This document shows positions 1 through 64,000 of a stretch of 64,000 nucleotides of DNA, in pieces. The position numbers and the translations under genes were made by a program. The stretch spans positions 30,271 through 94,270 of the forward strand of contig CALXMU010000002.1 in assembly GCA_944389555.1 (NCBI GenBank), in the 5' to 3' direction. The first letter of the stretch is position 1. Every line of letters begins with the position of its first letter. This stretch comes from an uncultured Alphaproteobacteria bacterium. GTDB lineage: Bacteria; Pseudomonadota; Alphaproteobacteria; Rs-D84. A model generated the notes under the pieces. It was given only the letters and a program-made list of their open reading frames with translations, had not been told where the DNA came from and did no database searches.

Positions 1-1
1 A

Positions 2-241
2 ATTCAAGCTATTGACGATAAAAAAGGCCATACGGTTTGTGCCGCTTCGTCAAAAGAAAAGGATTTCAAAGGAAAAGGTTGGAACGTTGCTGGTGCAGAA
101 TTAGTCGGCAAGACGTTCGCAGAACGTGCGGTTAAAGCAAAAATTGCTGACAACTGCTATTTTGATCGTGGTGGTTATCGTTATCACGGTCGCGTAAAGG
201 CTCTGTGCGAAGCTATCCGCGCAGGTGGTGTTAGAATTTAA
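2..241 (+). CDS. rplR: 50S ribosomal protein L18 (5'-truncated by window edge)
   Basis: Frame from position 2 reads ...FDRGGYRYHGRVKALCEAIRAGGVRI*, the L18 C-terminal motif; lies directly upstream of rpsE. Confidence 0.95.
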   Translation: MQAIDDKKGHTVCAASSKEKDFKGKGWNVAGAELVGKTFAERAVKAKIADNCYFDRGGYRYHGRVKALCEAIRAGGVRI

Positions 242-272
242 CCAAAGTGTTCTGAATATACGGAGTTTATAA

Positions 273-833
273 ATGGCACGTTTTGATGATAAAAAATTAC
301 AGACGGATAATTTGGTAGATAAATTAGTTTCTATCAACCGCGTTTCTAAAACGGTAAAAGGTGGACGTAATATGTCTTTCTCGGCCTTGGTTGTGGTCGG
401 TGATAAGGCTGGACGCGTCGGTTTCGGTAAAGGTAAAGCGCTGGAAGTACAAAGCGCAGTGCAAAAGGCTACAAAAGCTGCAAAAGCAAAAATGATTCGC
501 GTTCCTTTGAAAGAAGGTCGTACTTTGCATCATGACGCTTCTGCTAAATATGGTGCAAGTAAATTAGTTGTTCGTAGCGCAGTTCCCGGTACAGGTATAA
601 TTGCAGGTGGTGCGTTGCGTGCAGTATTTGATTGCTTAGGCGTGCAAGACGTCGTCGTGAAGTCTCAGGGGTCAAATAATCCTAATAACATGATCCGTGC
701 TGTGTTCATGGCTTTTGCTAAAATGAACTCACCGAAAACCGTTGCTGCGCGTCGTGGTAAGACAGTTGCAGAAATCATTGCAGGTCGTGACGGTAAAAAA
801 ATTGAAAATAACGAAACTGCAGAAGAAAAATAA
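273..833 (+). CDS. rpsE: 30S ribosomal protein S5
   Basis: [24 protein letters not shown] and GTGIIAGG motifs; spc operon order. Confidence 0.98.
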
Positions 834-869
834 TAGCGGGCTTGCGTCAAAAAAAACGGAGAAAGTATC

Positions 870-1049
870 ATGGCTAAAATAGTTGTTAGACAATATAAAA
901 GTATCGTTGGCCGTCCGACGGCACAGCGCAAGGTCGTTGCTGCGTTAGGATTGGGACGTATCGGAAAAACTAAGGAATTAGAAGATACTCCCGCAGTTCG
1001 CGGTATGGTTGCAAAGGTTTCTCATTTGGTTGAAATCGTTGAAAAATAA
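870..1049 (+). CDS. rpmD: 50S ribosomal protein L30 (missing from ORF track, 59 aa)
   Basis: Translated by hand: [59 protein letters not shown]; sits between rpsE and rplO. Confidence 0.95.
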
Positions 1050-1131
1050 ATTTGTTAAACCGAGTACACTAATTTAAGTGTGCGCATAGAATCATATGAA
1101 TTTATGGTTCGCAGGAAAAAGGAAAAATAAA

Positions 1132-1590
1132 ATGAAACTGAATGCTTTGATGGATAATTACGGGGCTCGTGCAAATGCTAAACGCGTAGGACGCGGTATT
1201 GGTAGTGGTATGGGTAAAACTTCTGGTCGTGGTAATAAAGGTCAGAAATCTCGTAGCGGTTCTCGTAAACAAGCTACTTTCCAGGGGGGACAGATGCCGA
1301 TTTTGCGCCGTTTCCCAAAGTTTGGTTTTAATAACCCATTCGCAAAAGAATATGTAACCATCAATTTAGGTGATATTGAAAAGTTTATCGCTGCTGGTAA
1401 AATTGATGCGAAATCACCAATTACAATAGATTCTTTGTTGACAGCAAAAATTGTCAATCGTAAAAAAGACGGTTTGAAAGTTTTAGCTAAGGGTGAAATA
1501 AAATCATCTGTAAATGTCATTGCAGAAAAGTGGTCAAAAGCTGCTGAAGAAGCAATCGTTAAAGCGGGTGGTTCTATTAAAAATAAATAA
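1132..1590 (+). CDS. rplO: 50S ribosomal protein L15
   Basis: KRVGRGIGSGMGKTSGRGNKGQKSRSG motif; start placed at ATG 1132 after a purine-rich RBS. Confidence 0.97.
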   Translation: MKLNALMDNYGARANAKRVGRGIGSGMGKTSGRGNKGQKSRSGSRKQATFQGGQMPILRRFPKFGFNNPFAKEYVTINLGDIEKFIAAGKIDAKSPITIDSLLTAKIVNRKKDGLKVLAKGEIKSSVNVIAEKWSKAAEEAIVKAGGSIKNK

Positions 1591-1647
1591 AAATATATTT
1601 GTATCCAGTTTTTACTGGATACAGATGATAATTAAAAGTTCGTTCAT

Positions 1648-2964
1648 ATGAAATTTTTGAGAGAATTTTTTGGAAATATGTCCGATTTGCAGAAGCGCAT
1701 TCTTTTTACTTTGGGGGCGCTGATTGTATATCGTATCGGTTCTTTTATTCCATTACCGGGGGTAAATGCTTCTGCTGTCTTGCATCTGTTTACAGGTGAA
1801 GGTAGCGGTATGATGGGAATGTTTGATATGTTTGCTGGCGGTTCTTTATCACGTATGTCCGTCTTAGCGTTAAACATTTTCCCGTATATCTCTGCTTCCA
1901 TCGTATTACAATTGTTGACGGCTACAAGTAAATCATTAAACGAACTTCGTAAAGAAGGCGAATCTGGGCGTATTAAAATTAACCAGTATACCAGGTATTT
2001 AGCGGTATTTTTGGCCGTGGTACAAGGGTGGGCTGTTGTGCGTGGTTTGGAATCAATGGCACCTGTTAATGGTGTGGCTGCTGTTGTAAACCCAGGTTTT
2101 TCTTTTGAATTGACCGCAATAATTGCTTTGGTTGGTGGAACTGTTTTTGTTATGTGGTTGGCAGAACAGATTACCGCACGTGGTATCGGGCAAGGCGCGT
2201 CTTTGCTTATCTTTGCCGGTATAATAGCGCAGGTTCCAAGTGGAGTGGCTCAATTGTTCTCTTTGGGGTCTGTGGGACAGATTTCTCCGGCTATGATTGC
2301 CCTAATCGTCGCTTTTGTTGTAGGTATCATCGCTTTAATCGCTTTCTTTGAACAGGCACAACGTCGTATTCAAATACTTTACCCTCGTCAAGTTATGGCG
2401 AATGGTGTTATGAATACGAACGCGTCTTATTTACCGATAAAAGTAAATATGTCTGGCGTTATGGGACCTGTTTTCGCGGCAAGTATTATGATGCTGCCCG
2501 CTTTTGTACAACGTTTCGTACAAAGTGAAAACCCAATAGTACAATCTGTAATGGGATTCTTTACGTATGGTACGTGGTCTTATATCATAACTTATACGAT
2601 ATTGATTGCGTTCTTTGCGTATTTCCAAACTGCCGTTATATTTAATTCTGAAGAAACTTCAACAAATCTTAAAAATGCTGGCGGTTATATTCCAGGCGTT
2701 CGCCCAGGTGAACAAACTATGCATTATTTAGATTCCGTCGTTTCTCGTACAACGGCAATAGGCGTTCTTTATCTAGTTGTCGTATGCGTGGTTCCTATCA
2801 TATTAAACTCTCATATGGGAATGCCTTTGACAATTGGTGGAACAAGTGTATTGATCGTTGCTGGTGTGGTTCTGGATACGATGAATCAGGTTCAGTCATA
2901 TTTGGTGGCGAAACAATATAAAAGTGTGATTAAAAAAGCACAGAAGAAGGGGCGTTTCCGTTAA
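1648..2964 (+). CDS. secY: Preprotein translocase subunit SecY
   Basis: LIVYRIGSFIPLPG, ALNIFPYISASI, GGYIPGVRPG motifs; multi-TM. Confidence 0.98.
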   Translation: MKFLREFFGNMSDLQKRILFTLGALIVYRIGSFIPLPGVNASAVLHLFTGEGSGMMGMFDMFAGGSLSRMSVLALNIFPYISASIVLQLLTATSKSLNELRKEGESGRIKINQYTRYLAVFLAVVQGWAVVRGLESMAPVNGVAAVVNPGFSFELTAIIALVGGTVFVMWLAEQITARGIGQGASLLIFAGIIAQVPSGVAQLFSLGSVGQISPAMIALIVAFVVGIIALIAFFEQAQRRIQILYPRQVMANGVMNTNASYLPIKVNMSGVMGPVFAASIMMLPAFVQRFVQSENPIVQSVMGFFTYGTWSYIITYTILIAFFAYFQTAVIFNSEETSTNLKNAGGYIPGVRPGEQTMHYLDSVVSRTTAIGVLYLVVVCVVPIILNSHMGMPLTIGGTSVLIVAGVVLDTMNQVQSYLVAKQYKSVIKKAQKKGRFR

Positions 2965-3004
2965 AAGGTATTCATTAAAATATCAACGTGAAACGAAACA
3001 AAAT

Positions 3005-3032
3005 TTGACTTTTGCGGCATTTTTTATAAAAT
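3005..3032 (+). promoter_or_regulatory. sigma70-like promoter for rpsM-rpsK
   Basis: TTGACT-N16-TAAAAT about 105 bp upstream of rpsM. Confidence 0.55.
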
Positions 3033-3136
3033 AGTGCAGCAGAATGAAATACGCGTCTGAATCTAATGATGGAACAGAGGCGTTCGTATCGGTCACGATT
3101 TTCGTAGACCGCAGTAAATAAAAAGGGAAATGAAAA

Positions 3137-3514
3137 ATGGCACGTATAGCAGGTGTTAACATTCCGACAGAAAAGCGCATTGAAATTGCGTTGCAGTACA
3201 TTCATGGTATTGGACCAGCCAAAGCGGCTCAGATTTGCCAAGCTTTGAAGTTGAAAGATGGTTTGCGCGCAAAAGACTTGACTGACGAGGATGTTGTTAA
3301 AATTTCGAATTATATCGAACAAAACTTTAAAGTAGAAGGTGACGTCCGTCGTGAAGTCGCAATGAATATCAAACGTCTGCAAGATTTGAAGACGTATCGC
3401 GGTATTCGTCATCGTAACCGTTTACCAGTTCGCGGTCAACGTACTCAGACTAACGCTCGTACTCGTAAGGGTAAGCGCGTCGTAGTTGCTGGTTCCGCAG
3501 TAAAGGGTAAATAA
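3137..3514 (+). CDS. rpsM: 30S ribosomal protein S13
   Basis: [36 protein letters not shown]. Confidence 0.98.
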
Positions 3515-3574
3515 TTTAACAAAGGTAGAGATTAACACGATAGTTAATTGAAGACATCTAAAAAGGTAAAAATA

Positions 3575-3958
3575 ATGGCAGTTACAAAAGCTAAAAAGAA
3601 AGTCGTAAAGAAAGTATCACATGGCATAGCTCACGTGGTCGCGACGAATAACAATACTCGTATTACAATCACTGATCAGTCAGGTGCCGTTTTGACATGG
3701 GCAACCGCTGGGGCAAATAACTTTAAGGGTGCAAAAAAGTCTACACCATATGCTGCAACTGTTGTTGCTGATGCGGTAGGTAAAAAAGTTGCCGAAATGG
3801 GAATGAAGACAGTTGACGTCTTGATGCGCGGTATTGGGCAAGGTCGTGAATCTGCTGTCCGCGGGTTGGCAAATGCTGGTTTAATCGTTCAATCTATTAC
3901 AGATACGACTCGCATTCCTCATAACGGCTGCCGTCCGAAAAAAGTACGTCGTGTTTAA
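3575..3958 (+). CDS. rpsK: 30S ribosomal protein S11
   Basis: FKGAKKSTPYAA, GQGRESAVR, IPHNGCRPKKVRRV; start placed at ATG 3575. Confidence 0.97.
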   Translation: MAVTKAKKKVVKKVSHGIAHVVATNNNTRITITDQSGAVLTWATAGANNFKGAKKSTPYAATVVADAVGKKVAEMGMKTVDVLMRGIGQGRESAVRGLANAGLIVQSITDTTRIPHNGCRPKKVRRV

Positions 3959-3965
3959 GGACAAT

Positions 3966-3996
3966 AAAAAAATCTGCCATATGGCAGATTTTTTTT
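3966..3996. terminator. Bidirectional intrinsic terminator
   Basis: A-tract/ATCTGCC-ATAT-GGCAGAT/T-tract between convergent rpsK and the 4052 gene. Confidence 0.85.
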
Positions 3997-4051
3997 CAGC
4001 TTTTTATAACTTAAAAATAAAAATGCTCGGAAAGAGCATTTTCATTTTTCA

Positions 4052-4456
4052 TTATCGGGCGCATGTCCCACAATGAGGATTAGGGGCGTCAATAAAACGA
4101 CGTGTAGCATAGGTGCCAGCAGGTTTATATGTAACAACTGGCTGATATACTTGATAATGGTCGATGACTTCTGTATATGTTTTTACACGAACTGGCGCCA
4201 TTTTTTTAGGTGCTGGTTTTGCGCAATCACATTTGCGAGCCACTTCTAATGATGTTGCATAACGACATGGCACCGGTTTCGCAATAATAGGTTTCGGTGC
4301 TGGTGCAATATATGCATCGTCATAATATTTTACTGTGTTAATAGAAATTTTTTCGCATGTTTTAACGGTTTCTTGTTCAACGTAACCGTCTGCATACGCA
4401 TTTATACAGGCGCCGACGGCACACGCAAAAAGTCCAAGTAAAAATATTTTTTTCAT
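4052..4456 (-). CDS. Hypothetical secreted protein or lipoprotein (134 aa)
   Basis: Start at ATG 4456: MKKIFLLGLFACAVGAC signal with possible VGAC lipobox; Pro/Lys-rich linker and several Cys; TTGACA-N16-TACTAT upstream on the minus strand. Confidence 0.7.
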   Translation of the reverse strand: MKKIFLLGLFACAVGACINAYADGYVEQETVKTCEKISINTVKYYDDAYIAPAPKPIIAKPVPCRYATSLEVARKCDCAKPAPKKMAPVRVKTYTEVIDHYQVYQPVVTYKPAGTYATRRFIDAPNPHCGTCAR

Positions 4457-4574
4457 ATTGTACCTTTTTCTTTGCCTCTCTCTTTCAAGATAGTAATACA
4501 TTTTTATGGTTTGTCAATGTTATTTAGTCGTTCTGTAAAATGAGAGGATTTGTGCTTGATATAGCAATAATTGT

Positions 4575-4603
4575 TTGACTTTTGAGGATTTGTGCTATAA
4601 AAT
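4575..4603 (+). promoter_or_regulatory. sigma70-like promoter for rpoA
   Basis: TTGACT-N17-TAAAAT, with an overlapping TG-C-TATAAA extended -10 alternative. Confidence 0.55.
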
Positions 4604-4677
4604 TCGCGGGCGCGTTAGGGATAATTCTGGCGTGCCGCATTGGCGAAAATGATAAACTAAGCCGAATGGAGGTTTTT

Positions 4678-5706
4678 ATGATTGAAAAAAACTGGGTTAC
4701 TTTGATTAAACCCAAAAAACTGAACATCAAAGTTGATGAACACAATCCAAATCAGGCAACTTTAATTGCAGAACCTTTGGAAAAAGGGTTCGGTTTGACG
4801 TTGGGGACTGCTTTGCGTCGCGTTTTGTTGTCTTCTTTGCAAGGTTGCGCACCGATTTATATTAAAATAGACGGGGTTCAGCACGAATTTTCTAGCATTT
4901 CTGGTGTACGCGAAGACGTTACAGATATTATATTAAATTTAAAGGGCGTTTATTTCAAAGCTTTGACAGAAGGTCAACATAAAGCATATTTGAAAGTGAA
5001 AGGTCCTGCCGTCGTTACTGCTGGGATGATTGAAACGTCAGGTGGTGTAGAAGTTATGAACAAAGATGCGGAAATTTGCACTTTGGATAACGGCGCAAAC
5101 TTAGATATGGAAATTACTTTATCAACAGGTCGCGGTTATGTTCCTGCATCTGCACATGCCGATGGTCTGCCATTAGGGGTTATACCGGTTGATTCAATCT
5201 TTTCACCGATTTTGAATGTTTCTACGGAAGTTTCAGAAACTCGTGTTGGTCAGAGTACTGATTACGATAAATTGGAAATGGTCGTTAAAACAAACGGTTC
5301 TGTTTCCCCAGAAGATGCAATCGCTTTTGCTGCACGTATTTTGACGGATCAATTGGTTGTATTCATCAATTTTGAAGATCCTGCTCAGATAAACGCGCCA
5401 GCCGAAGAAGAAAAGGCAAAAGACGCGTTGCCGTTCGACCCGAAATTGTTAAAGCATGTTGATGAATTAGAACTGTCTGTTCGCGCAAACAATTGCTTAA
5501 AGAACGATAAGATAAATTGGTTGGGCGAATTGGTTCAAAAGACAGAAGCTGATATGTTGAAAACACCTAACTTTGGGCGTAAGTCTTTGAATGAAATCAA
5601 AGTTCAACTTGAAGCGATGGGATTAAGTTTGGGTATGGAAGTACCGGGTTGGCCACCAGAAAATATTGCTGAATTGGCTAAAAAGTATGAGGACCCATAT
5701 AAGTAA
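4678..5706 (+). CDS. rpoA: RNA polymerase subunit alpha
   Basis: [45 protein letters not shown]; GGAGGT RBS before ATG 4678. Confidence 0.98.
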
Positions 5707-5841
5707 ATTTAACTTTACAAAAACCATGCGATTGATATAATCGCATGGTAAAAAAATCCGTGTTACTGAAAGAAATTTTAGGATGCGGCGTCTCAAAAAT
5801 CCCCGTAGAATGTGCGGGGCGGAAACAAAAAGGAGTAATCG

Positions 5842-6387
5842 ATGAGACATATGAAAGCAGGTCGCACTTTTAATCGCGACACAAACGCTCGTAAGGCATT
5901 GTTTATTGGCCTGGCGAAAAATTTAATTGAAAAAGAACAGATTAAAACGACTTTGCCGAAAGCAAAAGATTTACGTGGTGTCGTTGAGAAATTGATTACC
6001 CGCGCGAAGGTTGATACTGTTGCTAATCGTCGTTTGATTGCAAGTGAATTAGGTAACAATTCTGCGGAAACTGTTAAAAAGTTATTCACTGTTTTGGGAC
6101 CGCGTTATGCCAAACGTCCTGGTGGATACACCCGCGTATTAAAGGCCGGTTTCCGTTATGGTGACGCTGCGCCGATGGCTATTATTGAATTGGTTGACCG
6201 TGATGTGAACGCGAAAAAGGTTGTAAAACCAGCCGCCACCACGGAAGACAAGGCGACAGAAAAGTCCGCGGACAAGGCGCCGAAACAAGAAAAGACCACT
6301 AAAGCACCTGCGGCCAAGGCCGACAAGGATGCCGATGCGGCAAAAGAAAAAAAGCCGGCGACAAAACGTCGCAGCGCGGCAAAATAA
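5842..6387 (+). CDS. rplQ: 50S ribosomal protein L17 with Lys/Ala/Asp-rich C-terminal tail
   Basis: [31 protein letters not shown]. Confidence 0.97.
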
Positions 6388-6414
6388 AAAACGGGGCATT
6401 GCCCCGTTTTTTTT
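6386..6414 (+). terminator. Intrinsic terminator after rplQ
   Basis: AAAAACGGGGC-ATT-GCCCCGTTTTTTTT. Confidence 0.85.
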
Positions 6415-6570
6415 ATGGAATAGATAACAGAGTTTATATATTATCTGCGACCATTTTGGCGCAGTACTTTTTTATTTGTTGAATTGCCACGTGGTGCGAA
6501 ATTGCAAGTTTATAAATAGTAAAATCGACTTTGTGGTTGATTTAATCGTTGTGTATGATAACATACAAAC

Positions 6571-6769
6571 GTCAGTGGGTGTTCCATTGACGGGGTGTAG
6601 TAGCCCTTTGTAATTGTCAGAGATGACATAAAATATCGCCTCCACAATTTAGGTTGGAGGGTTGTGAATATCACGAATAAACAACACTATTATTACAATA
6701 GCTACTAACCTCCAACCACCTGAACTTTTTGGTGGTTTTTTCATTCGCAATGAAAAAAGGAGGTTTAGA
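6571..6769 (+). promoter_or_regulatory. Structured 5' leader / attenuator-like element, copy A
   Basis: Hairpin GTCAGTGG-GTGTT-CCATTGAC; GGTTGGAGG (6652-6660) complementary to CCTCCAACC (6709-6717); terminator AACCACC...GGTGGTT-TTTT; homologous to 25004-25212. Confidence 0.75.
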
Positions 6770-7192
6770 ATGAAAAAACATTTAATAATCGTCGGCATAA
6801 TTTGTGCGGCATCAATCCCACCAGCGTATGCAGTCACAAAATGCGTAAAACTAACGTCATCAACAACGTGTACAAGTTACTCTGGCGCGGTCGGTCAGTC
6901 AAATTGGTCAATGACCTGTGGCGGTATAGAAATTCAGGGTGTTGCATTTTGCAGTTCTCAAGATGGTGGTTCAAAGGGTACAATATCCGAAACTGTCACG
7001 ACCATTTCAACCAGTGACTATAACAAACATTGTTGGTGCAAAATGGTTTCACCCGCGGTTTCGTCGTGGGTGTTCAACAACTCGCGCCCGTCCGCCGGCT
7101 CTTGCGCGTACGCTTGCGCGGGCAGCTGTGCGTCCGCCGCTCGGGACTTTGCGTCTTTCCGGTCGGGGCTGTTTAGTGGACTATCTGACTAA
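6770..7192 (+). CDS. Small secreted Cys-rich protein with putative DGR-type variable C-terminus
   Basis: Signal peptide MKKHLIIVGIICAASIPPAYA; HCWCKMVSPAVSSW then CAxxCAxxCA; AGGAGG RBS. Confidence 0.85.
   Translation: MKKHLIIVGIICAASIPPAYAVTKCVKLTSSTTCTSYSGAVGQSNWSMTCGGIEIQGVAFCSSQDGGSKGTISETVTTISTSDYNKHCWCKMVSPAVSSWVFNNSRPSAGSCAYACAGSCASAARDFASFRSGLFSGLSD
7052..7174 (+). other. Putative DGR variable region (VR)
   Basis: Only 7 adenines in 123 nt, all at codon positions 1-2 of NNC codons and none at position 3; NNC/NNT codons alternate with TGY GCG codons. Confidence 0.6.
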
Positions 7193-7204
7193 ACGGGGGC
7201 GAAT

Positions 7205-7483
7205 ATGAAACGAATATTTATTTTAATTATGGCGATTGCGCCGATTGGCGCATTTGCCGCCGCACCGTCAACGTCGTGTCCCGCTGGATATGTTACCGTG
7301 GTGGAAGAATATATGGAAATCGCGAACAGCACGTGTCCCGCTGGATATACATCCGCCGGCGTGGCGGACAGTTGTCTGGCGTCGTCACCAGCCGGTTCGT
7401 GCATAATGTATGCGCCAACCGGGGTAACTTATACCGACAGCAGTGGTTCATATGAATTTACGTCCGCCTGTCCATTGGAATAA
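7205..7483 (+). CDS. Small secreted Cys-rich protein with duplicated CPAGY motif
   Basis: Signal peptide MKRIFILIMAIAPIGAFA; starts 12 bp after the 6770 gene; exact 16-bp repeat at 7276-7291 and 7333-7348. Confidence 0.8.
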   Translation: MKRIFILIMAIAPIGAFAAAPSTSCPAGYVTVVEEYMEIANSTCPAGYTSAGVADSCLASSPAGSCIMYAPTGVTYTDSSGSYEFTSACPLE

Positions 7484-7484
7484 G

Positions 7485-7508
7485 CAAAACGCCCAAATGG
7501 GCGTTTTG
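7485..7508. terminator. Bidirectional intrinsic terminator
   Basis: CAAAACGCCC-AAAT-GGGCGTTTTG between convergent genes. Confidence 0.8.
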
Positions 7509-8369
7509 TTATCTGGTACGTTGTAATATCACAATCATTTCTGAATTGACATTTGTTTTGTCTTTGCGTATGCAGCCAATACGAGCCCAGCGTTTGAATT
7601 TTTTTACAGCATCACGATATGCCGTAATTTTGTGCGCTATACCCCAGTTGCCGGTTTGGGCTATTATCGTGCCACCCGGACGGACGTGGTTGCGCAACGA
7701 CGCCAATGTCTGGTGTATTTGTTGCGGGGTCATATATTCAAATATATTTGACAGATTTATTGTATCGTATTCACCGATCAGATGTGTGTGCAATGATTTT
7801 ATATCCGACCATATGAATTTGAACGGTTCGTGTATTTTGTTACGCATTTGGGCATATTCGTCGTCTGTTGGTACAATATTCGCATAGTACGACGGGTTTA
7901 ATCCGTTACTGAATATGGGATAATCCGCCATTTGCTTTATAAAATATGCGCTGTTTTGCGGAATGTCATCAATCAATGTTCCGATTTGCTTTATATCCGA
8001 TGCGCGATGTGCGGTATGCATATCGGACAACAGCTGTATATATTCCGCACGGGATAATTTCTTTAACGCAGCGGTTTTAATGTCCATTGCCGCTTTGGCA
8101 CAGAAAGACAGGTCGAATGTATCGATTTTTGTTGCGCCGCGCATAGCATAAAACATAGGATGATCACCAGACGCCGCAACGGTCAAAACGCGCGGACCGT
8201 CATTTTTTGTCAGTTCCGATACCCAACGAATATCTTCGTTTGTCAGGACGTACGACGGGGAATAGTTTGAAAAGCCCAACATTTGATTATAAAATGTTGT
8301 GCCGTTCCCGCCGATAATGTATTCAGCGTGGGCATTGTCAATATTTAATCTTGGTGTTGCGTATTTCAT
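7509..8369 (-). CDS. Class I SAM-dependent transferase-like protein (DUF3419/BtaA-like)
   Basis: RVLTVAASGD Gly-loop, IDTFD, YDTINLSNIFEYM, VRPGGTII; family assignment by eye. Confidence 0.6.
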   Translation of the reverse strand: MKYATPRLNIDNAHAEYIIGGNGTTFYNQMLGFSNYSPSYVLTNEDIRWVSELTKNDGPRVLTVAASGDHPMFYAMRGATKIDTFDLSFCAKAAMDIKTAALKKLSRAEYIQLLSDMHTAHRASDIKQIGTLIDDIPQNSAYFIKQMADYPIFSNGLNPSYYANIVPTDDEYAQMRNKIHEPFKFIWSDIKSLHTHLIGEYDTINLSNIFEYMTPQQIHQTLASLRNHVRPGGTIIAQTGNWGIAHKITAYRDAVKKFKRWARIGCIRKDKTNVNSEMIVILQRTR

Positions 8370-8530
8370 TTCGCTCCCTCAGTTATTCTTTACTCAATAT
8401 TATATAGTACAAAATAACCGATTGTCAATATCTGGCGTTTTTTATGTTAAAAATATAATTGCGACAGAAAAAATGCTTTCAATAAATTCATTAAATGTGA
8501 TAAAATCTGATAAATAGGAAGGGCCTTTTT

Positions 8531-11497
8531 ATGAAAAAAATTGCAATTTTTTGTGCCTTGTTGATGGGGATAAGTTTTAATGCAGATGCTGCAACAGCAC
8601 GAAATCCGCGTGGTGTGGCCGAAAGCTCTGATTCTGCGGCAAGCACAACTGTTGCGCGTAGTGCGACTGTAAGTCGTAGTGCAACAAATACCAGATCTGC
8701 TACACCAGCGGCGACAGCGGCGCGTTCTGCAACTGTCGGTCGTAATACTGTGAGTCGTACACCCACCGCAACGACAGCAACTACTGCTACTAATGCAGCG
8801 CGTAGTGCAACTGTAACTGCGCGTGCCGGTACCACACAGAAGGTTATAAATACGGGTACAAGTGTTGCAGCGGCGAATGAGAATGTTGTCGTTAGCGAGG
8901 CTTGCCGTCAGAAATACTACGGTTGTATGGATTCTTTCTGTATGCTTGATAACGATAGTGGTGGTCGTTGTATTTGTAGTGATAAAAATGCCGAATACGA
9001 TGAAATTTTGGCACAAATTGAAGAATTAGATCTGCAATCTTATCAAATGGCGACATATGGCGTTGAAAGAATAGAAATGGGCGACGCTGCAGATGTTGCA
9101 ATTGCTAATGCAAATGCTGTGGCTCAGTCAATTATGGATGAGGCTTCAAAAGAAGAAGAAAAAAAATCTTTGGATTTAACATCTTGGTTGTCTGGCGTTG
9201 ACTTTACAGAAGATAATATTTTCGCAGACACGGAAGGTTTCCAGAGCCCTATTGAAGGTAAAGAGGGTGATGCTTTATATCGTGCCTCTCATGAAATTTG
9301 TATTGAACAGATGCCTGAATGCGCAAATGAAATTTCTATGTTGCAGTTGATGTATGCACAGCAAATAAGAAGTGATTGCAGCGCATATGAAAATAGTTTA
9401 AAGCAGCAGAAAAATGCAAGTGCTCAAAAGTTATACGTTGCGGAACAAGCGTTGCGTGACGCGGCGTTGGAACAGTACCAAAGCGCAAATAAATATGATT
9501 TGGGGCAGTGTACGGTAGAATTTAAAAATTGTATGATAACAACTGGTGGATGTGGGGACGACTTTTCAGGTTGCGCTTCAATAGCGGCATTCGATTCGAC
9601 AAGTACGCGCGGAAATAAAAAAGCAGATACGTATGAAATTCAAGGTACTGTGACAAGTATCGAAATTCAAGAATCTACATATGATATATTGCTATCTAAA
9701 AAGCCTTTGTGCGAAGGCGTTACAAAGCAGTGTCAATTAGTGGCAGATCAAGTTTGGGATACGTTCTTAAAAGAAGTTGCGCCTCAGGTGAAGTCAGCAG
9801 AACTTATCGCAGAAGATAATGCTCGTCAGAATTGCATTGGAAACATCTCTTCGTGCTTCCAAAAAGCATGTAAAGATACAATGGATCCAAATGATCCAGA
9901 CGGCTCATATGATATGTGCTTGACCAGACCTGAAACAATGTTGAATTTATGCCAGGTTCCATTAAATGCGTGTGGTATTTCAACCACATCTGCATCAAAA
10001 GCGCAAGAATCCGATATTTGGGATTTTGTTGTTGCAAGATTGGCATCAATGAGAGTGAATTCTTGTTCAACTCAATTTAAGGAATGTTTGCAATCAGCAG
10101 ATCGATGCGGTGAAGATTATTCTCAGTGTATTGGTCTTGATACAGATACAATTATGCGTTTGTGTCCGTATGATACATTGGTTGGGTGTCAGCAAGTATA
10201 TGGTGAAACAGATATTCGCGGAGAGGCCGTTTATGACGAACTGTATAATGTTGCTCAGGGTATTTTCTTAAATATAGACAATAACCTGTTGGAACAGTGC
10301 CAGAATGCCGCAAATGAAGCAATGATTAAAGTTTGTGGTGATGCAGAAAGTTGTAATAACCTGACCGTTGATGATAATATCGGTGCTCGTTCACTTGAAT
10401 ATAAGATTTGTGAATATAGTAATAGTAATGACAGCTTAGATATAAATTATTCATTATGCAGAACGGATATTTCGCAAATTATGGATAGCGAACTAGGGCG
10501 TGTAGACGATGGCTCTACTGCAACACTTGGGGCGGTAAAACCGTTTGCAGGTGTCATAGATGGAATCATATATTGGGAAAGTGTTGAAATAGGTGATGAT
10601 GGCCGCCTGATAAGTGTTGATAAATATTTAGATAATATTGGTGAGGCCGCCAATGATACAACAGAAACCCAAAAAGAACAAATTGCCTCTGAATTGGCTG
10701 TTTTGCAAAGTAGTATAGATACGGCAATCAATGCTATAGAGGCAGACCCAGAAGTTCAATTCTGTATGAGTGGGCGTACAATTGACGGTGTAAATAATAG
10801 AAATGTTGTTGACCGTAGTAATGATACAGCTGGACGTTTCCCAGGATTGACGAAACAAATGCGTATGATAATCGCCAATGCCGCATTGAAGGCCGCAAAA
10901 GATAATTATTATAAGAAATATGATGAATTGAATGAAAAGATGCTGAAAGATTATGCAACATTGGGTGAACGAATGGCAGAAATTCAAGGTGAAAATGCTT
11001 TGGATGCCAGAAGAGAAATTGCACGTGAAGCATGTGTGAATTTCGCAGAGTTATCCAGTTTACCGAAATCCCCTAATCCGCCAAAAGGCGCGTTTGGTAA
11101 GATTTTGTCGGCAGTTGCGATAACCGCTGCGGCCGTGGCGATACCGTTTACAGCAGGGTCTTCGGCACTTCTATTAGCGGGTGCAACGACTTGGGCTTCT
11201 GGTGCGGTTGCTGCGGGTGCTGGTGCGGTTGCTGGAATCGGTTTACTTGGTAATGCTGGGTCGGGTGGTGCGAACGGCGCCGATGCGTCCGCACAGTTAG
11301 ATTTAGTTGGTTCAAAGCAATTGAATCAATGGAATTACAAGGAAACAATTACTTCAACATTTGAATGGGATACTTTGGTATGTCATAAGTGCACAAGAAC
11401 ACAACAATGTACAAAAACAAAGAGTCCTTGGTTCGGTAATAAGTATTGTAAAACATGGGCTGACCCAGTTGAAATTTGTGTGGATACCCAGTTCTAA
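8531..11497 (+). CDS. Large secreted Cys-rich protein (988 aa), family member
   Basis: Signal peptide; ARSAT-repeat linker; CRQKYYGCMDSFC...RCICS; ANKYDLGQC; hydrophobic Gly/Ala segment near the C-terminus. Confidence 0.9.
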   Translation: MKKIAIFCALLMGISFNADAATARNPRGVAESSDSAASTTVARSATVSRSATNTRSATPAATAARSATVGRNTVSRTPTATTATTATNAARSATVTARAGTTQKVINTGTSVAAANENVVVSEACRQKYYGCMDSFCMLDNDSGGRCICSDKNAEYDEILAQIEELDLQSYQMATYGVERIEMGDAADVAIANANAVAQSIMDEASKEEEKKSLDLTSWLSGVDFTEDNIFADTEGFQSPIEGKEGDALYRASHEICIEQMPECANEISMLQLMYAQQIRSDCSAYENSLKQQKNASAQKLYVAEQALRDAALEQYQSANKYDLGQCTVEFKNCMITTGGCGDDFSGCASIAAFDSTSTRGNKKADTYEIQGTVTSIEIQESTYDILLSKKPLCEGVTKQCQLVADQVWDTFLKEVAPQVKSAELIAEDNARQNCIGNISSCFQKACKDTMDPNDPDGSYDMCLTRPETMLNLCQVPLNACGISTTSASKAQESDIWDFVVARLASMRVNSCSTQFKECLQSADRCGEDYSQCIGLDTDTIMRLCPYDTLVGCQQVYGETDIRGEAVYDELYNVAQGIFLNIDNNLLEQCQNAANEAMIKVCGDAESCNNLTVDDNIGARSLEYKICEYSNSNDSLDINYSLCRTDISQIMDSELGRVDDGSTATLGAVKPFAGVIDGIIYWESVEIGDDGRLISVDKYLDNIGEAANDTTETQKEQIASELAVLQSSIDTAINAIEADPEVQFCMSGRTIDGVNNRNVVDRSNDTAGRFPGLTKQMRMIIANAALKAAKDNYYKKYDELNEKMLKDYATLGERMAEIQGENALDARREIAREACVNFAELSSLPKSPNPPKGAFGKILSAVAITAAAVAIPFTAGSSALLLAGATTWASGAVAAGAGAVAGIGLLGNAGSGGANGADASAQLDLVGSKQLNQWNYKETITSTFEWDTLVCHKCTRTQQCTKTKSPWFGNKYCKTWADPVEICVDTQF

Positions 11498-11529
11498 AAT
11501 AAAACCGCCAAACGGCGGTTTTATTTTAG
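11494..11529. terminator. Bidirectional terminator containing both convergent stop codons
   Basis: Perfect 16-bp inverted repeat CTAAAATAAAACCGCC-AAAC-GGCGGTTTTATTTTAG. Confidence 0.85.
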
Positions 11530-12504
11530 CTCGTCTAAATTAGTTATAACCATAACCCCTTTTTCAGACCATTCGGAAATTCGCGATTCTAAATCTAATA
11601 TGTTTGTCTGACCTAAGTATAATATCGGGCGTAAACCACGTTCGGTTCCAATCGTTAATACTTTTTCTACAGGTGAAGGTTTCAGCTTACCAGACGCAAA
11701 CCATGCTTCGTTATCTGCAACCCAAAAATCAGGGTCGTTGTGCGCGGCAATTACATCCTGTGTTGTGACTATAATCCCGTCTTCTATTGAGAATTCTTTA
11801 TTTTGGGATTTCAGGTATTCTTTTATTGGCAGCAAATCATCAATTTCTTGTCGCGGCTGCTTTTCTTCTTCTGCTGTATCATCATCAAAATTTATATCCG
11901 AAAAAACAGGAACAAAAGATGGTGTGTCTGAATCAAACATACTTTCACTAAAATCATCTGGTATCGGAAAATCTTCAGACGCTAAGTCATTTTGCCCTTG
12001 TTCAGATGGAGTTTGTGGTTGAGGTGCCGCTTTATTAGACATATTGCCGATGTCAAAGTTTGATTTAGGGGCAGGACCTATATGTGCGCGTGCACGTATA
12101 AACGCATGACGTAATTCTGTCGGAAGTATTTTCTGGGGTTCTTCTTTAATAATACTTTCTTCGGTTTCTTCTATTTCTTTTTCGTCATCTTCTTTGGGTG
12201 TGACATTCTCGTCTAAAACAGGCTGCATAAATTTTGGAATCTTAGGCGTAATTAAAGGTTTCTTTGTCCTGATTATTATTGATGTTGTCGCAACATACAT
12301 AGGAATTGCCGCCAAAATCAATATGCCGAAAACAAATCCTGGGAAACCACGTAGTTTCGCGTGTGCTAAAATAACCCAGTTGCGCATGACGAACATGTCA
12401 AAGTTAAAAAGCCATTTTAATATACACCACATAATCAGGATATAACACATGGTCCATATAATGGCGTATTTGTGGGCCTTGAAAAAATCTAGGACTTTAT
12501 TCAT
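11521..12504 (-). CDS. Hypothetical membrane protein (N-terminal TM helices, acidic linker)
   Basis: 327-aa ORF, hydrophobic N-terminus, TTGACA-N16-TATAAT upstream on the minus strand. Confidence 0.75.
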   Translation of the reverse strand: MNKVLDFFKAHKYAIIWTMCYILIMWCILKWLFNFDMFVMRNWVILAHAKLRGFPGFVFGILILAAIPMYVATTSIIIRTKKPLITPKIPKFMQPVLDENVTPKEDDEKEIEETEESIIKEEPQKILPTELRHAFIRARAHIGPAPKSNFDIGNMSNKAAPQPQTPSEQGQNDLASEDFPIPDDFSESMFDSDTPSFVPVFSDINFDDDTAEEEKQPRQEIDDLLPIKEYLKSQNKEFSIEDGIIVTTQDVIAAHNDPDFWVADNEAWFASGKLKPSPVEKVLTIGTERGLRPILYLGQTNILDLESRISEWSEKGVMVITNLDELK

Positions 12505-12639
12505 CGTTATAAATTATAGACAGTGTATAATATTTGTCAATATTTATCTTGGTTTAAGTAAGAATATGTCTAAAAAATACTTTTTTTTATGCGTTGTTTA
12601 GGGTATAATTATAAAGATAGATTATAAGGGGGAGTTCTT

Positions 12640-14727
12640 ATGCGTTCGTGGTTAAAGTTATTTGGTACATATTTTGTTGGTGTGGGGATTTGTGCCTTTG
12701 TTGGAAATGTGTATGCGGCGACCCCTACGGGAAGGGCTGATTACAGTAATGTTGCTCAATTAAATCGGGCAGGGGCCACAACTTCTGCTTCGTCACAACG
12801 TATGCCGACTATGCCGACTTTACCCAACTTTACAGTTGGAAATATGTCGCCGAATTTACCGTCGGTTACGCCAAGTTATCCTGATAACCCTGATAATCCT
12901 GATGAACCAGATGAACCAACCTCTGAATGTCCTGACGGGGGCGTAAAAGATTCTGAATATACCGTTGATAATTGTATGAATGATATTGAAATGTGCATAA
13001 ATACCGGCGCGTTACCAAACGGTATAAATGATATGTTTAATGAAGATTTACGTAATTCCATTGTGAACGGTATGAACTTGTGCGCCACGCAGGTGGAAAG
13101 ATGTATAGCAGAAGTTCGTAAAAATTGTTCTTATGTTTATCGTTCTTCGGCGGATGTTTGGATCGATTTTAATTCACGTAAAGTACAACCTGCTTATTAC
13201 AACTTTGTATTGCGCAAAACGGGTTTAACACCTAATCAGGCAGAAAACACCTGTCTGTTACTAGATGTTAATACTTATGGTTCCGCTTTCACTGCCGTAT
13301 CTAATGCGGGTGGTGTTACGGCTGAATATAATATTGGTGTGGGGGCATACAATAGCCAAAATGGTAATGTTCTTATAAAGAATAATCCGCAAGGCGTTGA
13401 ATTGAATTACGGAAATTCTGGTGTTGATGGTCAGCGCGGTCATTATGCTCGTTGGGATCCAACAACTGCAGAATGTTGGATTCGCGTTGCAGCCTATAAT
13501 AAAGACAATCAAATTAAAAATAGTTGGTTGTTCGGCGCAGCGGGGGACGATCAACCGGCAGAAGTATGGCGTTTGGCGGGCGATACATTTACATGTAATC
13601 GGGATTTGTTTGGTTTCTCGTTGATGAATAAAACAAGTACCGCAGCAGTTGTAGGTATTGGTGGTGGTGCTGTTGTTGGTGCCGGCGTCGGCGCGATTGC
13701 AGGTCATGGTGCGCGTGATTTTGATTGCTCGTTGGATAAGCATCGTGAATTATTGACCGAAGAATTACGGACAGATGCTAATTTCGGTTCAATAAGTGAA
13801 TATTTAGAAGAAACAATTCCTGCAAATGTGGACGTTATGACAAGAAATCAATGTGAAGAAGTCGTTGATTTGTATAACAGATATATTCAGGTAAAAGAAG
13901 CTTTGAAGAAGTGCAATACAATTGAAGTATCTGGGACAGATGTTTCTATTTATTCTCAGGTAGAGGCTAGTTGTAAAAACTTTACAAGTTTAGAAGATTG
14001 CTTTAAGGGAATTGATATATTGCAACCTTGCATCGGTAAGGGATATACCGATTTGAAGCAATGCACAGACTTTGTCGCGCAACAAAACGCAAATAATGCG
14101 GCATCTCAATTAGAAGGAAGTGCGATTACGGAAGAAAACGAATTCTGTTCTTTCCAACCTCTAAACTTGGCTCGTGCTCGTGGGGAAAGCATATATTGTA
14201 ATTCTGGGGAAACTGGGTGTATAGATTCCGTTAGAATCGAAGTAGACGTTGAACGTTTGGATAAGATTTTCAACAGTGATATTGAAGATTTGTTAAGAAA
14301 TGGTGAGGAATCTAATATCGGTAAAAGCATTGCTATTGGTACAGGTGTCGGTGTCGGCGCAGGTGGTTTGGCAACTGCAATTACCGCATTCGTTGAACGC
14401 AGCAACATAAGTTGTCATGTGGGTGACGGTTTGGCACAGGTTGGATATGGTAAGTCTTATTCTATAGAATCCTTAAAAGACTTCTATGTAAAATGGAATT
14501 TGAATTTACCAGATACAATAACACCGACAGGAACGGCCGTTGATTGTGATTCTTGGAAACGTGCATGTGGGACAATAAAAGACTTAAATCAATGTAAATC
14601 TGCACAAATAAACTATAAACCGGCAGATGCAGCAACGATAACATTGGTTCCTACGGCTTGCACAGTATCGGGCAGCGCGTGTATAGAAAACTATCCTGTC
14701 GCAAAGTCTTATGGTGCTTGTGAGTAA
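12640..14727 (+). CDS. Secreted Cys-rich protein with two glycine-zipper segments (695 aa)
   Basis: Signal peptide; PDNPDNPDEPDEP linker; GIGGGAVVGAGVGAIAG and GTGVGVGAGGLATAITA. Confidence 0.85.
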   Translation: MRSWLKLFGTYFVGVGICAFVGNVYAATPTGRADYSNVAQLNRAGATTSASSQRMPTMPTLPNFTVGNMSPNLPSVTPSYPDNPDNPDEPDEPTSECPDGGVKDSEYTVDNCMNDIEMCINTGALPNGINDMFNEDLRNSIVNGMNLCATQVERCIAEVRKNCSYVYRSSADVWIDFNSRKVQPAYYNFVLRKTGLTPNQAENTCLLLDVNTYGSAFTAVSNAGGVTAEYNIGVGAYNSQNGNVLIKNNPQGVELNYGNSGVDGQRGHYARWDPTTAECWIRVAAYNKDNQIKNSWLFGAAGDDQPAEVWRLAGDTFTCNRDLFGFSLMNKTSTAAVVGIGGGAVVGAGVGAIAGHGARDFDCSLDKHRELLTEELRTDANFGSISEYLEETIPANVDVMTRNQCEEVVDLYNRYIQVKEALKKCNTIEVSGTDVSIYSQVEASCKNFTSLEDCFKGIDILQPCIGKGYTDLKQCTDFVAQQNANNAASQLEGSAITEENEFCSFQPLNLARARGESIYCNSGETGCIDSVRIEVDVERLDKIFNSDIEDLLRNGEESNIGKSIAIGTGVGVGAGGLATAITAFVERSNISCHVGDGLAQVGYGKSYSIESLKDFYVKWNLNLPDTITPTGTAVDCDSWKRACGTIKDLNQCKSAQINYKPADAATITLVPTACTVSGSACIENYPVAKSYGACE

Positions 14728-14747
14728 TAAGAAATTAAAAGGTGTTC

Positions 14748-14776
14748 AAAAATCCCGCTTAGATGCGGGATTTTTT
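14748..14776 (+). terminator. Intrinsic terminator
   Basis: AAAAATCCCGC-TTAGAT-GCGGGATTTTTT. Confidence 0.8.
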
Positions 14777-14981
14777 ATGTTCGCTTGTTTTTGTAATAAT
14801 GTAACACTTAACCATATATATAATATCAATATTTAATCTAATGAATTGTGATGAGTAAGAGAAGATATATATTATTTTTTGTAATGTAATATTACTTATA
14901 TAAATCAATAAAGTTGATTGTTTTATATTGTTATAAGTGAAAGAAACCCCACAAAACTTTGTGGGGAAAATAAAAGCTTTT

Positions 14982-17438
14982 TTATGATTGGCAAGAACTA
15001 TTAGACATTTTTACCTCAACCTTGCGGCAACTTTTATCATAAGTTTTGTCACTTTCGCATTGAGATGAACCGACACCTTTTGCAGTTATATTATTGCTTT
15101 GTATACCACTTGATACTAAGGCTTTCTTTACCGCTTCGGCACGTTTTTCTGATAAAGGAATATTTACCGCGTCAGAACCACTTTTATCGGTATGACCAGT
15201 AATAGAAATGCAATAATTTGTGTCGTCTTTCATTACGTTTTTGACTTCTGTGGCGAAAGTATTTAAGGTTTGCTTTGCCTCTGACGTCAGTTCATACGAA
15301 TTTAATTCAAACATGTTTCCTGTGGATAAAGTTATAGGTTGTATAATTTCTTCAATGGCTATATCTATAACTGTTGTCGGAGTTTCTGGCGCTTTTTCTA
15401 CGCATTTTCCGTCTGAATTGACCTCATGTGTATCCGTTGGGCATTCGCACTTTGGTAATTGGTCTTTACTTAGACTATATCCATCAATACATGTACACTC
15501 ACCAGTAGTTTCATCAACAGTTACGTGACCTGCTGTTGTATCACATTTTGCGGTAACTTCTGGTTGGGGCGTTACGCATGTGTCATTCGCACTTGGAATT
15601 GTTCCTGGCGCACAGTCACATATGTTGTTTATTGCGACTTTATCACCCGGACATGCTTCGCATAAATTCGTATTGGCATTGTGAATATATTTATTATTTG
15701 TACATGAACAATTGGGGTAGGTACCAGTTGAATCAGACGGACATTTTGCCGTTAATTCTGTGTCAGGTAGTTTAGCGGTATTATCGCGCAATTTTTTTAG
15801 CGGTTCATATTTTGCAATAATTTCAGCAGAAATTTCTTTTGGTTTATCACCGACTTCATTTATCAGAACATTTCCAACAACACCGACAAGTGCTCCGGCG
15901 CCCGCAACAATTGCACCAGTTTTTAATTGCGATGATGTATCTGCTTTCTGTGCGGCCCATTCTGCTGCATCTGCACTATTTTCATCCATTAAAGCACGTG
16001 ATAAAGATGTAAATGCACCGTCTGTTATACCCGTGGCAGCGTTATCATATAAACCGGACGTTGCCGCATCCAGTACAACTTCTGATTCTATACCAGGGGT
16101 CATACCTAGGGCTTCTTTACGTACTTTTAAATCTGCGGCTAAACTTGTATACTCGTTGTATATAGGTAACAGTACGTTTGCACCTGGTAAGGTTATATTA
16201 GACTCGCCGCCTTGGATGGTTGCACCTTGTCCATAATCACATTTGAAAGTTGCTAAATATGCAGCCATTTCACGTTCGGTATCTGCATCAGCGTTTTGTT
16301 CCGCTAATGCGGAAGCGACTTGCATGCCACCAATTCCCATAGAACCTATACTAGCGGCACCTAGTAATTTATTCGCAGTTGACTGCTCTTTTTCTTTCAT
16401 GGCATCGGCATTTTTTTGCAAGTCTGCAATCTTTGCTTTTGAATCTTCTTCAGATAAAGTTGGGGTTATGCAAGATTTTTTGTCGTTACTTACGCTATAA
16501 CCATCTTTACAAGAATCAATGATACAAACTTCTGCGTTAATAGTGGCGTCCCATTCACGATGTGCGGATACAGCGTTTTCCGGCATAGGATTACAGTTCC
16601 CAGAAATGGCAACGCACTTACCGTTAGAAGGTTCGTATCCCCCCTCGCATTCCGTCGCATAACAGATAGCATCTTTTAATTCGCCAGCAGTTGCATGCTC
16701 TATTTTCGCTAACTGTTCAGTAGAGCAAGGACCTTCACTGACAATACAAGCAGAACCATCGTCGTTTGGTATATACCCGTCATTACATTTTTTTATTTCA
16801 CATATAAGTTGGTTGTTTTCCCATTTGTATTCAGCAGCCTTATAGTTTGGGTCGTTTGCAGTACATTTTTGTCCGACTTGGTCTTCGCAATGTGTGCCAA
16901 CAATAATCTCTTCGCACTGTACGCCCTCACAAACTTCGCTGCTTTTATTAAAGGCTATCAATTTATTATTTCTGTATGCTTGTTTTGTTCCCACCAATTT
17001 GTAACGTTCAGATGCACATTCAATAACATAGCATGTTTGAGTATCTATATCTTTTACTACTTCTTTTTCATTTTGCTTTGGTTCACATTGCTGCACTTTT
17101 TGTGCAGTTACAACAACGGTTTCTAGTTCTGTGTCTGGTTGCAATGTTATTTCAAGTTCATCACCGAGAGATACAATTTGATCTTTATAACCTACATAAG
17201 AAACTTCTAATTTAGCATCGTCAGATATATTATCTGTGTTTACGTTTATAGAGAAAACGCCATCAAGATTTGTTGAAGCGCCTGTTGTAGTGCCTGTAAT
17301 CATAACCGCGGCGCCAATTAAAGGATTATTATTTTCATCTAACACTTTGCCAGAAATTGTAGATAATTCTGCTCTTGCCGATGATAGCGTTGGCAGGATA
17401 AATAATAATGTAAAGATGCTTACTAAATGTTTTTTCAT
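14982..17438 (-). CDS. Multidomain protein: carboxypeptidase-regulatory-like N-domain, Cys-rich repeats, glycine zippers, OmpA-like C-terminal domain
   Basis: ISGKVLDENNNPLIGAAV...LEVSYVGY...LETVVVTA; C-terminal FELNSYEL...ITGHTDKSG...LSEKRAEAV. Confidence 0.85.
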   Translation of the reverse strand: MKKHLVSIFTLLFILPTLSSARAELSTISGKVLDENNNPLIGAAVMITGTTTGASTNLDGVFSINVNTDNISDDAKLEVSYVGYKDQIVSLGDELEITLQPDTELETVVVTAQKVQQCEPKQNEKEVVKDIDTQTCYVIECASERYKLVGTKQAYRNNKLIAFNKSSEVCEGVQCEEIIVGTHCEDQVGQKCTANDPNYKAAEYKWENNQLICEIKKCNDGYIPNDDGSACIVSEGPCSTEQLAKIEHATAGELKDAICYATECEGGYEPSNGKCVAISGNCNPMPENAVSAHREWDATINAEVCIIDSCKDGYSVSNDKKSCITPTLSEEDSKAKIADLQKNADAMKEKEQSTANKLLGAASIGSMGIGGMQVASALAEQNADADTEREMAAYLATFKCDYGQGATIQGGESNITLPGANVLLPIYNEYTSLAADLKVRKEALGMTPGIESEVVLDAATSGLYDNAATGITDGAFTSLSRALMDENSADAAEWAAQKADTSSQLKTGAIVAGAGALVGVVGNVLINEVGDKPKEISAEIIAKYEPLKKLRDNTAKLPDTELTAKCPSDSTGTYPNCSCTNNKYIHNANTNLCEACPGDKVAINNICDCAPGTIPSANDTCVTPQPEVTAKCDTTAGHVTVDETTGECTCIDGYSLSKDQLPKCECPTDTHEVNSDGKCVEKAPETPTTVIDIAIEEIIQPITLSTGNMFELNSYELTSEAKQTLNTFATEVKNVMKDDTNYCISITGHTDKSGSDAVNIPLSEKRAEAVKKALVSSGIQSNNITAKGVGSSQCESDKTYDKSCRKVEVKMSNSSCQS

Positions 17439-17448
17439 TGTTTATCTT

Positions 17449-19209
17449 TTAACGTGCTGTTACTCCGCGTGTGGTTACACTTCTTGTAGTTTCATTTGCG
17501 TTTAATAAATTGATAGAAGTATTTGTTTTAAGTGCTTGTGATAAGTCGGTATTAAGCTTTGTTACACATTTGCCGTTTTCAAGTTTTTGGTTTACACCGC
17601 ATTCACAAACACCTGTGGTCGTATTAAATGTACCACCATTAGAACAGATACAATTTAAACTACTGCTATTCCAAATGCCTCCTGCAATTTTACAACGATT
17701 TTCCATTTCGTTATGTGGGATAGAGGTATCTTTTTTGCAACCTCCCATAAAGTCATCGTATATTTCTCCATCTGGACATTTAGGTTCTTTACAGAAATTA
17801 TTTTCCCATGTGCCGCCAGTTGCTTCACACTTTTTCTGAAGTTCTTCGTAGGTGGGGCGCTCATTATTAGCGCTGTCTTTTTTGTCTGATTTATCTTCTT
17901 CGGTACTTTGGGTTTTTGTGTCTTTTTTATCGTCTTCTTCAGCAGACGCATTACCATAATTTTCTTCGTGTTCTTTTTCTGCGTCCTTTAGCGCGTTTTC
18001 TGCTTTTTGACGATCTATGGCACGGCTAATCGCACCAGATGTAATCGCACCTGCCGCAACACCTAAACCAGAACCCAGTAAGGCAGATGATGCAGATGTT
18101 TGTTCGCGGGTTAAACGATAAGCATTTTCCATAAATGTCGTTACATCTATACCAAACCAATTGGGGGTGCAACTGAATACATCACCGGCGTACAATTTTT
18201 TAGACGCATATAACGTAGCGTCGTCCCCAGCATAGAAGTTTACCGTAAATACGCAACTGAATGTACGTTCATCAAACATTGCGCCAAGACTTGTACATTG
18301 CTGTGCCATTTGGTCGCGTAACTCGTACAAGCGTTCTTCATCTTTCTGAATTTGAACCTCTGCATCTTGACGTAGATTTGCAAAAACTTGCATTGCTCGA
18401 CTGGCCAAACCGCTGTCTTGCTGTACACAGTTGTCGGCAATGGTTTTACATTTTGCGATTGCGGCGTCACCGGCAGTCTTACCAAGGCATTTACTGAACG
18501 TTTCTCCGCATTCTGTCATAATGCAATTGTTATATTGATTCCCGCAGTTTATTACGGCATTATAAGATGCCAAACGAGCATTCATATCGCGGTCAGCTTT
18601 TATTTCAGCGGCAAACAGTCTGTATTCTTCACCCGTACAATCCAATTGAAGACGGCAAGATTCCATTTTGTTGCCCCAAGATGTATCTGTATCACCGCTG
18701 CATTGCGTAAAATCTTGACCACATTTATTTTGCATACAGGTACGTAGCCCTGCGTCACACGCGTTAACGCTGCCTGATTGCGTTTTTTGTGTGGCTGTAG
18801 TTATTGCAGATTGCGCGTCAAGTTCTGCGCGTTGCTGACGGACAAGTTCCGCAAGATTATCAGCAGAAGAATCTGTTTGGGGGGTGCCCGAAGAAGATAA
18901 TACTGCATCAAATTGAGATGATTTATTCTCAATAATTTCTTCTGTTTCCGTTACGGTTTCAGTTTCAGGTTCTTCTTCTGTTTCGCTTGTTTCATTCGTA
19001 CTGGTTGTTGCGCTTACAGTTGTTGTCGGCATGCGGCCAATATTGCTTCGAGTAGAGGTATTAACTGTCGGGCGAGACGATGCGCCTGTACTACGGGATA
19101 CAACAGCGGCCCCTTGGGCACTAAAAGCAAGTAATGCAAGCATAGTTGCGCATAAAGTTATACGAACTGTAAAATAATCTTTATAAAAATTACGTTGCGT
19201 TGTATTCAT
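17449..19209 (-). CDS. Secreted Cys-rich protein with glycine zipper and acidic/Lys linker (586 aa)
   Basis: CDAGLRTCMQNKCG, LYAGDVFSCTPNWFG, LLGSGLGVAAGAITSG, EGF-like Cys tail; 10 bp from the 14982 gene. Confidence 0.85.
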   Translation of the reverse strand: MNTTQRNFYKDYFTVRITLCATMLALLAFSAQGAAVVSRSTGASSRPTVNTSTRSNIGRMPTTTVSATTSTNETSETEEEPETETVTETEEIIENKSSQFDAVLSSSGTPQTDSSADNLAELVRQQRAELDAQSAITTATQKTQSGSVNACDAGLRTCMQNKCGQDFTQCSGDTDTSWGNKMESCRLQLDCTGEEYRLFAAEIKADRDMNARLASYNAVINCGNQYNNCIMTECGETFSKCLGKTAGDAAIAKCKTIADNCVQQDSGLASRAMQVFANLRQDAEVQIQKDEERLYELRDQMAQQCTSLGAMFDERTFSCVFTVNFYAGDDATLYASKKLYAGDVFSCTPNWFGIDVTTFMENAYRLTREQTSASSALLGSGLGVAAGAITSGAISRAIDRQKAENALKDAEKEHEENYGNASAEEDDKKDTKTQSTEEDKSDKKDSANNERPTYEELQKKCEATGGTWENNFCKEPKCPDGEIYDDFMGGCKKDTSIPHNEMENRCKIAGGIWNSSSLNCICSNGGTFNTTTGVCECGVNQKLENGKCVTKLNTDLSQALKTNTSINLLNANETTRSVTTRGVTAR

Positions 19210-19218
19210 TTCTTCTGT

Positions 19219-20088
19219 TTATTCTAGTACATCACATGCTACGTCATAAAAGTTACAAAATAGAGTTGCAGTTGCGCGTTCTGATGCATATCCTGCTTCA
19301 CATTTATTCGGCATGCTTCGTTGACATATAGTTTCTATGCAATTTTCTAATGCGGCATCATCTTTGCAAGAAGCCTGAGCAGATAATAATTTCTGTTCGC
19401 GAGCATTTTGATAACTTGCCACAATGCTTTCTATTAAAATATCAGCGTTCTTTATTGCCGTGTCTCGTGCATTTGTCAGATTAGTACGAATGTCAGCAAT
19501 ATAATTAGCGCAACCAGTTGCTTCTACGCTGCATGCCGAAAAGAAATTATTAAAGCTGCTAGCGTCTTCACAGGCGCTATAATCTGATCCGCATCTTTTA
19601 TCTTCTATCATACAAGCCCGAATCGATGATAAGCAAGTTGAAGCACTGGCGGTTTGCTTATTTGCATCGGCAATCGTTGACGCCATTTGGGCGCTAACGC
19701 CTGCCGCACGACAAGATTGTTCTATCAATTCATCATATACGTCAGAAACGTCGTCCGCCGTGCAACCTTCAACTTTTTCAATACAGCGTCTTGCAGCCCA
19801 TATATAGCGTTGACCAGGATCCGATGGAGCGTCTTCTAATTCATCTTCTGTAATCGTGTATCGTGCAGATAATCCTAATGATAAAGCACGCATACCAGAT
19901 GAAGCAGGCGGTGTTCCGGCGTTTGCACTGCCGCAATATTGACATCTGGCTGCAGGATTCGAGGATATGTTTATCGCACATACGGAATCCAGACAACGCG
20001 TTAAATTCATTTGGGAACACGTGGCCGCCAACGTGACGCTGGGGCAGGTCATTAAAATACAAATAAAAAATAGGCTACTTTTTTTCAT
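19219..20088 (-). CDS. Secreted Cys-rich protein (289 aa), first gene of a 3-gene minus-strand operon
   Basis: Signal peptide; LTRCLDSVC...RCQYC resembles the family CMDxFC motif. Confidence 0.85.
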   Translation of the reverse strand: MKKSSLFFICILMTCPSVTLAATCSQMNLTRCLDSVCAINISSNPAARCQYCGSANAGTPPASSGMRALSLGLSARYTITEDELEDAPSDPGQRYIWAARRCIEKVEGCTADDVSDVYDELIEQSCRAAGVSAQMASTIADANKQTASASTCLSSIRACMIEDKRCGSDYSACEDASSFNNFFSACSVEATGCANYIADIRTNLTNARDTAIKNADILIESIVASYQNAREQKLLSAQASCKDDAALENCIETICQRSMPNKCEAGYASERATATLFCNFYDVACDVLE

Positions 20089-20171
20089 TTCTCTCTTTCA
20101 TAAAAGTATATCAAAAAAACAAAAGCCCTGCAAAGTGAAAAATGCCACCAAAATTTATTTGTTAGTTTTTA

Positions 20172-20200
20172 TTGACAAAATAATATATTTGTCTTATATT
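20172..20200 (+). promoter_or_regulatory. sigma70-like promoter
   Basis: TTGACA-N17-TATATT, 28 bp before the 20229 ATG. Confidence 0.65.
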
Positions 20201-20228
20201 ATAGTGTGTAATAATAAAAGGTTATAAA

Positions 20229-20936
20229 ATGAATTGGGACAAAGTTATCTCTTATGGGTCAGGGGTTATCGCAACAGTTGCGTTTGCTGTCGTTTGTATA
20301 AATGCTTGCTCTGACCGTAATAAAGATATAGAAAATTTAAAAAAAGCCAATGAAACAATAAAAAGTGCTAGCGAAGCAGTTGAAAAAAGTCGGAAAATAA
20401 TAAAAATTCTTGATGAAGAGAACGAAGCTTTACGTGATTCTGTTACAATGTGGCGTGATTCAACGGCAATCTACCGCGATTCAACGGCGTTTTATAAAGA
20501 TGCTTGGCAAGATTGTGAAAAGGGTAAAAGGTGTGTAAGAAAAACTACGCCGGTTAAAACAAAACCTGTGCCTATAGTAACACCAAAACCTGTTCGCCCA
20601 GCAGAACCGAAGAAAGAAAATTGTTCAAATAATGACAACGTTACGAAAATTGATGTACGTGACAATTCCGTAAATAATGGAAATATAATTGTTAGCAATG
20701 ATAATAATGGTAACAGTAATACCGAAATTACTCTTGGAAATGGCGCTGTCAACGAAGGTAACATTGTTGTGAATAACGGTGGTAATGTGACAATCAATGG
20801 TGATAATAATTGTGCAATTGATTCTTTACGTAATGTGGTTGATTCTTTGAAACAAAATACCGCAAAAGGAAATTATGCCGCCGCATCAAGCGTTGTGGTT
20901 CTGAGAAAAGTGAAGACTTATCGTCGTACTCGTTAA
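20229..20936 (+). CDS. Hypothetical membrane-anchored protein (coiled coil, Pro linker, Asn-rich beta-repeat)
   Basis: N-terminal hydrophobic helix; 3 x RDS heptad; NNGNI/NEGNI repeats. Confidence 0.75.
   Translation: MNWDKVISYGSGVIATVAFAVVCINACSDRNKDIENLKKANETIKSASEAVEKSRKIIKILDEENEALRDSVTMWRDSTAIYRDSTAFYKDAWQDCEKGKRCVRKTTPVKTKPVPIVTPKPVRPAEPKKENCSNNDNVTKIDVRDNSVNNGNIIVSNDNNGNSNTEITLGNGAVNEGNIVVNNGGNVTINGDNNCAIDSLRNVVDSLKQNTAKGNYAAASSVVVLRKVKTYRRTR
20433..20495 (+). repeat. 3 x 21-bp in-frame tandem repeat (RDSxxxx)
   Basis: cgtgattctgttacaatgtgg / cgtgattcaacggcaatctac / cgcgattcaacggcgttttat. Confidence 0.75.
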
Positions 20937-20954
20937 GTTATTACGTGATTTATT

Positions 20955-20986
20955 CACCCCGAGTTATGTGCTCGGGGTGTTTTTTT
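20955..20986 (+). terminator. Intrinsic terminator
   Basis: CACCCCGAG-TTATGTG-CTCGGGGTG-TTTTTTT. Confidence 0.85.
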
Positions 20987-21052
20987 AGAAAGTTTTTTCT
21001 AGACATATAATTTAGATGTATGTTAAAATAATTCGCATAGAGAGAATTGTTT

Positions 21053-24000
21053 ATGAAATACATCAGATTATTATTATTAGCATTATTTTTAATTCCCGCT
21101 GGTTCTTTTGCAGCAAGTTCTACTAATAATGAGTTTATGGTTGCTGCTCAATTATTGTCTGCGGCAAAAAATGCCGATATTCAGCAAGTTCAGATTCTGA
21201 TAAATAGTGGTGCAAATGTAAATTATGTTGATAGTACGGGTTTGTCTTTGGTTTGTACGGCATTGATGAATAATGATATTCGTGCTGCGCAAATTTTGCA
21301 GATGTATGGTGCAGATGCTTCTCAATGTGACAGGCAAATAAAGCAATATGAATCTAGAAATAAGCCCGAAAGTAGTGGGGGGCTGTTTAGCGGATTATCC
21401 TCCGCCCATACGATTTCTTTGGCGGCGGCGGGAGCCGCCGTTGTTGTAGGTGGGCTTTTTTTATTAACTGATTGGTTGGACCCTGGTAACGAAAATAGTG
21501 GTGGTTCATCAAGTGAAAATCGTCCTGGCGGTGATGGCGGTGGAAGCGGTGGTGATAGTGAAGTTATCGTTTCAGAGGCAATTCCTGTGGGACCCGCATA
21601 TTTTACTTCTAGCGGTGAAATTTCTTATTCAGAGGCTCAATATCAATCAAATCTAGCGCAATGGGACCCAAGTGCTGGTGGAGTACGAGAAGCAGATTTT
21701 AATTATTTTAGACCGACAGAACAACCGACGAATAATTATATTATAGATGGTATTGCCGTCCCATTACAAAATTATTTGTTGATTATGCATGGGTATTCTT
21801 CTTTCGCAAACGGTTATATGGGGCAGACGACGTTTCGCGATGCTTCACATAATCCAATTAAAGTCTTAAATGAAACAGGTGGGGGAAAACCTATTCTTAC
21901 TACGTTGATTACGGCAAATGGGATAAATCCAACTGGTTCTGCAGAACGTACAGTCGAAGGTATTACTTGGTCTGATTCAACGGCTGCTACATCAAATACG
22001 TATACGTCTGATAAATATGCTAATTATAATAATCCGTCTGGTAATAATTTGGGAAATGAAATAGCTGGTTTTGATTTATCTGGCAGCGGTACAGCAATGA
22101 ATCCTTTCGCAACGGCAACGGAAACTGCGCTGGCAAAGATTATAGGCGGGTGGGAAGCTGGTGGGCGTGCTTATGGCGATTTATACGGTTTTACTCCGAA
22201 TGGGCAGTTAGCAGTATATAGAACAGGCGGTGGCGGTAAATGGGTGGATGTAGAAAAACCGACCGAAGGTGCCGTTGTAGGGACTTTGACAGATTCTGGT
22301 ACTGCTGGGACAGCCGGTGTTATTAATACTGGGGATACGATAACGATAAACGGGGTGACATACACTATATCGTCTGCATTGGATGATGCAGGGGTTACCA
22401 ATCCTACAATTACAATAGGTGATACAACCTATAAACTTGGTGCAGGCAGCAATTTGTTAAAAGGTTCTTGTACAGGTGATAATTGCGAAGACGTTTCTGA
22501 TATAGCTATTTATCAAGGTACTGATGGTTATTATTATGTAAATACTTCTGGTGGCGATAAACCTGATGCGGTTTATGTTATAAATAATAATAATATATAT
22601 ACTCAAAAAGAATGGCAGGAATCTGACGTTAGAAATTATGAGGCGATATATAACGCTAGAACAAATGGTTCAAGCGTAATTGCAAACGCAACTTTAAATC
22701 CAGACTCTCGGCAAGTTTCATATACTAATATCGGTGAAATAGAGTCCTATTTTGCTTTGGGTGGGGATTCAAACAAGAAAATATTGTTTGGAAATTTGAT
22801 AAATAATTATTATGAAAAAGATTCTAGTGACGCAACAAGTCAGGGGGGATATGCTAACTCGATATTTAATGGATATAATAACACTTTGCCGATATTGGTA
22901 AACCCGGCCGGTGAGTTTGCTTGGGGGCAGGGTGAAGGTAAAACAATGAATGTTTTAGATGCAACGTTTGAAAACTATGCACCTGCTTTATACGATTCTA
23001 ATTTAGAACACATGTTTATGACTATCGTCGCTGTTCAGCATTCTAAAGGAACTTCTAATGCGGATAGTATTTCTGGATATGGAAATGGAACGGGCAGTGA
23101 TTATGGTCCTTTATATTTATCTATGTGGAAAGACAGCGAAGGTAATCAATATATGTCCAGAAAATGTGGTGTTGCGGGTTTAGGGATAAATGGTGTTGAT
23201 CCATGGTGTTTCTCAGCGGCAGGACCAACGGCAGAAATGGCAACGGCATCTGCAGCGGGGGCCGTGGCCGCATTAAAAGGCGCCTTTAATTATATGTCTA
23301 ATACAGATATATTCATATTGATGGCGTTGACGGCAGATGGTCCTTATTTGGGAACTGATAGCGCAGGAAATGCTTTCACTGTTGATAGTTTGGTTAGTTA
23401 TCTAAAGAATATGTATTCTTTGCCGCCTGATTATCATTCTGACCAACTGTTTGGGCAAGATTATCTTGATGCGTTTGCAGAAGTATACGGTTATGGTATG
23501 ATAAACTTAGAGCGTGCTATGAAGCCTGGTAATAAAATTTATTTCTATGACGGGAATACAATTGTTTCGGATAATGGTAATGCATATTGGCGCGCAGCAT
23601 CAAATACTATATTCCGTGCGTCGTCAGCGTTTAGTCCTTCTACTGCGAAAATTAGCGCACCTTTTTATGACATCGTAGAAAGTTTAGACGGTGAAATTTC
23701 TTTACCAAGAATTTGGAAAAATGAGTTTGCTTTGGGGGCTTCCAGCAGGCGCGGTTTATATATGGGTGATGTTCTTGGTGAATTTAAGACACGTAACGAT
23801 GCGACAGAGCGCGTGCAGTTTGGTAATTTTGGTTTTTCTATGTCTTTGTCTGAAAAACCGTATGCCGATAACTTAGACGGTTTGGATAATATGGAATTAG
23901 ATTATACGTATGGTAATTGGAATTTTGCAGCTAGTTATCAAAGGCATTTTACAGATGGGGCATCTAGGTTTGATGGTATGTCCAACCCGATTTTAGGTTT

Positions 24001-24760
24001 GACTTCAAATGCAGTTACATCTGACATTGTTTATAATATGGGGCGTTGGTCTTTTGGTGGTCGCGCTTATTCTGGTGCTATCACTGATGAAACGATGTTG
24101 GATAACGACCCGACATTGGCCTCTCAATATTTGCCGGCTCGTCTTGGTATGATGCAGGGTGCACAGTCCGACGTTAATTGGCAGGGCGAAAAAATTGGTT
24201 TTTCTGCATCTGTCGGGGCGGCGTATGAAACAGATACTTTATTGGGGGCTCAGACTGGTGGACTATTAGATATGGGTAACGGAGAAACAATGTACGTTGA
24301 TACTGAGTTCCGTTATAGCCCAACGGAAAACATTACAATGAAATTGCGTTCTACTTTTGCGCGCACAACAACAGATGCCGAAGGGCAGTTCATACTTGGT
24401 ATTTCTGATATTGATTCTAATGCTTTTGCGTTTGGTGTTGACGCCGGTAATTTTAGTTTCAGTGTGGCTCAGCCGTTAAGTGTAAGCGGAGGAAGTTTGC
24501 AATATCCGTATGCGGACTATGAAATTGTAGATTTGGGTGACGGAAAGTATGATATTTCTATAAGTAATATGCATATAGAAAACGTAGATTTACGACCAGA
24601 AAACAGAGAGGTTCGTTTTACCGGTAGTTATCGTCATAATTTCGGAGAATTCACAGATGGTGCAATTGGGTTTATATATCGTGTGAACCCGAATAATACA
24701 AATGAATTCGGTAATGAATCAATCTTTATGATGAAATTGAGCCATCGTTTGGGGATTTAA
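21053..24760 (+). CDS. Large secreted protein: ankyrin repeats, degenerate subtilase (S8)-like region and beta-rich outer-membrane-like C-terminus
   Basis: LINSGANVNYVDSTGLSLV...LQMYGAD (ankyrin); MATASAAGAVAALKGAFNYMS and VYGYGMINLERAMKP (S8-like); alternating aromatic/Gly C-terminal strands. Confidence 0.75.
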   Translation: MKYIRLLLLALFLIPAGSFAASSTNNEFMVAAQLLSAAKNADIQQVQILINSGANVNYVDSTGLSLVCTALMNNDIRAAQILQMYGADASQCDRQIKQYESRNKPESSGGLFSGLSSAHTISLAAAGAAVVVGGLFLLTDWLDPGNENSGGSSSENRPGGDGGGSGGDSEVIVSEAIPVGPAYFTSSGEISYSEAQYQSNLAQWDPSAGGVREADFNYFRPTEQPTNNYIIDGIAVPLQNYLLIMHGYSSFANGYMGQTTFRDASHNPIKVLNETGGGKPILTTLITANGINPTGSAERTVEGITWSDSTAATSNTYTSDKYANYNNPSGNNLGNEIAGFDLSGSGTAMNPFATATETALAKIIGGWEAGGRAYGDLYGFTPNGQLAVYRTGGGGKWVDVEKPTEGAVVGTLTDSGTAGTAGVINTGDTITINGVTYTISSALDDAGVTNPTITIGDTTYKLGAGSNLLKGSCTGDNCEDVSDIAIYQGTDGYYYVNTSGGDKPDAVYVINNNNIYTQKEWQESDVRNYEAIYNARTNGSSVIANATLNPDSRQVSYTNIGEIESYFALGGDSNKKILFGNLINNYYEKDSSDATSQGGYANSIFNGYNNTLPILVNPAGEFAWGQGEGKTMNVLDATFENYAPALYDSNLEHMFMTIVAVQHSKGTSNADSISGYGNGTGSDYGPLYLSMWKDSEGNQYMSRKCGVAGLGINGVDPWCFSAAGPTAEMATASAAGAVAALKGAFNYMSNTDIFILMALTADGPYLGTDSAGNAFTVDSLVSYLKNMYSLPPDYHSDQLFGQDYLDAFAEVYGYGMINLERAMKPGNKIYFYDGNTIVSDNGNAYWRAASNTIFRASSAFSPSTAKISAPFYDIVESLDGEISLPRIWKNEFALGASSRRGLYMGDVLGEFKTRNDATERVQFGNFGFSMSLSEKPYADNLDGLDNMELDYTYGNWNFAASYQRHFTDGASRFDGMSNPILGLTSNAVTSDIVYNMGRWSFGGRAYSGAITDETMLDNDPTLASQYLPARLGMMQGAQSDVNWQGEKIGFSASVGAAYETDTLLGAQTGGLLDMGNGETMYVDTEFRYSPTENITMKLRSTFARTTTDAEGQFILGISDIDSNAFAFGVDAGNFSFSVAQPLSVSGGSLQYPYADYEIVDLGDGKYDISISNMHIENVDLRPENREVRFTGSYRHNFGEFTDGAIGFIYRVNPNNTNEFGNESIFMMKLSHRLGI

Positions 24761-25003
24761 TAAAAGAAATTCGTCCGGCAAGTTGTCTCACAGAAAAAGT
24801 CTGTGGGACAATTTTGTCTTACGAAATGTTTGTTTACTTTATAATCTATCTTTTTAATCGTTATCATAATATTAACACATTTATTGTAAAACTTTAGTGA
24901 GCAATAATTGCAAGATTGATGGCAAATTTAATAAAAAAGTATCTATACCAAGGAAGTTTTTAAGGTCTTTACTAGATTTATTTTTTGTATTAAACTAAAA
25001 ATG

Positions 25004-25212
25004 TCTGGGGGTGTTCCCTGGATGAGGACTTGAAACCTCTCATAGAACGTGGGGCATATGCGTTAGTATGCCGAAGTAACTCCATCCAAATTGGTTGGAG
25101 GGTGGCGATATATTTGAATAAGCCCGCTATTTTCTATGATAGTTTCAAGCCTCCAACCGCCTTCAAAATTTGGCGGTTTTTTCATTCTTTCAAATCAAAA
25201 AGGAGGTTTTGA
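25004..25212 (+). promoter_or_regulatory. Structured 5' leader / attenuator-like element, copy B
   Basis: TCTGGGG-GTGTT-CCCTGGA hairpin; GGTTGGAGG (25093-25101) with CCTCCAACC (25150-25158); terminator AACCGCC...GGCGGTT-TTTT; TTTACT-N17-TAAACT promoter at 24968-24996. Confidence 0.75.
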
Positions 25213-25755
25213 ATGAAAAAACTTATATTTGGGTTTGCTATCGTATGTTTGTATAGTTCGGTCGCTTATGCGGCACAGGATTGTTGCGCAAAATGTGGAG
25301 CAATTCCACATAGTGCATCTTGTAAAAACTCCGATATTTGTAATTGTGAAGACATTGTTACAACTGATTATACTTATGGAATTGTTACAACGCAAAAAGG
25401 AGAACTTTTGGTAAATTGTAACACTATAGCTACCGCTTTTTGCATACACGGCATAGAAAGTTATTCTTGCGCAAGCGGCTTTTATGGGACCGCAAACAAT
25501 TCAACATCTGGATGTACTAAGTGTCCGAGTAACGCCACATGCCGTGGAGGGAACTTTTCTGTTTTTGTCTGTCTACAGGGGTATTATAAAAATGGGGATA
25601 CGTGTTCACGTTGTCCTGGTTTTGGTAGTACAAATGGTACAACAGCTGGTAACGGCGCAGATTCAATAACAGATTGCTATTTGCCGGCTGGGACAAGTGG
25701 AAGTGATGCAACGGGTTCTTTTACGTATACATCTGATTGTTATTATGTGCAATAA
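25213..25755 (+). CDS. Small secreted Cys-rich protein (TNFR/GCC-like Cys modules)
   Basis: Signal peptide; SCASGFYG...CTKCPSNATCRGG, CLQGYYKNGDTCSRCP, ADSITDCY; AGGAGG RBS. Confidence 0.85.
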   Translation: MKKLIFGFAIVCLYSSVAYAAQDCCAKCGAIPHSASCKNSDICNCEDIVTTDYTYGIVTTQKGELLVNCNTIATAFCIHGIESYSCASGFYGTANNSTSGCTKCPSNATCRGGNFSVFVCLQGYYKNGDTCSRCPGFGSTNGTTAGNGADSITDCYLPAGTSGSDATGSFTYTSDCYYVQ

Positions 25756-25756
25756 A

Positions 25757-25776
25757 AACGCCTCTTGCGAGGCGTT
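25757..25776. terminator. Bidirectional terminator
   Basis: AACGCCTC-TTGC-GAGGCGTT between the 25213 gene and grpE. Confidence 0.75.
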
Positions 25777-25777
25777 C

Positions 25778-26308
25778 TTATTTACTTACTATTACCATGG
25801 CGGTACGCATAACCGTGTCACCAAACATATAACCAGGTTGTAATTCTTCAATTATTGTGTTTGGAGCTGGTTTTGGATTCGCATCTGCTGGGGCGTCAAT
25901 TACTTGTATAGCATTATGAAATTGTGGGTTTAAAATTTGACCGACCGATTCGATTTTTGTTATACCAATCTGAGTAAATGCATCATTCATTGCCATTGCC
26001 ATAGACTTTATACCTTCATCTTCCGGAGAATGTTTCTGTGCCGCTTCAATAGCATCCATAACTGGTAAAAATTTTTTCGCAACGGACATTGCTCGATTTC
26101 GTGCGCTGGATTCTATATCTATCGTTGCACGACGACGAGTGTTTTCCAGTTCCGCAGCAAGGCGAAGGTATTTATCTGTAAGTTCTGTTATTTGATCATT
26201 TAATTTTTCAATTTCGTTATTATCTATTTCAACTTCTTGTTCTGGTTTTGTGTTCGTGTTTTCTTCCGAAATTGAAACTTCATCGATTTTTACGTCTTTT
26301 TCTTCCAT
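25778..26308 (-). CDS. grpE: Nucleotide exchange factor GrpE
   Basis: YLRLAAELENTRRR, LNPQFHNAI, LQPGYMFGDTVMRTAMV. Confidence 0.95.
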   Translation of the reverse strand: MEEKDVKIDEVSISEENTNTKPEQEVEIDNNEIEKLNDQITELTDKYLRLAAELENTRRRATIDIESSARNRAMSVAKKFLPVMDAIEAAQKHSPEDEGIKSMAMAMNDAFTQIGITKIESVGQILNPQFHNAIQVIDAPADANPKPAPNTIIEELQPGYMFGDTVMRTAMVIVSK

Positions 26309-26368
26309 ATTGATACCTATTGTCCAGTAAAGGGGGTGGCGGATGACACCCCCATTTTTACTATAAAT

Positions 26369-27073
26369 TTATTTTACGCTGGTTATTATAGGTATGAAGT
26401 CGTCGGGTTTCAAGGATGCGCCACCCACTAATACTCCGTCTACGTTTGGAATAGACATAATTTCAGCTGCGTTAGAGCCCTTTACACTAGCCCCATATAA
26501 CACTGGTGTACCCGACAAACCCATTGAAGTAAGCGTATCCGCAATCAATTTATGGGCTTCTGCGATTTCTTCCGGCGTTGGTGTTAAGCCGGCTCCTATC
26601 GCCCAACGCGGTTCATACGCAACAATAATATTTTTATCTACATCGTTTGGGATGGATTCACGAACGCCGGATTCAATAATTTCCATTGTCTTCCCAGCTT
26701 GCTTTTCGTCCATCGTTTCGCCAACGCATACAATCGGCGTTAAACCAGCAGATAAGGCTGCGGATGCTTTCTGACGAACTATGTCGTTTGTTTCATTATG
26801 GTACTGACGCCGTTCACTGTGACCGACAATTACATACTTTGCACCAGTATCGGCAATCATTTGTGCAGAAACTTCACCTGTATAAGCCCCGTGGTCATGT
26901 GTGCTAACGTCTTGAGCGCCTAAAGATACTTTGCCGCCATCCAGACCTAACATAGTATACGGTACGCATAACACAACTTCATTTCCCGTTTCTATGTTTT
27001 GTAGCGCCGTAACCATATCAACAAGTCCTGTACGAGTCCCGTTCATTTTCCAGTTACCAGCAATAACTTTCAT
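26369..27073 (-). CDS. tpiA: Triosephosphate isomerase
   Basis: AGNWKMN, VIVGHSERR, VAYEPRWAIG, GVLVGGASL. Confidence 0.98.
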   Translation of the reverse strand: MKVIAGNWKMNGTRTGLVDMVTALQNIETGNEVVLCVPYTMLGLDGGKVSLGAQDVSTHDHGAYTGEVSAQMIADTGAKYVIVGHSERRQYHNETNDIVRQKASAALSAGLTPIVCVGETMDEKQAGKTMEIIESGVRESIPNDVDKNIIVAYEPRWAIGAGLTPTPEEIAEAHKLIADTLTSMGLSGTPVLYGASVKGSNAAEIMSIPNVDGVLVGGASLKPDDFIPIITSVK

Positions 27074-27142
27074 TGTTTTTCCCCTTTATTTTGATTGATT
27101 TTTTCGCTATCGTTTTGCTATGGTATCGCAAAAGGGGATTAA

Positions 27143-28555
27143 ATGCTAGAATATTTACGTAATGCGGCGGATAAACCAGTCGCAAAGATTCTGATTGGAA
27201 TTTTGGCTTTTTCTTTCGTCGGGTGGGGTGTTGCAGAATGGATTTTCAGTAACGTTGCCGGTGATACTACTTTGGTACGTGTCGGGGATTCTGAGGTTAC
27301 TATGCAACAGTTTGGTTTAGAAAAAAATCGTCAGTTAGCGGCAATGTCTCGTGAGCAGCAAAGGGCAACTTATGCAGACCCGATATTGACGCAAAAATTA
27401 AATGAAGACGTTATGTCGACTTTGACGACGCAAGTAATGACTGATAATAGGGCAGCGGATTTAGGTTTCGTCGTGTCTGATGCGCAAATTGCACGTGAAA
27501 TTCGTGAATTCCCAGAATTTCAATTGGATGGTCAATTTTCTACGTATATGTTTGATAATGTTTTAGCAAATAGTGGTTATAGTGAGGCTTCTTTTGCAAA
27601 CATTTTACGTCACCAAGTTTTGCGCGGTTATGTCTTAGGGGCTATGTCTATTCCCGTGGCCGTTCCAGATTTTGTCGCGCAGGCGGTATATGACGCTCGT
27701 TATAGTCAGAGGCAGATAGATTATGTAACCGTTAATTATTCTGATTTTGATGTGGCGGATCCGACTGATGAACAGTTGCGTATATACTATGAACAAAACC
27801 CGCACGTTATACCGGAACAACGTACTGTTTCATACGTGCTGATTCCGGCCGATATGGAAAAACCAGATAGTTATGACGCGGCTTATGACCAAGCTATTTT
27901 GGTAGAAGACGATATAATAGCCGGTGAAACGATGGCTGACGCGGCGTCTCGTCATAAGGCAAAGTTTGTTTCGTTGGGAACTTTTGATGCTGATAATCGT
28001 CCGGTTGATGAGGTTTTGACTGATAATATGATGAACCAGATTTTTGATATGGAAGAGGGTTTGGAAAGCGAACTGATTGAAACTAAAAAAGGTTTTGTTA
28101 TTGTTCGTGTTGATAAAGTGGTCCCATCTCATAACGCTGAATTTGATAAGGTAAAGAAAAATTTGGTTTCTGATTGGAAAAAAGCAGAACAACGGAAACA
28201 GGCTTATGTTCATGCAAATGAATTATTGGTTGATTTGAATAAAGACGGTGGTTTGAAAGGAAAGAAAACTGTAACCGTTACCCGTGCGTCTGGGGCGCCG
28301 TTGGATGTTTTAAGTGCCGCCTTTAATTCTGAAATCGGCAGTAATTCGATAGTAAATGGGCAGAATTCTTTCTATGTGTTACATATAGAAAAAGAAATTG
28401 CACCGAAAGCCGATGAAAATAAATTAGCGCAGATTGAAAAAGAATTAGAGAAATCAGTAAATAAAGAAATTATTGATGATTACAATGCATTTCTTATTCG
28501 TGAATATCCCGTAAAGGTAAATGAGAAAGTATTTAATCGCTTCTTTGCAAAATAA
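27143..28555 (+). CDS. PpiD/SurA-like periplasmic chaperone (peptidyl-prolyl isomerase family)
   Basis: MLEYLRN...ILIGILAFSFVGWG N-anchor, VSDAQIAREI, PEQRTVSYV. Confidence 0.8.
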   Translation: MLEYLRNAADKPVAKILIGILAFSFVGWGVAEWIFSNVAGDTTLVRVGDSEVTMQQFGLEKNRQLAAMSREQQRATYADPILTQKLNEDVMSTLTTQVMTDNRAADLGFVVSDAQIAREIREFPEFQLDGQFSTYMFDNVLANSGYSEASFANILRHQVLRGYVLGAMSIPVAVPDFVAQAVYDARYSQRQIDYVTVNYSDFDVADPTDEQLRIYYEQNPHVIPEQRTVSYVLIPADMEKPDSYDAAYDQAILVEDDIIAGETMADAASRHKAKFVSLGTFDADNRPVDEVLTDNMMNQIFDMEEGLESELIETKKGFVIVRVDKVVPSHNAEFDKVKKNLVSDWKKAEQRKQAYVHANELLVDLNKDGGLKGKKTVTVTRASGAPLDVLSAAFNSEIGSNSIVNGQNSFYVLHIEKEIAPKADENKLAQIEKELEKSVNKEIIDDYNAFLIREYPVKVNEKVFNRFFAK

Positions 28556-28563
28556 TTCGTTAA

Positions 28564-28591
28564 ATAAAACGCCCCTTTTGGGGCGTTTTAT
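28564..28591. terminator. Bidirectional terminator
   Basis: ATAAAACGCCCC-TTTT-GGGGCGTTTTAT. Confidence 0.8.
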
Positions 28592-28595
28592 TTTT

Positions 28596-29834
28596 TTATG
28601 ATAACTTATGAATTACCAATCCACTACGTAATTTAGGTTCGAACCATGTGGTTTTTGGTGGCATAATATTACCCGTATCGGCAATATCTATAATTTGACG
28701 CATTGTTACCGGATATAATGCGAAAGCGGCCGCCATTTCCCCAGAATCAACACGTTTCTGTAATTCGCCAAGACCGCGAATTCCACCAACAAAATCAATA
28801 CGTTTGCTGGTACGTAAGTCGCCTAAGTTTAATATTTTATCAAAAACAAGATTTGATAATACCGTTACATCTAAGACACCGATTGGATCGTTGTCATTAT
28901 ATGTTCCTGGTTTGGCGGTTAGTGAGTACCATTTACCGTCTAAATACATTCCAAAATTATGTAGTTTATTCGGTTTGTAAATTTCCGTACCTTTTTCTTC
29001 GACATCAAATGATTCACGTAATTTACCCAAAAATTCTGCCGGCGTTAGACCGTTTAGGTCTTTGATTACGCGATTATAGTCAATGACTTTCAATTGGCTT
29101 TCTGGGAATATTACGGCCAGAAAATAATTATATTCTTCATTGCCCGTATGATTCGGATTTGCTTTACGTTTTTCTTCGCCAACCAAAGCCGCCGCCGCCG
29201 TTCTATGATGACCGTCTGCGACATACATTGCAGGAATGTCTTTGAATATTTCTGTTATACGTTTATTGATTGCGTCATCGTCTATTTTCCAAAAAGTATG
29301 ACCAAAGCCGTCAGGTGCAACAAAGTCGTATTCTGGTGCATGAGTCGCAACATAGTCAGAAACAATTTTATTCATTTCTTCAACGTCGGGGTACGCAAAG
29401 AAAACAGGTTCAATGTTTGCATCTTGAATGCGAACGTGAATCATTCTGTCCTCTTCTTTATCTTTACGAGTCAATTCATGCTTTTTTATTTTACCTGTCA
29501 TATAATCGTCTACATTTGCCGCCGCTACAAGACCGTATTGAGTCCGACCATCCATTGTCTGCGCATATATGTAATACATTTCTTTTTCGTCTTGAACCAA
29601 CCAACCGCGTTCTTGCCATAGTTTGAAGTTTTCAACGGCTTTATCATATACTTGTTGGCTGTGCTCATCGGCAATCGGGTCAAAATCAATTTCTGGTTTT
29701 ATTATATGCAATAGTGACTTTTCACCGGCTTCTGCCTTTGCTTCTACAGAATTTAGTACGTCATATGGACGAGACGCTACTTCTGCTGCAAGTTCTTTCG
29801 GTGGACGTACGCCAGCAAATGGTTTTATCTTCAT
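28596..29834 (-). CDS. DUF1015 family protein
   Basis: VASRPYDVL, IKKHELTR, YVADGHHRTAAA, MPPKTTWFEPKLRSGL. Confidence 0.9.
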   Translation of the reverse strand: MKIKPFAGVRPPKELAAEVASRPYDVLNSVEAKAEAGEKSLLHIIKPEIDFDPIADEHSQQVYDKAVENFKLWQERGWLVQDEKEMYYIYAQTMDGRTQYGLVAAANVDDYMTGKIKKHELTRKDKEEDRMIHVRIQDANIEPVFFAYPDVEEMNKIVSDYVATHAPEYDFVAPDGFGHTFWKIDDDAINKRITEIFKDIPAMYVADGHHRTAAAALVGEEKRKANPNHTGNEEYNYFLAVIFPESQLKVIDYNRVIKDLNGLTPAEFLGKLRESFDVEEKGTEIYKPNKLHNFGMYLDGKWYSLTAKPGTYNDNDPIGVLDVTVLSNLVFDKILNLGDLRTSKRIDFVGGIRGLGELQKRVDSGEMAAAFALYPVTMRQIIDIADTGNIMPPKTTWFEPKLRSGLVIHKLS

Positions 29835-29961
29835 TTAACGACTCCTTTATGTGTTATGAGTTAAAACTTATTATACACCATTATTTGCAAAATCATTTGA
29901 TTTATTTTCATTAAAAAAACGCGCTTAGTTTGTATAAGCGCGTCAATTTAATTTGAGACTT

Positions 29962-31053
29962 TTACATATCAACCCGAGCCGGTATGATGGTTTCCGTTTT
30001 CGTCTCATCTAACGGATAAGACTGAAAAGGTACGGTTGCAAAATCAATCTTGTTCATATCTATAGAGCGAATGACGCGATTATACATTGTGTGATAATAT
30101 ACAATACGATCGTGCATATCTGTTGCAATTGTCCATTGTGTAGCCGATGGCATATTTACAGGATATTTATCAACCGGAAACTCTGTCCCAATCGGTACGT
30201 CAAAGTTATTCAATATGTGAAATGCTTCTAATACCGAATCGTAAGATGTGTCTTGTTTAATAGAATAAGTCTGTAAAAAAGATGCTCTAACGAATCGGGA
30301 AGGAGGGGTAAAATCACCCGGTAACCCCAGAAAACCAGAGCCGGCACCAAAAGCCTGTAATTTTACGGCCCCCATTTGAACTGGACCTGCTGTACCTGGT
30401 GCAAGGTTTACATAATTATTAAGGTTTTTTAATTGCCATGGATATTCTGGAGAATTGGTTAAAACGCCTAATTCGCTGTCATAAACATTAGCTTTACCGT
30501 TTACGATTTCTATGATTATTTGTTTGCCTGAAGGTTCTGTTACACGCCAATGCGCTGTTGATGCACGTGGGTCTATGCTTGTTACGCGAATGTTTTTTAT
30601 TGCGGCTTTAACCTGGTCAACTGTTGAAAATCTGGATAAAATCCATGATACTAACTGAAAGTCAGAAATTGTATTTGCTTTATCGTCTGGATTATATTCT
30701 GGGTATTGACCATAACCTGGGAAATAGAATAAACCTGCTGATAATCCAGCTTCGTTCATACCATCTACAACCCATTCAGGTTTTACAACCGCCAGACCAA
30801 CATAACCATACATGCTTGAAAAGGCCATACCACCTGTTTCACCGTCGGGCAACATAGATTGTTGAATATAACCACGCGGAACAATGGTGTATAAATTTTC
30901 CATTTCCGATTCGCCCCATTCAATTGTACGAGCAGTAACTACACCATCATCTTTTGATTTTAAGGTTATACCTGTACAGGCATCAGCCTTACTCATGCAG
31001 ATTGTGCCTAATACGGCGACAAAAGCAGAAATTATTTTTTTCCCATCCATCAT
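29962..31053 (-). CDS. Choloylglycine hydrolase / penicillin V acylase family Ntn-hydrolase with signal peptide
   Basis: ADA-CTGITL (N-terminal nucleophile Cys), ARTIEW, VDGMNEAGL, LTNSP, GLPGDFTPPSRFVR. Confidence 0.92.
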   Translation of the reverse strand: MMDGKKIISAFVAVLGTICMSKADACTGITLKSKDDGVVTARTIEWGESEMENLYTIVPRGYIQQSMLPDGETGGMAFSSMYGYVGLAVVKPEWVVDGMNEAGLSAGLFYFPGYGQYPEYNPDDKANTISDFQLVSWILSRFSTVDQVKAAIKNIRVTSIDPRASTAHWRVTEPSGKQIIIEIVNGKANVYDSELGVLTNSPEYPWQLKNLNNYVNLAPGTAGPVQMGAVKLQAFGAGSGFLGLPGDFTPPSRFVRASFLQTYSIKQDTSYDSVLEAFHILNNFDVPIGTEFPVDKYPVNMPSATQWTIATDMHDRIVYYHTMYNRVIRSIDMNKIDFATVPFQSYPLDETKTETIIPARVDM

Positions 31054-31112
31054 GTGAAAAATTATGCATTATCAGTATAAAATATTCCACAGGAAAGAAG
31101 TCGCGTTAAAAT

Positions 31113-31631
31113 TTATTGAATTTGTTCCCAGATTTTTTTTACGTCATCGTAATCGGCATGCTGTGAAATTTTTTCAATCAAACTTTTTATCAATTTTTTT
31201 TGTTCGTTTGACCAATCTAAGTGAGCCATGGCTTTATCAAAAAAATCAGAAACGCAGGAAAACTCATTTGCGTGTGTTATGCAATTCTGTTCAAAGTTTG
31301 CACTATGCCAATCGCAAATCATTTCTATTAGGAATATATCTGGAACATCTTTAACAGAATCATAATGCTCTATGTGGTGGGGTTGCATTTTATGGTGTTC
31401 GTCATGAACTTTGTCAAACGCTTCTTGCTGCTGCGGCAATAGGACGCAATTTTGATGATGTTTTGCATAATTGCAATATGCGTATCCAGTTATGTATGGT
31501 TCTGAAAATTTATCTTTATCATGTTCTGGAAAATGATAACCTAAGATTTCCGCGAAATAATTTAAGGTCTGTATATGACAGTTAGTTCTTTTAATATGAA
31601 AGGCGATGATTTCTTCTATTGGTATATTCAT
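31113..31631 (-). CDS. HD-like metal-binding protein (DUF5662-like)
   Basis: EHDKDKF, HHKMQPHHIEHY, IEMICDW; family by eye. Confidence 0.6.
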   Translation of the reverse strand: MNIPIEEIIAFHIKRTNCHIQTLNYFAEILGYHFPEHDKDKFSEPYITGYAYCNYAKHHQNCVLLPQQQEAFDKVHDEHHKMQPHHIEHYDSVKDVPDIFLIEMICDWHSANFEQNCITHANEFSCVSDFFDKAMAHLDWSNEQKKLIKSLIEKISQHADYDDVKKIWEQIQ

Positions 31632-31674
31632 GATTTACATATTATATCATAAAACGTATTATGAGAACGGTAAT

Positions 31675-32709
31675 TTATTTATCAACAGGGAAAAACTTAC
31701 CATCCAAATGGTAACCGTATATTCCGTTAATAATATGATAAAATTTGTTATCCATATTTTCTTTTCTTATAACGCGTGGTTTGTTCATAACTACGACTGA
31801 ATTATCAGGAACGTCTGTGACTACTACGGCATTTGCTCCTATACGAACATTATTCCCAATCGTGACTTTCCCTATGATTTTTGCCCCAGCGCCAATATAA
31901 ACATTATCGCCTATTGTTGGTGCACCACGAGACGAAGAGTCCGATAGAGTATTAGAACCAATAGTAACTTGTTGAAATATAACACAGTTTCTCCCGATTT
32001 TTGCACCACCAGAGATGAATATACCAGATATGCCATGCGGGAAAATTGGTTCAGATATAATTTTTGCGTTATGAGCAATCCAAGAATTTCTATTATCTAA
32101 ATATGCATAGTATTTATGTAAAGCATCTGATTGTTTGGATGCGTCTAATTTAAGCATTTGTGTGCGATATTTCCAAAAATTTTCTATTTTATTTAATTGC
32201 GTGGAAGATTTGAAATCGCTAATAAAATCATCAAATCTTTCTTCTATATATTTTGAATTAATTACCATTAAACCATTTAGGAACTCTTCTTTTGTATAAG
32301 AATATGGTTCTTGGACGATTTTAATAGCAATTTCACCAACTTGGTCGCAATCTAAATTATATGTATATGGAAGTTCATAAGAACAGAGAATTGGGGTGTC
32401 ATTTAATTTATTACCATCAATGGCGATGGTTTTATAAATAACTTGGATTGGTATTCTGGTATTTTTAATTCGAATGTCTGGTCCTTTGAACCCGATACGT
32501 AATTTACATTTCTTATGAACTTTTATATGAATGGTTTCTTCTTCGTTTTTACCGACAAGAATAAAACCTTCGCCATTATTCTGAAACCAGTCAGGTTTTG
32601 ATATTTCACATTCTGTAGTTTCTATATCTATGCAATCTGTATCGTTAACACATAAAACATCTATTCTAAAAGAAGGTGAGAAGGAAAAAGTTTTTTGTAA
32701 TGTGTCCAT
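31675..32709 (-). CDS. Serine-acetyltransferase-like hexapeptide acetyltransferase with unknown N-terminal domain
   Basis: PHGISGIFISGGAKIGRNCVIFQQVTIG, PTIGDNVYIGAGAKIIG. Confidence 0.8.
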   Translation of the reverse strand: MDTLQKTFSFSPSFRIDVLCVNDTDCIDIETTECEISKPDWFQNNGEGFILVGKNEEETIHIKVHKKCKLRIGFKGPDIRIKNTRIPIQVIYKTIAIDGNKLNDTPILCSYELPYTYNLDCDQVGEIAIKIVQEPYSYTKEEFLNGLMVINSKYIEERFDDFISDFKSSTQLNKIENFWKYRTQMLKLDASKQSDALHKYYAYLDNRNSWIAHNAKIISEPIFPHGISGIFISGGAKIGRNCVIFQQVTIGSNTLSDSSSRGAPTIGDNVYIGAGAKIIGKVTIGNNVRIGANAVVVTDVPDNSVVVMNKPRVIRKENMDNKFYHIINGIYGYHLDGKFFPVDK

Positions 32710-32925
32710 TTTTTGCCTTTTTATAAGTCAAATCGCAAAAAAATAACGATATAGAACGATGCGTAATAAAACGAAAAACGCATATTTTTACTTTATTAAA
32801 GCCTACAAACTTTGTATTATTCTAACAGGAAAAAAATCATATTTCAACGAATAATCAAAACATAAATTTATAAACGATAAAATTTGTCCTTTGAAAAAAA
32901 ACCGCGCAAAGGCGGGTCAAAATTT

Positions 32926-32999
32926 TGGTTGGGGCAGCTGGATTCGAACCAACACTGACGGAGTCAGAGTCCGGAGTTCTACCATTAAACTATGCCCCA
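32926..32999 (-). tRNA. tRNA-Gln (anticodon CTG)
   Basis: Reverse complement TGGGGCA...CCGGA-CTCTGAC-TCCG...GGTTCGAATCC...TGCCCCA-A-CCA; cloverleaf with encoded CCA. Confidence 0.93.
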
Positions 33000-33168
33000 A
33001 TTGCGCCTCATTATATATTGCACTTTTACCTTTTGCAATCTATTTTTTGCCGGTCTCATCCCTGTTCGTGGCGGTATATGAATACTTTTCCAAATATTTT
33101 ATATTGAATATTAGCTTGGCTGTGATACGCTCAAAGTCATAGGAGTTGTTTTATAAAAGGAGATTTTT

Positions 33169-35439
33169 ATGGCTACCGATAACCGCATTCTGGCGTTATT
33201 AAAAGTATCTTTCTTTATATCGGCTTTTTTTGTTGGGCCCGTATTCGCAGAAGGGCAAATTGTTGTCGGAAGTGGGGAAACTTATAATTTAGAAGAAGAT
33301 CAATACGAAGGTTATGATAATGCGTCTTTGAATGGAGGCGTCGTATCTGTTAGCGGAACTTTAAATGTTGCAAGTAATGTCTCATTCAAAAATAATAAGG
33401 GCGATAATGGTGGCGTCATTTATAATGAAGGTATAACTTCTATAACCAGTGAAAGCGGTAATTCTTTATTTGGTGCAAACGTGGCAAATAGTGGTGGTGC
33501 CATATATAACGCCGATACAGGAAACATTAAAGAAATTTCTCATGTTTTATTCCAAAGAAATCAGGGGCAGTCTGGTGGGGCAATAAATAATTCTAATTCA
33601 ACTGGTGCCGTCGGAGGCGGTGTAATAGATAGAATTGCCAATGCGTCTTTCATTGAAAATTCTGCAGGTACAAATCAGGGGGGGGCGATTCGTAATCAAG
33701 GTTCTATTGGTAATATAGAGACCGTTGCTTTTATAAGCAATGTTGCCGGAGAAGGTGGTGCCATAAGTAACGATTCATTTGGAATAATAAAAAAAATAGA
33801 TGCACAGTTTAATGGTAATCGTGCTTTGTCTGGTGAGGTAAAGCAAGGTGGTGCCATTTTTAATGCCGGTACAATCGAATCGATTACCGATTCGTCATTT
33901 GTTGGTAATCAGGCCGGTACTTCAGGTGGGGCAATTTATAATGCAAAAACTGGTAGTATAACTTTTAATGGGGATAATTCTTTTACAGGTAATATCGCAG
34001 ACGGCGATGCAAATGATATTTATAATAGTGGCAATGTAACAATTGCTGACGGTACAACAACAATCGGTGGCGGAATTTCAGGTAACGGTATTTTAACAAT
34101 AGAAAACGGTGCAACGCTTAGTATCGGTTCCACAACGTTAGAGCAGGGGACTTTGAATCTATATGGTACTTTATCTGCGTCAATTGTAAATGAACAAGCA
34201 TTCGGTAAAATTGATGTTGCAGCAATAAACGTTGGTGAAAACGGTAAACTTGATTTGATGTTAGGTTCAACGGGTAAGTATGATTTTGGCACAAAAATTA
34301 GTATTGATAATATCGTCTATAACGATTCGATTTACAATCTTTCAATAGATGGAACAAATATAATCGTTGAAACAAAAAATATTGATGAAATTTCTAGTAC
34401 TTCAAATCTTTCTTCTGATGCCGCGCTTGCATTAGTTGGTTTGGCTAATAGTTCTGATTATTCTATGAATATCGCTTCTTTGAATGCTCAATCCGCTTTG
34501 GATTCTGGAAATATAAGTTATGTAGAAAACGAATCGGAAAAATTATTGGGCGATGATAAACCTGTACTTCAATCCATAGAGACTGAGGTTCAAAATCAGA
34601 TTTTATCTTTGGCTTCTTCCCGTATGGGGGGCGGTAACATAGGTCGCAGCGGCGGAGACGTGGCTAATATTGATTATGGCGTCTGGGCGCAAGGACTAAT
34701 GAATAGAACAAAGTACGGAGATAGTTTTTCTGGTGACACTAATGGAATCGCGGTTGGTTTAGATGCGCTGGTAAAAGGTAAATATACCATCGGAATCGGT
34801 TATACTTATAATGAAGCAAATGTGGATTCAGGGGCTCGAGATATTGAAATAACCAGTAATAGTTTGTTTTTATATGGTCAATATAAACCTTCTAAATGGT
34901 ATATCAATACTACTTTGAATTATACGATGTCCAATTATGCTGAAATGGCGACTGCTTTCGGAATTATTGTAAACCCAGAATATGATGTCGATTCATTTGG
35001 AGGACAGATTTTGACTGGTTATAATTTTGCGGCGGGCTTGACACCAGAATTAGGCGTTCGTTATTTGCACATAAATCAAGATGATTATAATAACGGTTTT
35101 GCTGATATAGAAGGTCTGAATACAAATTATATTACAGGTGTTGCAGGGATTAAATATTCTTTCTCAATCGAATCGGAGGGACGCTTATACATTCGACCCG
35201 AAGTTCGTGTGGCGGCGACTTATGACGTTATGGCGGATGAAGCGGTTACAACAGTAATAGTGCCTGGGGCAGCGCCATATATTGTTACCGGAGAACAATT
35301 GTCACGCTTTGGTGGAGAGTTGGGAATTAGTTTAAGCGCAATGTATAATGAATGGGAATTTTCCGTCGGGTATGATTTAGATTTGCGTGATAATTATACC
35401 TCGCATACAGGAATGTTTAATGTGAAATATAAATTTTAG
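33169..35439 (+). CDS. Autotransporter with Pmp-like GGAI/FxxN passenger repeats
   Basis: Repeated GG[AV]I(YN) with FxxN; beta-domain GVWAQGLMN...TIGIGYTY...; terminal Phe (VKYKF). Confidence 0.9.
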   Translation: MATDNRILALLKVSFFISAFFVGPVFAEGQIVVGSGETYNLEEDQYEGYDNASLNGGVVSVSGTLNVASNVSFKNNKGDNGGVIYNEGITSITSESGNSLFGANVANSGGAIYNADTGNIKEISHVLFQRNQGQSGGAINNSNSTGAVGGGVIDRIANASFIENSAGTNQGGAIRNQGSIGNIETVAFISNVAGEGGAISNDSFGIIKKIDAQFNGNRALSGEVKQGGAIFNAGTIESITDSSFVGNQAGTSGGAIYNAKTGSITFNGDNSFTGNIADGDANDIYNSGNVTIADGTTTIGGGISGNGILTIENGATLSIGSTTLEQGTLNLYGTLSASIVNEQAFGKIDVAAINVGENGKLDLMLGSTGKYDFGTKISIDNIVYNDSIYNLSIDGTNIIVETKNIDEISSTSNLSSDAALALVGLANSSDYSMNIASLNAQSALDSGNISYVENESEKLLGDDKPVLQSIETEVQNQILSLASSRMGGGNIGRSGGDVANIDYGVWAQGLMNRTKYGDSFSGDTNGIAVGLDALVKGKYTIGIGYTYNEANVDSGARDIEITSNSLFLYGQYKPSKWYINTTLNYTMSNYAEMATAFGIIVNPEYDVDSFGGQILTGYNFAAGLTPELGVRYLHINQDDYNNGFADIEGLNTNYITGVAGIKYSFSIESEGRLYIRPEVRVAATYDVMADEAVTTVIVPGAAPYIVTGEQLSRFGGELGISLSAMYNEWEFSVGYDLDLRDNYTSHTGMFNVKYKF

Positions 35440-35452
35440 CGAATATAATATT

Positions 35453-35483
35453 ATAAAAAATCCCGCATCTGCGGGATTTTTAT
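35453..35483. terminator. Bidirectional terminator
   Basis: ATAAAAAATCCCGC-ATCT-GCGGGATTTTTAT. Confidence 0.8.
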
Positions 35484-36187
35484 TCGTTTGTAAAATATAT
35501 TGCTCTTTGAGATTTAGATACAGATTCCATTGCATCAAATATTTTTGATGCTGCCGAAGCATCTGACGGGACGTTCCCAGAACCAGACATATAATCAGCA
35601 CCGTTCAAAATTATTATGCGACTTGGGGTAACGCTACTGCCATTACATTCTATATAATATTTGGCAAGATCATAATATTTCCCATAGCATTTCCCGTTCT
35701 CTGCAGCAACATAACCATTTTCAGCCAATTCTGTACAGGTTGGTTGTGCGCTATATGTAATTTCACCATTTTCTAAGAATTCGTCCGGATTATTTAGAAT
35801 TCCGTTGCACCATACGCGAACGTATTCACCGTTAACAGATGCCATTGTACCGTTTTCTTTGGTCTTGCGTACGCCAAAGCAATCGCCATTCAGTACATTT
35901 GTATCAAAATCTTTATTTATATTTGTACCCTTAGAAATGTCTTCGCGACCCATTGCTACGGGTACATATTCACCGTTAGTCAAAGCTTCCGGGCAAATCA
36001 TTTTCATTCCCCAGCAACCAGTACTTTGATCCCACAATTCACTGTCATAACCAGCACCCATACTTGCATAACAATCTGTTGGATCCAATTTACAAACCGT
36101 TGGTTGTTCCCACCAAGGAAGTGTTGCGGCAAAAGCCGCCGGTGAAAATATTAAACAGTATATTGAAAATGCTAATGTCTTTTTCAT
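35480..36187 (-). CDS. Hypothetical secreted Cys-containing protein (235 aa)
   Basis: Signal peptide MKKTLAFSIYCLIFSPAAFA; multiple Cys; downstream of the 36262 gene on the same strand. Confidence 0.8.
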   Translation of the reverse strand: MKKTLAFSIYCLIFSPAAFAATLPWWEQPTVCKLDPTDCYASMGAGYDSELWDQSTGCWGMKMICPEALTNGEYVPVAMGREDISKGTNINKDFDTNVLNGDCFGVRKTKENGTMASVNGEYVRVWCNGILNNPDEFLENGEITYSAQPTCTELAENGYVAAENGKCYGKYYDLAKYYIECNGSSVTPSRIIILNGADYMSGSGNVPSDASAASKIFDAMESVSKSQRAIYFTNE

Positions 36188-36261
36188 CTTTTTCTCTTCT
36201 TAATAAATTTTAACAAAAAAATTTTTTTAAGGCAAGAACACATATTTTATAAAAGTTGCTT

Positions 36262-38832
36262 TTATAAACTTAGTGTTGCTGTTGTAACGCTTTCTGGATC
36301 AGCGCAATATCCCCACTTTGTGTTAGCCCCCGTCTCATCATAGAAATATTTGAATAATTTATGTCCTGTTTTATCGTGTATATCATCTGTATCTTCTTCG
36401 CCTTCGTCGTCGACTTCACCGGTACCTTTTTCGTTTATCCATGGTGTATTAACCCATGTACCACCAAGGCGTTCGCATTCTTCCGATAAAGCCGTTGCCA
36501 TATCGACGCGAATAGAATCCATGACTACATTGACGTCTTCCAATACATTCATAGGTATAGCTTCTGTTCCGTTCATGATTTTATCATAGTCTGATGGACG
36601 AACGCATACCTGAGTTGCGTATTTTACAACTTTCTGGTATAAACTACCCGCATAATCCGTACCGCAATCTGTTTCTTTATTATATACTTCTTCTTCCTCT
36701 TCTTCGTCTCCTTCTTCTTTTATTTCAGGTGCGGCGGTTCCACCAGCGCATGTCGCGTTTGCAGGACAGAGCTCACAGGAGTTACCTATAACAGGCGTGC
36801 CGTTATAAGTCCACTCGTTATTTTGGTCTTTTGTGGCTAGATAATAACCAGAGTTGCATGAAAGATATTTTTTATATACATTGCATGAGTAGCCCTTGAT
36901 TGTGCCTGGTTGGTCGTCTCCTCCTCCTTCTCCCGGGTTTTCAGATGGTGGTGTCGAAGAAGATGTGTTATTCCACTGCAATTGATTACAATAAGATTTT
37001 GATGCATATATTGCATCACCTGGTGCATAAACTCGACAAGCATAAGGATATGAATGTAGACTATCATTGCTGGGTACTGTACACATATCTGTTGCGAAAG
37101 CTTCTAATAAAGAACGGCACTCCGCGGCAATCTTTTGGTCCGTTATGTCGTGCATCGCGGAAAGCAATAATTCTAATCCGTCGCCGTTAGGGTCACCATA
37201 TAGATTACTACAAGCGTTTAACTTTTCTTTACATAATTCTTCGGAAAGTTCTAAACGAGAACCTAATAATAATTCTTCTTTGACATTACTAAAGTCTTTT
37301 AATGATTCTGTTTGTTCATCGTAACATGCGTTTACAACGTCCAAGCAATTATTTTTTACGTCACGTATTTTTTCTTGTTGTCCTTGATATATCTCAACTA
37401 TAGCCTGTCTTACAAATTCGTCCCATACTTCATTAGCTATGTCACGACAGGTCTCTAAACCACGCTCTGCATATATACGTTTTTTATTTAGTTCAGCAAC
37501 AATTAAACGATTATTCGCGTTAGTCAGAACATCACCTTCTAATGATATTTGATTGCCCAATTGATAAAAGTTCTGGGTGTATATTGGTTCACCGGTGTCT
37601 CGGTTTAAATAAAGCCCTGTTATGTCTAGGCAATGTACATAATCTGTTCCACATGCGCTTTCTGCTGTAATATCTTTCCTTACTTGGGCAATACAGTCAT
37701 TTATGGCGGTTGAGTTATGAGCATTATAATTTTCTAATCTGGCTAAGTTCATCTCTCTTTCTGTTTCTCGTATAGAGCTGTTTGCCTGAACAAGTTTTGA
37801 ATCCAAAGCGTTTAATAATGTAGAACAATCGTTTTCAATATACATGCCATAAGCCGAAACGACCATGTCTAAGGTGGAAGAAGATGGACATTGTTCAGAA
37901 ATTAAATTTACGCATTGGGCATGAACTGCATTATATAATGCCTCGCCAGTTAAATTTGCAATGTTTTGTCCAGAGGCCAAATCAGTAGTTGCCCATATCT
38001 GATTTATATCTCCTGCAATATCTAATGTGCCAAGCGTAGATAACGCTTTATTCTTTGTTGATGATAAAACTTCCTGTATCCCCGCAAGTTGTTGAGATGA
38101 GGCAGAATTATCTTCTATTATTGCTAATTCTCCTTCGCTTGCATTAAGCATTGCGTTTACTTCCGCGGCTGTTTTAGGAATTACTTCTATATTTAAGTCT
38201 GTAAAGTCTTGTAATTGGCTTGACGTTTGAGAAAGAGCACGTTCTCGTTCTTGTACGTCGGTCAATCTTGAAGAGCATATGCAACGACGATATGTATCAT
38301 TTGCTGTCGCGCAAAACTGATCCATGCAAGTAAAATAAGCGTTTCTACAAGTGTTATAACCTGTACCGAATGTGTTAGTTACAGTTGTTGGGGCAATTGT
38401 TGTTGCGCGGGAACTTCTTGAAGGTGACGATATGGCGCTTCTTGCTGTACTTGTGGTTCCACTCCTTACAACGTTATTATTAGTGGCGCTTCGCGGAGAA
38501 CTAGTTGTTGTATTTGTCGTTGTGCTTCTGGCAATTGCGCCCGATCTTGCGGAAGTGGTTTGAGAAGATGCTGCGCTTCGAGACGTAGAACTGGATATGC
38601 CAGAAGTTCTATTCACCGTATTTGTTGTGTCACCGCGTGTGCTTAAAGTATTTGTGCGATTTGAGGTTTGAAGTGCGGGCGTCGTACGCGTTGTCGTTCT
38701 GGCAATGATATTTACATTATTATCGTCTGTAGATGTCTGTTGACGATTGATACTATTTTCACTACGAACGGCAGCCTCGACATTCGCGATGCCGATGCAA
38801 CACGCAACGATAAAGAATAAAATATTCCTCAT
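36262..38832 (-). CDS. Large secreted Cys-rich protein (856 aa), family member
   Basis: Signal peptide; T/S/R-rich linker; CRNAYFTCMDQFC...RRCICS; SCNSGYY...CELCPANATCAGG module. Confidence 0.88.
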   Translation of the reverse strand: MRNILFFIVACCIGIANVEAAVRSENSINRQQTSTDDNNVNIIARTTTRTTPALQTSNRTNTLSTRGDTTNTVNRTSGISSSTSRSAASSQTTSARSGAIARSTTTNTTTSSPRSATNNNVVRSGTTSTARSAISSPSRSSRATTIAPTTVTNTFGTGYNTCRNAYFTCMDQFCATANDTYRRCICSSRLTDVQERERALSQTSSQLQDFTDLNIEVIPKTAAEVNAMLNASEGELAIIEDNSASSQQLAGIQEVLSSTKNKALSTLGTLDIAGDINQIWATTDLASGQNIANLTGEALYNAVHAQCVNLISEQCPSSSTLDMVVSAYGMYIENDCSTLLNALDSKLVQANSSIRETEREMNLARLENYNAHNSTAINDCIAQVRKDITAESACGTDYVHCLDITGLYLNRDTGEPIYTQNFYQLGNQISLEGDVLTNANNRLIVAELNKKRIYAERGLETCRDIANEVWDEFVRQAIVEIYQGQQEKIRDVKNNCLDVVNACYDEQTESLKDFSNVKEELLLGSRLELSEELCKEKLNACSNLYGDPNGDGLELLLSAMHDITDQKIAAECRSLLEAFATDMCTVPSNDSLHSYPYACRVYAPGDAIYASKSYCNQLQWNNTSSSTPPSENPGEGGGDDQPGTIKGYSCNVYKKYLSCNSGYYLATKDQNNEWTYNGTPVIGNSCELCPANATCAGGTAAPEIKEEGDEEEEEEVYNKETDCGTDYAGSLYQKVVKYATQVCVRPSDYDKIMNGTEAIPMNVLEDVNVVMDSIRVDMATALSEECERLGGTWVNTPWINEKGTGEVDDEGEEDTDDIHDKTGHKLFKYFYDETGANTKWGYCADPESVTTATLSL

Positions 38833-38945
38833 ACTTCTTTTATATATAAAATAATGATAGCAAAAATATATTTTTATGGAAAGTAATATTTCGTCGGGTT
38901 ATAAGGATTTTTATCAATAAAAAATCCCGCTGTCGCGGGACTGGT

Positions 38946-39200
38946 TTAATTATTTTCTGCATTTGCTTCATTTGTGCTGCGTACGCGTTCTACAAATGTT
39001 ATGCGACCTTTATCCAAATCATAAGGAGTCATTTCCACGCGAACGTGTTCCCCTACGTTTACCCATATGCGAGCTTTACGCATCTTTCCGCATACAGTTG
39101 CCAGAATTTCGTGTCCGTTTTCTAGTTTTACGCGAAACATAGTGTTGGGCAGCTTGTCTTCAACAACGCCGCTAAAAACTATTACATCATCTTTTGCCAT
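38946..39200 (-). CDS. infA: Translation initiation factor IF-1
   Basis: MAKDDVI...[14 protein letters not shown]...[13 protein letters not shown]. Confidence 0.96.
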
Positions 39201-39345
39201 AAATTATCCTATGTATTTACTTAAAAAAATTTCGAGGTCTATGATATTATTTTGCAGAAAAAATTGCAAGTTGTTTTTATCTGCTTGCACATTGGGGGGG
39301 CTTTTGATAAAATTATATGTAAATATAAAGCGTAGGAAGGGACAT

Positions 39346-41502
39346 ATGAAACTAGGACTTTTTTTAGGTTTGTTGTGTCTGTTACCTGGATTTGCGGGTG
39401 CAGCAACGCGTGACGATTCAGCTGTTCGTGTGGGGGTAAGTCGTGTATCGCAGGCTGGTGTTCATGCTCCTAATATGTCGCCAAATTTATCTAGTACATC
39501 AACTTCTATGCCAACATTAAATGTCAACCCAGGGGTAACAAGGCCGTCTGCAGGTGGAGAAAGTAGTAAGCCAGAAGCAGGTGGAACTTCCGATGAAAAT
39601 AAAGATGATAGTGTTGTCACAAGTCAATCGTGTAGAGATGCTTATAGAGCTTGTATGGATGAGTTTTGTTTATTGGATGAATCAGAAGGAAATCGTTGTG
39701 CGTGTTCGTCTAATATAAATCAGTCAAAATCTTTAATACAAGAGATTCAAGAAATTCAAGAGGAAGCAGATAAACTTTATACAGAGGGCGTTGAACGCGA
39801 GCAGTTGGGGGCTCAGGCTAAGTTGGTTTTCGGTGAAAGTGAAGCCGCACAAAAAAGTTCTCGTATATCAGGTATAAGTTTTTCTGATTGGATAAAAAGC
39901 GGTACAGAAGAAGAAGTAAGTTTGGGTATGGATAGTGATATAGGTGACCCTTTATATGCTATGGCTTCCGAGTATTGCGCGGACAGATTGGCGGCATGTG
40001 GTAAAGATGCGGAAATGGAGGAAGTTTTGTATGCACGCCAAATCGTACAAGATTGTAAAAACTTTGAATCTTACTTAAAAGATCAAAAATCAATTGCGGA
40101 ATTAAATAAACGTACAGCAGAAGCGGCTGTGCGCCAAGCTCGTTTAGAAATGCTGGATACAACCAATAAGTATAATCGAGGGGAATGTCTGTTAGCTTAT
40201 CGTTCTTGCATTTCTGATAAAGGTGGTTGCGGTGTAAACTTTGAAAACTGTCTTGATGCTGATTTGTTGTCTCGTCGTGCAAATGCTTGTGAAAATGTTT
40301 TGGATCAATGTATGGCTGTACGCGAATATGTTTTGCAAGATTGGGAAGACGAAGCGGTAAGTATTTTAGCTGATGCCGCAAAATATGCGGATCGTAATGC
40401 TCGTGCAACTTGTTTGGCAAGAATTCAGTTGTGCTTGGAAGACAGTTGTTCTACAGAAACAAATTCTGCGTGTTTAACAGATGTAAATGTGGCGGCCGGT
40501 ATTTGCCCGGTCATTGATGAATGCGAAGAAATGATTCCTGGTATAAAATCTGCAGTAAATGATAAGTTAGGCTATCTGCGCACACAGTTTTGTCAAAACG
40601 ATATAGATGCTTGTTTGCGTGATAGATGCGGTGATAACTTTACGGCTCCAGAATGTGTAGGTAAAAGTGCTTTGGAAATTGCAGATATGTGTCCGCAAAG
40701 TATGTTCCCATCATGTAAAAACGAGACCCAGTTTGATATAATAGTACAGGCGGCAATGTTGCAGATGGATTATCAAATGTTGCAGGGGTGCTTGAATTAC
40801 TTTAGTGAACAACTTGGTAACGTTTGCGGTACAGATATGTCTTGTTTGCCAACGGATACTCAAATTACTTCATTAGTTGCAGTGCCTGATACTCAAGAGG
40901 GTTTGGCGGCTTTGCGTGAAACAGTTCGTTCAAATACAGAAAATGCGGTTGATGAATTCTTTAAGCAGTTTGAACAAGATAAAACAGTTGCTGCATGTCA
41001 AGACAGTCAGAAACCGGCAGATAGAGACAGTTTAGGCGATAGTGTGTTTAATAGCGCAAAAATGATTGCTCAGATAAGCGCAGAAAATCGTGCAATGCGT
41101 GAGTTAGAATCAAAAATTGCTGAGTTGTCTCGTCAACAAGATTTAGAACAGGCAGAAGAAAATTGTTATAATACATACCAAGTAGAAACGCCGGACAAGT
41201 CAAGTAAGAATTATAGTTATATTCGCAGCGTTTCGTTTGAGCCGGCTTTACGTAATTGCCACGTATGCCGTATGCAACAGGTTTGTGAAACTGGCGGACA
41301 ATCAAAAGGTACGGCTGGTTTGCAAGGCGCAGCAGGTGGTTTAGCAGCTGGCGCGTCTGCCGGTACGATGGTTTCACCGGGTTGGGGAACGGCAATCGGT
41401 GCTATCGTCGGTGGGGTTGGCGGATTCTTTGCGGGAAGAAGCGCTGGTGGTGAACAAGAGTTCTGTCAAGAAATTGAAAGCTGTGAAGATATAAATATGT
41501 AA
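39346..41502 (+). CDS. Large secreted Cys-rich protein with C-terminal glycine zipper, family member
   Basis: Start placed at ATG 39346 (MKLGLFLGLLCLLPGFAGA, after GGAAGG); CRDAYRACMDEFC...RCACS; NKYNRGEC; GWGTAIGAIVGGVGGFFAG. Confidence 0.88.
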   Translation: MKLGLFLGLLCLLPGFAGAATRDDSAVRVGVSRVSQAGVHAPNMSPNLSSTSTSMPTLNVNPGVTRPSAGGESSKPEAGGTSDENKDDSVVTSQSCRDAYRACMDEFCLLDESEGNRCACSSNINQSKSLIQEIQEIQEEADKLYTEGVEREQLGAQAKLVFGESEAAQKSSRISGISFSDWIKSGTEEEVSLGMDSDIGDPLYAMASEYCADRLAACGKDAEMEEVLYARQIVQDCKNFESYLKDQKSIAELNKRTAEAAVRQARLEMLDTTNKYNRGECLLAYRSCISDKGGCGVNFENCLDADLLSRRANACENVLDQCMAVREYVLQDWEDEAVSILADAAKYADRNARATCLARIQLCLEDSCSTETNSACLTDVNVAAGICPVIDECEEMIPGIKSAVNDKLGYLRTQFCQNDIDACLRDRCGDNFTAPECVGKSALEIADMCPQSMFPSCKNETQFDIIVQAAMLQMDYQMLQGCLNYFSEQLGNVCGTDMSCLPTDTQITSLVAVPDTQEGLAALRETVRSNTENAVDEFFKQFEQDKTVAACQDSQKPADRDSLGDSVFNSAKMIAQISAENRAMRELESKIAELSRQQDLEQAEENCYNTYQVETPDKSSKNYSYIRSVSFEPALRNCHVCRMQQVCETGGQSKGTAGLQGAAGGLAAGASAGTMVSPGWGTAIGAIVGGVGGFFAGRSAGGEQEFCQEIESCEDINM

Positions 41503-41554
41503 CTCTTAATTTGTGTTACGTATGTCGTTTATCGGCATGTCGGGAGAGAAGATT

Positions 41555-44065
41555 ATGAAGTTCAAAACAATTTGTACTTATTTAGTTAGTTTGTGCGCAT
41601 TGATGGTGGTAACAAACTCTTATGCCTTGACGACTTCTAAGACTAGTCGTCAATCCGCAATTCAGCAGGGTACAACTGTTAGAACTAAAGTTGAAGCAAC
41701 CGGTTTATATGATCAGGCCTGTTATGATGCTTACTTTGGATGTATGGATCAGTTTTGCATTACGGATAACGCTAGTGGCGGGGCATGTAATTGTAGTGAT
41801 AATATTGCCGAATATGATAAAGAATTGGCCGAAATACAAGATATTTTAAGTGAAGCTAATCGTTTGAGAACTGAAGAAGTTGAACGTGTTAAAGCCGGAG
41901 CCGATGCAGATATTGTCTTTACTGGTGAAAGACGTTATGATGCAGACGGTAACATTTTGGCAGAAGGTGAATTGACAGAAGAAGAACAAAAAGCACAAAA
42001 ACGCGCAGATTTATTGGCCATATTTAATACAAATTTATATGAAGATGATATTTTTGAAGACCAGAGTACTGTTGCCAATATGGCTGATATGACGGGAAGT
42101 GAGTTATATAATGCTGCTAATAATTTGTGCGTGAATCAGGTACCAGATTCTTGTGCGGGGGATATAGTTTTCTTACAACAACTTTATTCACGACAGATAA
42201 CATCCGATTGTTTAGGGTACAAAAATTCTTTGGCGCAGCAACGTGATAATGCAGAAAACGAATTAGCCGCAGCAGAGTCCGAAGTCAGAGCCGCGTTGCA
42301 AGAAAGTTTTGAAAGCGCAAATAAATATGACCTAGGGCAATGTATGGTTGAATTTAAGAAGTGTATGCAAACAGATGATGCCTGCGGTGAAAATTGGGAA
42401 AATTGCGTTGCAACAATAGCAATGGAAAATATGCAAAATAATACTGCGACAAGTACCGCTGGAACAACTGTTGCGACGGTTGATACGTATGATATAACGA
42501 CTTCTACAATGAATATATTGAATACGAAACGTCCGATTTGTGAAAATGTTTTGGATCAATGCGTTGCCGTGCGTGACTTGGTATGGCCAAATTTCTTACG
42601 CGAAGCCGCCCCTACAATTAAAGTCGCAGAATCTCAGGCAGAATCAAAATTTCGTCAGTCTTGTTTAACGAATATTTCAGATTGTATTCAAACTGCCTGT
42701 AAAGATGATATCGCTGGCAAGGGAATTGCAACGATGGACGCTTGTTTATCCCGTCCGGAAATGGCGCGTAGTTTTTGTAAGGTTGAAATAGACCCTTGTG
42801 AGCGCATGGAACCTTTGATTTGGGGATATGTGGAAGATAAATTGGCGGCAATGCGTGTAGACGCTTGTACACAAGAAGTTAAAGATTGCTTTACCGCAGA
42901 TACCCGTTGCGGACCGAATTTTGAAAACTGTATCGGTATGGATTATGATTACATTCATGACATATGTCCGATAGACAGTTTAGTCGTTTGTAAAGCCAAT
43001 AACCCTAATTTCTCTATGGATGATTTAGATAGTATGTTGATGGGGTTGTATTTAAACATAGACAATGCGATGATGGAGCAGTGCCAGAATTTAGTTGATA
43101 AGAAAATGGCAGAAGTTTGTGGCAGCACCACAGATTGTAATAGATTTGCATCTGATGATACTATCGGAACGGGTTCGTTACGTTCACAGAAAGACGGGAC
43201 AATATATCGTGTAACTGGAATGATTTCTTTCGGTAGTATTAAAATGGGTGACGCTAGCGGGCAAACAAGAATAGACGATGGTGAGGGTGGAACAACTGTT
43301 CTTGGGGCCGGAGAAATAGGGGTTTCTGAATATCTGGCAAAAATTAAAGAAAGTAATGCTGGCGTTGCAAATGCAGATGGTATCATTTCTTCTATAGAAG
43401 AAGAATTGAATAATATTGCCGGTACAATAAATCGTACTATAGAAATGATAGAAAGCGACCCAGAAATACAATATTGTGTAAGCGGACGGGATTTATCGCA
43501 AATTACTGGTGAAAAGGGTGCGTCAACAACTGGACGTTTCCCAAACTTATTAAATCAGGTAAAAATGCAGATAGCCGTTGCAGCTTTACGTCAGGCGCAG
43601 GATAATTATAATACCAAATTAAATTACGAGATTGCAGAGGCAACTAAAAATGCTTCTACAGATTTAGCGCAATATATGTGTCAGAAAATAGCCGAAAATG
43701 GTGGGGCAGGTGGCGGTGATATAAACGCTTCAACGCCTTTGACGGGACCATATGCCATAAGTTATGATGTTGGTTCTGGCCTGTCCACTGAAGATTTGGC
43801 CAAAGGTGGTGCTGGCGTTTTACAGTCTGACGGAGTAACCTTTAAGAATAGCGGATATTTAGGTGGCTCAAGCATGAATGGTGGCGGTGTGACGAAAACA
43901 GTTAGGGCGATATTTAGTCGTGATACTAGAACTTGCCACATATGTACACAAACGACTTCTCAAAATTGTAAGACTACGGGTAGTAGCAGTTGGTTCCATA
44001 ATAACCGTAATACTAGCTGTACTACAGATGTATCCGAAGAAGTTTGTGAAGATATAGTTATGTAA
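41555..44065 (+). CDS. Large secreted Cys-rich protein, full-length paralog of the 8531 gene
   Basis: Start placed at ATG 41555; CYDAYFGCMDQFC, ANKYDLGQCMVEFKKCM, DPEIQYCVSGR, GRFP. Confidence 0.88.
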   Translation: MKFKTICTYLVSLCALMVVTNSYALTTSKTSRQSAIQQGTTVRTKVEATGLYDQACYDAYFGCMDQFCITDNASGGACNCSDNIAEYDKELAEIQDILSEANRLRTEEVERVKAGADADIVFTGERRYDADGNILAEGELTEEEQKAQKRADLLAIFNTNLYEDDIFEDQSTVANMADMTGSELYNAANNLCVNQVPDSCAGDIVFLQQLYSRQITSDCLGYKNSLAQQRDNAENELAAAESEVRAALQESFESANKYDLGQCMVEFKKCMQTDDACGENWENCVATIAMENMQNNTATSTAGTTVATVDTYDITTSTMNILNTKRPICENVLDQCVAVRDLVWPNFLREAAPTIKVAESQAESKFRQSCLTNISDCIQTACKDDIAGKGIATMDACLSRPEMARSFCKVEIDPCERMEPLIWGYVEDKLAAMRVDACTQEVKDCFTADTRCGPNFENCIGMDYDYIHDICPIDSLVVCKANNPNFSMDDLDSMLMGLYLNIDNAMMEQCQNLVDKKMAEVCGSTTDCNRFASDDTIGTGSLRSQKDGTIYRVTGMISFGSIKMGDASGQTRIDDGEGGTTVLGAGEIGVSEYLAKIKESNAGVANADGIISSIEEELNNIAGTINRTIEMIESDPEIQYCVSGRDLSQITGEKGASTTGRFPNLLNQVKMQIAVAALRQAQDNYNTKLNYEIAEATKNASTDLAQYMCQKIAENGGAGGGDINASTPLTGPYAISYDVGSGLSTEDLAKGGAGVLQSDGVTFKNSGYLGGSSMNGGGVTKTVRAIFSRDTRTCHICTQTTSQNCKTTGSSSWFHNNRNTSCTTDVSEEVCEDIVM

Positions 44066-44067
44066 GT

Positions 44068-44089
44068 TAAACCCGCTTAGGCGGGTTTA
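44068..44089 (+). terminator. Intrinsic terminator
   Basis: AAACCCGC-TTAG-GCGGGTTT. Confidence 0.7.
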
Positions 44090-44183
44090 TAATTAGTATA
44101 AAAAAATTCCTAGATATTTATTAAAATAAATGTGATATTATTATCGCAAGGTTAAACATAAAAAGTACAAAAGGGGGAAGTAT

Positions 44184-44567
44184 ATGAAAAAAGTTTCTGT
44201 TATGGCTATTGCTAGTATCTTAACAGTTGGTTCCGCATTCGCCGATTTCCAACCGAATAATCCATCTGCGGTTAAGACATCTCCTATGGGTGGTTTCGTT
44301 GGAGGTAAAGAAACAATCGTTACTGTAAAACAAGTAAAAGAAATGCGTGATGATGTACCAGTGGTTGTTCAAGGAAATATCTTGCAACGTATGGGAGACG
44401 ATAAATATTTGTTTGAAGATTCAACTGGGTCTATAACCGTTGAAATAGATAATGAAGATTGGCGCGGTCAGACTGTTTCGCCGGCAGATACCGTAAAATT
44501 ATATGGTGAAGTTGATGCAGGTCTATTCAAAACAGAAATCGATGTAGATTATGTTGAGAAAATATAA
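44184..44567 (+). CDS. YgiW/YdeI (bacterial OB-fold) periplasmic protein
   Basis: Signal peptide; RDDVPVVVQGNIL, DDKYLFEDSTGSITVEID, VKLYGEVD. Confidence 0.88.
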   Translation: MKKVSVMAIASILTVGSAFADFQPNNPSAVKTSPMGGFVGGKETIVTVKQVKEMRDDVPVVVQGNILQRMGDDKYLFEDSTGSITVEIDNEDWRGQTVSPADTVKLYGEVDAGLFKTEIDVDYVEKI

Positions 44568-44580
44568 ATAGATTTTTATA

Positions 44581-44610
44581 AAAAAGCGCGCCGTTTTTAG
44601 GCGCGTTTTT
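44581..44610. terminator. Bidirectional terminator
   Basis: AAAAAGCGCGCC...GGCGCGTTTTT. Confidence 0.7.
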
Positions 44611-45680
44611 TATCTATTAGTTAATTGTAATTCTATTCTGCGATTTTGTTGCAGGCTTTGATCGTCTGTTCCCAATGCAACGGGATGTAAATCTCCGAAC
44701 CCACTTGGGACTAGTCTACGACGAGAAACACCATCTTTTGCTAGCTCTTTAGCTACCGCGTTCGCGCGTAACAAAGACAATTCCATATTGTTAGAATACC
44801 CACGTGTGCCGGGTACAACTTGCTTACGATCCGTATGACCGTCAACGCGGATAATCCAATTTACGTTTGAAGGTATTTTGTCTTCTAAGTCTTTTATCAC
44901 ATTTGCTATCAAACGTAATTGGTTTTTACCTTCTTGCGACAAAGTATAAGAACCGCTGCCGAATAAAATGTCACTAGATATTATAAAACGGTCACCTTCT
45001 GTTTTTATGAAACTATCTTCACCCAAAGCGTCTTTTATCGCTTTATAAAATGCGGACTGATATTGTGCGACACTATTTAATTCGGCAACTTTATCGGCCA
45101 AAGCTTTATTCAGTCGCGTAGACATTTCTACATATTGAATGTCTTTTTGATGAGATTCTTCTTCGGCGGCATCTAATGCTGATTGCAATTTATTCAGTTG
45201 GTCCGCCAAAGCTGCGCGTTGCGACGCCATTTGTTCTTGTAATTCACGACGTTCTTGTTCTAATTCCGCTGTGCGCTGTTTGTCCAGATTCGCTTGATTT
45301 AATTGCGCGGTTAAATCTGAAACTTTTTGTTCGTAATCTGCAATAAGTTCTTCTAAGCTAACATCAACTCGCTCAAGTTCCGAAGTAAGTTCTTCATTAT
45401 TTGCAGATAAATTTTCTAATTCGGCGCGTGCCAATACCAATAAGCGTTTGGCTTCTTCTTCATCAGCACTCATTTGTACGATTCGTTGCGCTTGTTCTTC
45501 ATTAGTGCGTTTAAGATCTGCAACCGTTTTTGCTCCAGTATCTTTATTAAATACGCTGGTTGTTGTCCACAAGAACACAAATACTATAAGTAGAAAGATT
45601 AGTATAATTACCAGATTCGAGAATAGATCTACGAAAGCCGGCCATGTGTTTGTCTTTTCACGAAATCTTATATTTAACAT
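44610..45680 (-). CDS. MotB/OmpA-like peptidoglycan-binding protein with long coiled coil
   Basis: TM motif WPAFVDL; ILFGSGSYTL, IRVDGHTD, LSLLRANAV, NRRIEL. Confidence 0.88.
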   Translation of the reverse strand: MLNIRFREKTNTWPAFVDLFSNLVIILIFLLIVFVFLWTTTSVFNKDTGAKTVADLKRTNEEQAQRIVQMSADEEEAKRLLVLARAELENLSANNEELTSELERVDVSLEELIADYEQKVSDLTAQLNQANLDKQRTAELEQERRELQEQMASQRAALADQLNKLQSALDAAEEESHQKDIQYVEMSTRLNKALADKVAELNSVAQYQSAFYKAIKDALGEDSFIKTEGDRFIISSDILFGSGSYTLSQEGKNQLRLIANVIKDLEDKIPSNVNWIIRVDGHTDRKQVVPGTRGYSNNMELSLLRANAVAKELAKDGVSRRRLVPSGFGDLHPVALGTDDQSLQQNRRIELQLTNR

Positions 45681-45710
45681 ATTTTCCCTCTCGCTTGACG
45701 TTAGTTTTTA

Positions 45711-46487
45711 TCAGGCTATTTCTGAAAAAGTTTGCTTCAGTTCTTTTACGCTTTTATTTAATTCATTTGTTGCGGTTTGTATCTGTGGCAGAACGGTCGC
45801 GACGGTATCTGTTGATGCAATGCTGGTATGCGCAGATAAATAATCTTCTAATTCACGGAAAATTCCGTTTTGTGCCAATTGAACCTGTAAGCCAAGAAAT
45901 CCGATTGTTAAACTGCCGGCTAGCCCCATTAAAGAACTTGTAAACGCAGTTGCCATACCAGATAATGGGCGCGTTAAACCGTTCTGCATAGTTGTCATTA
46001 CAGCGTCATCGGCAAAATTTAAATTACCGATTAAATCGGCAAAACCGCCAACTGTGACTATCAACCCCCAGAATGTTCCAAGTAAACCTAAAAATATAAG
46101 AGTATTTGTTATGTAACGAATAGATTCACGAGAATCTTCGAAACGTAATAAAATCATATCTAACATACCGTTAAGTGTTGCGGCAGAAATACGAACGGGA
46201 CGGGCGCGAAGAATTAACGCAACCGGTCTTAATAAACGTGGGGGCAGGGGAGCATTTTTACGCCCAGAAAAATATGCTTTTGCCCATCTATATTCTGGCA
46301 AAAGGCGGAACATTTCAACAAAACACAAGCCAATTCCAAATATTGCCGTACCAATTATGATGCCGTTTAATAAGATATTAGCAGCGGCAACCTGTAAGAA
46401 CGGGTCATAAAACAAAATTAAACCAGCAACTAAAAAAGCTGTAAATAACGCCATTCTGTTCAAAGCGTGATGGAACTGATTTGTCAT
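45711..46487 (-). CDS. MotA/TolQ/ExbB-like membrane protein
   Basis: LIFLGLLGTFWGL, LSGMATAFTSSLMGL; directly upstream of the MotB-like gene. Confidence 0.8.
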   Translation of the reverse strand: MTNQFHHALNRMALFTAFLVAGLILFYDPFLQVAAANILLNGIIIGTAIFGIGLCFVEMFRLLPEYRWAKAYFSGRKNAPLPPRLLRPVALILRARPVRISAATLNGMLDMILLRFEDSRESIRYITNTLIFLGLLGTFWGLIVTVGGFADLIGNLNFADDAVMTTMQNGLTRPLSGMATAFTSSLMGLAGSLTIGFLGLQVQLAQNGIFRELEDYLSAHTSIASTDTVATVLPQIQTATNELNKSVKELKQTFSEIA

Positions 46488-46688
46488 ATGATCTCTCTTC
46501 TTTATTATAAGATGATAGTAAACTTTACAGATTTAAGTCAACAAAAGATTACAAAGAAATGTTTAATAAAATCTCTGTCTAGTATGAAGCATAGAAAATG
46601 CTTGATTTTATTAAAAAAATCGGCATAATGTGGGAAGTTCCTGCTAATAGTAATGGTACTATTGGCTGTATAAACCAAAGGAAAAAAA

Positions 46689-47027
46689 ATGGCTTATTAT
46701 GAAAGCGTCTTGGTTTTTCGCCAGGACTTAACAGAACCGCAGGTTAAAGAAAAAGCGGCAAAATACACAGAAATTATTAAGGAACTGGGCGGTGACGTAA
46801 AATCCACAGAATTCTGGGGTTTGAAAAACTTAGCCTATGTAATCCGTAAAAATCGTAAGGCTCATTACGTTATGTTTAACGTAGAATTAGCCGGTGATAA
46901 AATCGCGGAATTAGAACGTCGTGCGCGTATTGACGAAGACGTTATTCGTTTCTTGAACGTTCGCGTTGCTGCGTTGTCAACAACACCGTCTATAATGATG
47001 AAGAAAAATAATGAAGAGGTAGAATAA
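46689..47027 (+). CDS. rpsF: 30S ribosomal protein S6
   Basis: [30 protein letters not shown]. Confidence 0.97.
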
Positions 47028-47254
47028 TGGCAGTTCGTGCAGCAATTTATCGTAAAAAATCAAACCCGTTGAAGGGCAAGGTTATTGATTATAAAGATAT
47101 TAAAACATTATCGCACTATATCACAGAACGCGGGAAAATTGTTCCGTCTCGTATAAGTGGTGTTTCACAAAAGGACCAACGTGCAGTGTCTACAGCAATT
47201 AAACGCTCTCGTCATTTAGGTCTATTACCATTTGTGCGTAACAATTTGGGATAA
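47027..47254 (+). CDS. rpsR: 30S ribosomal protein S18
   Basis: [30 protein letters not shown]. Confidence 0.97.
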
Positions 47255-47310
47255 TGGCAGATTACAAATATTTGGGTTTTACCCTAACTTGAGATAAAGG
47301 ACAGATAAAA

Positions 47311-47904
47311 ATGAAAGTTATTTTGACAGAAAAAATTACTAAATTAGGTAATATCGGTGACACGGTTGATGTAAAAACTGGTTTTGCGCGTAATTATTTA
47401 TTGCCGACAGGTAAAGCCATGCGCTGGTCTCGTGAAAACGTTGCTTTGTTTGAAGCCAAAAAAGCAGAATTGCAGGCTCGTCAAGAAGCGGCTAAAAAGA
47501 CAGCCGAATCAAATGTTGATGCAGTTAAGAACGCAAAACTTTATATGATTCGTCAGGCCGGTGATACGGGGCAATTGTATGGTTCTGTATCAACGCGTGA
47601 TATTGCACGTATGTTAAAGGAAATTGCAAACGTTTCCGTTGAATCTGCTCAGGTTATGTTGGGTGCACCAATTAAATCCGTTGGTGTATTCGATACAAAG
47701 ATTGCTTTGCATCCAGATGTCATCGTTCCTGTAAAAATTTATGTTGCTCAAAGTCAGGACGAAATAGAAGCTTTGGTTGCAGGCAAAGTTTTGACCTTTG
47801 GTACTAAAAAAGTAGACGAAGATGCCGCTGAAGAAAAATCAGAGGTAAAAGTTGAAGAAAAAGCTGAAAAAAAGGTTGAAGAAAAAACTGCTGATGCAGA
47901 ATAG
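47311..47904 (+). CDS. rplI: 50S ribosomal protein L9
   Basis: MKVIL...LGNIGDTVDVKTGFARNYLLP, LYGSV. Confidence 0.97.
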   Translation: MKVILTEKITKLGNIGDTVDVKTGFARNYLLPTGKAMRWSRENVALFEAKKAELQARQEAAKKTAESNVDAVKNAKLYMIRQAGDTGQLYGSVSTRDIARMLKEIANVSVESAQVMLGAPIKSVGVFDTKIALHPDVIVPVKIYVAQSQDEIEALVAGKVLTFGTKKVDEDAAEEKSEVKVEEKAEKKVEEKTADAE

Positions 47905-47930
47905 TAAAAACGCCCGAAAGGGCGTTTTTA
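47905..47930 (+). terminator. Intrinsic terminator
   Basis: TAAAAACGCCC-GAAA-GGGCGTTTTTA. Confidence 0.85.
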
Positions 47931-47970
47931 ATTTTCATTTTTTTATAAAAAATTATATAATCTATTTTAA

Positions 47971-48624
47971 ATGAAATTAGAATCTGTCGGTGTTTTAATA
48001 AATTTGCGTCCGTTGGGGGAGCGTGATTCGGTTGCACGTATTTTTACATCAAATTATGGTGTCCTATGCGGAATGTTGCGGGGAGCGCAAGTTGCCCGTA
48101 AAAATAAACCTCTTGTCGGGCAGGTAGGGGGCGTCGTTTGGAATGCCAGATTAGATTCTCAGTTAGGAACTTTTCATTGGGAGGCCGAAAAAAATTTAGC
48201 CGCAGTCGCCATGCTAAATAGAAAAACGTTAGCATATATGAACAGCGCTTTTGCTTTAATATCAACTTTACTTCCAGAAAGAGAACAATACCAAAGTTTA
48301 TATTTTAATACGATTGATTTATTAAGGAACTTGAATGCATCGGATTGTGATGACGAATATTTGCGATGGGAAATGTCGTTGCTTTCTGAATTAGGGTATG
48401 CGTTGAATTTAAGCGCTTGTTCTGGTTGCGGAACGACCGATGATTTAGAATATTTATCACCGCGCACGGGAAGGGCGGTTTGCAAAAAATGTGCGGAACC
48501 ATATATAACCAGATTATATAAGTTACCGATAAATTTAGAAATAACTCGTTCATTTATAGAAAAAGCTTGCCGAACCCAAGGAGTAGAATTACCACCTGCG
48601 CGTAATGCGTTATCAAACATATAA
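47971..48624 (+). CDS. recO: DNA repair protein RecO
   Basis: LGERDSVARIFTSNYG, LLSELGY, CSGCG...YLSPRTGRAVC. Confidence 0.9.
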   Translation: MKLESVGVLINLRPLGERDSVARIFTSNYGVLCGMLRGAQVARKNKPLVGQVGGVVWNARLDSQLGTFHWEAEKNLAAVAMLNRKTLAYMNSAFALISTLLPEREQYQSLYFNTIDLLRNLNASDCDDEYLRWEMSLLSELGYALNLSACSGCGTTDDLEYLSPRTGRAVCKKCAEPYITRLYKLPINLEITRSFIEKACRTQGVELPPARNALSNI

Positions 48625-48711
48625 TTTTTATAAATTTTATTGATTTATTTCTTGCGAATGGGATTTTTTTGGAGTATTGTATTTGCGTTCAACAGATAAA
48701 GGAGAAAAACT

Positions 48712-49539
48712 ATGACTTGGACAATCTTGGTTCTAGTGGTTGGTATTCTTCTGTTCCTGTTTGGTGGTATGTTGCTGCCGAAGGGTGACGAGAAAAAACC
48801 GTCTGCTGGTAAAATATTTGCAAAAAAATGTATCACTTTAATCGCTATCGTTCTGATTTCAGGTAGCATGTGTCGTTTGTATACACCGTTTTATCTGACG
48901 GCTGTAAACCCAGCTATTGTTCAGGAAATGGTAAACGGTATGCAAGAACAACAGCAGGCCGAAAAGAATAAACAAATTCGTAAATTCGTTCGCTCTGAGG
49001 GTGAACAAATGATGAAAGATGCACCGGTATTAGGTAACCGTGATGCAAAGAAGACAATCTATGTATGGACTGACTTCTCTTGCCCATATTGCCGCCGAGT
49101 ACATGGTGAAATTGAACGTGTATTGGCTGATCGTGATGATACACGCGTAGTTATTAAGAACTTCTCAATCCATGGTGCTTTGTCTGATGCTCCGGCAAAA
49201 GCGGTTATTGCTGCTAATTTGCAAGATCCGGCAAAAGCTGCTAACCTGACAAATATGTTGATGACTCGTGAATTTTATACACAAGAAGATTTACAAGATC
49301 AATCAAAGTTGGCAGAAAAAGTTGAAGCCAATGTTATGAAAATGGCAGAAGAAGCTGGCTTGGATACAGCAAAGTTGAAAGAAGACATGAATGGGGAAGT
49401 AGTTGCACGTGAATTGAGAAATGTTCGTGATTTGGCACAACGTTTTGAAATTTCTGGTACTCCGTTCTTAATCATCGGTGAACAGGCGTTCCCGGGTGCA
49501 ATCCCAGCCGAACAAATCGAAGCCGCTTTGGATGAATAA
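48712..49539 (+). CDS. Membrane-anchored DsbA/Com1-like thioredoxin-fold protein
   Basis: TDFSCPYCRR (CPYC), ISGTPFLIIG (cis-Pro), N-terminal TM helices. Confidence 0.9.
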   Translation: MTWTILVLVVGILLFLFGGMLLPKGDEKKPSAGKIFAKKCITLIAIVLISGSMCRLYTPFYLTAVNPAIVQEMVNGMQEQQQAEKNKQIRKFVRSEGEQMMKDAPVLGNRDAKKTIYVWTDFSCPYCRRVHGEIERVLADRDDTRVVIKNFSIHGALSDAPAKAVIAANLQDPAKAANLTNMLMTREFYTQEDLQDQSKLAEKVEANVMKMAEEAGLDTAKLKEDMNGEVVARELRNVRDLAQRFEISGTPFLIIGEQAFPGAIPAEQIEAALDE

Positions 49540-49555
49540 GTTTTATTCAAAGAAT

Positions 49556-49589
49556 AAATAAAAAACCGCCAATTGGCGGTTTTTTATTT
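49556..49589. terminator. Bidirectional terminator containing the pgk stop codon
   Basis: AAATAAAAAACCGCC-AATT-GGCGGTTTTTTATTT. Confidence 0.85.
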
Positions 49590-50753
49590 GTCTTCTAGTA
49601 TCGCTATACCTGGTAAGGTACGTCCTTCTATAAATTCTAGAAATGCACCGCCACCGGTTGATACATATGTAATGTCATCTTTTACCCCGCAGGCAGTTAG
49701 TGCTGCAACTGTATCACCGCCACCGACAATACTTTCTAGTTTACCAGCGCGAGTTTGTTCTGCAATTGTACGCGCAATTGCAAAAGAGCCGTATGACCAC
49801 GTTGGTTGCCATTCTGCCATGCCAACCGTTCCATTCCAAATTACGGTTGCAGCATTTCTTATGGCATCTGTGTCCCGTTTCGTTGTTTCTTCACCAGCGT
49901 CAATGATAATGTCGTCGTCTTCCATTTCTGTAAAGTTTTTATTTTCTCGTTTCGCGGTCGGCGTAAATTCTTTCGCGACACCTTTATCTAAAGGAAGTAA
50001 TACTTCACAATTATTTTCTTTGGCATATTCCAGAATTTCAAGAGCCGTATCTTTATGGTCTGCTTCATATAATGAATTACCGACTTTGCCACCCAAAGCA
50101 TAATTAAATGTGGTTCCCAGTGCTCCACCAATAATCATTTTATCTGATAATTTGGCAAGTGCTTTTAATACACCTATTTTCGTTGATACTTTACTTCCCG
50201 CAACAATGGATAATAAAGGACGTTTGGGGTCCTCCATAACTGCAGATAATTGTTCAATTTCAGATGCTAATAATTTACCAGCATAAGATGGTAAAATTTC
50301 TGCAACGCCAACGGTGCTTGCGTGGGCACGATGGGATACCGCAAAAGCGTCGTTTATAAATATATCAAAACCCTCGGCCAGTTTTTTCGCAAAATCTGGG
50401 TCGTTTGATTCTTCACCTGGATAAAAACGAACATTTTCTAAAAGAACTAAATCGCCATCGTTCATTTCTTTCATAAAGTCTTTGTCCAGACAATCTTTAA
50501 TCAATGGTATTTTCATGTAATCGGCAACCGGTGCCATCGAAAATTCCATGTTTTTCGTACCTTTGGGGCGCCCCAAATGTGCACAAATAGCAACTTTTGC
50601 CCCCGCGGTGCGTAACGCATTTATTGTCGGCATGCTTTGTTCAATTCTGAACGCATCGGTAATCTTACCGTTGACAATTTGTACGTTAAAATCATCTCGT
50701 AACAAAATGAATTTTCCCCGCACGTCTATGTTATCAATCTTGCGTAGTTTCAT
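49584..50753 (-). CDS. pgk: Phosphoglycerate kinase
   Basis: LLRDDFNV, AHLGRPKG, DAFAVSHRAHAS, VSTGGGAFLEF. Confidence 0.98.
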   Translation of the reverse strand: MKLRKIDNIDVRGKFILLRDDFNVQIVNGKITDAFRIEQSMPTINALRTAGAKVAICAHLGRPKGTKNMEFSMAPVADYMKIPLIKDCLDKDFMKEMNDGDLVLLENVRFYPGEESNDPDFAKKLAEGFDIFINDAFAVSHRAHASTVGVAEILPSYAGKLLASEIEQLSAVMEDPKRPLLSIVAGSKVSTKIGVLKALAKLSDKMIIGGALGTTFNYALGGKVGNSLYEADHKDTALEILEYAKENNCEVLLPLDKGVAKEFTPTAKRENKNFTEMEDDDIIIDAGEETTKRDTDAIRNAATVIWNGTVGMAEWQPTWSYGSFAIARTIAEQTRAGKLESIVGGGDTVAALTACGVKDDITYVSTGGGAFLEFIEGRTLPGIAILEDK

Positions 50754-51360
50754 TTTTATTCATCCTTTCTTTTATGGGTTTATAACTTTTTCTATAATGT
50801 TCGTTTATACCATATTTATCAATTGCTTGCAAATGCTCCGCCGTCGGATAACCCGCATTTTTATCCCAGCCGTACATCGGGAATTTCGTTGCTAATTCGT
50901 GCATTATTTTGTCCCTAGTTTCTTTCGCTAAAATAGAGGCGGCTGCAATGGATAACGACTTAGCGTCACCTTTTACTACAGCAATACCATCTAAATCTAT
51001 CGGCAATTTGTTCCCGTCTATTAAACAAAATTGTGGTGCGCAGGATAGTTTTTGTATGGCGCGTTTCATTGCCGTTAAAGACGCTTGTAAAATATTCATT
51101 TCGTCAATTTCTGTTGGGGTGCATTCTGCAACTGCCCATATCGTATTTTGAGTTATCCAGTCATATGCGGTTGCGCGCATATAAGCGGTCATTTGTTTTG
51201 AATCACGGATTACCACAGGAATTTCTATATCTCTATTTGGAAATATAACAGCAGCTGCAACGACGGGACCGCACAAAGGACCACGACCAGCCTCGTCCAC
51301 GCCAGCAACGATTTCGAATCCACAATTATTTTCTATCTCAAATGTTGGTTTAGTTTTCAT
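50734..51360 (-). CDS. rnhB: Ribonuclease HII
   Basis: AGVDEAGRG, RDSK, LIDGN, KGDAKS...IAAASILAK; 3' end overlaps the pgk start by 20 bp. Confidence 0.97.
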   Translation of the reverse strand: MKTKPTFEIENNCGFEIVAGVDEAGRGPLCGPVVAAAVIFPNRDIEIPVVIRDSKQMTAYMRATAYDWITQNTIWAVAECTPTEIDEMNILQASLTAMKRAIQKLSCAPQFCLIDGNKLPIDLDGIAVVKGDAKSLSIAAASILAKETRDKIMHELATKFPMYGWDKNAGYPTAEHLQAIDKYGINEHYRKSYKPIKERMNKNETTQD

Positions 51361-51423
51361 CGCTATAAAAAGATACCACCATTATGGTGGTAATAAAATA
51401 GAAAAATGAAATTGTACACAAAC

Positions 51424-53154
51424 TTAAATGGCCATACGGTCTTCGATTTGTTTCTGTACATATTCGTCTTCACTATTATAAAGAGGCCATTCACCTTTCG
51501 CTAATTCTTTCATGGTAGTCAAAGGTTGATCTAGGCGCGCACGGTATAACCACATGTTAGACATAACACGCTTAATATAACTACGCGTTTCATAAGTTGG
51601 AAAACTTTCAATATAAAGTAACGGGTCATATGTATCAAAGTTTTTTTCAAATTCTACCAACGTTCCCATGCCAGCATTGTAAGCAGCCAACATTTTTATT
51701 ATGTTATTGTTAATGTTCGGGTGGGCTAATAAATCTACTATATATTGTTGACCAAGGAACATATTATGCTCTGGTTTTGACATATCAATTTCTGAAATAT
51801 TTACTTTATTTTCACGAGCAACTTTTTTAGCGGTACTTGGCATAATTTGCATCAAACCGTTTGCACCCGCACCAGATTTCGCGTTTGCACGAAAGCCGCT
51901 TTCTTGCTTTGTAATTGCTAACAATAGCGCACGGTCAATAGACCAACCGCCCATAGGTTCCCAGTCGGGCAGGGGATATTGCGCAGAATAAATGATGTTA
52001 TCATCAATTTCTAGAATGCCACGGTCTTGAATTAAGCTAGATGCTTGAATAGAAACTCTGGGTAAACCGTATGCCGTTGCAACGGAATTTATTGCGTGCA
52101 AAGTACGGTCGCTTACATTTGAAGTAATCATATACTTTAAGTATAATTCGGCGCGGTCTTTTTGACCGATTTGCAATAAAGCCAAAGCTTTTTTTCCATA
52201 TTTCGTTTCGCGCAGGGTGTCGACATCCTCATCCGTATAGTCTTGTTCAAAAAATTCATATTTTGGTGTATGCCCCAACATTACTGAAGCCAATGCGCCG
52301 TAAAAAGCCATGGGGTGCGCCGAAGCGATTTTCCAATATGCTTTTGCGTCTGTCTTGTTTCCGCTTGCTTCGGCGGCTCGACCCGCCCAAAAAGCTGCTT
52401 CTGTTTTTCGAGCATTATTTATTTGTTCAAGGTCTAGAATTGCGCTGAAATATTTTTCGCTTTCTTCGAATTTTTCTTCTTTGAAATATAATAACCCCAT
52501 TGCCCATAGACCGTATTCTGATTTTGCGTCAGAAGCCACAAAACCCCACTTTTTAGCCAGTTCAAATTCACCGTTTGTGTAATATATAAAAGATAAACGA
52601 CCGGCCAGACGACCATAGTCTGATTCTGTAAGTTTACTTTTAAATGACGGGTCTTCTAATATTTGACGAGCATTTTTTGTTGAACCGCTGCGTATCGCTC
52701 GCTTAAATTTATTTATTTTAGTATTTGTTGCACCTGTATATTTTTTTGCCGTCCAAGTTTCTGATTGCGCCGTTTCTATAGATGCGCCACCACTGATGGT
52801 ACGAGGTATATAGGCTTTTCTAACAGTGGCTTGCTTTATCTTCGCAAGTTTTACCATTCTTTCTGCACCAGGCATGTCATAATATTTTTCCATCCAGGCA
52901 GCGATTTCTTTACCGCGAGTTCGATATGTGTCTGAAATATAACGTTGATATAAAACCTCGTTCATCAGTAACGGGTCTGTAAGTTGCTGTTCTAATTTCT
53001 GGGCAGCGGTAATTTCTTCTTCTGATTGCAGTAAAAATATTTGAGTATACAAACTGGCATCTGCGTCGGATAATACATCAATGTTAGGTAAATCGGCACC
53101 AACCGCCGCAAACGGCAAGAATATTGCTATCAAAAATGTAAATATTTTTTTCAT
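51424..53154 (-). CDS. Soluble lytic murein transglycosylase (Slt family)
   Basis: AITKQESGF, GANGLMQIMP, AAYNAG, ETRSYIKRV; TPR-like N-terminal part. Confidence 0.92.
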   Translation of the reverse strand: MKKIFTFLIAIFLPFAAVGADLPNIDVLSDADASLYTQIFLLQSEEEITAAQKLEQQLTDPLLMNEVLYQRYISDTYRTRGKEIAAWMEKYYDMPGAERMVKLAKIKQATVRKAYIPRTISGGASIETAQSETWTAKKYTGATNTKINKFKRAIRSGSTKNARQILEDPSFKSKLTESDYGRLAGRLSFIYYTNGEFELAKKWGFVASDAKSEYGLWAMGLLYFKEEKFEESEKYFSAILDLEQINNARKTEAAFWAGRAAEASGNKTDAKAYWKIASAHPMAFYGALASVMLGHTPKYEFFEQDYTDEDVDTLRETKYGKKALALLQIGQKDRAELYLKYMITSNVSDRTLHAINSVATAYGLPRVSIQASSLIQDRGILEIDDNIIYSAQYPLPDWEPMGGWSIDRALLLAITKQESGFRANAKSGAGANGLMQIMPSTAKKVARENKVNISEIDMSKPEHNMFLGQQYIVDLLAHPNINNNIIKMLAAYNAGMGTLVEFEKNFDTYDPLLYIESFPTYETRSYIKRVMSNMWLYRARLDQPLTTMKELAKGEWPLYNSEDEYVQKQIEDRMAI

Positions 53155-53162
53155 TGTGGATT

Positions 53163-53663
53163 TCAGAATAGTGATGTTTTCGGCAACTTACAAACGGCGG
53201 CGCCTTCGTCTGCCTCTGGTATCTGGTCAAGAATTTTCTTAAAGTCCGATATGCGCGAGAATTTACGATATACCGAAACAAACCGCACGAATGCAATAGG
53301 GTCCAAGTTTAATAAAGAATCTGATACCATTTGACCGACCAATGCACTGCTAACTGTATCATCAGCGGTTTCTGTTTCTAATCTGCGGTGTATAGATGTA
53401 ACTAATTTTTCAATTTGCTCGTCACCGACATCACGATTACGGCATGCCAACTTAATACTGCGCCGTAGTTTTTCACGGTCAAAAGCTTCTAACTTCCCGC
53501 TATTTTTACGTACCATTAAGTCGCGCATCTGTACGCGCTCAACGGTTGTGAATTTCGCACCGCATTGGTTGCATACGCGACGACGGCGAATAATCGCGTC
53601 TTCTATATCGGGACGAGAGTCGGTTACCCGGCTGTCGGTTGAGTTACAATATGGACATCTCAT
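53163..53663 (-). CDS. nrdR: Transcriptional repressor NrdR
   Basis: MRCPYC...IRRRRVCNQCGAKFTTVE, AFVRFVSVY; start placed at ATG 53663. Confidence 0.96.
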   Translation of the reverse strand: MRCPYCNSTDSRVTDSRPDIEDAIIRRRRVCNQCGAKFTTVERVQMRDLMVRKNSGKLEAFDREKLRRSIKLACRNRDVGDEQIEKLVTSIHRRLETETADDTVSSALVGQMVSDSLLNLDPIAFVRFVSVYRKFSRISDFKKILDQIPEADEGAAVCKLPKTSLF

Positions 53664-53827
53664 AGTGATATACGGTAGCAATCAAATCCCTTTCTGTAAA
53701 GCAGAAAGTGATTTTGTGGGGTAGGGGTAAAAAATGCGTTTTTTATAAAAATCAAGCACTTTATTTCATTTCAATTGTGTTGGGGCGGCTTTTTAATGAA
53801 GGCTTTTTATGATAAAATGTGTTTTGA

Positions 53828-54940
<1,113 letters not shown>

Positions 54941-55071
54941 AATCGCTCTTTTAAGGGCGATTTTTGTTCGTGTACCTTGTTTTTTGCTTATAAATGACTA
55001 TATATATGATAAATTCGCGAATCGGGTTTTTGTGTGATATAGTTTTATGTATAAAATAAGGAATTTATGTT

Positions 55072-55653
55072 ATGGCTTTGATACCTGTTGTTATAGAAGA
55101 ATCACCGCGTGGTGAGCGTTCTTTTGATATTTTTTCAAGATTATTACGTGACCGTATAGTCATGATAAATGGGCAAATTGAACCTAATATGGCTAGTACT
55201 GTGGTTGCGCAGTTGTTATTTTTGGAATCTGAAAATCCTAATGCGGAAATTTCGGTATACATAAACTCTCCTGGTGGTGACGTTTCTGCCGGTTGGGCAA
55301 TTATGGATACAATGCAATATATAAAATCCCCTGTTTCTACAATCGGAATGGGATTGGTTGCTTCTATGGGCTCGGTTTTATTAGCTGCCGGTGAAAAAGG
55401 GAAAAGATTCGTGTTACCAAATACTCAAATTATGATACATCAACCATTGGCTGGGGCTGAGGGGCAGATTACTGATATGGAAATTCGTATGGCTCAATAC
55501 CAGAAAAATAAAAAGACTTTGATTAAGCAAATGTCTGAATTTACCGGGCGTAAAGAGAAAGAGTTGTTTGACGCAATGGAACGCGATAATTGGATGAACC
55601 CGGAAGAAGCCAAGGATTTCGGTTTGATAGATGGTGTGTTAAAACGTAAATAA
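55072..55653 (+). CDS. clpP: ATP-dependent Clp protease proteolytic subunit
   Basis: DIFSRLLRDRI, YINSPGG, ASMG, MIHQP. Confidence 0.98.
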   Translation: MALIPVVIEESPRGERSFDIFSRLLRDRIVMINGQIEPNMASTVVAQLLFLESENPNAEISVYINSPGGDVSAGWAIMDTMQYIKSPVSTIGMGLVASMGSVLLAAGEKGKRFVLPNTQIMIHQPLAGAEGQITDMEIRMAQYQKNKKTLIKQMSEFTGRKEKELFDAMERDNWMNPEEAKDFGLIDGVLKRK

Positions 55654-55683
55654 TTTTTCGGAACGTGTGGGAGATTAGTGGAT

Positions 55684-56958
55684 ATGAGCGACGATAAAAT
55701 CAAATCTGCAGACGAAACGCAAGATACAGCGGCACCTCAGTTTTGCAGTTTCTGTGGTAAAGCTGTTTATGAAGTAAAGAAATTGGTCAGCGGTAGAAAT
55801 GTATGCATTTGTGACGAGTGCATAAATTTATGTAATGATATAATGGCCGATGATTTGCGGGCAGAGGCGGGACATGATACGTCTAAGTTACCGACGCCGC
55901 GGCAGATTTATAATTTCTTAAATGAATATATCGTCGGGCAAGACGACGCAAAACGTACTTTGTCCGTCGCTGTATATAATCACTATAAACGCCATAGCGT
56001 TGCGATAAATACTAACGTTGAGATTCAAAAATCAAACGTTCTTTTAATTGGTCCTACGGGTACTGGCAAGACCTTGTTCGCGCAAACATTGGCGCGTATT
56101 TTAGACGTACCTTTTGCTATTGCGGACGCGACTACTTTGACTGAGGCTGGTTACGTCGGTGATGATGTGGAAAGCGTTTTAACGCGGTTGTTACAAAATG
56201 CTAATTTTGACGTGGAACGTGCCGGACGTGGGATAATTTATATTGATGAAATAGATAAAATTGCCCGTAAGTCGGAGAATCCGTCTTTGACACGTGATGT
56301 TTCCGGTGAAGGTGTTCAACAAGCTTTATTGAAATTGGTTGAAGGCACAGTTGCTAATGTTCCAGCAGGTGGGGCGGGGCGGAAGCACCCAGGTGAAGCG
56401 ACTGTTCAGTTGGATACAAGTAAGATTTTATTTATATGTGGCGGTGCTTTTGACGGTTTAAATAAAATTATTGGTGCACGTAAAAGTGAGCGTGCAGGTA
56501 TCGGTTTCGGTGCAAATGTTCAATCCAAAAAAGAACGAGAAGCGAAAAATTATTTAGAAGATGTTCAGCCAGAAGATTTAGTAAAATTTGGGATAATTCC
56601 AGAATTGATTGGTCGTATGCCGATAGTTACAACTTTGCAGGAATTGGACGAGGCGGCTCTGGTCAAGATTCTGACAGAACCTAAGAATGCAATTGTAAAG
56701 CAATATGCGGCTATGTTGGACATGGACGGAGTAAAATTGACAATTACTGAAGATGGACTGCGTGAAATTGCTAAACTGGCTGTGGCACGTAAAACAGGTG
56801 CTCGCGGTTTGCGTAGTATATTAGAAAAATTATTATTACAACCTATGTTCGAGGCGCCGGAAAAAGAAGACTTGGCCGAAATTGTCATTGATAAAAATGT
56901 TGTTGCTGGGAAAAAAGCACCCATAGAAATATTACGTGAAGCAAAGAAAGCGGCTTAA
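55684..56958 (+). CDS. clpX: ATP-dependent Clp protease ATP-binding subunit ClpX
   Basis: CSFCG zinc domain, [32 protein letters not shown] loop; start ATG 55684 (GTG 55678 is an alternative). Confidence 0.98.
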
Positions 56959-56970
56959 GAAGAAAGTACA

Positions 56971-57006
56971 AATAAAAAAATCTGCCGATTTGGCAGATTT
57001 TTTATT
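56971..57006. terminator. Bidirectional terminator
   Basis: AATAAAAAAATCTGCC-GATTT-GGCAGATTTTTTATT. Confidence 0.85.
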
Positions 57007-57212
57007 TAGAATCCGAAAACCATTCGTTGTTTTGATTGACGTTTCTTTTCGTTACGAACAGCTTCTTCTTTCAAACGTTTGCGTTTTGTTGTTGGTTTTT
57101 CATAACGCTGACGTTCTTTCATTTCGCGATACAGACCTTCTTTCTGTGATTTACGCTTTGCAACGCGTAATGCCTGTTCAACGTTATTATCGCGAACTAG
57201 AACTTTTACCAT
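57006..57212 (-). CDS. rpsU: 30S ribosomal protein S21
   Basis: [26 protein letters not shown]. Confidence 0.95.
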
Positions 57213-57244
57213 CGGTTATTCACCCCCTTTAACGCAATTTATTT

Positions 57245-57320
57245 TGGTGGAGCCAATCAGACTCGAACTGACGACCCCCTGCTTGCAAAGCAGGTGCTCT
57301 ACCAACTGAGCTATGACCCC
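57245..57320 (-). tRNA. tRNA-Ala (anticodon TGC)
   Basis: GGGGTCATAGCTCAGTTGGTAGAGCACCTGCTTTGCAAGCAGG...TCCACCA; G3:U70 pair; 76 nt. Confidence 0.96.
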
Positions 57321-57462
57321 AAAACTTTGCTTTCTTACTTTTTTACTCTTAAAGCCCACAGATTTTATACACTTTTGATTATATTGTCAAATTAAAAATG
57401 AAAAATCGTACGGTTAATCTTTTACTAGACAGGTTTTAAGATGATACATATAATATATTACC

Positions 57463-59268
57463 ATGTTTAAGAATATAAAGAAAAGTTTCAAGAAACTTAT
57501 AAAAGGTGACGAAACCAATCGTCGTATAAAATGGTCTTTGTATGCTCGCGTTTGGCGTGAAATTGGACGACCGCAGTTAAAATGGCTTATTGGTGGCGTT
57601 GTGGCAACCGTTTTTGCTGCGGCAGCAGAGGCATATACAATCACTCTTGTTCAGCAAGTTGTTGATAAGGCTTTCATCCAGAAAAGTATGACGAATATAT
57701 ACTTTTTCGGTTTGCAGGTCATCGCCGCGTTTGGTTTTAAGGGGGTATTTAGTTATGCTAAATCGCTGCTTATGGCAAAAGCGGGTTTGAACGCAAGCGC
57801 AAAGTTGCAGCAACGTATTTATGACCATATGGTCAGAATGAACATCTCAAAGTTTTATGGAGACGGTATCGGAAAGCATTTAAATTATTTCAGCGTTCAA
57901 GCGGGGGCGGTGTTAAATCTTGTTACAAGTACTTTAATAAGTACGGTACAGCAATTTGCTACCTTGGTTATGACGTTGGGGTTGATGATTTATTATGCGC
58001 CTCAATTATGTGCGGTGCTATTGTTCTTGGTCCCTGCAATTATGATACCGATGGTTCTGATTATGCGGAAACGTCGTAAATTATCACGTGAATCTTTCGG
58101 TATAGCAAACGACGTATCACAACATTTGAATCAGACGCTGCACGGAATAAAAACCATACAATCTTTCGCTAATGAAAATGCCGAATCTAAAAAATTTGCA
58201 AAGGTTTTAGATGCTTCTATGGTGAATTCTTATAAAGGAACGCAAACTTTTGCGTTGCAATCGCCGTTGCTTGAATTGATGATATCTATTGGTTTATGTT
58301 TGGCGTTGATTGCGGGTGGGCATTTCATAGTTACTGGGGCAATCACAACCGGTGACTTTACAGCGTTCTTATTGGCGTTGACTGCGGCCTATAAACCAGC
58401 GCGTAGTATAACTGGTACCAGCAATACGGTACAGCATGGTTTATTAGCGGCAGAGGTATTGTTTGACTTTTTGGATAGCAAGCCAGATATTCAAGATTTA
58501 CCAAATGCTAAAGAACTGAAATCAGGTGAGCTTTCTGTGAAGTTTAATAAAGTTTCGTTTGAATATGTTCCAGGGGAACCGGTGTTACAAGATATTAGTT
58601 TAAATGTTCCGGCAGGTAAGGTTTGTGCTTTGGTCGGGCCGTCTGGTGGCGGTAAAACGACGATGTTTAATTTAATTGAACGTTTTTATGAACCTCAGAA
58701 GGGGAAAGTGGAAATAAATAACACTGATATTCGTAAATATACTTTGCAGTCTTTGCGGGAAAATATTGCAGAGGTTTCTCAGGACGTATTCCTATTTAAT
58801 GGTACGATAGAAGATAACATAAAATACGGAGCCCCAGATGCCACGCAAGAGCAAGTCATTGCGGCAGCAAAGGCGGCGAATGCGCATGATTTCATTATGG
58901 GTTTCCCGCATAAGTATAAATCCAAAGTTGGTGAAGGTGGCGCTTTGTTATCTGGGGGGCAGAAGCAACGTATCGCCATCGCACGTGCAATATTAAAAGA
59001 CGCGCCTGTTTTGCTGTTAGATGAAGCCACCTCTGCGCTGGATACTCAAAGTGAAAAATTGATTCAAGCCGCATTAAACGATTTGATGAAAGGGCGTACG
59101 ACGTTCGTTATTGCACACAGATTGTCAACTATTTTGGATGCGGATATAATATGCGTCGTTAAAGGCGGACGTATTGTAGAGCAGGGAACAGACGCCGAAT
59201 TGGTGGCGCTTGATGGTGAGTATAAAAAATTGCGTGATATACAGTTTAAAAGTAAAAAAGGGAAATGA
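57463..59268 (+). CDS. msbA: MsbA-like ABC exporter (TMD-NBD fusion)
   Basis: GPSGGGKT, LSGGQKQRIAIARA, LLDEATSALD, IAHRLST; lipid-A substrate is not proven. Confidence 0.8.
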   Translation: MFKNIKKSFKKLIKGDETNRRIKWSLYARVWREIGRPQLKWLIGGVVATVFAAAAEAYTITLVQQVVDKAFIQKSMTNIYFFGLQVIAAFGFKGVFSYAKSLLMAKAGLNASAKLQQRIYDHMVRMNISKFYGDGIGKHLNYFSVQAGAVLNLVTSTLISTVQQFATLVMTLGLMIYYAPQLCAVLLFLVPAIMIPMVLIMRKRRKLSRESFGIANDVSQHLNQTLHGIKTIQSFANENAESKKFAKVLDASMVNSYKGTQTFALQSPLLELMISIGLCLALIAGGHFIVTGAITTGDFTAFLLALTAAYKPARSITGTSNTVQHGLLAAEVLFDFLDSKPDIQDLPNAKELKSGELSVKFNKVSFEYVPGEPVLQDISLNVPAGKVCALVGPSGGGKTTMFNLIERFYEPQKGKVEINNTDIRKYTLQSLRENIAEVSQDVFLFNGTIEDNIKYGAPDATQEQVIAAAKAANAHDFIMGFPHKYKSKVGEGGALLSGGQKQRIAIARAILKDAPVLLLDEATSALDTQSEKLIQAALNDLMKGRTTFVIAHRLSTILDADIICVVKGGRIVEQGTDAELVALDGEYKKLRDIQFKSKKGK

Positions 59269-59311
59269 AAATAAGTCTTAAAGGAGAGAGAAACTTTAAA
59301 GAGAAGCGATA

Positions 59312-59737
59312 ATGGCGAACACGGTAGATAAAGATAAGTTAGTCAAGCATTTAATAGAAGAATTATTAAAAGAACCTGCTGTTGCTAGTGCGTTTAACGA
59401 TTTACAACGTTCAGTTAGTTCGCTGTTACCAGAAATCGTAAAGAAAGTTACGGATAAATTTATAACAGAGATAGTTATTACTCAGGCAAAAAATATTCAA
59501 AATCCTTTGGGGAGTTGCTTTTTGGCAAAAGAAAAAACAGATAAACTAAGAAAACCCTCTAAAGATTGGTCAAAAATTTCAGATAATTCTATACGCTCGG
59601 CATACAGCTATCGTAAAAGAAAAAAAATAGACATAGAAGATATTTTAAATGAAGAGCTTGCGAAGCGCTTTTCAAATTATAATAAAGTAACTAAAGAATT
59701 TTTTAAAAGCGCAGATAGGAAAAAGAGACAAGATTGA
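59312..59737 (+). CDS. Hypothetical protein (141 aa, Lys-rich)
   Basis: ORF with upstream GGAGAG; no recognisable motif. Confidence 0.55.
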   Translation: MANTVDKDKLVKHLIEELLKEPAVASAFNDLQRSVSSLLPEIVKKVTDKFITEIVITQAKNIQNPLGSCFLAKEKTDKLRKPSKDWSKISDNSIRSAYSYRKRKKIDIEDILNEELAKRFSNYNKVTKEFFKSADRKKRQD

Positions 59738-59794
59738 TCAAATGCCTCAAAAGGTAATTTATATTCTTCTTATCATTATCGCAAAAGATTAGAA

Positions 59795-60964
59795 TTGCCT
59801 ATAGAAGATAACTTAAATGAAGTCTTAGCAAAGACATTCCCACTTTATGATAAAGAAACAAAAAGTTTTAATAGAAAAAAACGGGACTCAAAACTTGTAA
59901 AATTAAAAAAAAGAAATACTGGAAAAGTAACAAACGGTTTAAAGGTTCCGTTATTTTCGATTCGTACAGAGGGTAATAAATATAGTTTATATTTTAGTAA
60001 TGGTATCAAAACATCAAACGTATTAAAAATGTCAAAAACTCCTTATGAATTATTGATGTTTGATGAGTTGCTTAAAATGGCCGTAGTAAGAAAAAAAACA
60101 GAAAGTAGTTCTTCTTTATTATATCTTGTAAATCTTAAAACAGGTTCGGTTTACAGCGCATTAAAACTTGGGGCAAAAGTAATAAGGTATATACCAAAGA
60201 CTCACGAATTGTTTTTGGCTGGTGATAATTCGCGTTTATATACGGTTTTGTCTCATAATGCGGATGTGAAAAAGATTATAAATGTTCCTATTGGGGCAGA
60301 ACTGCTTAAGGCAGAATCAATTAGAAAATATACTTCGATCATAGATAAAGACGGTAAAGAAATGACTTTACCGTTGATAGAGATAGGTGATGAAAGTTTT
60401 ATGCAAAAGTACAATCATCTGATTGATTCTTTGCTTGGTAATTCAGAGAGAAAAATTATCGCGGTAAGAAAACAACCGCAACCCGAAGAGCAGATATCAC
60501 AAATCTCTGAAATTAAAGAACCTATTATTGAGAGGGTGAAAGAGAAAGAAGATAAATCTATTGCGTATGATAATATGCTTGTGACGCTTAAACATGTAAA
60601 AACAACATTAGAAGGCGTTTATAACGACGTATGGATTAACGGCAGAAAAGTATTGTCAAATCATATAAATACGACGTTAAAGACATTTGGTGGTGGGGTA
60701 ATTTTAGGGGTACATGGTATAGTTACAGATGATAAAAGATTCCCTTTGAAACCAATTTGGATGGTATATGACACATCTTTGAAATTAAGGGTACCAGATA
60801 GAAAGCAGGCGTATTCAGATTATAATATTCAGGTAATGAACGTTTTAGACTGTGGTAATAAAATACGTTTAGATTTGAGTAATAAATCAAATTTATTTTT
60901 AGATATGGATCGCGTTATAAAAAATGCGGTCGGCAAAAGGTTCTTAATCGCTAAAGAAAAATAA
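59795..60964 (+). CDS. Hypothetical protein (389 aa, basic; start uncertain, TTG)
   Basis: Long ORF in AT-rich DNA ending at a terminator; no recognisable motif. Confidence 0.6.
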   Translation: MPIEDNLNEVLAKTFPLYDKETKSFNRKKRDSKLVKLKKRNTGKVTNGLKVPLFSIRTEGNKYSLYFSNGIKTSNVLKMSKTPYELLMFDELLKMAVVRKKTESSSSLLYLVNLKTGSVYSALKLGAKVIRYIPKTHELFLAGDNSRLYTVLSHNADVKKIINVPIGAELLKAESIRKYTSIIDKDGKEMTLPLIEIGDESFMQKYNHLIDSLLGNSERKIIAVRKQPQPEEQISQISEIKEPIIERVKEKEDKSIAYDNMLVTLKHVKTTLEGVYNDVWINGRKVLSNHINTTLKTFGGGVILGVHGIVTDDKRFPLKPIWMVYDTSLKLRVPDRKQAYSDYNIQVMNVLDCGNKIRLDLSNKSNLFLDMDRVIKNAVGKRFLIAKEK

Positions 60965-60994
60965 AAAGGTGGCATTTCGCCACCTTTTTATTTT
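60958..60994. terminator. Bidirectional terminator containing both stop codons
   Basis: AAAATAAAAAGGTGGC-ATTTC-GCCACCTTTTTATTTT. Confidence 0.85.
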
Positions 60995-63045
60995 ACGGTC
61001 AGTTCTTTGCCGTGAACGTCTACATATACGGTACTTCCTTCTCCGACCGTTCCAGATAAAATCAAATCTGCGATTTTATCTTCAACGGCGGACGTGATCA
61101 GACGTTTCAATGGGCGGGCGCCAAAGACCGAATCATAACCGTTATCACCCAGCCATTTTATCGCTTTGTCTGAAACGTTTAATTCTATGCGGCGTTCAGC
61201 CAGACGTTTTTCTAGGTTGTGAAGTTGAATCTTTACGATACCTGCCATTACGTCTTTGCCTAATGGGTTAAAGAATACGATTTCATCAATTCTATTTATG
61301 AATTCCGGACGAAAATGTTTCTTTACTGCTTCCATATCAGGTAAGTTACTGGTCATAATGATTATGGTGTTTGTAAAGTTTACTACATGTCCCTGACCGT
61401 CCGTTAAACGACCATCGTCTAGTATCTGTAAGAATACATTAAATACATCCGGGTTTGCTTTTTCAATTTCATCAAACAGCAAAACTTGGTATGGACGACG
61501 ACGAACACTTTCTGTCAAAACGCCACCTTGCTCATAACCGACATACCCCGGAGGACTGCCAATCAGACGAGATACGGAATGTGGTTCCATATACTCACTC
61601 ATATCAATTCGAGTCATGGCCGTATCATCGTTAAATAGATATTCAGCCAAGGCTTTTGCAACTTCTGTCTTACCAACACCCGTCGGACCAAGAAACATAA
61701 AACTGCCGGCAGGACGATGAGGATCTGATAAACCCGCACGACTGCGACGAATTGCACGTGCGATTACATTTAACGCATGGTCTTGCCCGACAACTCGTTT
61801 ACGTAATTCATCTTCAATATTTAGCAATTTAGATTGTTCTTCAACGCTCAGCTTATCTGCCGGAACACCTGTCCATTTGCTGACCACGGCTGCAATATGC
61901 TCTGGTAATACGGTTTTATATTCCTTTGATTCTGCGTTCATCTTTTTAATTTGTTCTTCTAGCTCAGGAATTTTACCGTACTGTAACGCAGAGGCTTTTT
62001 CATAATCGCCGTTACGCATAGCCGTTGCAACTTCGGCTTTTGCAGCGTCTAATGCCGCCATGGCGTCTGATAAACCACGCATTTTTTTCTGTTCTTCGCG
62101 CCATTCCGCGGTCAATTTATCAGATTCGGCTTCTGTTTCTTTGATTACAGACTCTAATTCTTTTAATCGCTTTTTAGAATCTTCGTCTTTTTCTTTTTTC
62201 AAAGCTTGCTGTTCAATTTTCAGTTGCATTAAATGACGGTCAATTTCATCTAACTTTTCTGGCTTTGAAGCAATTTCAATACGAACGCGAGCTGCTGCTT
62301 CGTCAATTAAATCTATTGCTTTATCTGGCAAGAACCTGTCTGTGATATAGCGGTTTGATAATTTTACAGCTGAAACTAATGCCGCGTCAGAAATACGAAC
62401 ACCATGGTGTCCTTCGTACTTTTCTTTCAGACCGCGCAGGATAGAAATAGTGTCATCAACAGTCGGTTCTTCAACATAGACTGGTTGAAAGCGACGCGCC
62501 AAAGCAGGGTCTTTTTCAATATATTGGCGATATTCATCCAATGTCGTCGCGCCAAGACAGTGCAACTCACCGCGAGCCAACATAGGTTTTAATAAATTAC
62601 CAGCGTCCATACTGCCTTCGCCTTTGCCGGCACCAACTAATGTATGTAATTCGTCAATGAACAAAATGATTTGCCCGTCAGAATCTTTAACGGCCTTTAA
62701 TATCGCTTTGAAGCGCCCTTCAAATTGACCGCGGAACATAGCCCCAGCCATCATCGCACCCATGTCTAGCGATAATAATTTTTTCTTTAATAAATTTTCG
62801 GGGACGTCACCAGATACGATTCGCTCGGCTAAACCTTCCACAATTGCAGTTTTCCCGACACCTGGGTTCCCGATAAGGACGGGGTTGTTTTTTGTACGAC
62901 GAGATAAAACTTGTATCGTTCGGCGTATTTCGTCGTCACGTCCTATAACTGGATCTAGTTTACCGTCGGCCGCTAATTTTGTGAAATCAGTAGTATATTT
63001 CGCAATCGCTTGTTCCGGTGTTTCTTGCATTTCTTCTGGATTCAT
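60988..63045 (-). CDS. clpB: ClpB disaggregase lacking the N-terminal Clp-repeat domain
   Basis: [22 protein letters not shown], coiled-coil M domain, [23 protein letters not shown]; AAAGGAGA RBS before ATG 63045. Confidence 0.93.
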
Positions 63046-63262
63046 AGTATATAAATCTCCTTTATTTTTCTCTATATATAGTAGCATAAAGCGCTTTTTC
63101 AAGGTACAGGAATCAAAACGTTGATTTTTTATAACGGCTGGATTTCGTATTTTTTTGTGATATAATTAAAAGGTTACAGGAAAATGCGCGAATAATAAAA
63201 CAAATCTTGACTTTTCTTGATTTTTATTATAAATTATGGCGCAGTTATTAAAGGATTATGAT

Positions 63263-63637
63263 ATGCCACGTGTATGTAAAGTTACAGGTAAGAAAACACA
63301 AGTTGGGATGAATGTGTCTCACTCAGAACGTCATACGAAACGTACATTCTTACCGAATTTGCAAAAATTAAAGTTTCACAGCGATGTTTTGAATCGCGAT
63401 TTTTCGTTACGTATTTCAACGGCTGGTTTACGTACATTGACAAAGCATGGCGGTTTGGACGCTTATGTTATGTCAAAGTCACCATCCCGTTTGACACCAG
63501 AAATGGCGGCGATAAAGAAAGCTATAAACAAGAAACTGGGGGTGGCAGAAAAGCCTGCTAAGAAACCAGCGCACAAAGCAAATCGTAGCGCTCGTTTAGT
63601 GAAGAAGGTTGAAGCCCGCAAAGCAGCAGCAAAATAG
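63263..63637 (+). CDS. rpmB: 50S ribosomal protein L28 with Lys/Ala-rich C-terminal extension
   Basis: MPRVCKVTGK...NVSHSERHTKRTFLPNL; start placed at ATG 63263. Confidence 0.93.
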   Translation: MPRVCKVTGKKTQVGMNVSHSERHTKRTFLPNLQKLKFHSDVLNRDFSLRISTAGLRTLTKHGGLDAYVMSKSPSRLTPEMAAIKKAINKKLGVAEKPAKKPAHKANRSARLVKKVEARKAAAK

Positions 63638-63655
63638 TTTGTTGAATTGCGTTTT

Positions 63656-63740
63656 GGCCCCGTGGCGGAATTGGTAGACGCGCTTGACTCAAAATCAAGT
63701 TCTGCAAGGAGTGTCGGTTCGAGTCCGACCAGGGCCACCA
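63656..63740 (+). tRNA. tRNA-Leu (anticodon CAA)
   Basis: GGCCCCGTGGCGGAATTGGTAGACGCG-CTTGA-CTCAAAA-TCAAG, long variable arm, GGTTCGAGTCC, ends ACCA; 85 nt. Confidence 0.95.
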
Positions 63741-63747
63741 GAATAAG

Positions 63748-63773
63748 AAATACCCTGTAGCGGGTATTTTTTT
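63748..63773 (+). terminator. Intrinsic terminator after tRNA-Leu
   Basis: AAATACCC-TGTAGC-GGGTATTT-TTT. Confidence 0.75.
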
Positions 63774-63827
63774 ATTTTTGTAAGTATTTATGATATAATG
63801 ATTATTATCATAATAAAGGAGAGTGCT

Positions 63828-64000
63828 ATGCCAAAAGTTGTGAAAAAATCACAGAAACAATCAGAGGTTAAAGAAAGTAAAAAGTACGCCAATATGATAG
63901 AAGCTTATGGTGCCTTCTGGCGGCGTGGTTATAAAGAATGGGCAGGAACTTCTTCGCGTTCAGAATATTGGTGGTCTTACCTGATGAACTGGATAATTTG
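63828..64000 (+). CDS. DUF805-like membrane protein (3'-truncated by window edge)
   Basis: Hand translation MPKVVKKSQKQSEVKESKKYANMIEAYGAFWRRGYKEWAGTSSRSEYWWSYLMNWII; the SRSEYWW motif is typical of DUF805; AAAGGAGAG RBS. Confidence 0.7.
   Translation, partial: MPKVVKKSQKQSEVKESKKYANMIEAYGAFWRRGYKEWAGTSSRSEYWWSYLMNWII

What the first reader, a model, noticed from the sequence alone, without database searches (positions are those of the whole stretch)
21053..24760. Ankyrin-fused, apparently catalytically dead subtilase with an outer-membrane-like C-terminus
Seen: signal peptide, ankyrin repeats and a hydrophobic helix, then subtilase-like landmarks in the right order but with the triad positions altered: TTLITANGIN (cf. 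VAVIDSGI), TETALAKIIGG (cf. HGTHVAGIIAG) and TAEMATASAAGAVAAL (cf. GTSMATPHVAGAVAL), followed by YGYGMINLERA. Established: S8 proteases need Asp-His-Ser, and ankyrins in host-associated bacteria are often host-interaction modules. Inference: a pseudo-protease used as a scaffold, adhesin or decoy; the alignment is by eye.
Basis: partly seen in the sequence, partly recalled or inferred. Interest (0 to 1): 0.62.

Follow-up and report, generated by a model that had tools for sequence, protein, structure and literature searches.

The report
Dead subtilase on an outer-membrane barrel
A tiny-genome gut bacterium (Candidatus Enterousia) keeps, under strong selection, a large envelope protein in which a subtilisin-type protease domain has lost every catalytic residue yet still sits between an ankyrin module and a porin-like outer-membrane barrel, so it most likely binds something rather than cutting it.

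Summary
ORF 21053-24760 (+) encodes a 1235-aa protein with these parts:
- a signal peptide;
- one ankyrin pair (aa 28-96);
- a conserved Gly/Ala-rich hydrophobic segment (aa 119-142);
- a Gly/Ser linker;
- a subtilase (S8) fold (about aa 239-830, with a 129-aa beta-rich insert);
- a predicted barrel of about 16 strands (aa 920-1235).

Pfam does not detect the S8 domain. The homology rests on three results:
- AlphaFold2 gives pTM 0.92, and nearly all of the top 50 Foldseek hits are subtilases.
- hhalign matches Ank-S8-barrel cousins with intact triads at 99.85% probability.
- Sister families of the same order hit PF00082 above threshold.

The catalytic positions are Asp to T287, His to T356, oxyanion Asn to E621 and Ser to E728. 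No conserved His exists in the cleft. The substituted residues vary in distant family members, which argues against replacement chemistry.

The gene is single-copy in the sampled genomes of all seven genera of the family. It is monocistronic and under strong purifying selection. It usually lies next to a cysteine-rich envelope gene cluster. The barrel is not the 12-strand PF03797 autotransporter type.

Function is inferred: an outer-membrane-anchored binding or scaffold pseudoprotease. The topology implied by the internal hydrophobic segment is unexplained.

I rate it a new variant of known kinds (S8 pseudoproteases, subtilase autotransporters).

The parts
20955..20979 (+). Intrinsic terminator of the upstream gene (10-bp stem, 7 G-C pairs, T run). 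It isolates this gene as its own transcription unit.
20984..21029 (+). Two overlapping sigma-70-like promoter matches: TTTAGA-16-TATAAT, and TAGACA-18-TAAAAT with an upstream TG. A GAGAGA ribosome-binding site follows, ahead of the ATG.
   Evidence: consensus matches only
21053..24760 (+). Whole ORF, 1235 codons plus TAA.
21053..21112 (+). Sec-type signal peptide, aa 1-20, with likely cleavage after SFA.
   Evidence: Read from the sequence. An N-terminal hydrophobic core is present in most relatives.
21134..21340 (+). Ankyrin repeat pair, aa 28-96, with invariant C68 and C92. It is the most conserved part of the protein (87% mean pairwise identity).
21407..21478 (+). Conserved Gly/Ala-rich hydrophobic segment, aa 119-142 (84% mean pairwise identity). 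Its role is unexplained.
   Evidence: low AlphaFold2 confidence
21479..21586 (+). Gly/Ser-rich, poorly conserved linker, aa 143-178.
21767..23542 (+). Degenerate subtilase (S8) domain, aa 239-830. In the model, aa 179-238 pack onto it as an N-terminal extension.
21911..21913 (+). T287, at the position of the catalytic Asp. The column is T or S in the Enterousia family and D in 9 of 10 intact cousins (a gap in the partial tenth).
22118..22120 (+). T356, at the position of the catalytic His. The column is variable across the family and is never His.
22235..22621 (+). Beta-rich insert of 129 aa between the His helix and the next core element, with the C473/C478 pair. It is absent from cousins with an intact triad, and no relative was identified.
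22913..22915 (+). E621, at the position of the oxyanion-hole Asn.
23165..23209 (+). C705...C719 pair (SRKCG...DPWCF), invariant and shared with the active cousins. Probably a disulfide, which would place the domain in an oxidising compartment.
23234..23236 (+). E728, at the position of the catalytic Ser, at the N-terminus of the long helix (aa 727-744).
23486..23518 (+). YGYGMINLERA, the conserved C-terminal S8 motif (YGHGLVNLEAA in cousins).
23543..23809 (+). Linker between the S8 domain and the barrel, aa 831-919. It is partly disordered in the model and has a small beta unit.
23810..24757 (+). Predicted outer-membrane beta-barrel of about 16 strands, aa 920-1235.
   Evidence: PF03797 does not hit it

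Best explanation
The gene encodes an exported envelope protein of Candidatus Enterousia, anchored in the outer membrane by a C-terminal porin-like beta-barrel.

It descends from a widespread proteobacterial family. In that family a subtilisin-type (S8) serine protease is fused to such a barrel, often with N-terminal ankyrin repeats and a Gly/Ala-rich hydrophobic spacer.

In the order Rs-D84 the protease lost its catalytic His and Ser. In the Enterousia family it also lost the Asp and the oxyanion Asn, diverged beyond Pfam detection and gained a beta-rich insert.

The fold is kept under strong purifying selection. I therefore read the domain as a non-catalytic binding or scaffolding module (a pseudoprotease). 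It would work together with the even more conserved ankyrin pair and hydrophobic segment, as part of the envelope or contact apparatus of this partner-dependent bacterium.

Shown: the domain architecture, the S8 fold, the loss of all four catalytic positions, the conservation pattern and the ancestry.

Inferred: outer-membrane location, which side each domain faces, and binding rather than catalysis as the function.
For: S8 fold:
- The domain-only AlphaFold2 model (aa 180-840) has pLDDT 88 and pTM 0.92.
- Nearly all of its top 50 Foldseek PDB hits are subtilases. The best are the subtilase autotransporter passengers fusolisin (E 2.3e-5) and Ssp (E 3.9e-4). Subtilisin-class hits reach target-normalised TM 0.57-0.62.

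Homology:
- hhalign of the family profile against Ank-S8-barrel cousins gives 99.85%, E 7e-31, over aa 650-1233.
- Those cousins, P0206 and P0209, score 190-198 bits on PF00082 and carry DSG / HGTH / GND / GTSMA motifs.
- Sister families of the same order score 52-86 bits on PF00082. They match aa 527-663 at 93% probability.

Dead site:
- Asp position: T/S in 29 of 29 family representatives. His position: 12 different residues, no His. Asn position: E/D/A/G and others. Ser position: E in 55 of 55 close members, variable in distant ones.

Selection and retention:
- The gene is found in all 72 genomes and all seven genera sampled from the family, with one full-length open frame and no internal stops.
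- In total, 270 genome loci encode a relative.
- pN is about 0.10-0.12 against a saturated pS of about 0.75 in the S8 and barrel parts.

Export and outer membrane:
- There is a signal peptide and three conserved Cys pairs.
- The predicted barrel matches porins.
- The genome has BamA.

Context:
- The gene has its own promoter and an upstream terminator.
- It lies next to the Cys-rich envelope gene in 7 of 10 family genomes checked.
Against:
- Loss of the Ser-His-Asp triad does not exclude some other chemistry. E728 is invariant and E621 nearly so among the 55 closer members.
- The hydrophobic segment scores as a transmembrane helix (Kyte-Doolittle 2.18). If it stopped Sec translocation, the S8 domain and barrel would stay in the cytoplasm, which contradicts the model. 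The topology is unresolved.
- The alignment of the N-terminal half of the S8 domain (Asp and His motifs) is individually weak by profile comparison (E 0.02-0.7). It rests on colinearity, the MAFFT alignment and the fold match.
- The barrel assignment rests on a prediction; Foldseek target-normalised TM is only 0.45-0.49.
Confidence: 0.8

Rival explanations
1. The domain is still an enzyme that uses a non-canonical active site. The two glutamates now sitting where the Ser nucleophile and the oxyanion Asn were (E728, E621) would act as a carboxylate pair or a metal site.
For: E728 is invariant and E621 is present in 50 of 55 members at 56-87% identity. The surrounding motifs PAGEF and GPTAEMATASAAGAVAAL are strongly conserved.
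Against: In the 29 representatives that span the whole family, both columns drift. Position 621 is E/D/A/G/R/M/W. Position 728 is E/Q/D/A/L/P/G/S/M. The pairs do not co-vary. The Asp and His columns hold T/S and essentially anything. The whole protein is highly conserved among close members, so invariance there is not specific to the site.
Confidence: 0.07
2. The N-terminal domains stay in the periplasm, and the barrel is a channel or anchor, as in BcsC and PgaA, where helical repeats precede a 16-strand barrel. On this view the protein is a periplasm-spanning scaffold or export pore component, not a surface-displayed adhesin.
For: The barrel is porin-sized and matches BcsC as well as porins. 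It is not a PF03797 autotransporter barrel. The ankyrin pair is extremely conserved (87%), which is unusual for a surface-exposed module under phage or host pressure. Neighbouring genes encode peptidoglycan-tied envelope proteins.
Against: The closest solved relatives of the S8 part are secreted autotransporter passengers. The active cousins would make little sense as periplasm-locked proteases tethered to a pore. This rival concerns orientation only and is compatible with the pseudoprotease reading.
Confidence: 0.3
3. The resemblance to subtilases is a chance similarity of short motifs, or the gene is a decaying pseudogene.
For: Pfam and NCBIfam give no S8 hit for the window protein. Only 1 of 39 members touches PF00082, at E 0.75.
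Against: The fold search and profile-profile results are decisive. The ORF is intact, with no internal stops, in all 72 family genomes searched. Non-synonymous change is far lower than synonymous change.
Confidence: 0.01

Closest known systems
Subtilase (S8) autotransporters: Ssp of Serratia marcescens (PDB 8e7f) and fusolisin of Fusobacterium nucleatum (PDB 8axg); SphB1 and NalP recalled from general knowledge
   Same: All have a signal peptide, an S8-fold passenger N-terminal to a C-terminal outer-membrane beta-barrel. Ssp and fusolisin are the best structural matches of the S8 part. Ssp is the best sequence match in the PDB for the sister-family protein.
   Different: Those are active proteases with a 12-strand PF03797 barrel. 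Here the triad and the oxyanion Asn are gone. The barrel is predicted to have about 16 strands and is porin-like. PF03797 does not hit it, although it detects several other autotransporters in the same genome, three above cut-off. The ankyrin pair and hydrophobic segment have no counterpart in those proteins.
Uncharacterised 'S8 family serine peptidase' proteins with a C-terminal porin-like barrel, with or without N-terminal ankyrin repeats (P0206, P0209 and at least 1465 relatives in Alpha- and Gammaproteobacteria)
   Same: Same domain order, including the Gly/Ala-rich hydrophobic spacer and the conserved Cys pair. Homology is E 7e-31.
   Different: They keep D, H, N and S and score 190-198 bits on PF00082. 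They lack the 129-aa insert. I found no paper describing this architecture.
CspC and CspA pseudoproteases of Clostridioides difficile (PMC7200643; bioRxiv 10.1101/461657)
   Same: Bacterial subtilisin-fold proteins that lost catalytic residues and act without proteolysis, alongside an active paralogue (CspB). This genome also holds one triad-intact S8-barrel paralogue.
   Different: The Csp proteins are soluble spore proteins of a Gram-positive organism, used as germinant sensors. They have no barrel and no ankyrin repeats, and the triad loss is independent. The active paralogue here is missing from 7 of 29 genomes sampled in the genus and from 3 other genera, so it cannot be an obligate partner.
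Periplasmic-repeat plus 16-strand barrel proteins (BcsC; PgaA recalled from general knowledge)
   Same: A helical-repeat N-terminal region followed by a porin-sized C-terminal barrel. BcsC is among the Foldseek hits.
   Different: Those have TPR rather than ankyrin repeats and no protease-fold domain. Their role in polysaccharide export is not suggested by any gene nearby.

Membership tests
Peptidase S8 (subtilase) - fold and ancestry | Subtilisin alpha/beta fold | tested here: met
   The domain model has pTM 0.92. Nearly all top-50 Foldseek hits are subtilases, with target-normalised TM up to 0.62.
Peptidase S8 (subtilase) - fold and ancestry | Sequence match to PF00082 above the gathering score | tested here: not met
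   No hit for the window protein. Only 1 of 39 members matches, at E 0.75. Homology is shown only indirectly, through cousins.
Peptidase S8 (subtilase) - active enzyme | Asp-His-Ser catalytic triad | tested here: not met
   T287, T356 and E728 occupy the triad columns. There is no conserved His in the domain.
Peptidase S8 (subtilase) - active enzyme | Oxyanion-hole Asn | tested here: not met
   E621 occupies the column. It is N in 10 of 10 intact cousins.
Classical (type Va) autotransporter | C-terminal 12-strand barrel of the PF03797 family | tested here: not met
   No PF03797 hit on the protein or on its locus. Six other places in the genome do hit, three above cut-off. About 16 long strands are predicted, and the Foldseek matches are 14-18-strand porins and channels.
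Classical (type Va) autotransporter | N-terminal signal peptide and a passenger N-terminal to the barrel | tested here: met
   Read from the sequence and the domain order.
Classical (type Va) autotransporter | Passenger exposed on or released from the cell surface | not testable with these tools
   Needs cell fractionation or surface shaving.
Ankyrin repeat proteins | Profile match to the ankyrin repeat | tested here: met
   The family profile matches designed ankyrins at E 1e-14. Ank_2 matches 39 of 39 members at E<=1 (best 1.3e-5). The window protein alone scores 21.5 bits against a cut-off of 22.7.
Porin-like outer-membrane barrel (OprB / BBP2-like) | 16-strand barrel with a family profile match | tested here: inconclusive
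   Predicted strands and porin Foldseek hits with target-normalised TM 0.45-0.49. Only the cousins carry weak or precomputed BBP2 or OprB hits. The window family has none.
Csp-type pseudoproteases | Spore-associated soluble S8 pseudoprotease paired with CspB | tested here: not met
   The architecture and organism are different. The analogy is in concept only.

The most novel reading that the evidence does not exclude
The protein is a contact device. The porin-like barrel holds it in the Enterousia outer membrane. The dead subtilase keeps its substrate cleft as a receptor for a partner-cell or host surface protein. The unusually conserved Gly/Ala-rich hydrophobic segment, which cannot be an ordinary inner-membrane anchor, inserts into the partner's membrane or threads the barrel, and so presents or delivers the eukaryote-like ankyrin pair. 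This would be an undescribed secretion or attachment mode derived from a protease-barrel fusion.
Probability: 0.1. Interest if true: 0.85.

Novelty: new variant of a known kind. Interest (0 to 1): 0.5.

Why it matters
Enterousia and the rest of Rs-D84 are uncultured gut alphaproteobacteria with genomes of about 0.9 Mb. They lack most biosynthesis and standard transporters and are thought to live off other cells (PMC12306168). A 3.7-kb gene kept intact and single-copy in such genomes is likely to matter for that lifestyle.

The case also gives a clean evolutionary series. Active Ank-S8-barrel proteases come first. His and Ser are then lost in sister families. Finally all four catalytic positions are lost, with divergence beyond profile detection. 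The series shows how a surface protease becomes a pseudoenzyme.

It also draws attention to a large, apparently undescribed family of proteases fused to porin-like barrels. The internal hydrophobic spacer of that family poses a biogenesis puzzle.

Tried and rejected
- Direct Pfam and NCBIfam scans of the protein gave only sub-threshold ankyrin hits.
- The family profile against PDB sequences found only ankyrins.
- hhalign of the N-terminal half of the S8 domain against intact cousins was not significant on its own (E 0.06). Against the sister families only the middle part was significant (93%). The Asp and His motif matches were colinear but weak (E 0.02 and 0.67).
- The 129-aa insert has no significant PDB sequence match (EatA at E 0.46). 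Its weak CBM_5_12 and Phage_attach Pfam hits are below threshold.
- P0199, listed in the exhaustive search with 19 matched stretches, is a tandem-repeat artefact and not a relative.
- I considered an alternative catalytic pair, E621/E728, and rejected it as the main reading, because both columns vary in distant members.
- I considered obligate partnership with the triad-intact paralogue and rejected it, because that paralogue is absent from several genomes and genera that keep this gene.
I therefore could not measure the three-dimensional proximity of the four substituted residues or the orientation of the S8 domain relative to the barrel.
Full report
**What is there**

The + strand carries one long ORF. 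The start is ATG 21053, preceded by GAGAGA, and the stop is TAA at 24758-24760. The product is 1235 aa. A TTG at 21047 extends the frame by two codons. Orthologues begin MKYIR..., so 21053 is the start.

Upstream, a strong terminator (20955-20979) closes the preceding gene. Promoter-like hexamers lie at 20984-21029. The gene therefore looks monocistronic.

The organism is Candidatus Enterousia, order Rs-D84, Alphaproteobacteria (record titles). The assembly has 882 kb in 5 contigs and is estimated 100% complete. Rs-D84 bacteria are uncultured, gut-associated and metabolically minimal, and are thought to depend on partner cells (PMC12306168).

**Architecture**

- aa 1-20: signal peptide, read from the sequence.
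- aa 28-96: one ankyrin pair. The family profile matches designed ankyrins at E 1e-14. Ank_2 matches 39 of 39 members at E<=1, best 1.3e-5.
- aa 119-142: Gly/Ala-rich hydrophobic segment, Kyte-Doolittle 2.18.
- aa 143-178: Gly/Ser linker.
- aa about 179-830: one compact domain.
- aa 831-919: partly disordered linker.
- aa 920-1235: about 16 long beta-strands.

**Is the central domain a subtilase?**

Sequence libraries say nothing directly. Three independent lines say yes.

1. Structure. The AlphaFold2 model of aa 180-840 has pLDDT 88 and pTM 0.92. Nearly all of its top 50 Foldseek PDB hits are S8 proteases. Fusolisin scores E 2.3e-5 and Ssp 3.9e-4. MycP1, mirolase, savinase and subtilisin BPN' also appear. 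Target-normalised TM is 0.57-0.62 where the alignment spans the insert. The whole-protein model gave the same two subtilase autotransporters plus outer-membrane porins.

2. Intact cousins. An exhaustive HMMER search found only 94 clusters at 50% identity. Its weakest members, P0206 and P0209, have the same domain order. They score 190-198 bits on PF00082 and have full DSG / HGTH / GND / GTSMA motifs. hhalign of the Enterousia profile against them gives 99.85% probability and E 7e-31 over aa 650-1233. That span covers the last third of the S8 domain, the linker and the barrel. The cousins belong to a family of at least 1465 proteins, mostly annotated 'S8 family peptidase', in Alpha- and Gammaproteobacteria.

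3. Intermediates. In other families of Rs-D84 the homologous 1396-1626-aa proteins hit PF00082 at 52-86 bits. Their best PDB sequence match is Ssp. They align to aa 527-663 of the window protein at 93% probability. The Asp-motif and His-motif matches are colinear but individually weak (E 0.02 and 0.67). A MAFFT alignment of 42 sequences places all motifs in register.

**The catalytic positions**

| Position | Window protein | 29 family representatives | 55 closer members | Rs-D84 sister families | Intact cousins |
|---|---|---|---|---|---|
| Asp | T287 | T 25, S 4 | T 49, S 4, V 1, M 1 | D, G, S | D in 9 of 10 (gap in the partial tenth) |
| His | T356 | 12 different residues, never His | Y, N, T, V, S, M, D | F, Y, S | H in 10 of 10 |
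| Oxyanion Asn | E621 | E 14, D 6, then A, G, R, M, W | E 50, D 3, A 1, G 1 | N, N, D | N in 10 of 10 |
| Ser | E728 | E 14, then G, D, Q, S, A, L, P, M | E in 55 of 55 | A, G, A | S in 10 of 10 |

The only invariant histidines in the protein are H246 and H1231. H246 lies in the N-terminal helix, ahead of the Asp strand. H1231 lies in the C-terminal barrel motif.

There is therefore no alternative Ser-His-Asp triad. The glutamates that replaced Ser and Asn are not kept across the family, which argues against a new catalytic pair.

The order of loss appears to be His and Ser first, already in the sister families, and then Asp and Asn. One sister family still has the Asp and two still have the Asn.

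**It is not a decaying gene**

- All 72 genomes and all seven genera sampled from the family have one full-length open frame without stops.
- 270 genome loci encode a relative.
- Against the orthologue at 81% identity, pN is 0.10-0.12 in the S8 and barrel parts, while pS is about 0.75 and saturated.
- Mean pairwise identities among 39 members: ankyrin pair 87%, hydrophobic segment 84%, S8 58-61%, barrel 61%, insert 52%, Gly/Ser linker 41%.
- The two N-terminal elements, not the protease remnant, are under the tightest constraint.

**The barrel**

- DSSP on the model gives about 16 long strands.
- Foldseek matches 14-18-strand porins and channels, including BpsOmp38, Omp32, OprB, MOMP and BcsC, at target-normalised TM 0.45-0.49.
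- PF03797, the classical 12-strand autotransporter barrel, hits six other places in this genome, three above cut-off and one inside the window, but not this gene.
- Cousins carry weak BBP2 or precomputed OprB-family hits.
- The genome encodes BamA, and a SurA/PpiD-like chaperone gene lies 2.4 kb downstream.

I therefore call it a porin-like barrel and do not file the protein as a type Va autotransporter.

**Compartment**

Three Cys pairs are conserved: C68/C92 in the ankyrin pair, C473/C478 in the insert, and C705/C719 in the S8 core. The last pair is shared with the active cousins. This fits an oxidising compartment for all domains.

That sharpens a puzzle. The hydrophobic segment between the ankyrin pair and the S8 domain scores as a membrane helix. 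If it halted Sec translocation, the S8 domain and the barrel would stay in the cytoplasm.

A similar Gly/Ala-rich segment followed by poly-Gly occurs throughout the wider family, at varying hydrophobicity (Kyte-Doolittle 1.0-2.5). AlphaFold2 leaves it unstructured.

I conclude that it is exported. What it does afterwards is unknown. Possibilities are lining the barrel, associating with the outer membrane, or inserting into another membrane.

**Context**

The gene lies divergently next to a cluster of exported Cys-rich proteins and an OmpA-domain protein. The 289-aa Cys-rich neighbour is within about 1.5 kb of the orthologue in 7 of 10 family genomes checked, including a second genus, and about 5 kb away in an eighth. 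GrpE is adjacent or near in about half of them. Earlier notes of this scan describe that cluster as an orphan envelope system. I tested only the linkage.

**A paralogue**

The same genome has a 611-aa S8 protein at G000:C2:113406-115235, outside the window. It has a signal peptide, a Gly/Ala-rich hydrophobic stretch, intact D/H/N/S motifs (PF00082 at 104 bits) and a shorter C-terminal beta domain ending in F. That beta domain shares a barrel motif with this protein at 94% probability.

It is present in 22 of 29 genomes sampled in the genus. It is absent from the three other genera of the family that were sampled. An active/dead pair in the style of CspB/CspC is therefore possible in this strain, but it cannot be the general mode of action.

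**Verdict**

The thing is a pseudo-subtilase derived from an apparently undescribed Ank-S8-porin-barrel family. It most likely serves as an outer-membrane-anchored binding or scaffold protein of the Enterousia envelope.

Pseudo-subtilases (CspC and CspA; PMC7200643) and subtilase autotransporters (Ssp, fusolisin) are both known. I therefore rate it a new variant of known kinds. The unresolved topology and the parent family are the most interesting leads.

Noticed in passing
own genome G000:C2:113406-115235 (-), locus L090 757-2592; outside the window: A second S8 protein of 611 aa. It has intact Asp/His/Asn/Ser motifs, a signal peptide, a Gly/Ala-rich hydrophobic stretch and a short C-terminal beta domain ending in F. 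It is the only PF00082 hit in the genome, and it is missing from 7 of 29 genomes sampled in the genus and from three other genera.
   Followed up: partly
L007 2503-7383, L008 2383-6573, L009 2251-6450 (other Rs-D84 families): Homologues of 1396-1626 aa keep a Pfam-detectable S8 domain but lack His and Ser. They carry an acidic insert of about 330 aa between the 'APG' strand and the former Ser helix. That is the site where PA domains sit in other subtilases.
   Followed up: partly
window 33169-35439 (+): A 756-aa ORF whose C-terminus is a clear PF03797 autotransporter barrel (108 bits, genome coordinates C2:64951-65646). The genome has at least three such classical autotransporters.
   Followed up: no
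P0206, P0209 and relatives: A large family (at least 1465 proteins) of triad-intact S8 proteases fused to a porin-like barrel, many with N-terminal ankyrin repeats. They all share a Gly/Ala-rich hydrophobic stretch followed by poly-Gly, often ending in A-x-A-like residues. A full-text search found no paper on it.
   Followed up: partly
window 22235-22621 (aa 395-523): A beta-rich insert with repeated TITINGVTYTI / TITIGDTTYKL-like hairpins and a CxxxxC pair. There are weak sub-threshold CBM_5_12 hits in 7 of 39 members and no PDB sequence match.
   Followed up: partly
window 20955-20979: A textbook intrinsic terminator (10-bp stem, 7 G-C pairs, T7 tail) after the 20229-20936 gene, immediately followed by the promoter-like sites of the pseudoprotease gene.
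   Followed up: no
protein P0199: A 1480-aa tandem-repeat protein scored E 4e-18 with 19 stretches against aa 870-934. Its sequence is a near-perfect repeat of about 58 aa unrelated to the family, so it is a spurious hit in the representative library.
   Followed up: yes

Follow-up and report, generated by a model that had tools for sequence, protein, structure and literature searches.

The stretch of DNA considered here probably constitutes a self-contained expression module, in which a promoter is followed by a cis-acting leader RNA predicted to act as a three-hairpin transcription attenuator, a reading to which we assign a probability of roughly 65%. The leader belongs to a real and large RNA family, a fresh variant of an already known, uncharacterised RNA type, and judging from its sequence and predicted fold it is a larger, distant relative of sRNA-Xcc1 that resembles the phage c4 antisense RNAs. 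It occurs twice in the window, which is the whole stretch of 64,000 nucleotides that was analysed. In copy B, a promoter-like site, a 5' hairpin, a structured RNA, a predicted intrinsic terminator, a Shine-Dalgarno (SD) sequence and a gene follow one another in this order; the leader RNA comprises about 180 nt (25003-25182) and lies in cis to the gene at 25213-25755, which encodes a 180-aa secreted, Cys-rich protein. Copy A (6554-6772) precedes a gene for a 140-aa secreted protein that starts at ATG 6770.

Identification of the leader in the window

An earlier, sequence-only reading of this DNA had quoted promoter, hairpin, terminator and CCTCC/GGAGG strings within 24968-25212, and a check against the sequence found all of them in place. 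It had also assigned the genes behind the two copies to different families, and the two proteins are indeed unrelated save for their signal peptide; the neighbouring genes include an ankyrin-repeat protein and grpE (Pfam, ten ORFs flanking the two copies). The same reading had proposed a covariance-model search. Our model, built from a hand-structured seed of six sequences from other genomes by anchor-based parsing, matches copy B with 68.1 bits (E ~1e-17) and copy A with 79.4 bits (E ~1e-20), the next-best match in the window having an E-value of 0.8, and copies A and B are thus the sole two that the model finds there. The leader folds with z-scores of -4.8 (copy B) and -4.4 (copy A) relative to dinucleotide shuffles; these values, together with a model that matches exactly both sites, show that it is not a chance feature. 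A simple scanner leaves uncalled both the promoter of copy B (8 of 12 matches versus a cut-off of 9) and its terminator (a 10-nt loop versus a limit of 8), which is due to its thresholds. The sole ORF of at least 60 aa that overlaps the copy B leader, at 25030-25212, is a mechanical TTG ORF, and a leader-peptide attenuator was discarded, as the variable parts of the leader change freely while pairing is kept (88 distinct c sequences).

Architecture of the leader RNA

All features described here lie on the forward strand. The promoter-like site of copy B (24968-24996) consists of a -35 element TTTACT (24968-24973), a 17-nt spacer and a -10 element TAAACT (24991-24996). The RNA is predicted to open with the 5'-terminal hairpin P0 (25003-25023; GUCUGGGG / GUGUU / CCCUGGAU), which includes TCTGGGG/GTGTT/CCCTGGA at 25004-25022. 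It is followed by hairpin Pb, GAGG[ACUUGAAA]CCUC (25024-25039), whose loop strand b5' (25029-25036) pairs with 25142-25149, and by the strand c5', CAUAGAA (25041-25047), which pairs with the loop of hairpin Pg at 25132-25138; the model misaligns this helix c in copy B, where the pairing was taken from the sequence. A variable peripheral hairpin, Pd (GGCAUA...UAUGCC, 25053-25072, predicted fold), reaches 95.6% pairing in the family and differs in length between classes.

Next comes the upstream decoy aSD1 (CUCCAUCC, 25080-25087), which pairs with 25093-25100 to form hairpin Pe, the putative anti-antiterminator. The strand SD1 (GGUUGGAGGG, 25093-25102) is common to both competing helices. Hairpin Pf (GGC/GCC, 25104-25124) exposes a conserved A/U-rich loop with GAAUAA at 25116-25121, and hairpin Pg, CUAU[UUUCUAUG]AUAG (25127-25142), holds the strand c3' (25132-25138) in its loop. 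The junction strand b3' (GUUUCAAG, 25142-25149) pairs with the Pb loop and is followed by aSD2 (CCUCCAACC, 25150-25158), whose pairing with SD1 gives P1, the putative antiterminator that closes a three-way junction. In copy B the CCUCC of aSD2 (25150-25154) is complementary to the SD of the gene, and its last 4 nt are the start of the stem of the predicted terminator (25155-25182), which comprises AACCGCC (25155-25161), a 10-nt loop, GGCGGUU (25172-25178) and a U-run. The SD, GGAGG (25202-25206), and the start codon ATG at 25213 complete the arrangement (25202-25215).

The same parts recur in copy A. It contains a -10-like TATGAT (6554-6559), P0 (6570-6592), Pb (6592-6606, with b5' at 6598-6604), c5' (6608-6614) and Pd (6615-6628). 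These are followed by aSD1 (6639-6644), SD1 (6652-6661), GAAUAA (6676-6681), Pg (6687-6701, with c3' at 6692-6698), b3' (6701-6707) and aSD2 (6709-6717), and it ends with a terminator (6714-6741), an SD (6759-6763) and the ATG; the covariance-model alignment spans 6591-6717. Pe contains one U-U mismatch in copy B and is only 6 bp long in copy A.

Comparison of the copies refines the sequence-only reading in several respects. The exchange of A-U for G-C between the two terminator stems is a true compensatory change. The inner hairpin is present, but its stem is CUAU/AUAG in both copies and what had been taken for its loop pairs with an upstream strand. The long anti-SD pairing does extend beyond CCUCC:GGAGG in copies A and B, but is not kept in the family.

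A family of at least 160 copies

The leader recurs, as that reading had anticipated, at no fewer than 160 further places, nearly all in metagenome-assembled genomes (MAGs) of gut and rumen Alphaproteobacteria (Candidatus Enterousia and relatives): genome MAGs contributed at least 120 copies with the exact pattern, metagenomes 43 variants and IMG/VR contigs another 3. Most members were gathered with a pattern that fixes SD1 and aSD2. A -10-like hexamer ends 5-7 nt upstream of P0 in 62 of 85 copies, and a hairpin of at least 5 bp occupies the P0 position in 92 of 118. The predicted terminator begins 2-5 nt (mostly 3-4) inside aSD2 in 110/128, 24/25 and 5/5 copies of the three main classes, that is, in 139 of 158, and its stem varies with class. 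A downstream ORF in fixed orientation was found for 108 of 124 copies, the other 16 having none behind them, and the median distance from aSD2 to the start codon is 50 nt.

The idea of a regulon-wide switch for surface proteins, raised by the sequence-only reading, was too narrow. Proteins with a signal peptide are encoded by roughly half of the genes behind the leader, yet small Cro/C1-type HTH regulators form the largest single group, Bro-N proteins, a methyltransferase and an ABC exporter also occur, and every copy carries its own pairing sequences. The claim of the same reading that structure rather than sequence is selected is borne out: 95.0% of the cells of the whole structure are paired versus 74.0% in shuffles (0/500 reach this value; slid controls give 36-48%), with 840 double-change cells versus 241.

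The individual helices follow the same pattern. Helix b is 98.3% paired with both-side changes at all 7 pairs, and the Pb stem covaries between GC, AU and GU; helix c is 98.4% paired and 8/8 of its pairs covary. In a position-specific permutation, helix b forms 6.83 of 7 pairs with its own partner versus 5.01, and the longest run of helix c is 6.98 with its own loop versus 4.26 with the loop of a different copy (88 distinct loops); both helices pass this test solely with their own partner. A first, crude version of the permutation test was uninformative, because shared sequences inflated the control, and was replaced. The -10-like hexamer seen by the sequence-only reading inside the segment proves to be this variable loop, which pairs upstream and occurs in 88 distinct sequences. 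The Pg stem is CUAU/AUAG in 56 copies, CAAU/AUUG in 18, ACUG/CAGU in 5 and CUAC/GUAG in 3, Pf is 99.1% paired with 3/3 pairs covarying and a conserved loop, and the loop GAAUAUAUUGAAUAA is strongly conserved. Plain MAFFT and RNAalifold on all copies recovered P0 and P1 only, because the variable helices are misaligned.

The covariation shows that the long-range helices b and c tie the 5' domain, composed of Pb and the strand after it, to the 3' three-way junction of P1, Pf and Pg. Each of them joins the loop of one hairpin with the tail of the other, which on these pairings amounts to two H-type pseudoknots; c3' adjoins the 3' strand in 68 of 88 copies with the spacer 5', a pseudoknot geometry.

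Competing helices and a putative attenuator

The 9-nt strand SD1 (GGUUGGAGG) has two mutually exclusive partners, the upstream decoy aSD1 (CUCCAACC), giving Pe, or the downstream aSD2, giving P1. Pe is 92.6% paired versus 78.8% in shuffles (94 double-change cells versus 27) and P1 is 97.7% paired versus 86.2% (76 versus 25), values that rest on about five sequence classes and few independent events because the collecting pattern fixed SD1 and aSD2. The aSD1/SD1/aSD2 triplets of the classes are CUCCAACC/GGUUGGAGG/CCUCCAACC, CUCCUGAC/GUCAGGAGG/CCUCCUGAC and CCUCCUGC/GGCAGGAGG/CCUCCUGCC, the aSD1 sequence tracks SD1 in every class, and single-pair swaps occur in L059, L007 and L012. The four unconstrained nucleotides of aSD2 complement SD1 in 43/43 variant loci. 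The two states are near-equal in energy (-34.8 kcal/mol with P1 forced versus -36.9 kcal/mol, a difference of -2.1 +/- 3.6, pseudoknots being ignored), so that a modest input can tip the balance.

Since aSD2 overlaps the terminator stem, the leader has the layout of a three-hairpin transcription attenuator. The terminator/antiterminator design proposed by the sequence-only reading thus stands, but the 5' domain, the two pseudoknots and the decoy aSD1, the actual competitor, had been overlooked. From the pairings we infer termination, read-through and the direction of switching as follows. Pe would form first as transcription proceeds; were it to persist, aSD2 would stay free, the terminator would form and only the leader would be made. 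In a read-through RNA, CCUCC could additionally mask the SD. Docking of the 5' domain on the junction via b and c would let aSD2 displace aSD1 and P1 form, in which case the terminator would be blocked and the gene transcribed with its SD free.

By analogy with phage c4 RNA and sRNA-Xcc1, our preferred guess is that the input of the switch is itself RNA, with terminated leaders or ORF-less siblings competing for the copy-specific b and c sequences of nascent transcripts. A more far-reaching proposal, which we put forward tentatively and would not expect to hold, is a self-addressed switch: each copy would carry a private two-part address (b and c), by which its own terminated product or an ORF-less sibling would find nascent transcripts of the same address and choose between decoy and antiterminator. 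Gut Alphaproteobacteria would then have domesticated the immunity logic of the phage c4/CI type for copy-specific feedback on surface-protein and regulator genes, and what Rfam lists as sRNA-Xcc1 would represent, in phages and integron cassettes, just the 3' half of this two-domain device.

Alternative explanations

A different view, to which we allow a real though minority chance, is that the element is mainly the gene of a trans-acting antisense RNA of the c4/CI/sRNA-Xcc1 kind. The active product would be the junction, freed by termination or by RNase P cleavage at the foot of P1, and its loop and junction strand would bind nascent transcripts. The topology equals that of C4 RNA, and in Xanthomonas sRNA-Xcc1 occurs in vivo as an RNA of 88 nt, the ends of which agree with the junction (PMC2996969). 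Complementarity of the loop and the junction strand to the region of the downstream ribosome-binding site occurs in the minor classes and covaries (GUACAAA at L149 versus GAAGAA at L163), but the window-type classes have no such complementarity beyond CCUCC:GGAGG (-7.0 versus -6.8 kcal/mol for a foreign probe). ORF-less tandem copies (L069, L012) have b and c sequences in common with the neighbouring copy, and one locus (L067) contains two junction-only copies that lack the 5' domain and have their own -10 box; the 16 copies without an ORF and the two at L067 agree more readily with a small RNA that stands alone than with a leader acting purely in cis. No target of the L067 copies was found within their own locus, and in most copies of the family an ORF follows at 50 nt and the terminator overlaps P1, an arrangement suited to action in cis.

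We consider a classical riboswitch unlikely. The pseudoknotted core and P1 would form an aptamer for a small molecule, an ion or a second messenger, whose binding stabilises P1 and turns the gene on. The large, conserved and pseudoknotted fold, the conserved loop and the nearly iso-energetic states would all suit it; the overlap of P1 with the terminator is a standard ON riboswitch design, and several copies per genome before varied genes, surface proteins included, recall second-messenger riboswitches. Against this, the controlled genes, which encode HTH regulators, Bro-N proteins, a methyltransferase and orphan secreted proteins, share neither a metabolic nor a transport theme, the junction offers few conserved unpaired nucleotides for a binding pocket, the most similar RNAs, sRNA-Xcc1 and c4, are not known to bind ligands, and the pairing of the minor classes with the ribosome-binding site speaks for an RNA-RNA mechanism.

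It is less probable still that the leader is constitutive, setting a fixed level of attenuation or stabilising the mRNA. No effector is known, a 5' hairpin such as P0 at the start of the transcript is typical of stabilisers, and the copy-specific b and c sequences could be purely architectural. However, two exclusive helices, both kept by compensatory change and nearly equal in energy, imply a choice, which is hard to reconcile with such a leader.

Finally, we give virtually no credence to the DNA switch that the sequence-only reading had raised as an alternative, in which a recombinase would invert the segment between the 9-bp inverted repeats GGTTGGAGG/CCTCCAACC: the repeats around the 48 bp are perfect and remain complementary across classes, but with perfect repeats an inverted segment is the same core on the other strand, and 103/103 cores (the window and L001-L099, full-length model matches) have one orientation relative to the 5' domain, the terminator and the gene, while the pairings accept G-U wobbles, a third repeat copy, which does not flank the segment, covaries along with the two that do, the inner segment has its pairing partners beyond the repeats and a Pfam scan of the ten ORFs flanking the two copies found no recombinase gene.

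Significance

The work defines a family of structured RNAs with at least 160 copies, which shows excellent covariation and combines two pseudoknots with a conserved pair of helices that exclude each other. Its hosts are uncultured gut Alphaproteobacteria with reduced genomes, about whose regulation hardly anything is known. The genes behind the leader (secreted Cys-rich, Cro/C1-type, methyltransferase and antirepressor-like) are of types that probably influence the cell surface and the behaviour of mobile elements. Annotations of Xcc1 exist for numerous genomes of pathogens and phages, Stx phages and Xylella among them, where it passes for a virulence-linked trans-acting sRNA; it could rather be one half of a self-pairing, c4-like leader module located before toxin and antirepressor genes. 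The decoy/antiterminator design is directly testable in vitro.

Comparison with known RNAs

The overlapping-helix logic of the Enterousia leader is that of three-hairpin attenuators such as the pyr/PyrR leaders and of ON riboswitches such as the pbuE adenine riboswitch, in which the antiterminator strand and the terminator likewise have nucleotides in common. It differs from these in having no known effector, in the near-identity of decoy and antiterminator partner and in the two copy-specific pseudoknots that link its flanks. It shows no sequence similarity to any riboswitch or leader in Rfam; searches of Rfam 15 gave no match at gathering score, and a limited literature check found no description of it.

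The closest relative is sRNA-Xcc1 (RF02221), whose model aligns over its whole length with the 3' half of the copy B leader (25093-25166) at 35.2 bits, below the gathering score of 53 bits. Other copies of the Enterousia type score about 31-38 bits (31.6-37.7), and copy A gives no match at E up to 10; true members score 86 bits (phage Aaphi23) and 80 bits (Stx phage P13374). Common to both RNAs are a 9-bp closing stem, hairpin 1 with GAAUAA, hairpin 2, a 6-nt 3' junction strand and RCC. The leader thus contains an Xcc1-type three-way junction, in which P1, Pf and Pg are backed by covariation. In the Xcc1 of Aaphi23 and P13374 (by eye, n=2), the loop of an upstream hairpin pairs with the junction strand and the next strand pairs with the loop of hairpin 2, and Xcc1, like the Enterousia copies, precedes accessory genes (symE, ant and ORF6N). 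In the Rfam model and in the literature, Xcc1 figures only as an 88-nt trans-acting sRNA, without 5' domain, pseudoknots, decoy or terminator overlap. The Enterousia type differs from it in a plain hairpin 1 loop with no inner hairpin, a terminator fused to the closing stem and another host range. When copy B and an Xcc1-like copy were compared by BLAST with 50,697 phage records, neither gave a match; phage matches came only with the Rfam Xcc1 consensus as query. Two further candidates were set aside: a TnpB/IS605 guide RNA, prompted by the Xcc1 match, as the surroundings show no transposase context and the element brings its own promoter and SD, and a put-like processive antitermination RNA, prompted by the position after Q in Aaphi23, as the terminator overlap argues for ordinary attenuation.

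The C4 RNA of phages P1 and P7 and the CI RNA of P4 are reportedly processed by RNase P and act on the target pairs a1/b1 and a2/b2. Their Rfam consensus (RF01695) resembles the leader in a long closing stem and two hairpins, with antisense sequences that occupy the hairpin 2 loop and the 3' junction strand, although the Rfam model gives no match in the window at E up to 0.05. In both, two short targets lie upstream on the same transcript in the order of antiparallel pairing, so that a1/b1 corresponds to b5'/c5', the strands that helices b and c engage. In minor classes only (L137, L149, L156 and L163), a second target pair overlaps the ribosome-binding site, like a2/b2; window-type copies, unlike C4, have no downstream target pair. 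In the Stx phage P13374, C4, isrK and Xcc1 lie within 1 kb of one another. What would set the Enterousia leader apart is its predicted control via an overlapping intrinsic terminator and a decoy strand, both of which are absent from c4.

The two leaders and their surroundings

Copy B, the leader RNA at 24968–25212, opens on a promoter-like sequence, TTTACT-N17-TAAACT (24968–24996), followed by a 5′ hairpin at 25003–25023. At its other end lies the strand aSD2 (CCUCCAACC, 25150–25158), which overlaps a terminator hairpin with a U-run (AACCGCC/GGCGGUU, 25155–25178), followed by the SD GGAGG (25202–25206) and the ATG at 25213, where a 180-aa, cysteine-rich ORF with a signal peptide begins. Copy A (around 6554–6772) lies directly past the L17 gene and ahead of a 140-aa secreted protein unrelated to that downstream of copy B. 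Every string quoted in the sequence-only reading is indeed in the window where it was placed, and the folds of both leaders are much more stable than those of shuffled sequence (z = −4.8 and −4.4). At gathering thresholds, Rfam returns only three tRNAs from the whole window.

Several neighbouring features were also recorded. Within the ribosomal-protein/L17 gene block that ends just ahead of copy A, positions 3086–3169 (+ strand) match the Alpha operon ribosome-binding-site element (RF00140) at 36.2 bits (E 1e-4), slightly under its gathering score of 38. An ORF of 1237 aa (21047–24760, + strand), which weakly matches ankyrin repeats and is compatible with a host-associated lifestyle, ends 200 nt ahead of the copy B promoter and is followed by a terminator-like hairpin at 24802–24823. 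A possible toxin or defence gene is a 289-aa ORF on the minus strand (19219–20088), whose match to a HEPN/RES N-terminal domain is weak and below the cut-off (E 0.002).

A widespread family with a constant order of parts

The pattern GGTTGGAGGG-N8-18-GAATAA-N20-36-CCTCCAACC, for which we estimate a chance expectation below one, matches at least 120 stretches in GTDB species genomes, with one genome taken per species. Among the matches listed, gut and rumen Alphaproteobacteria account for nearly all; these are MAGs under the labels Candidatus Enterousia, 'Rickettsiales' or uncultured Alphaproteobacteria, and several genomes give three contigs each. Enterousia is an Alphaproteobacteria incertae sedis genus, and its loci are 84–91% identical to the window around copy A. 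The motif also occurs in three IMG/VR contigs, as well as on one contig labelled Bacteroides fragilis (L010) and one labelled Muribaculaceae (L029), both probably mis-binned; both the leader and the downstream protein of L010 are nearly identical to those at two other loci from the same scan, L005 and L054. A covariance model seeded with six hand-checked sequences finds the two known places in the window and no others, and 112 copies in the window and 99 loci together; the further copies sought by the sequence-only reading do exist.

In 124 distinct copies laid out, the order of parts is constant. The −10 box is followed by P0, the 5′ hairpin; by Pb, whose 4-bp stem carries a 9-nt loop; by the short strand c5′; and by Pd, a hairpin of variable size, with an A-rich linker. 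Then come aSD1 (CUCCAACC), a short loop and SD1 (GGUUGGAGGG), the Pf hairpin with loop GAAUAUAUUGAAUAA, the Pg hairpin with stem CUAU/AUAG, the 7–8-nt strand b3′ and, finally, aSD2, the terminator, the SD and the gene. Complementarity joins the Pb loop with b3′ (helix b) and c5′ with the Pg loop (helix c). These strands differ between copies (36 distinct b3′, 88 distinct Pg loops), and each fits its own partner only. In a permutation test, b forms 6.83 of 7 pairs with its own strand versus 5.01 with that of another copy, and the longest run in c is 6.98 versus 4.26; this independent test is free of the bias of the covariance-model alignment, which is fitted to the nested part of the structure and favours that part. 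In that alignment, standard pairs fill 95.0% of cells versus 74.0% in shuffles (0 of 500 shuffles as high), 840 cells are changed on both sides versus 241, and sliding the partners by 1–3 columns lowers pairing to 36–48%. By helix, pairing is 98.3% for b, 98.4% for c, 95.6% for Pd, 99.1% for Pf, 90.4% for Pg and 84.1% for Pb. The suggestion that structure rather than sequence is selected is thus borne out, and our confidence that the copies form a real family of structured cis-leaders is very high.

With b5′ lying within the Pb loop and c3′ within the Pg loop, the fold has two pseudoknots. The unpaired loop nucleotides lie 5′ of the paired stretch, with a mean of 1.5 nt there; 68 of 88 copies have none 3′ of it. 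In H-type pseudoknots, a short spacer crosses the deep groove with the same placement of unpaired nucleotides; hairpins and long-range helices can therefore coexist.

The leader core had alternatively been read as an invertible DNA segment, flanked by inverted repeats and carrying a −10-like hexamer. This reading fails on the single orientation of all 103 cores examined: 103 of 103 are full-length model hits, oriented as their 5′ domain and gene. With perfect repeats, inversion would merely place the core on the other strand, and the inner hexamer is simply the variable c3′ sequence.

Competing helices and proposed mechanism

SD1 has two possible partners: aSD1, in the local hairpin Pe, or aSD2, in P1, which closes the Pf/Pg three-way junction. 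Since SD1 and aSD2 were fixed in the first scan, variants were sought in three ways. The covariance model found nine copies that escape the pattern, and variant strands include CCUUCUGCC / GGCAGGAGG / CCUCCUGCC in L017, GGUUGGAGU with ACUCCAACC in L059 and L007, and GAUUGGAG with CUCCAAUC in L012. In a metagenome scan, the fourth SD1 base was forced to be non-U, leaving the last four bases of aSD2 and the whole of aSD1 free; the free aSD2 bases complement SD1 in 43 of 43 matches (GUCA with UGAC or UGGC, GGCA with UGCC, GUCG with CGAC, UGCG with CGCG, UGCC with GGCG). In the larger classes, aSD1 co-varies too (CUCCUGAC, CCUCCUGC, CCCGA, CCCGC); the only UGCC copy (L121) has a weak upstream partner. 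Across a mixed alignment of 93 copies, Pe is 92.6% paired versus 78.8% shuffled, with 94 double-change cells versus 27, and P1 is 97.7% paired versus 86.2%, with 76 versus 25, changes that amount to about five classes and few independent events in a variant set selected by design at one position. Pe and P1 are mutually exclusive, yet both are kept by compensatory change; even with so few classes this is the signature of a conformational switch.

The terminator is coupled to this choice. In the three main classes, a hairpin and U-run whose 5′ strand starts 2–5 nt (mostly 3–4) inside aSD2 occur in 110 of 128, 24 of 25 and 5 of 5 copies, respectively. The terminator switch of the sequence-only reading holds; its long anti-SD pairing proved particular to the two window copies. 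The terminator stem varies by class (AACC.../...GGUU, GAC.../...GU, GCC.../...GG). Forced-structure energies, with pseudoknots ignored, are −34.8 kcal/mol with P1 versus −36.9 with SD1 paired upstream, the difference between the two states being −2.1 ± 3.6. When the transcript is cut just past aSD2, P1 is in the minimum-energy fold of 58% of copies.

Together, these comparisons show an anti-antiterminator (Pe), an antiterminator (P1) and a terminator, with b and c docking the 5′ domain onto the junction. We favour an attenuation mechanism, at a probability of roughly 65%. Pe would form first; should aSD2 fail to displace aSD1 before the 3′ strand of the terminator is made, transcription would stop at 25179–25182. 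With P1 formed, transcription would go on and CCUCC would be held off the SD.

Some copies depart from the usual layout. In the GUCA class (L128, L129, L138 and similar), the peripheral Pd region has a GC hairpin and then six or seven U ahead of the junction, as do two phage Xcc1 regions (L168 1900–1945, L167 2420–2465); this looks like an internal terminator. Tandem leaders occur in L069 (754–880 and 1014–1147) and L012 (7272–7133 and 7037–6907, minus strand), and L100 has three copies (2999–2362, minus strand). The upstream copy in L069 and in L012 carries its own terminator without an ORF, its b sequence is the same as that of the downstream copy and its c almost the same; it could therefore pair in trans with its neighbour's 5′ domain. 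Two copies in L067 (3045–2980 and 2871–2806, minus strand) have only the three-way junction and terminator, right after a −10 box and without a 5′ domain, and no site complementary to their loop or junction strand was found in the 6.6-kb locus.

Downstream genes

An ORF with an SD follows at a median of 50 nt past aSD2 in 108 of 124 copies, and 57 of the 108 proteins have a signal-peptide-like N-terminus. The largest cluster (25 copies) encodes 72–80-aa HTH_3/HTH_31 (Cro/C1-type) proteins; a 60-aa family after seven copies has no Pfam match and is read, from its sequence alone, as HTH-like. Cys-rich secreted proteins follow 19 copies, and other products include Listeria-Bacteroides repeats, a glycine-rich domain, an ABC exporter and an EcoRI-type methyltransferase. 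The controlled set is one of accessory and surface genes, not metabolic ones.

Comparison with sRNA-Xcc1 and C4 RNAs

With thresholds relaxed, copy B aligns through its 3′ part (25093–25166) end to end with sRNA-Xcc1 (RF02221) at 35.2 bits, where the gathering score is 53; the same search gives no match for copy A. Several family copies score 31–38 bits, and none reaches a gathering score in Rfam 15. In the portions of the literature available to us, Xcc1 is an 88-nt trans sRNA of unknown mechanism, located 5′ of symE in integron cassettes and, in APSE phage, 5′ of an ORF6N gene; Xylella carries it as tandem arrays.

A BLAST search with the Xcc1 consensus from Rfam returns 137 phage records. 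True Xcc1 lies between a Q-like antiterminator gene and ant in phage Aaphi23 (86 bits), and ahead of an antitermination gene in Stx phage P13374 (80 bits), about 800–1000 nt downstream of the isrK and C4 RNAs on the same strand. In P13374, a 48-aa CDS annotated 'antB2 antirepressor' overlies the 80-bit match (L167 2451–2597; HE664024.1 12956–13102) and is probably not a real gene. In both phage regions a promoter is present, the Xcc1 junction strand is paired by the loop of an upstream hairpin (UCGAAA with UUUCGA; CUCAAAAC with GUUUUGAG), and the next strand pairs with the hairpin 2 loop (CAAACAG with CUGUUUG; GCAAGUAG with CUACUUGC). The Rfam family thus appears to be only the 3′ half of the same two-domain design, as judged by eye from these two cases, plus L139.

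The consensus topology of C4, a phage antisense RNA (RF01695), is the same as that of the Enterousia leader and Xcc1 junction. In the C4 of phage P1, the antisense elements are the hairpin 2 loop and the junction strand, which target a1/b1 upstream and a2/b2 at the RBS. Two minor metagenome classes (GUCG, UGCG) are without a U-run terminator, and in them a Bro-N-type gene has an RBS region that is also complementary to the Pg loop and junction strand, with covariation (GUACAAA in L149 versus GAAGAA in L163); window-type classes show none in the RBS region beyond CCUCC:GGAGG. The Enterousia leader thus looks like a c4/Xcc1-type module whose output now runs through an intrinsic terminator and a decoy strand. 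A limited check of the sRNA-Xcc1 and Enterousia literature, as partly available, found no description of the 5′ domain, pseudoknots, decoy helix or terminator coupling. We rate the family as a variant of an already known, uncharacterised kind of RNA.
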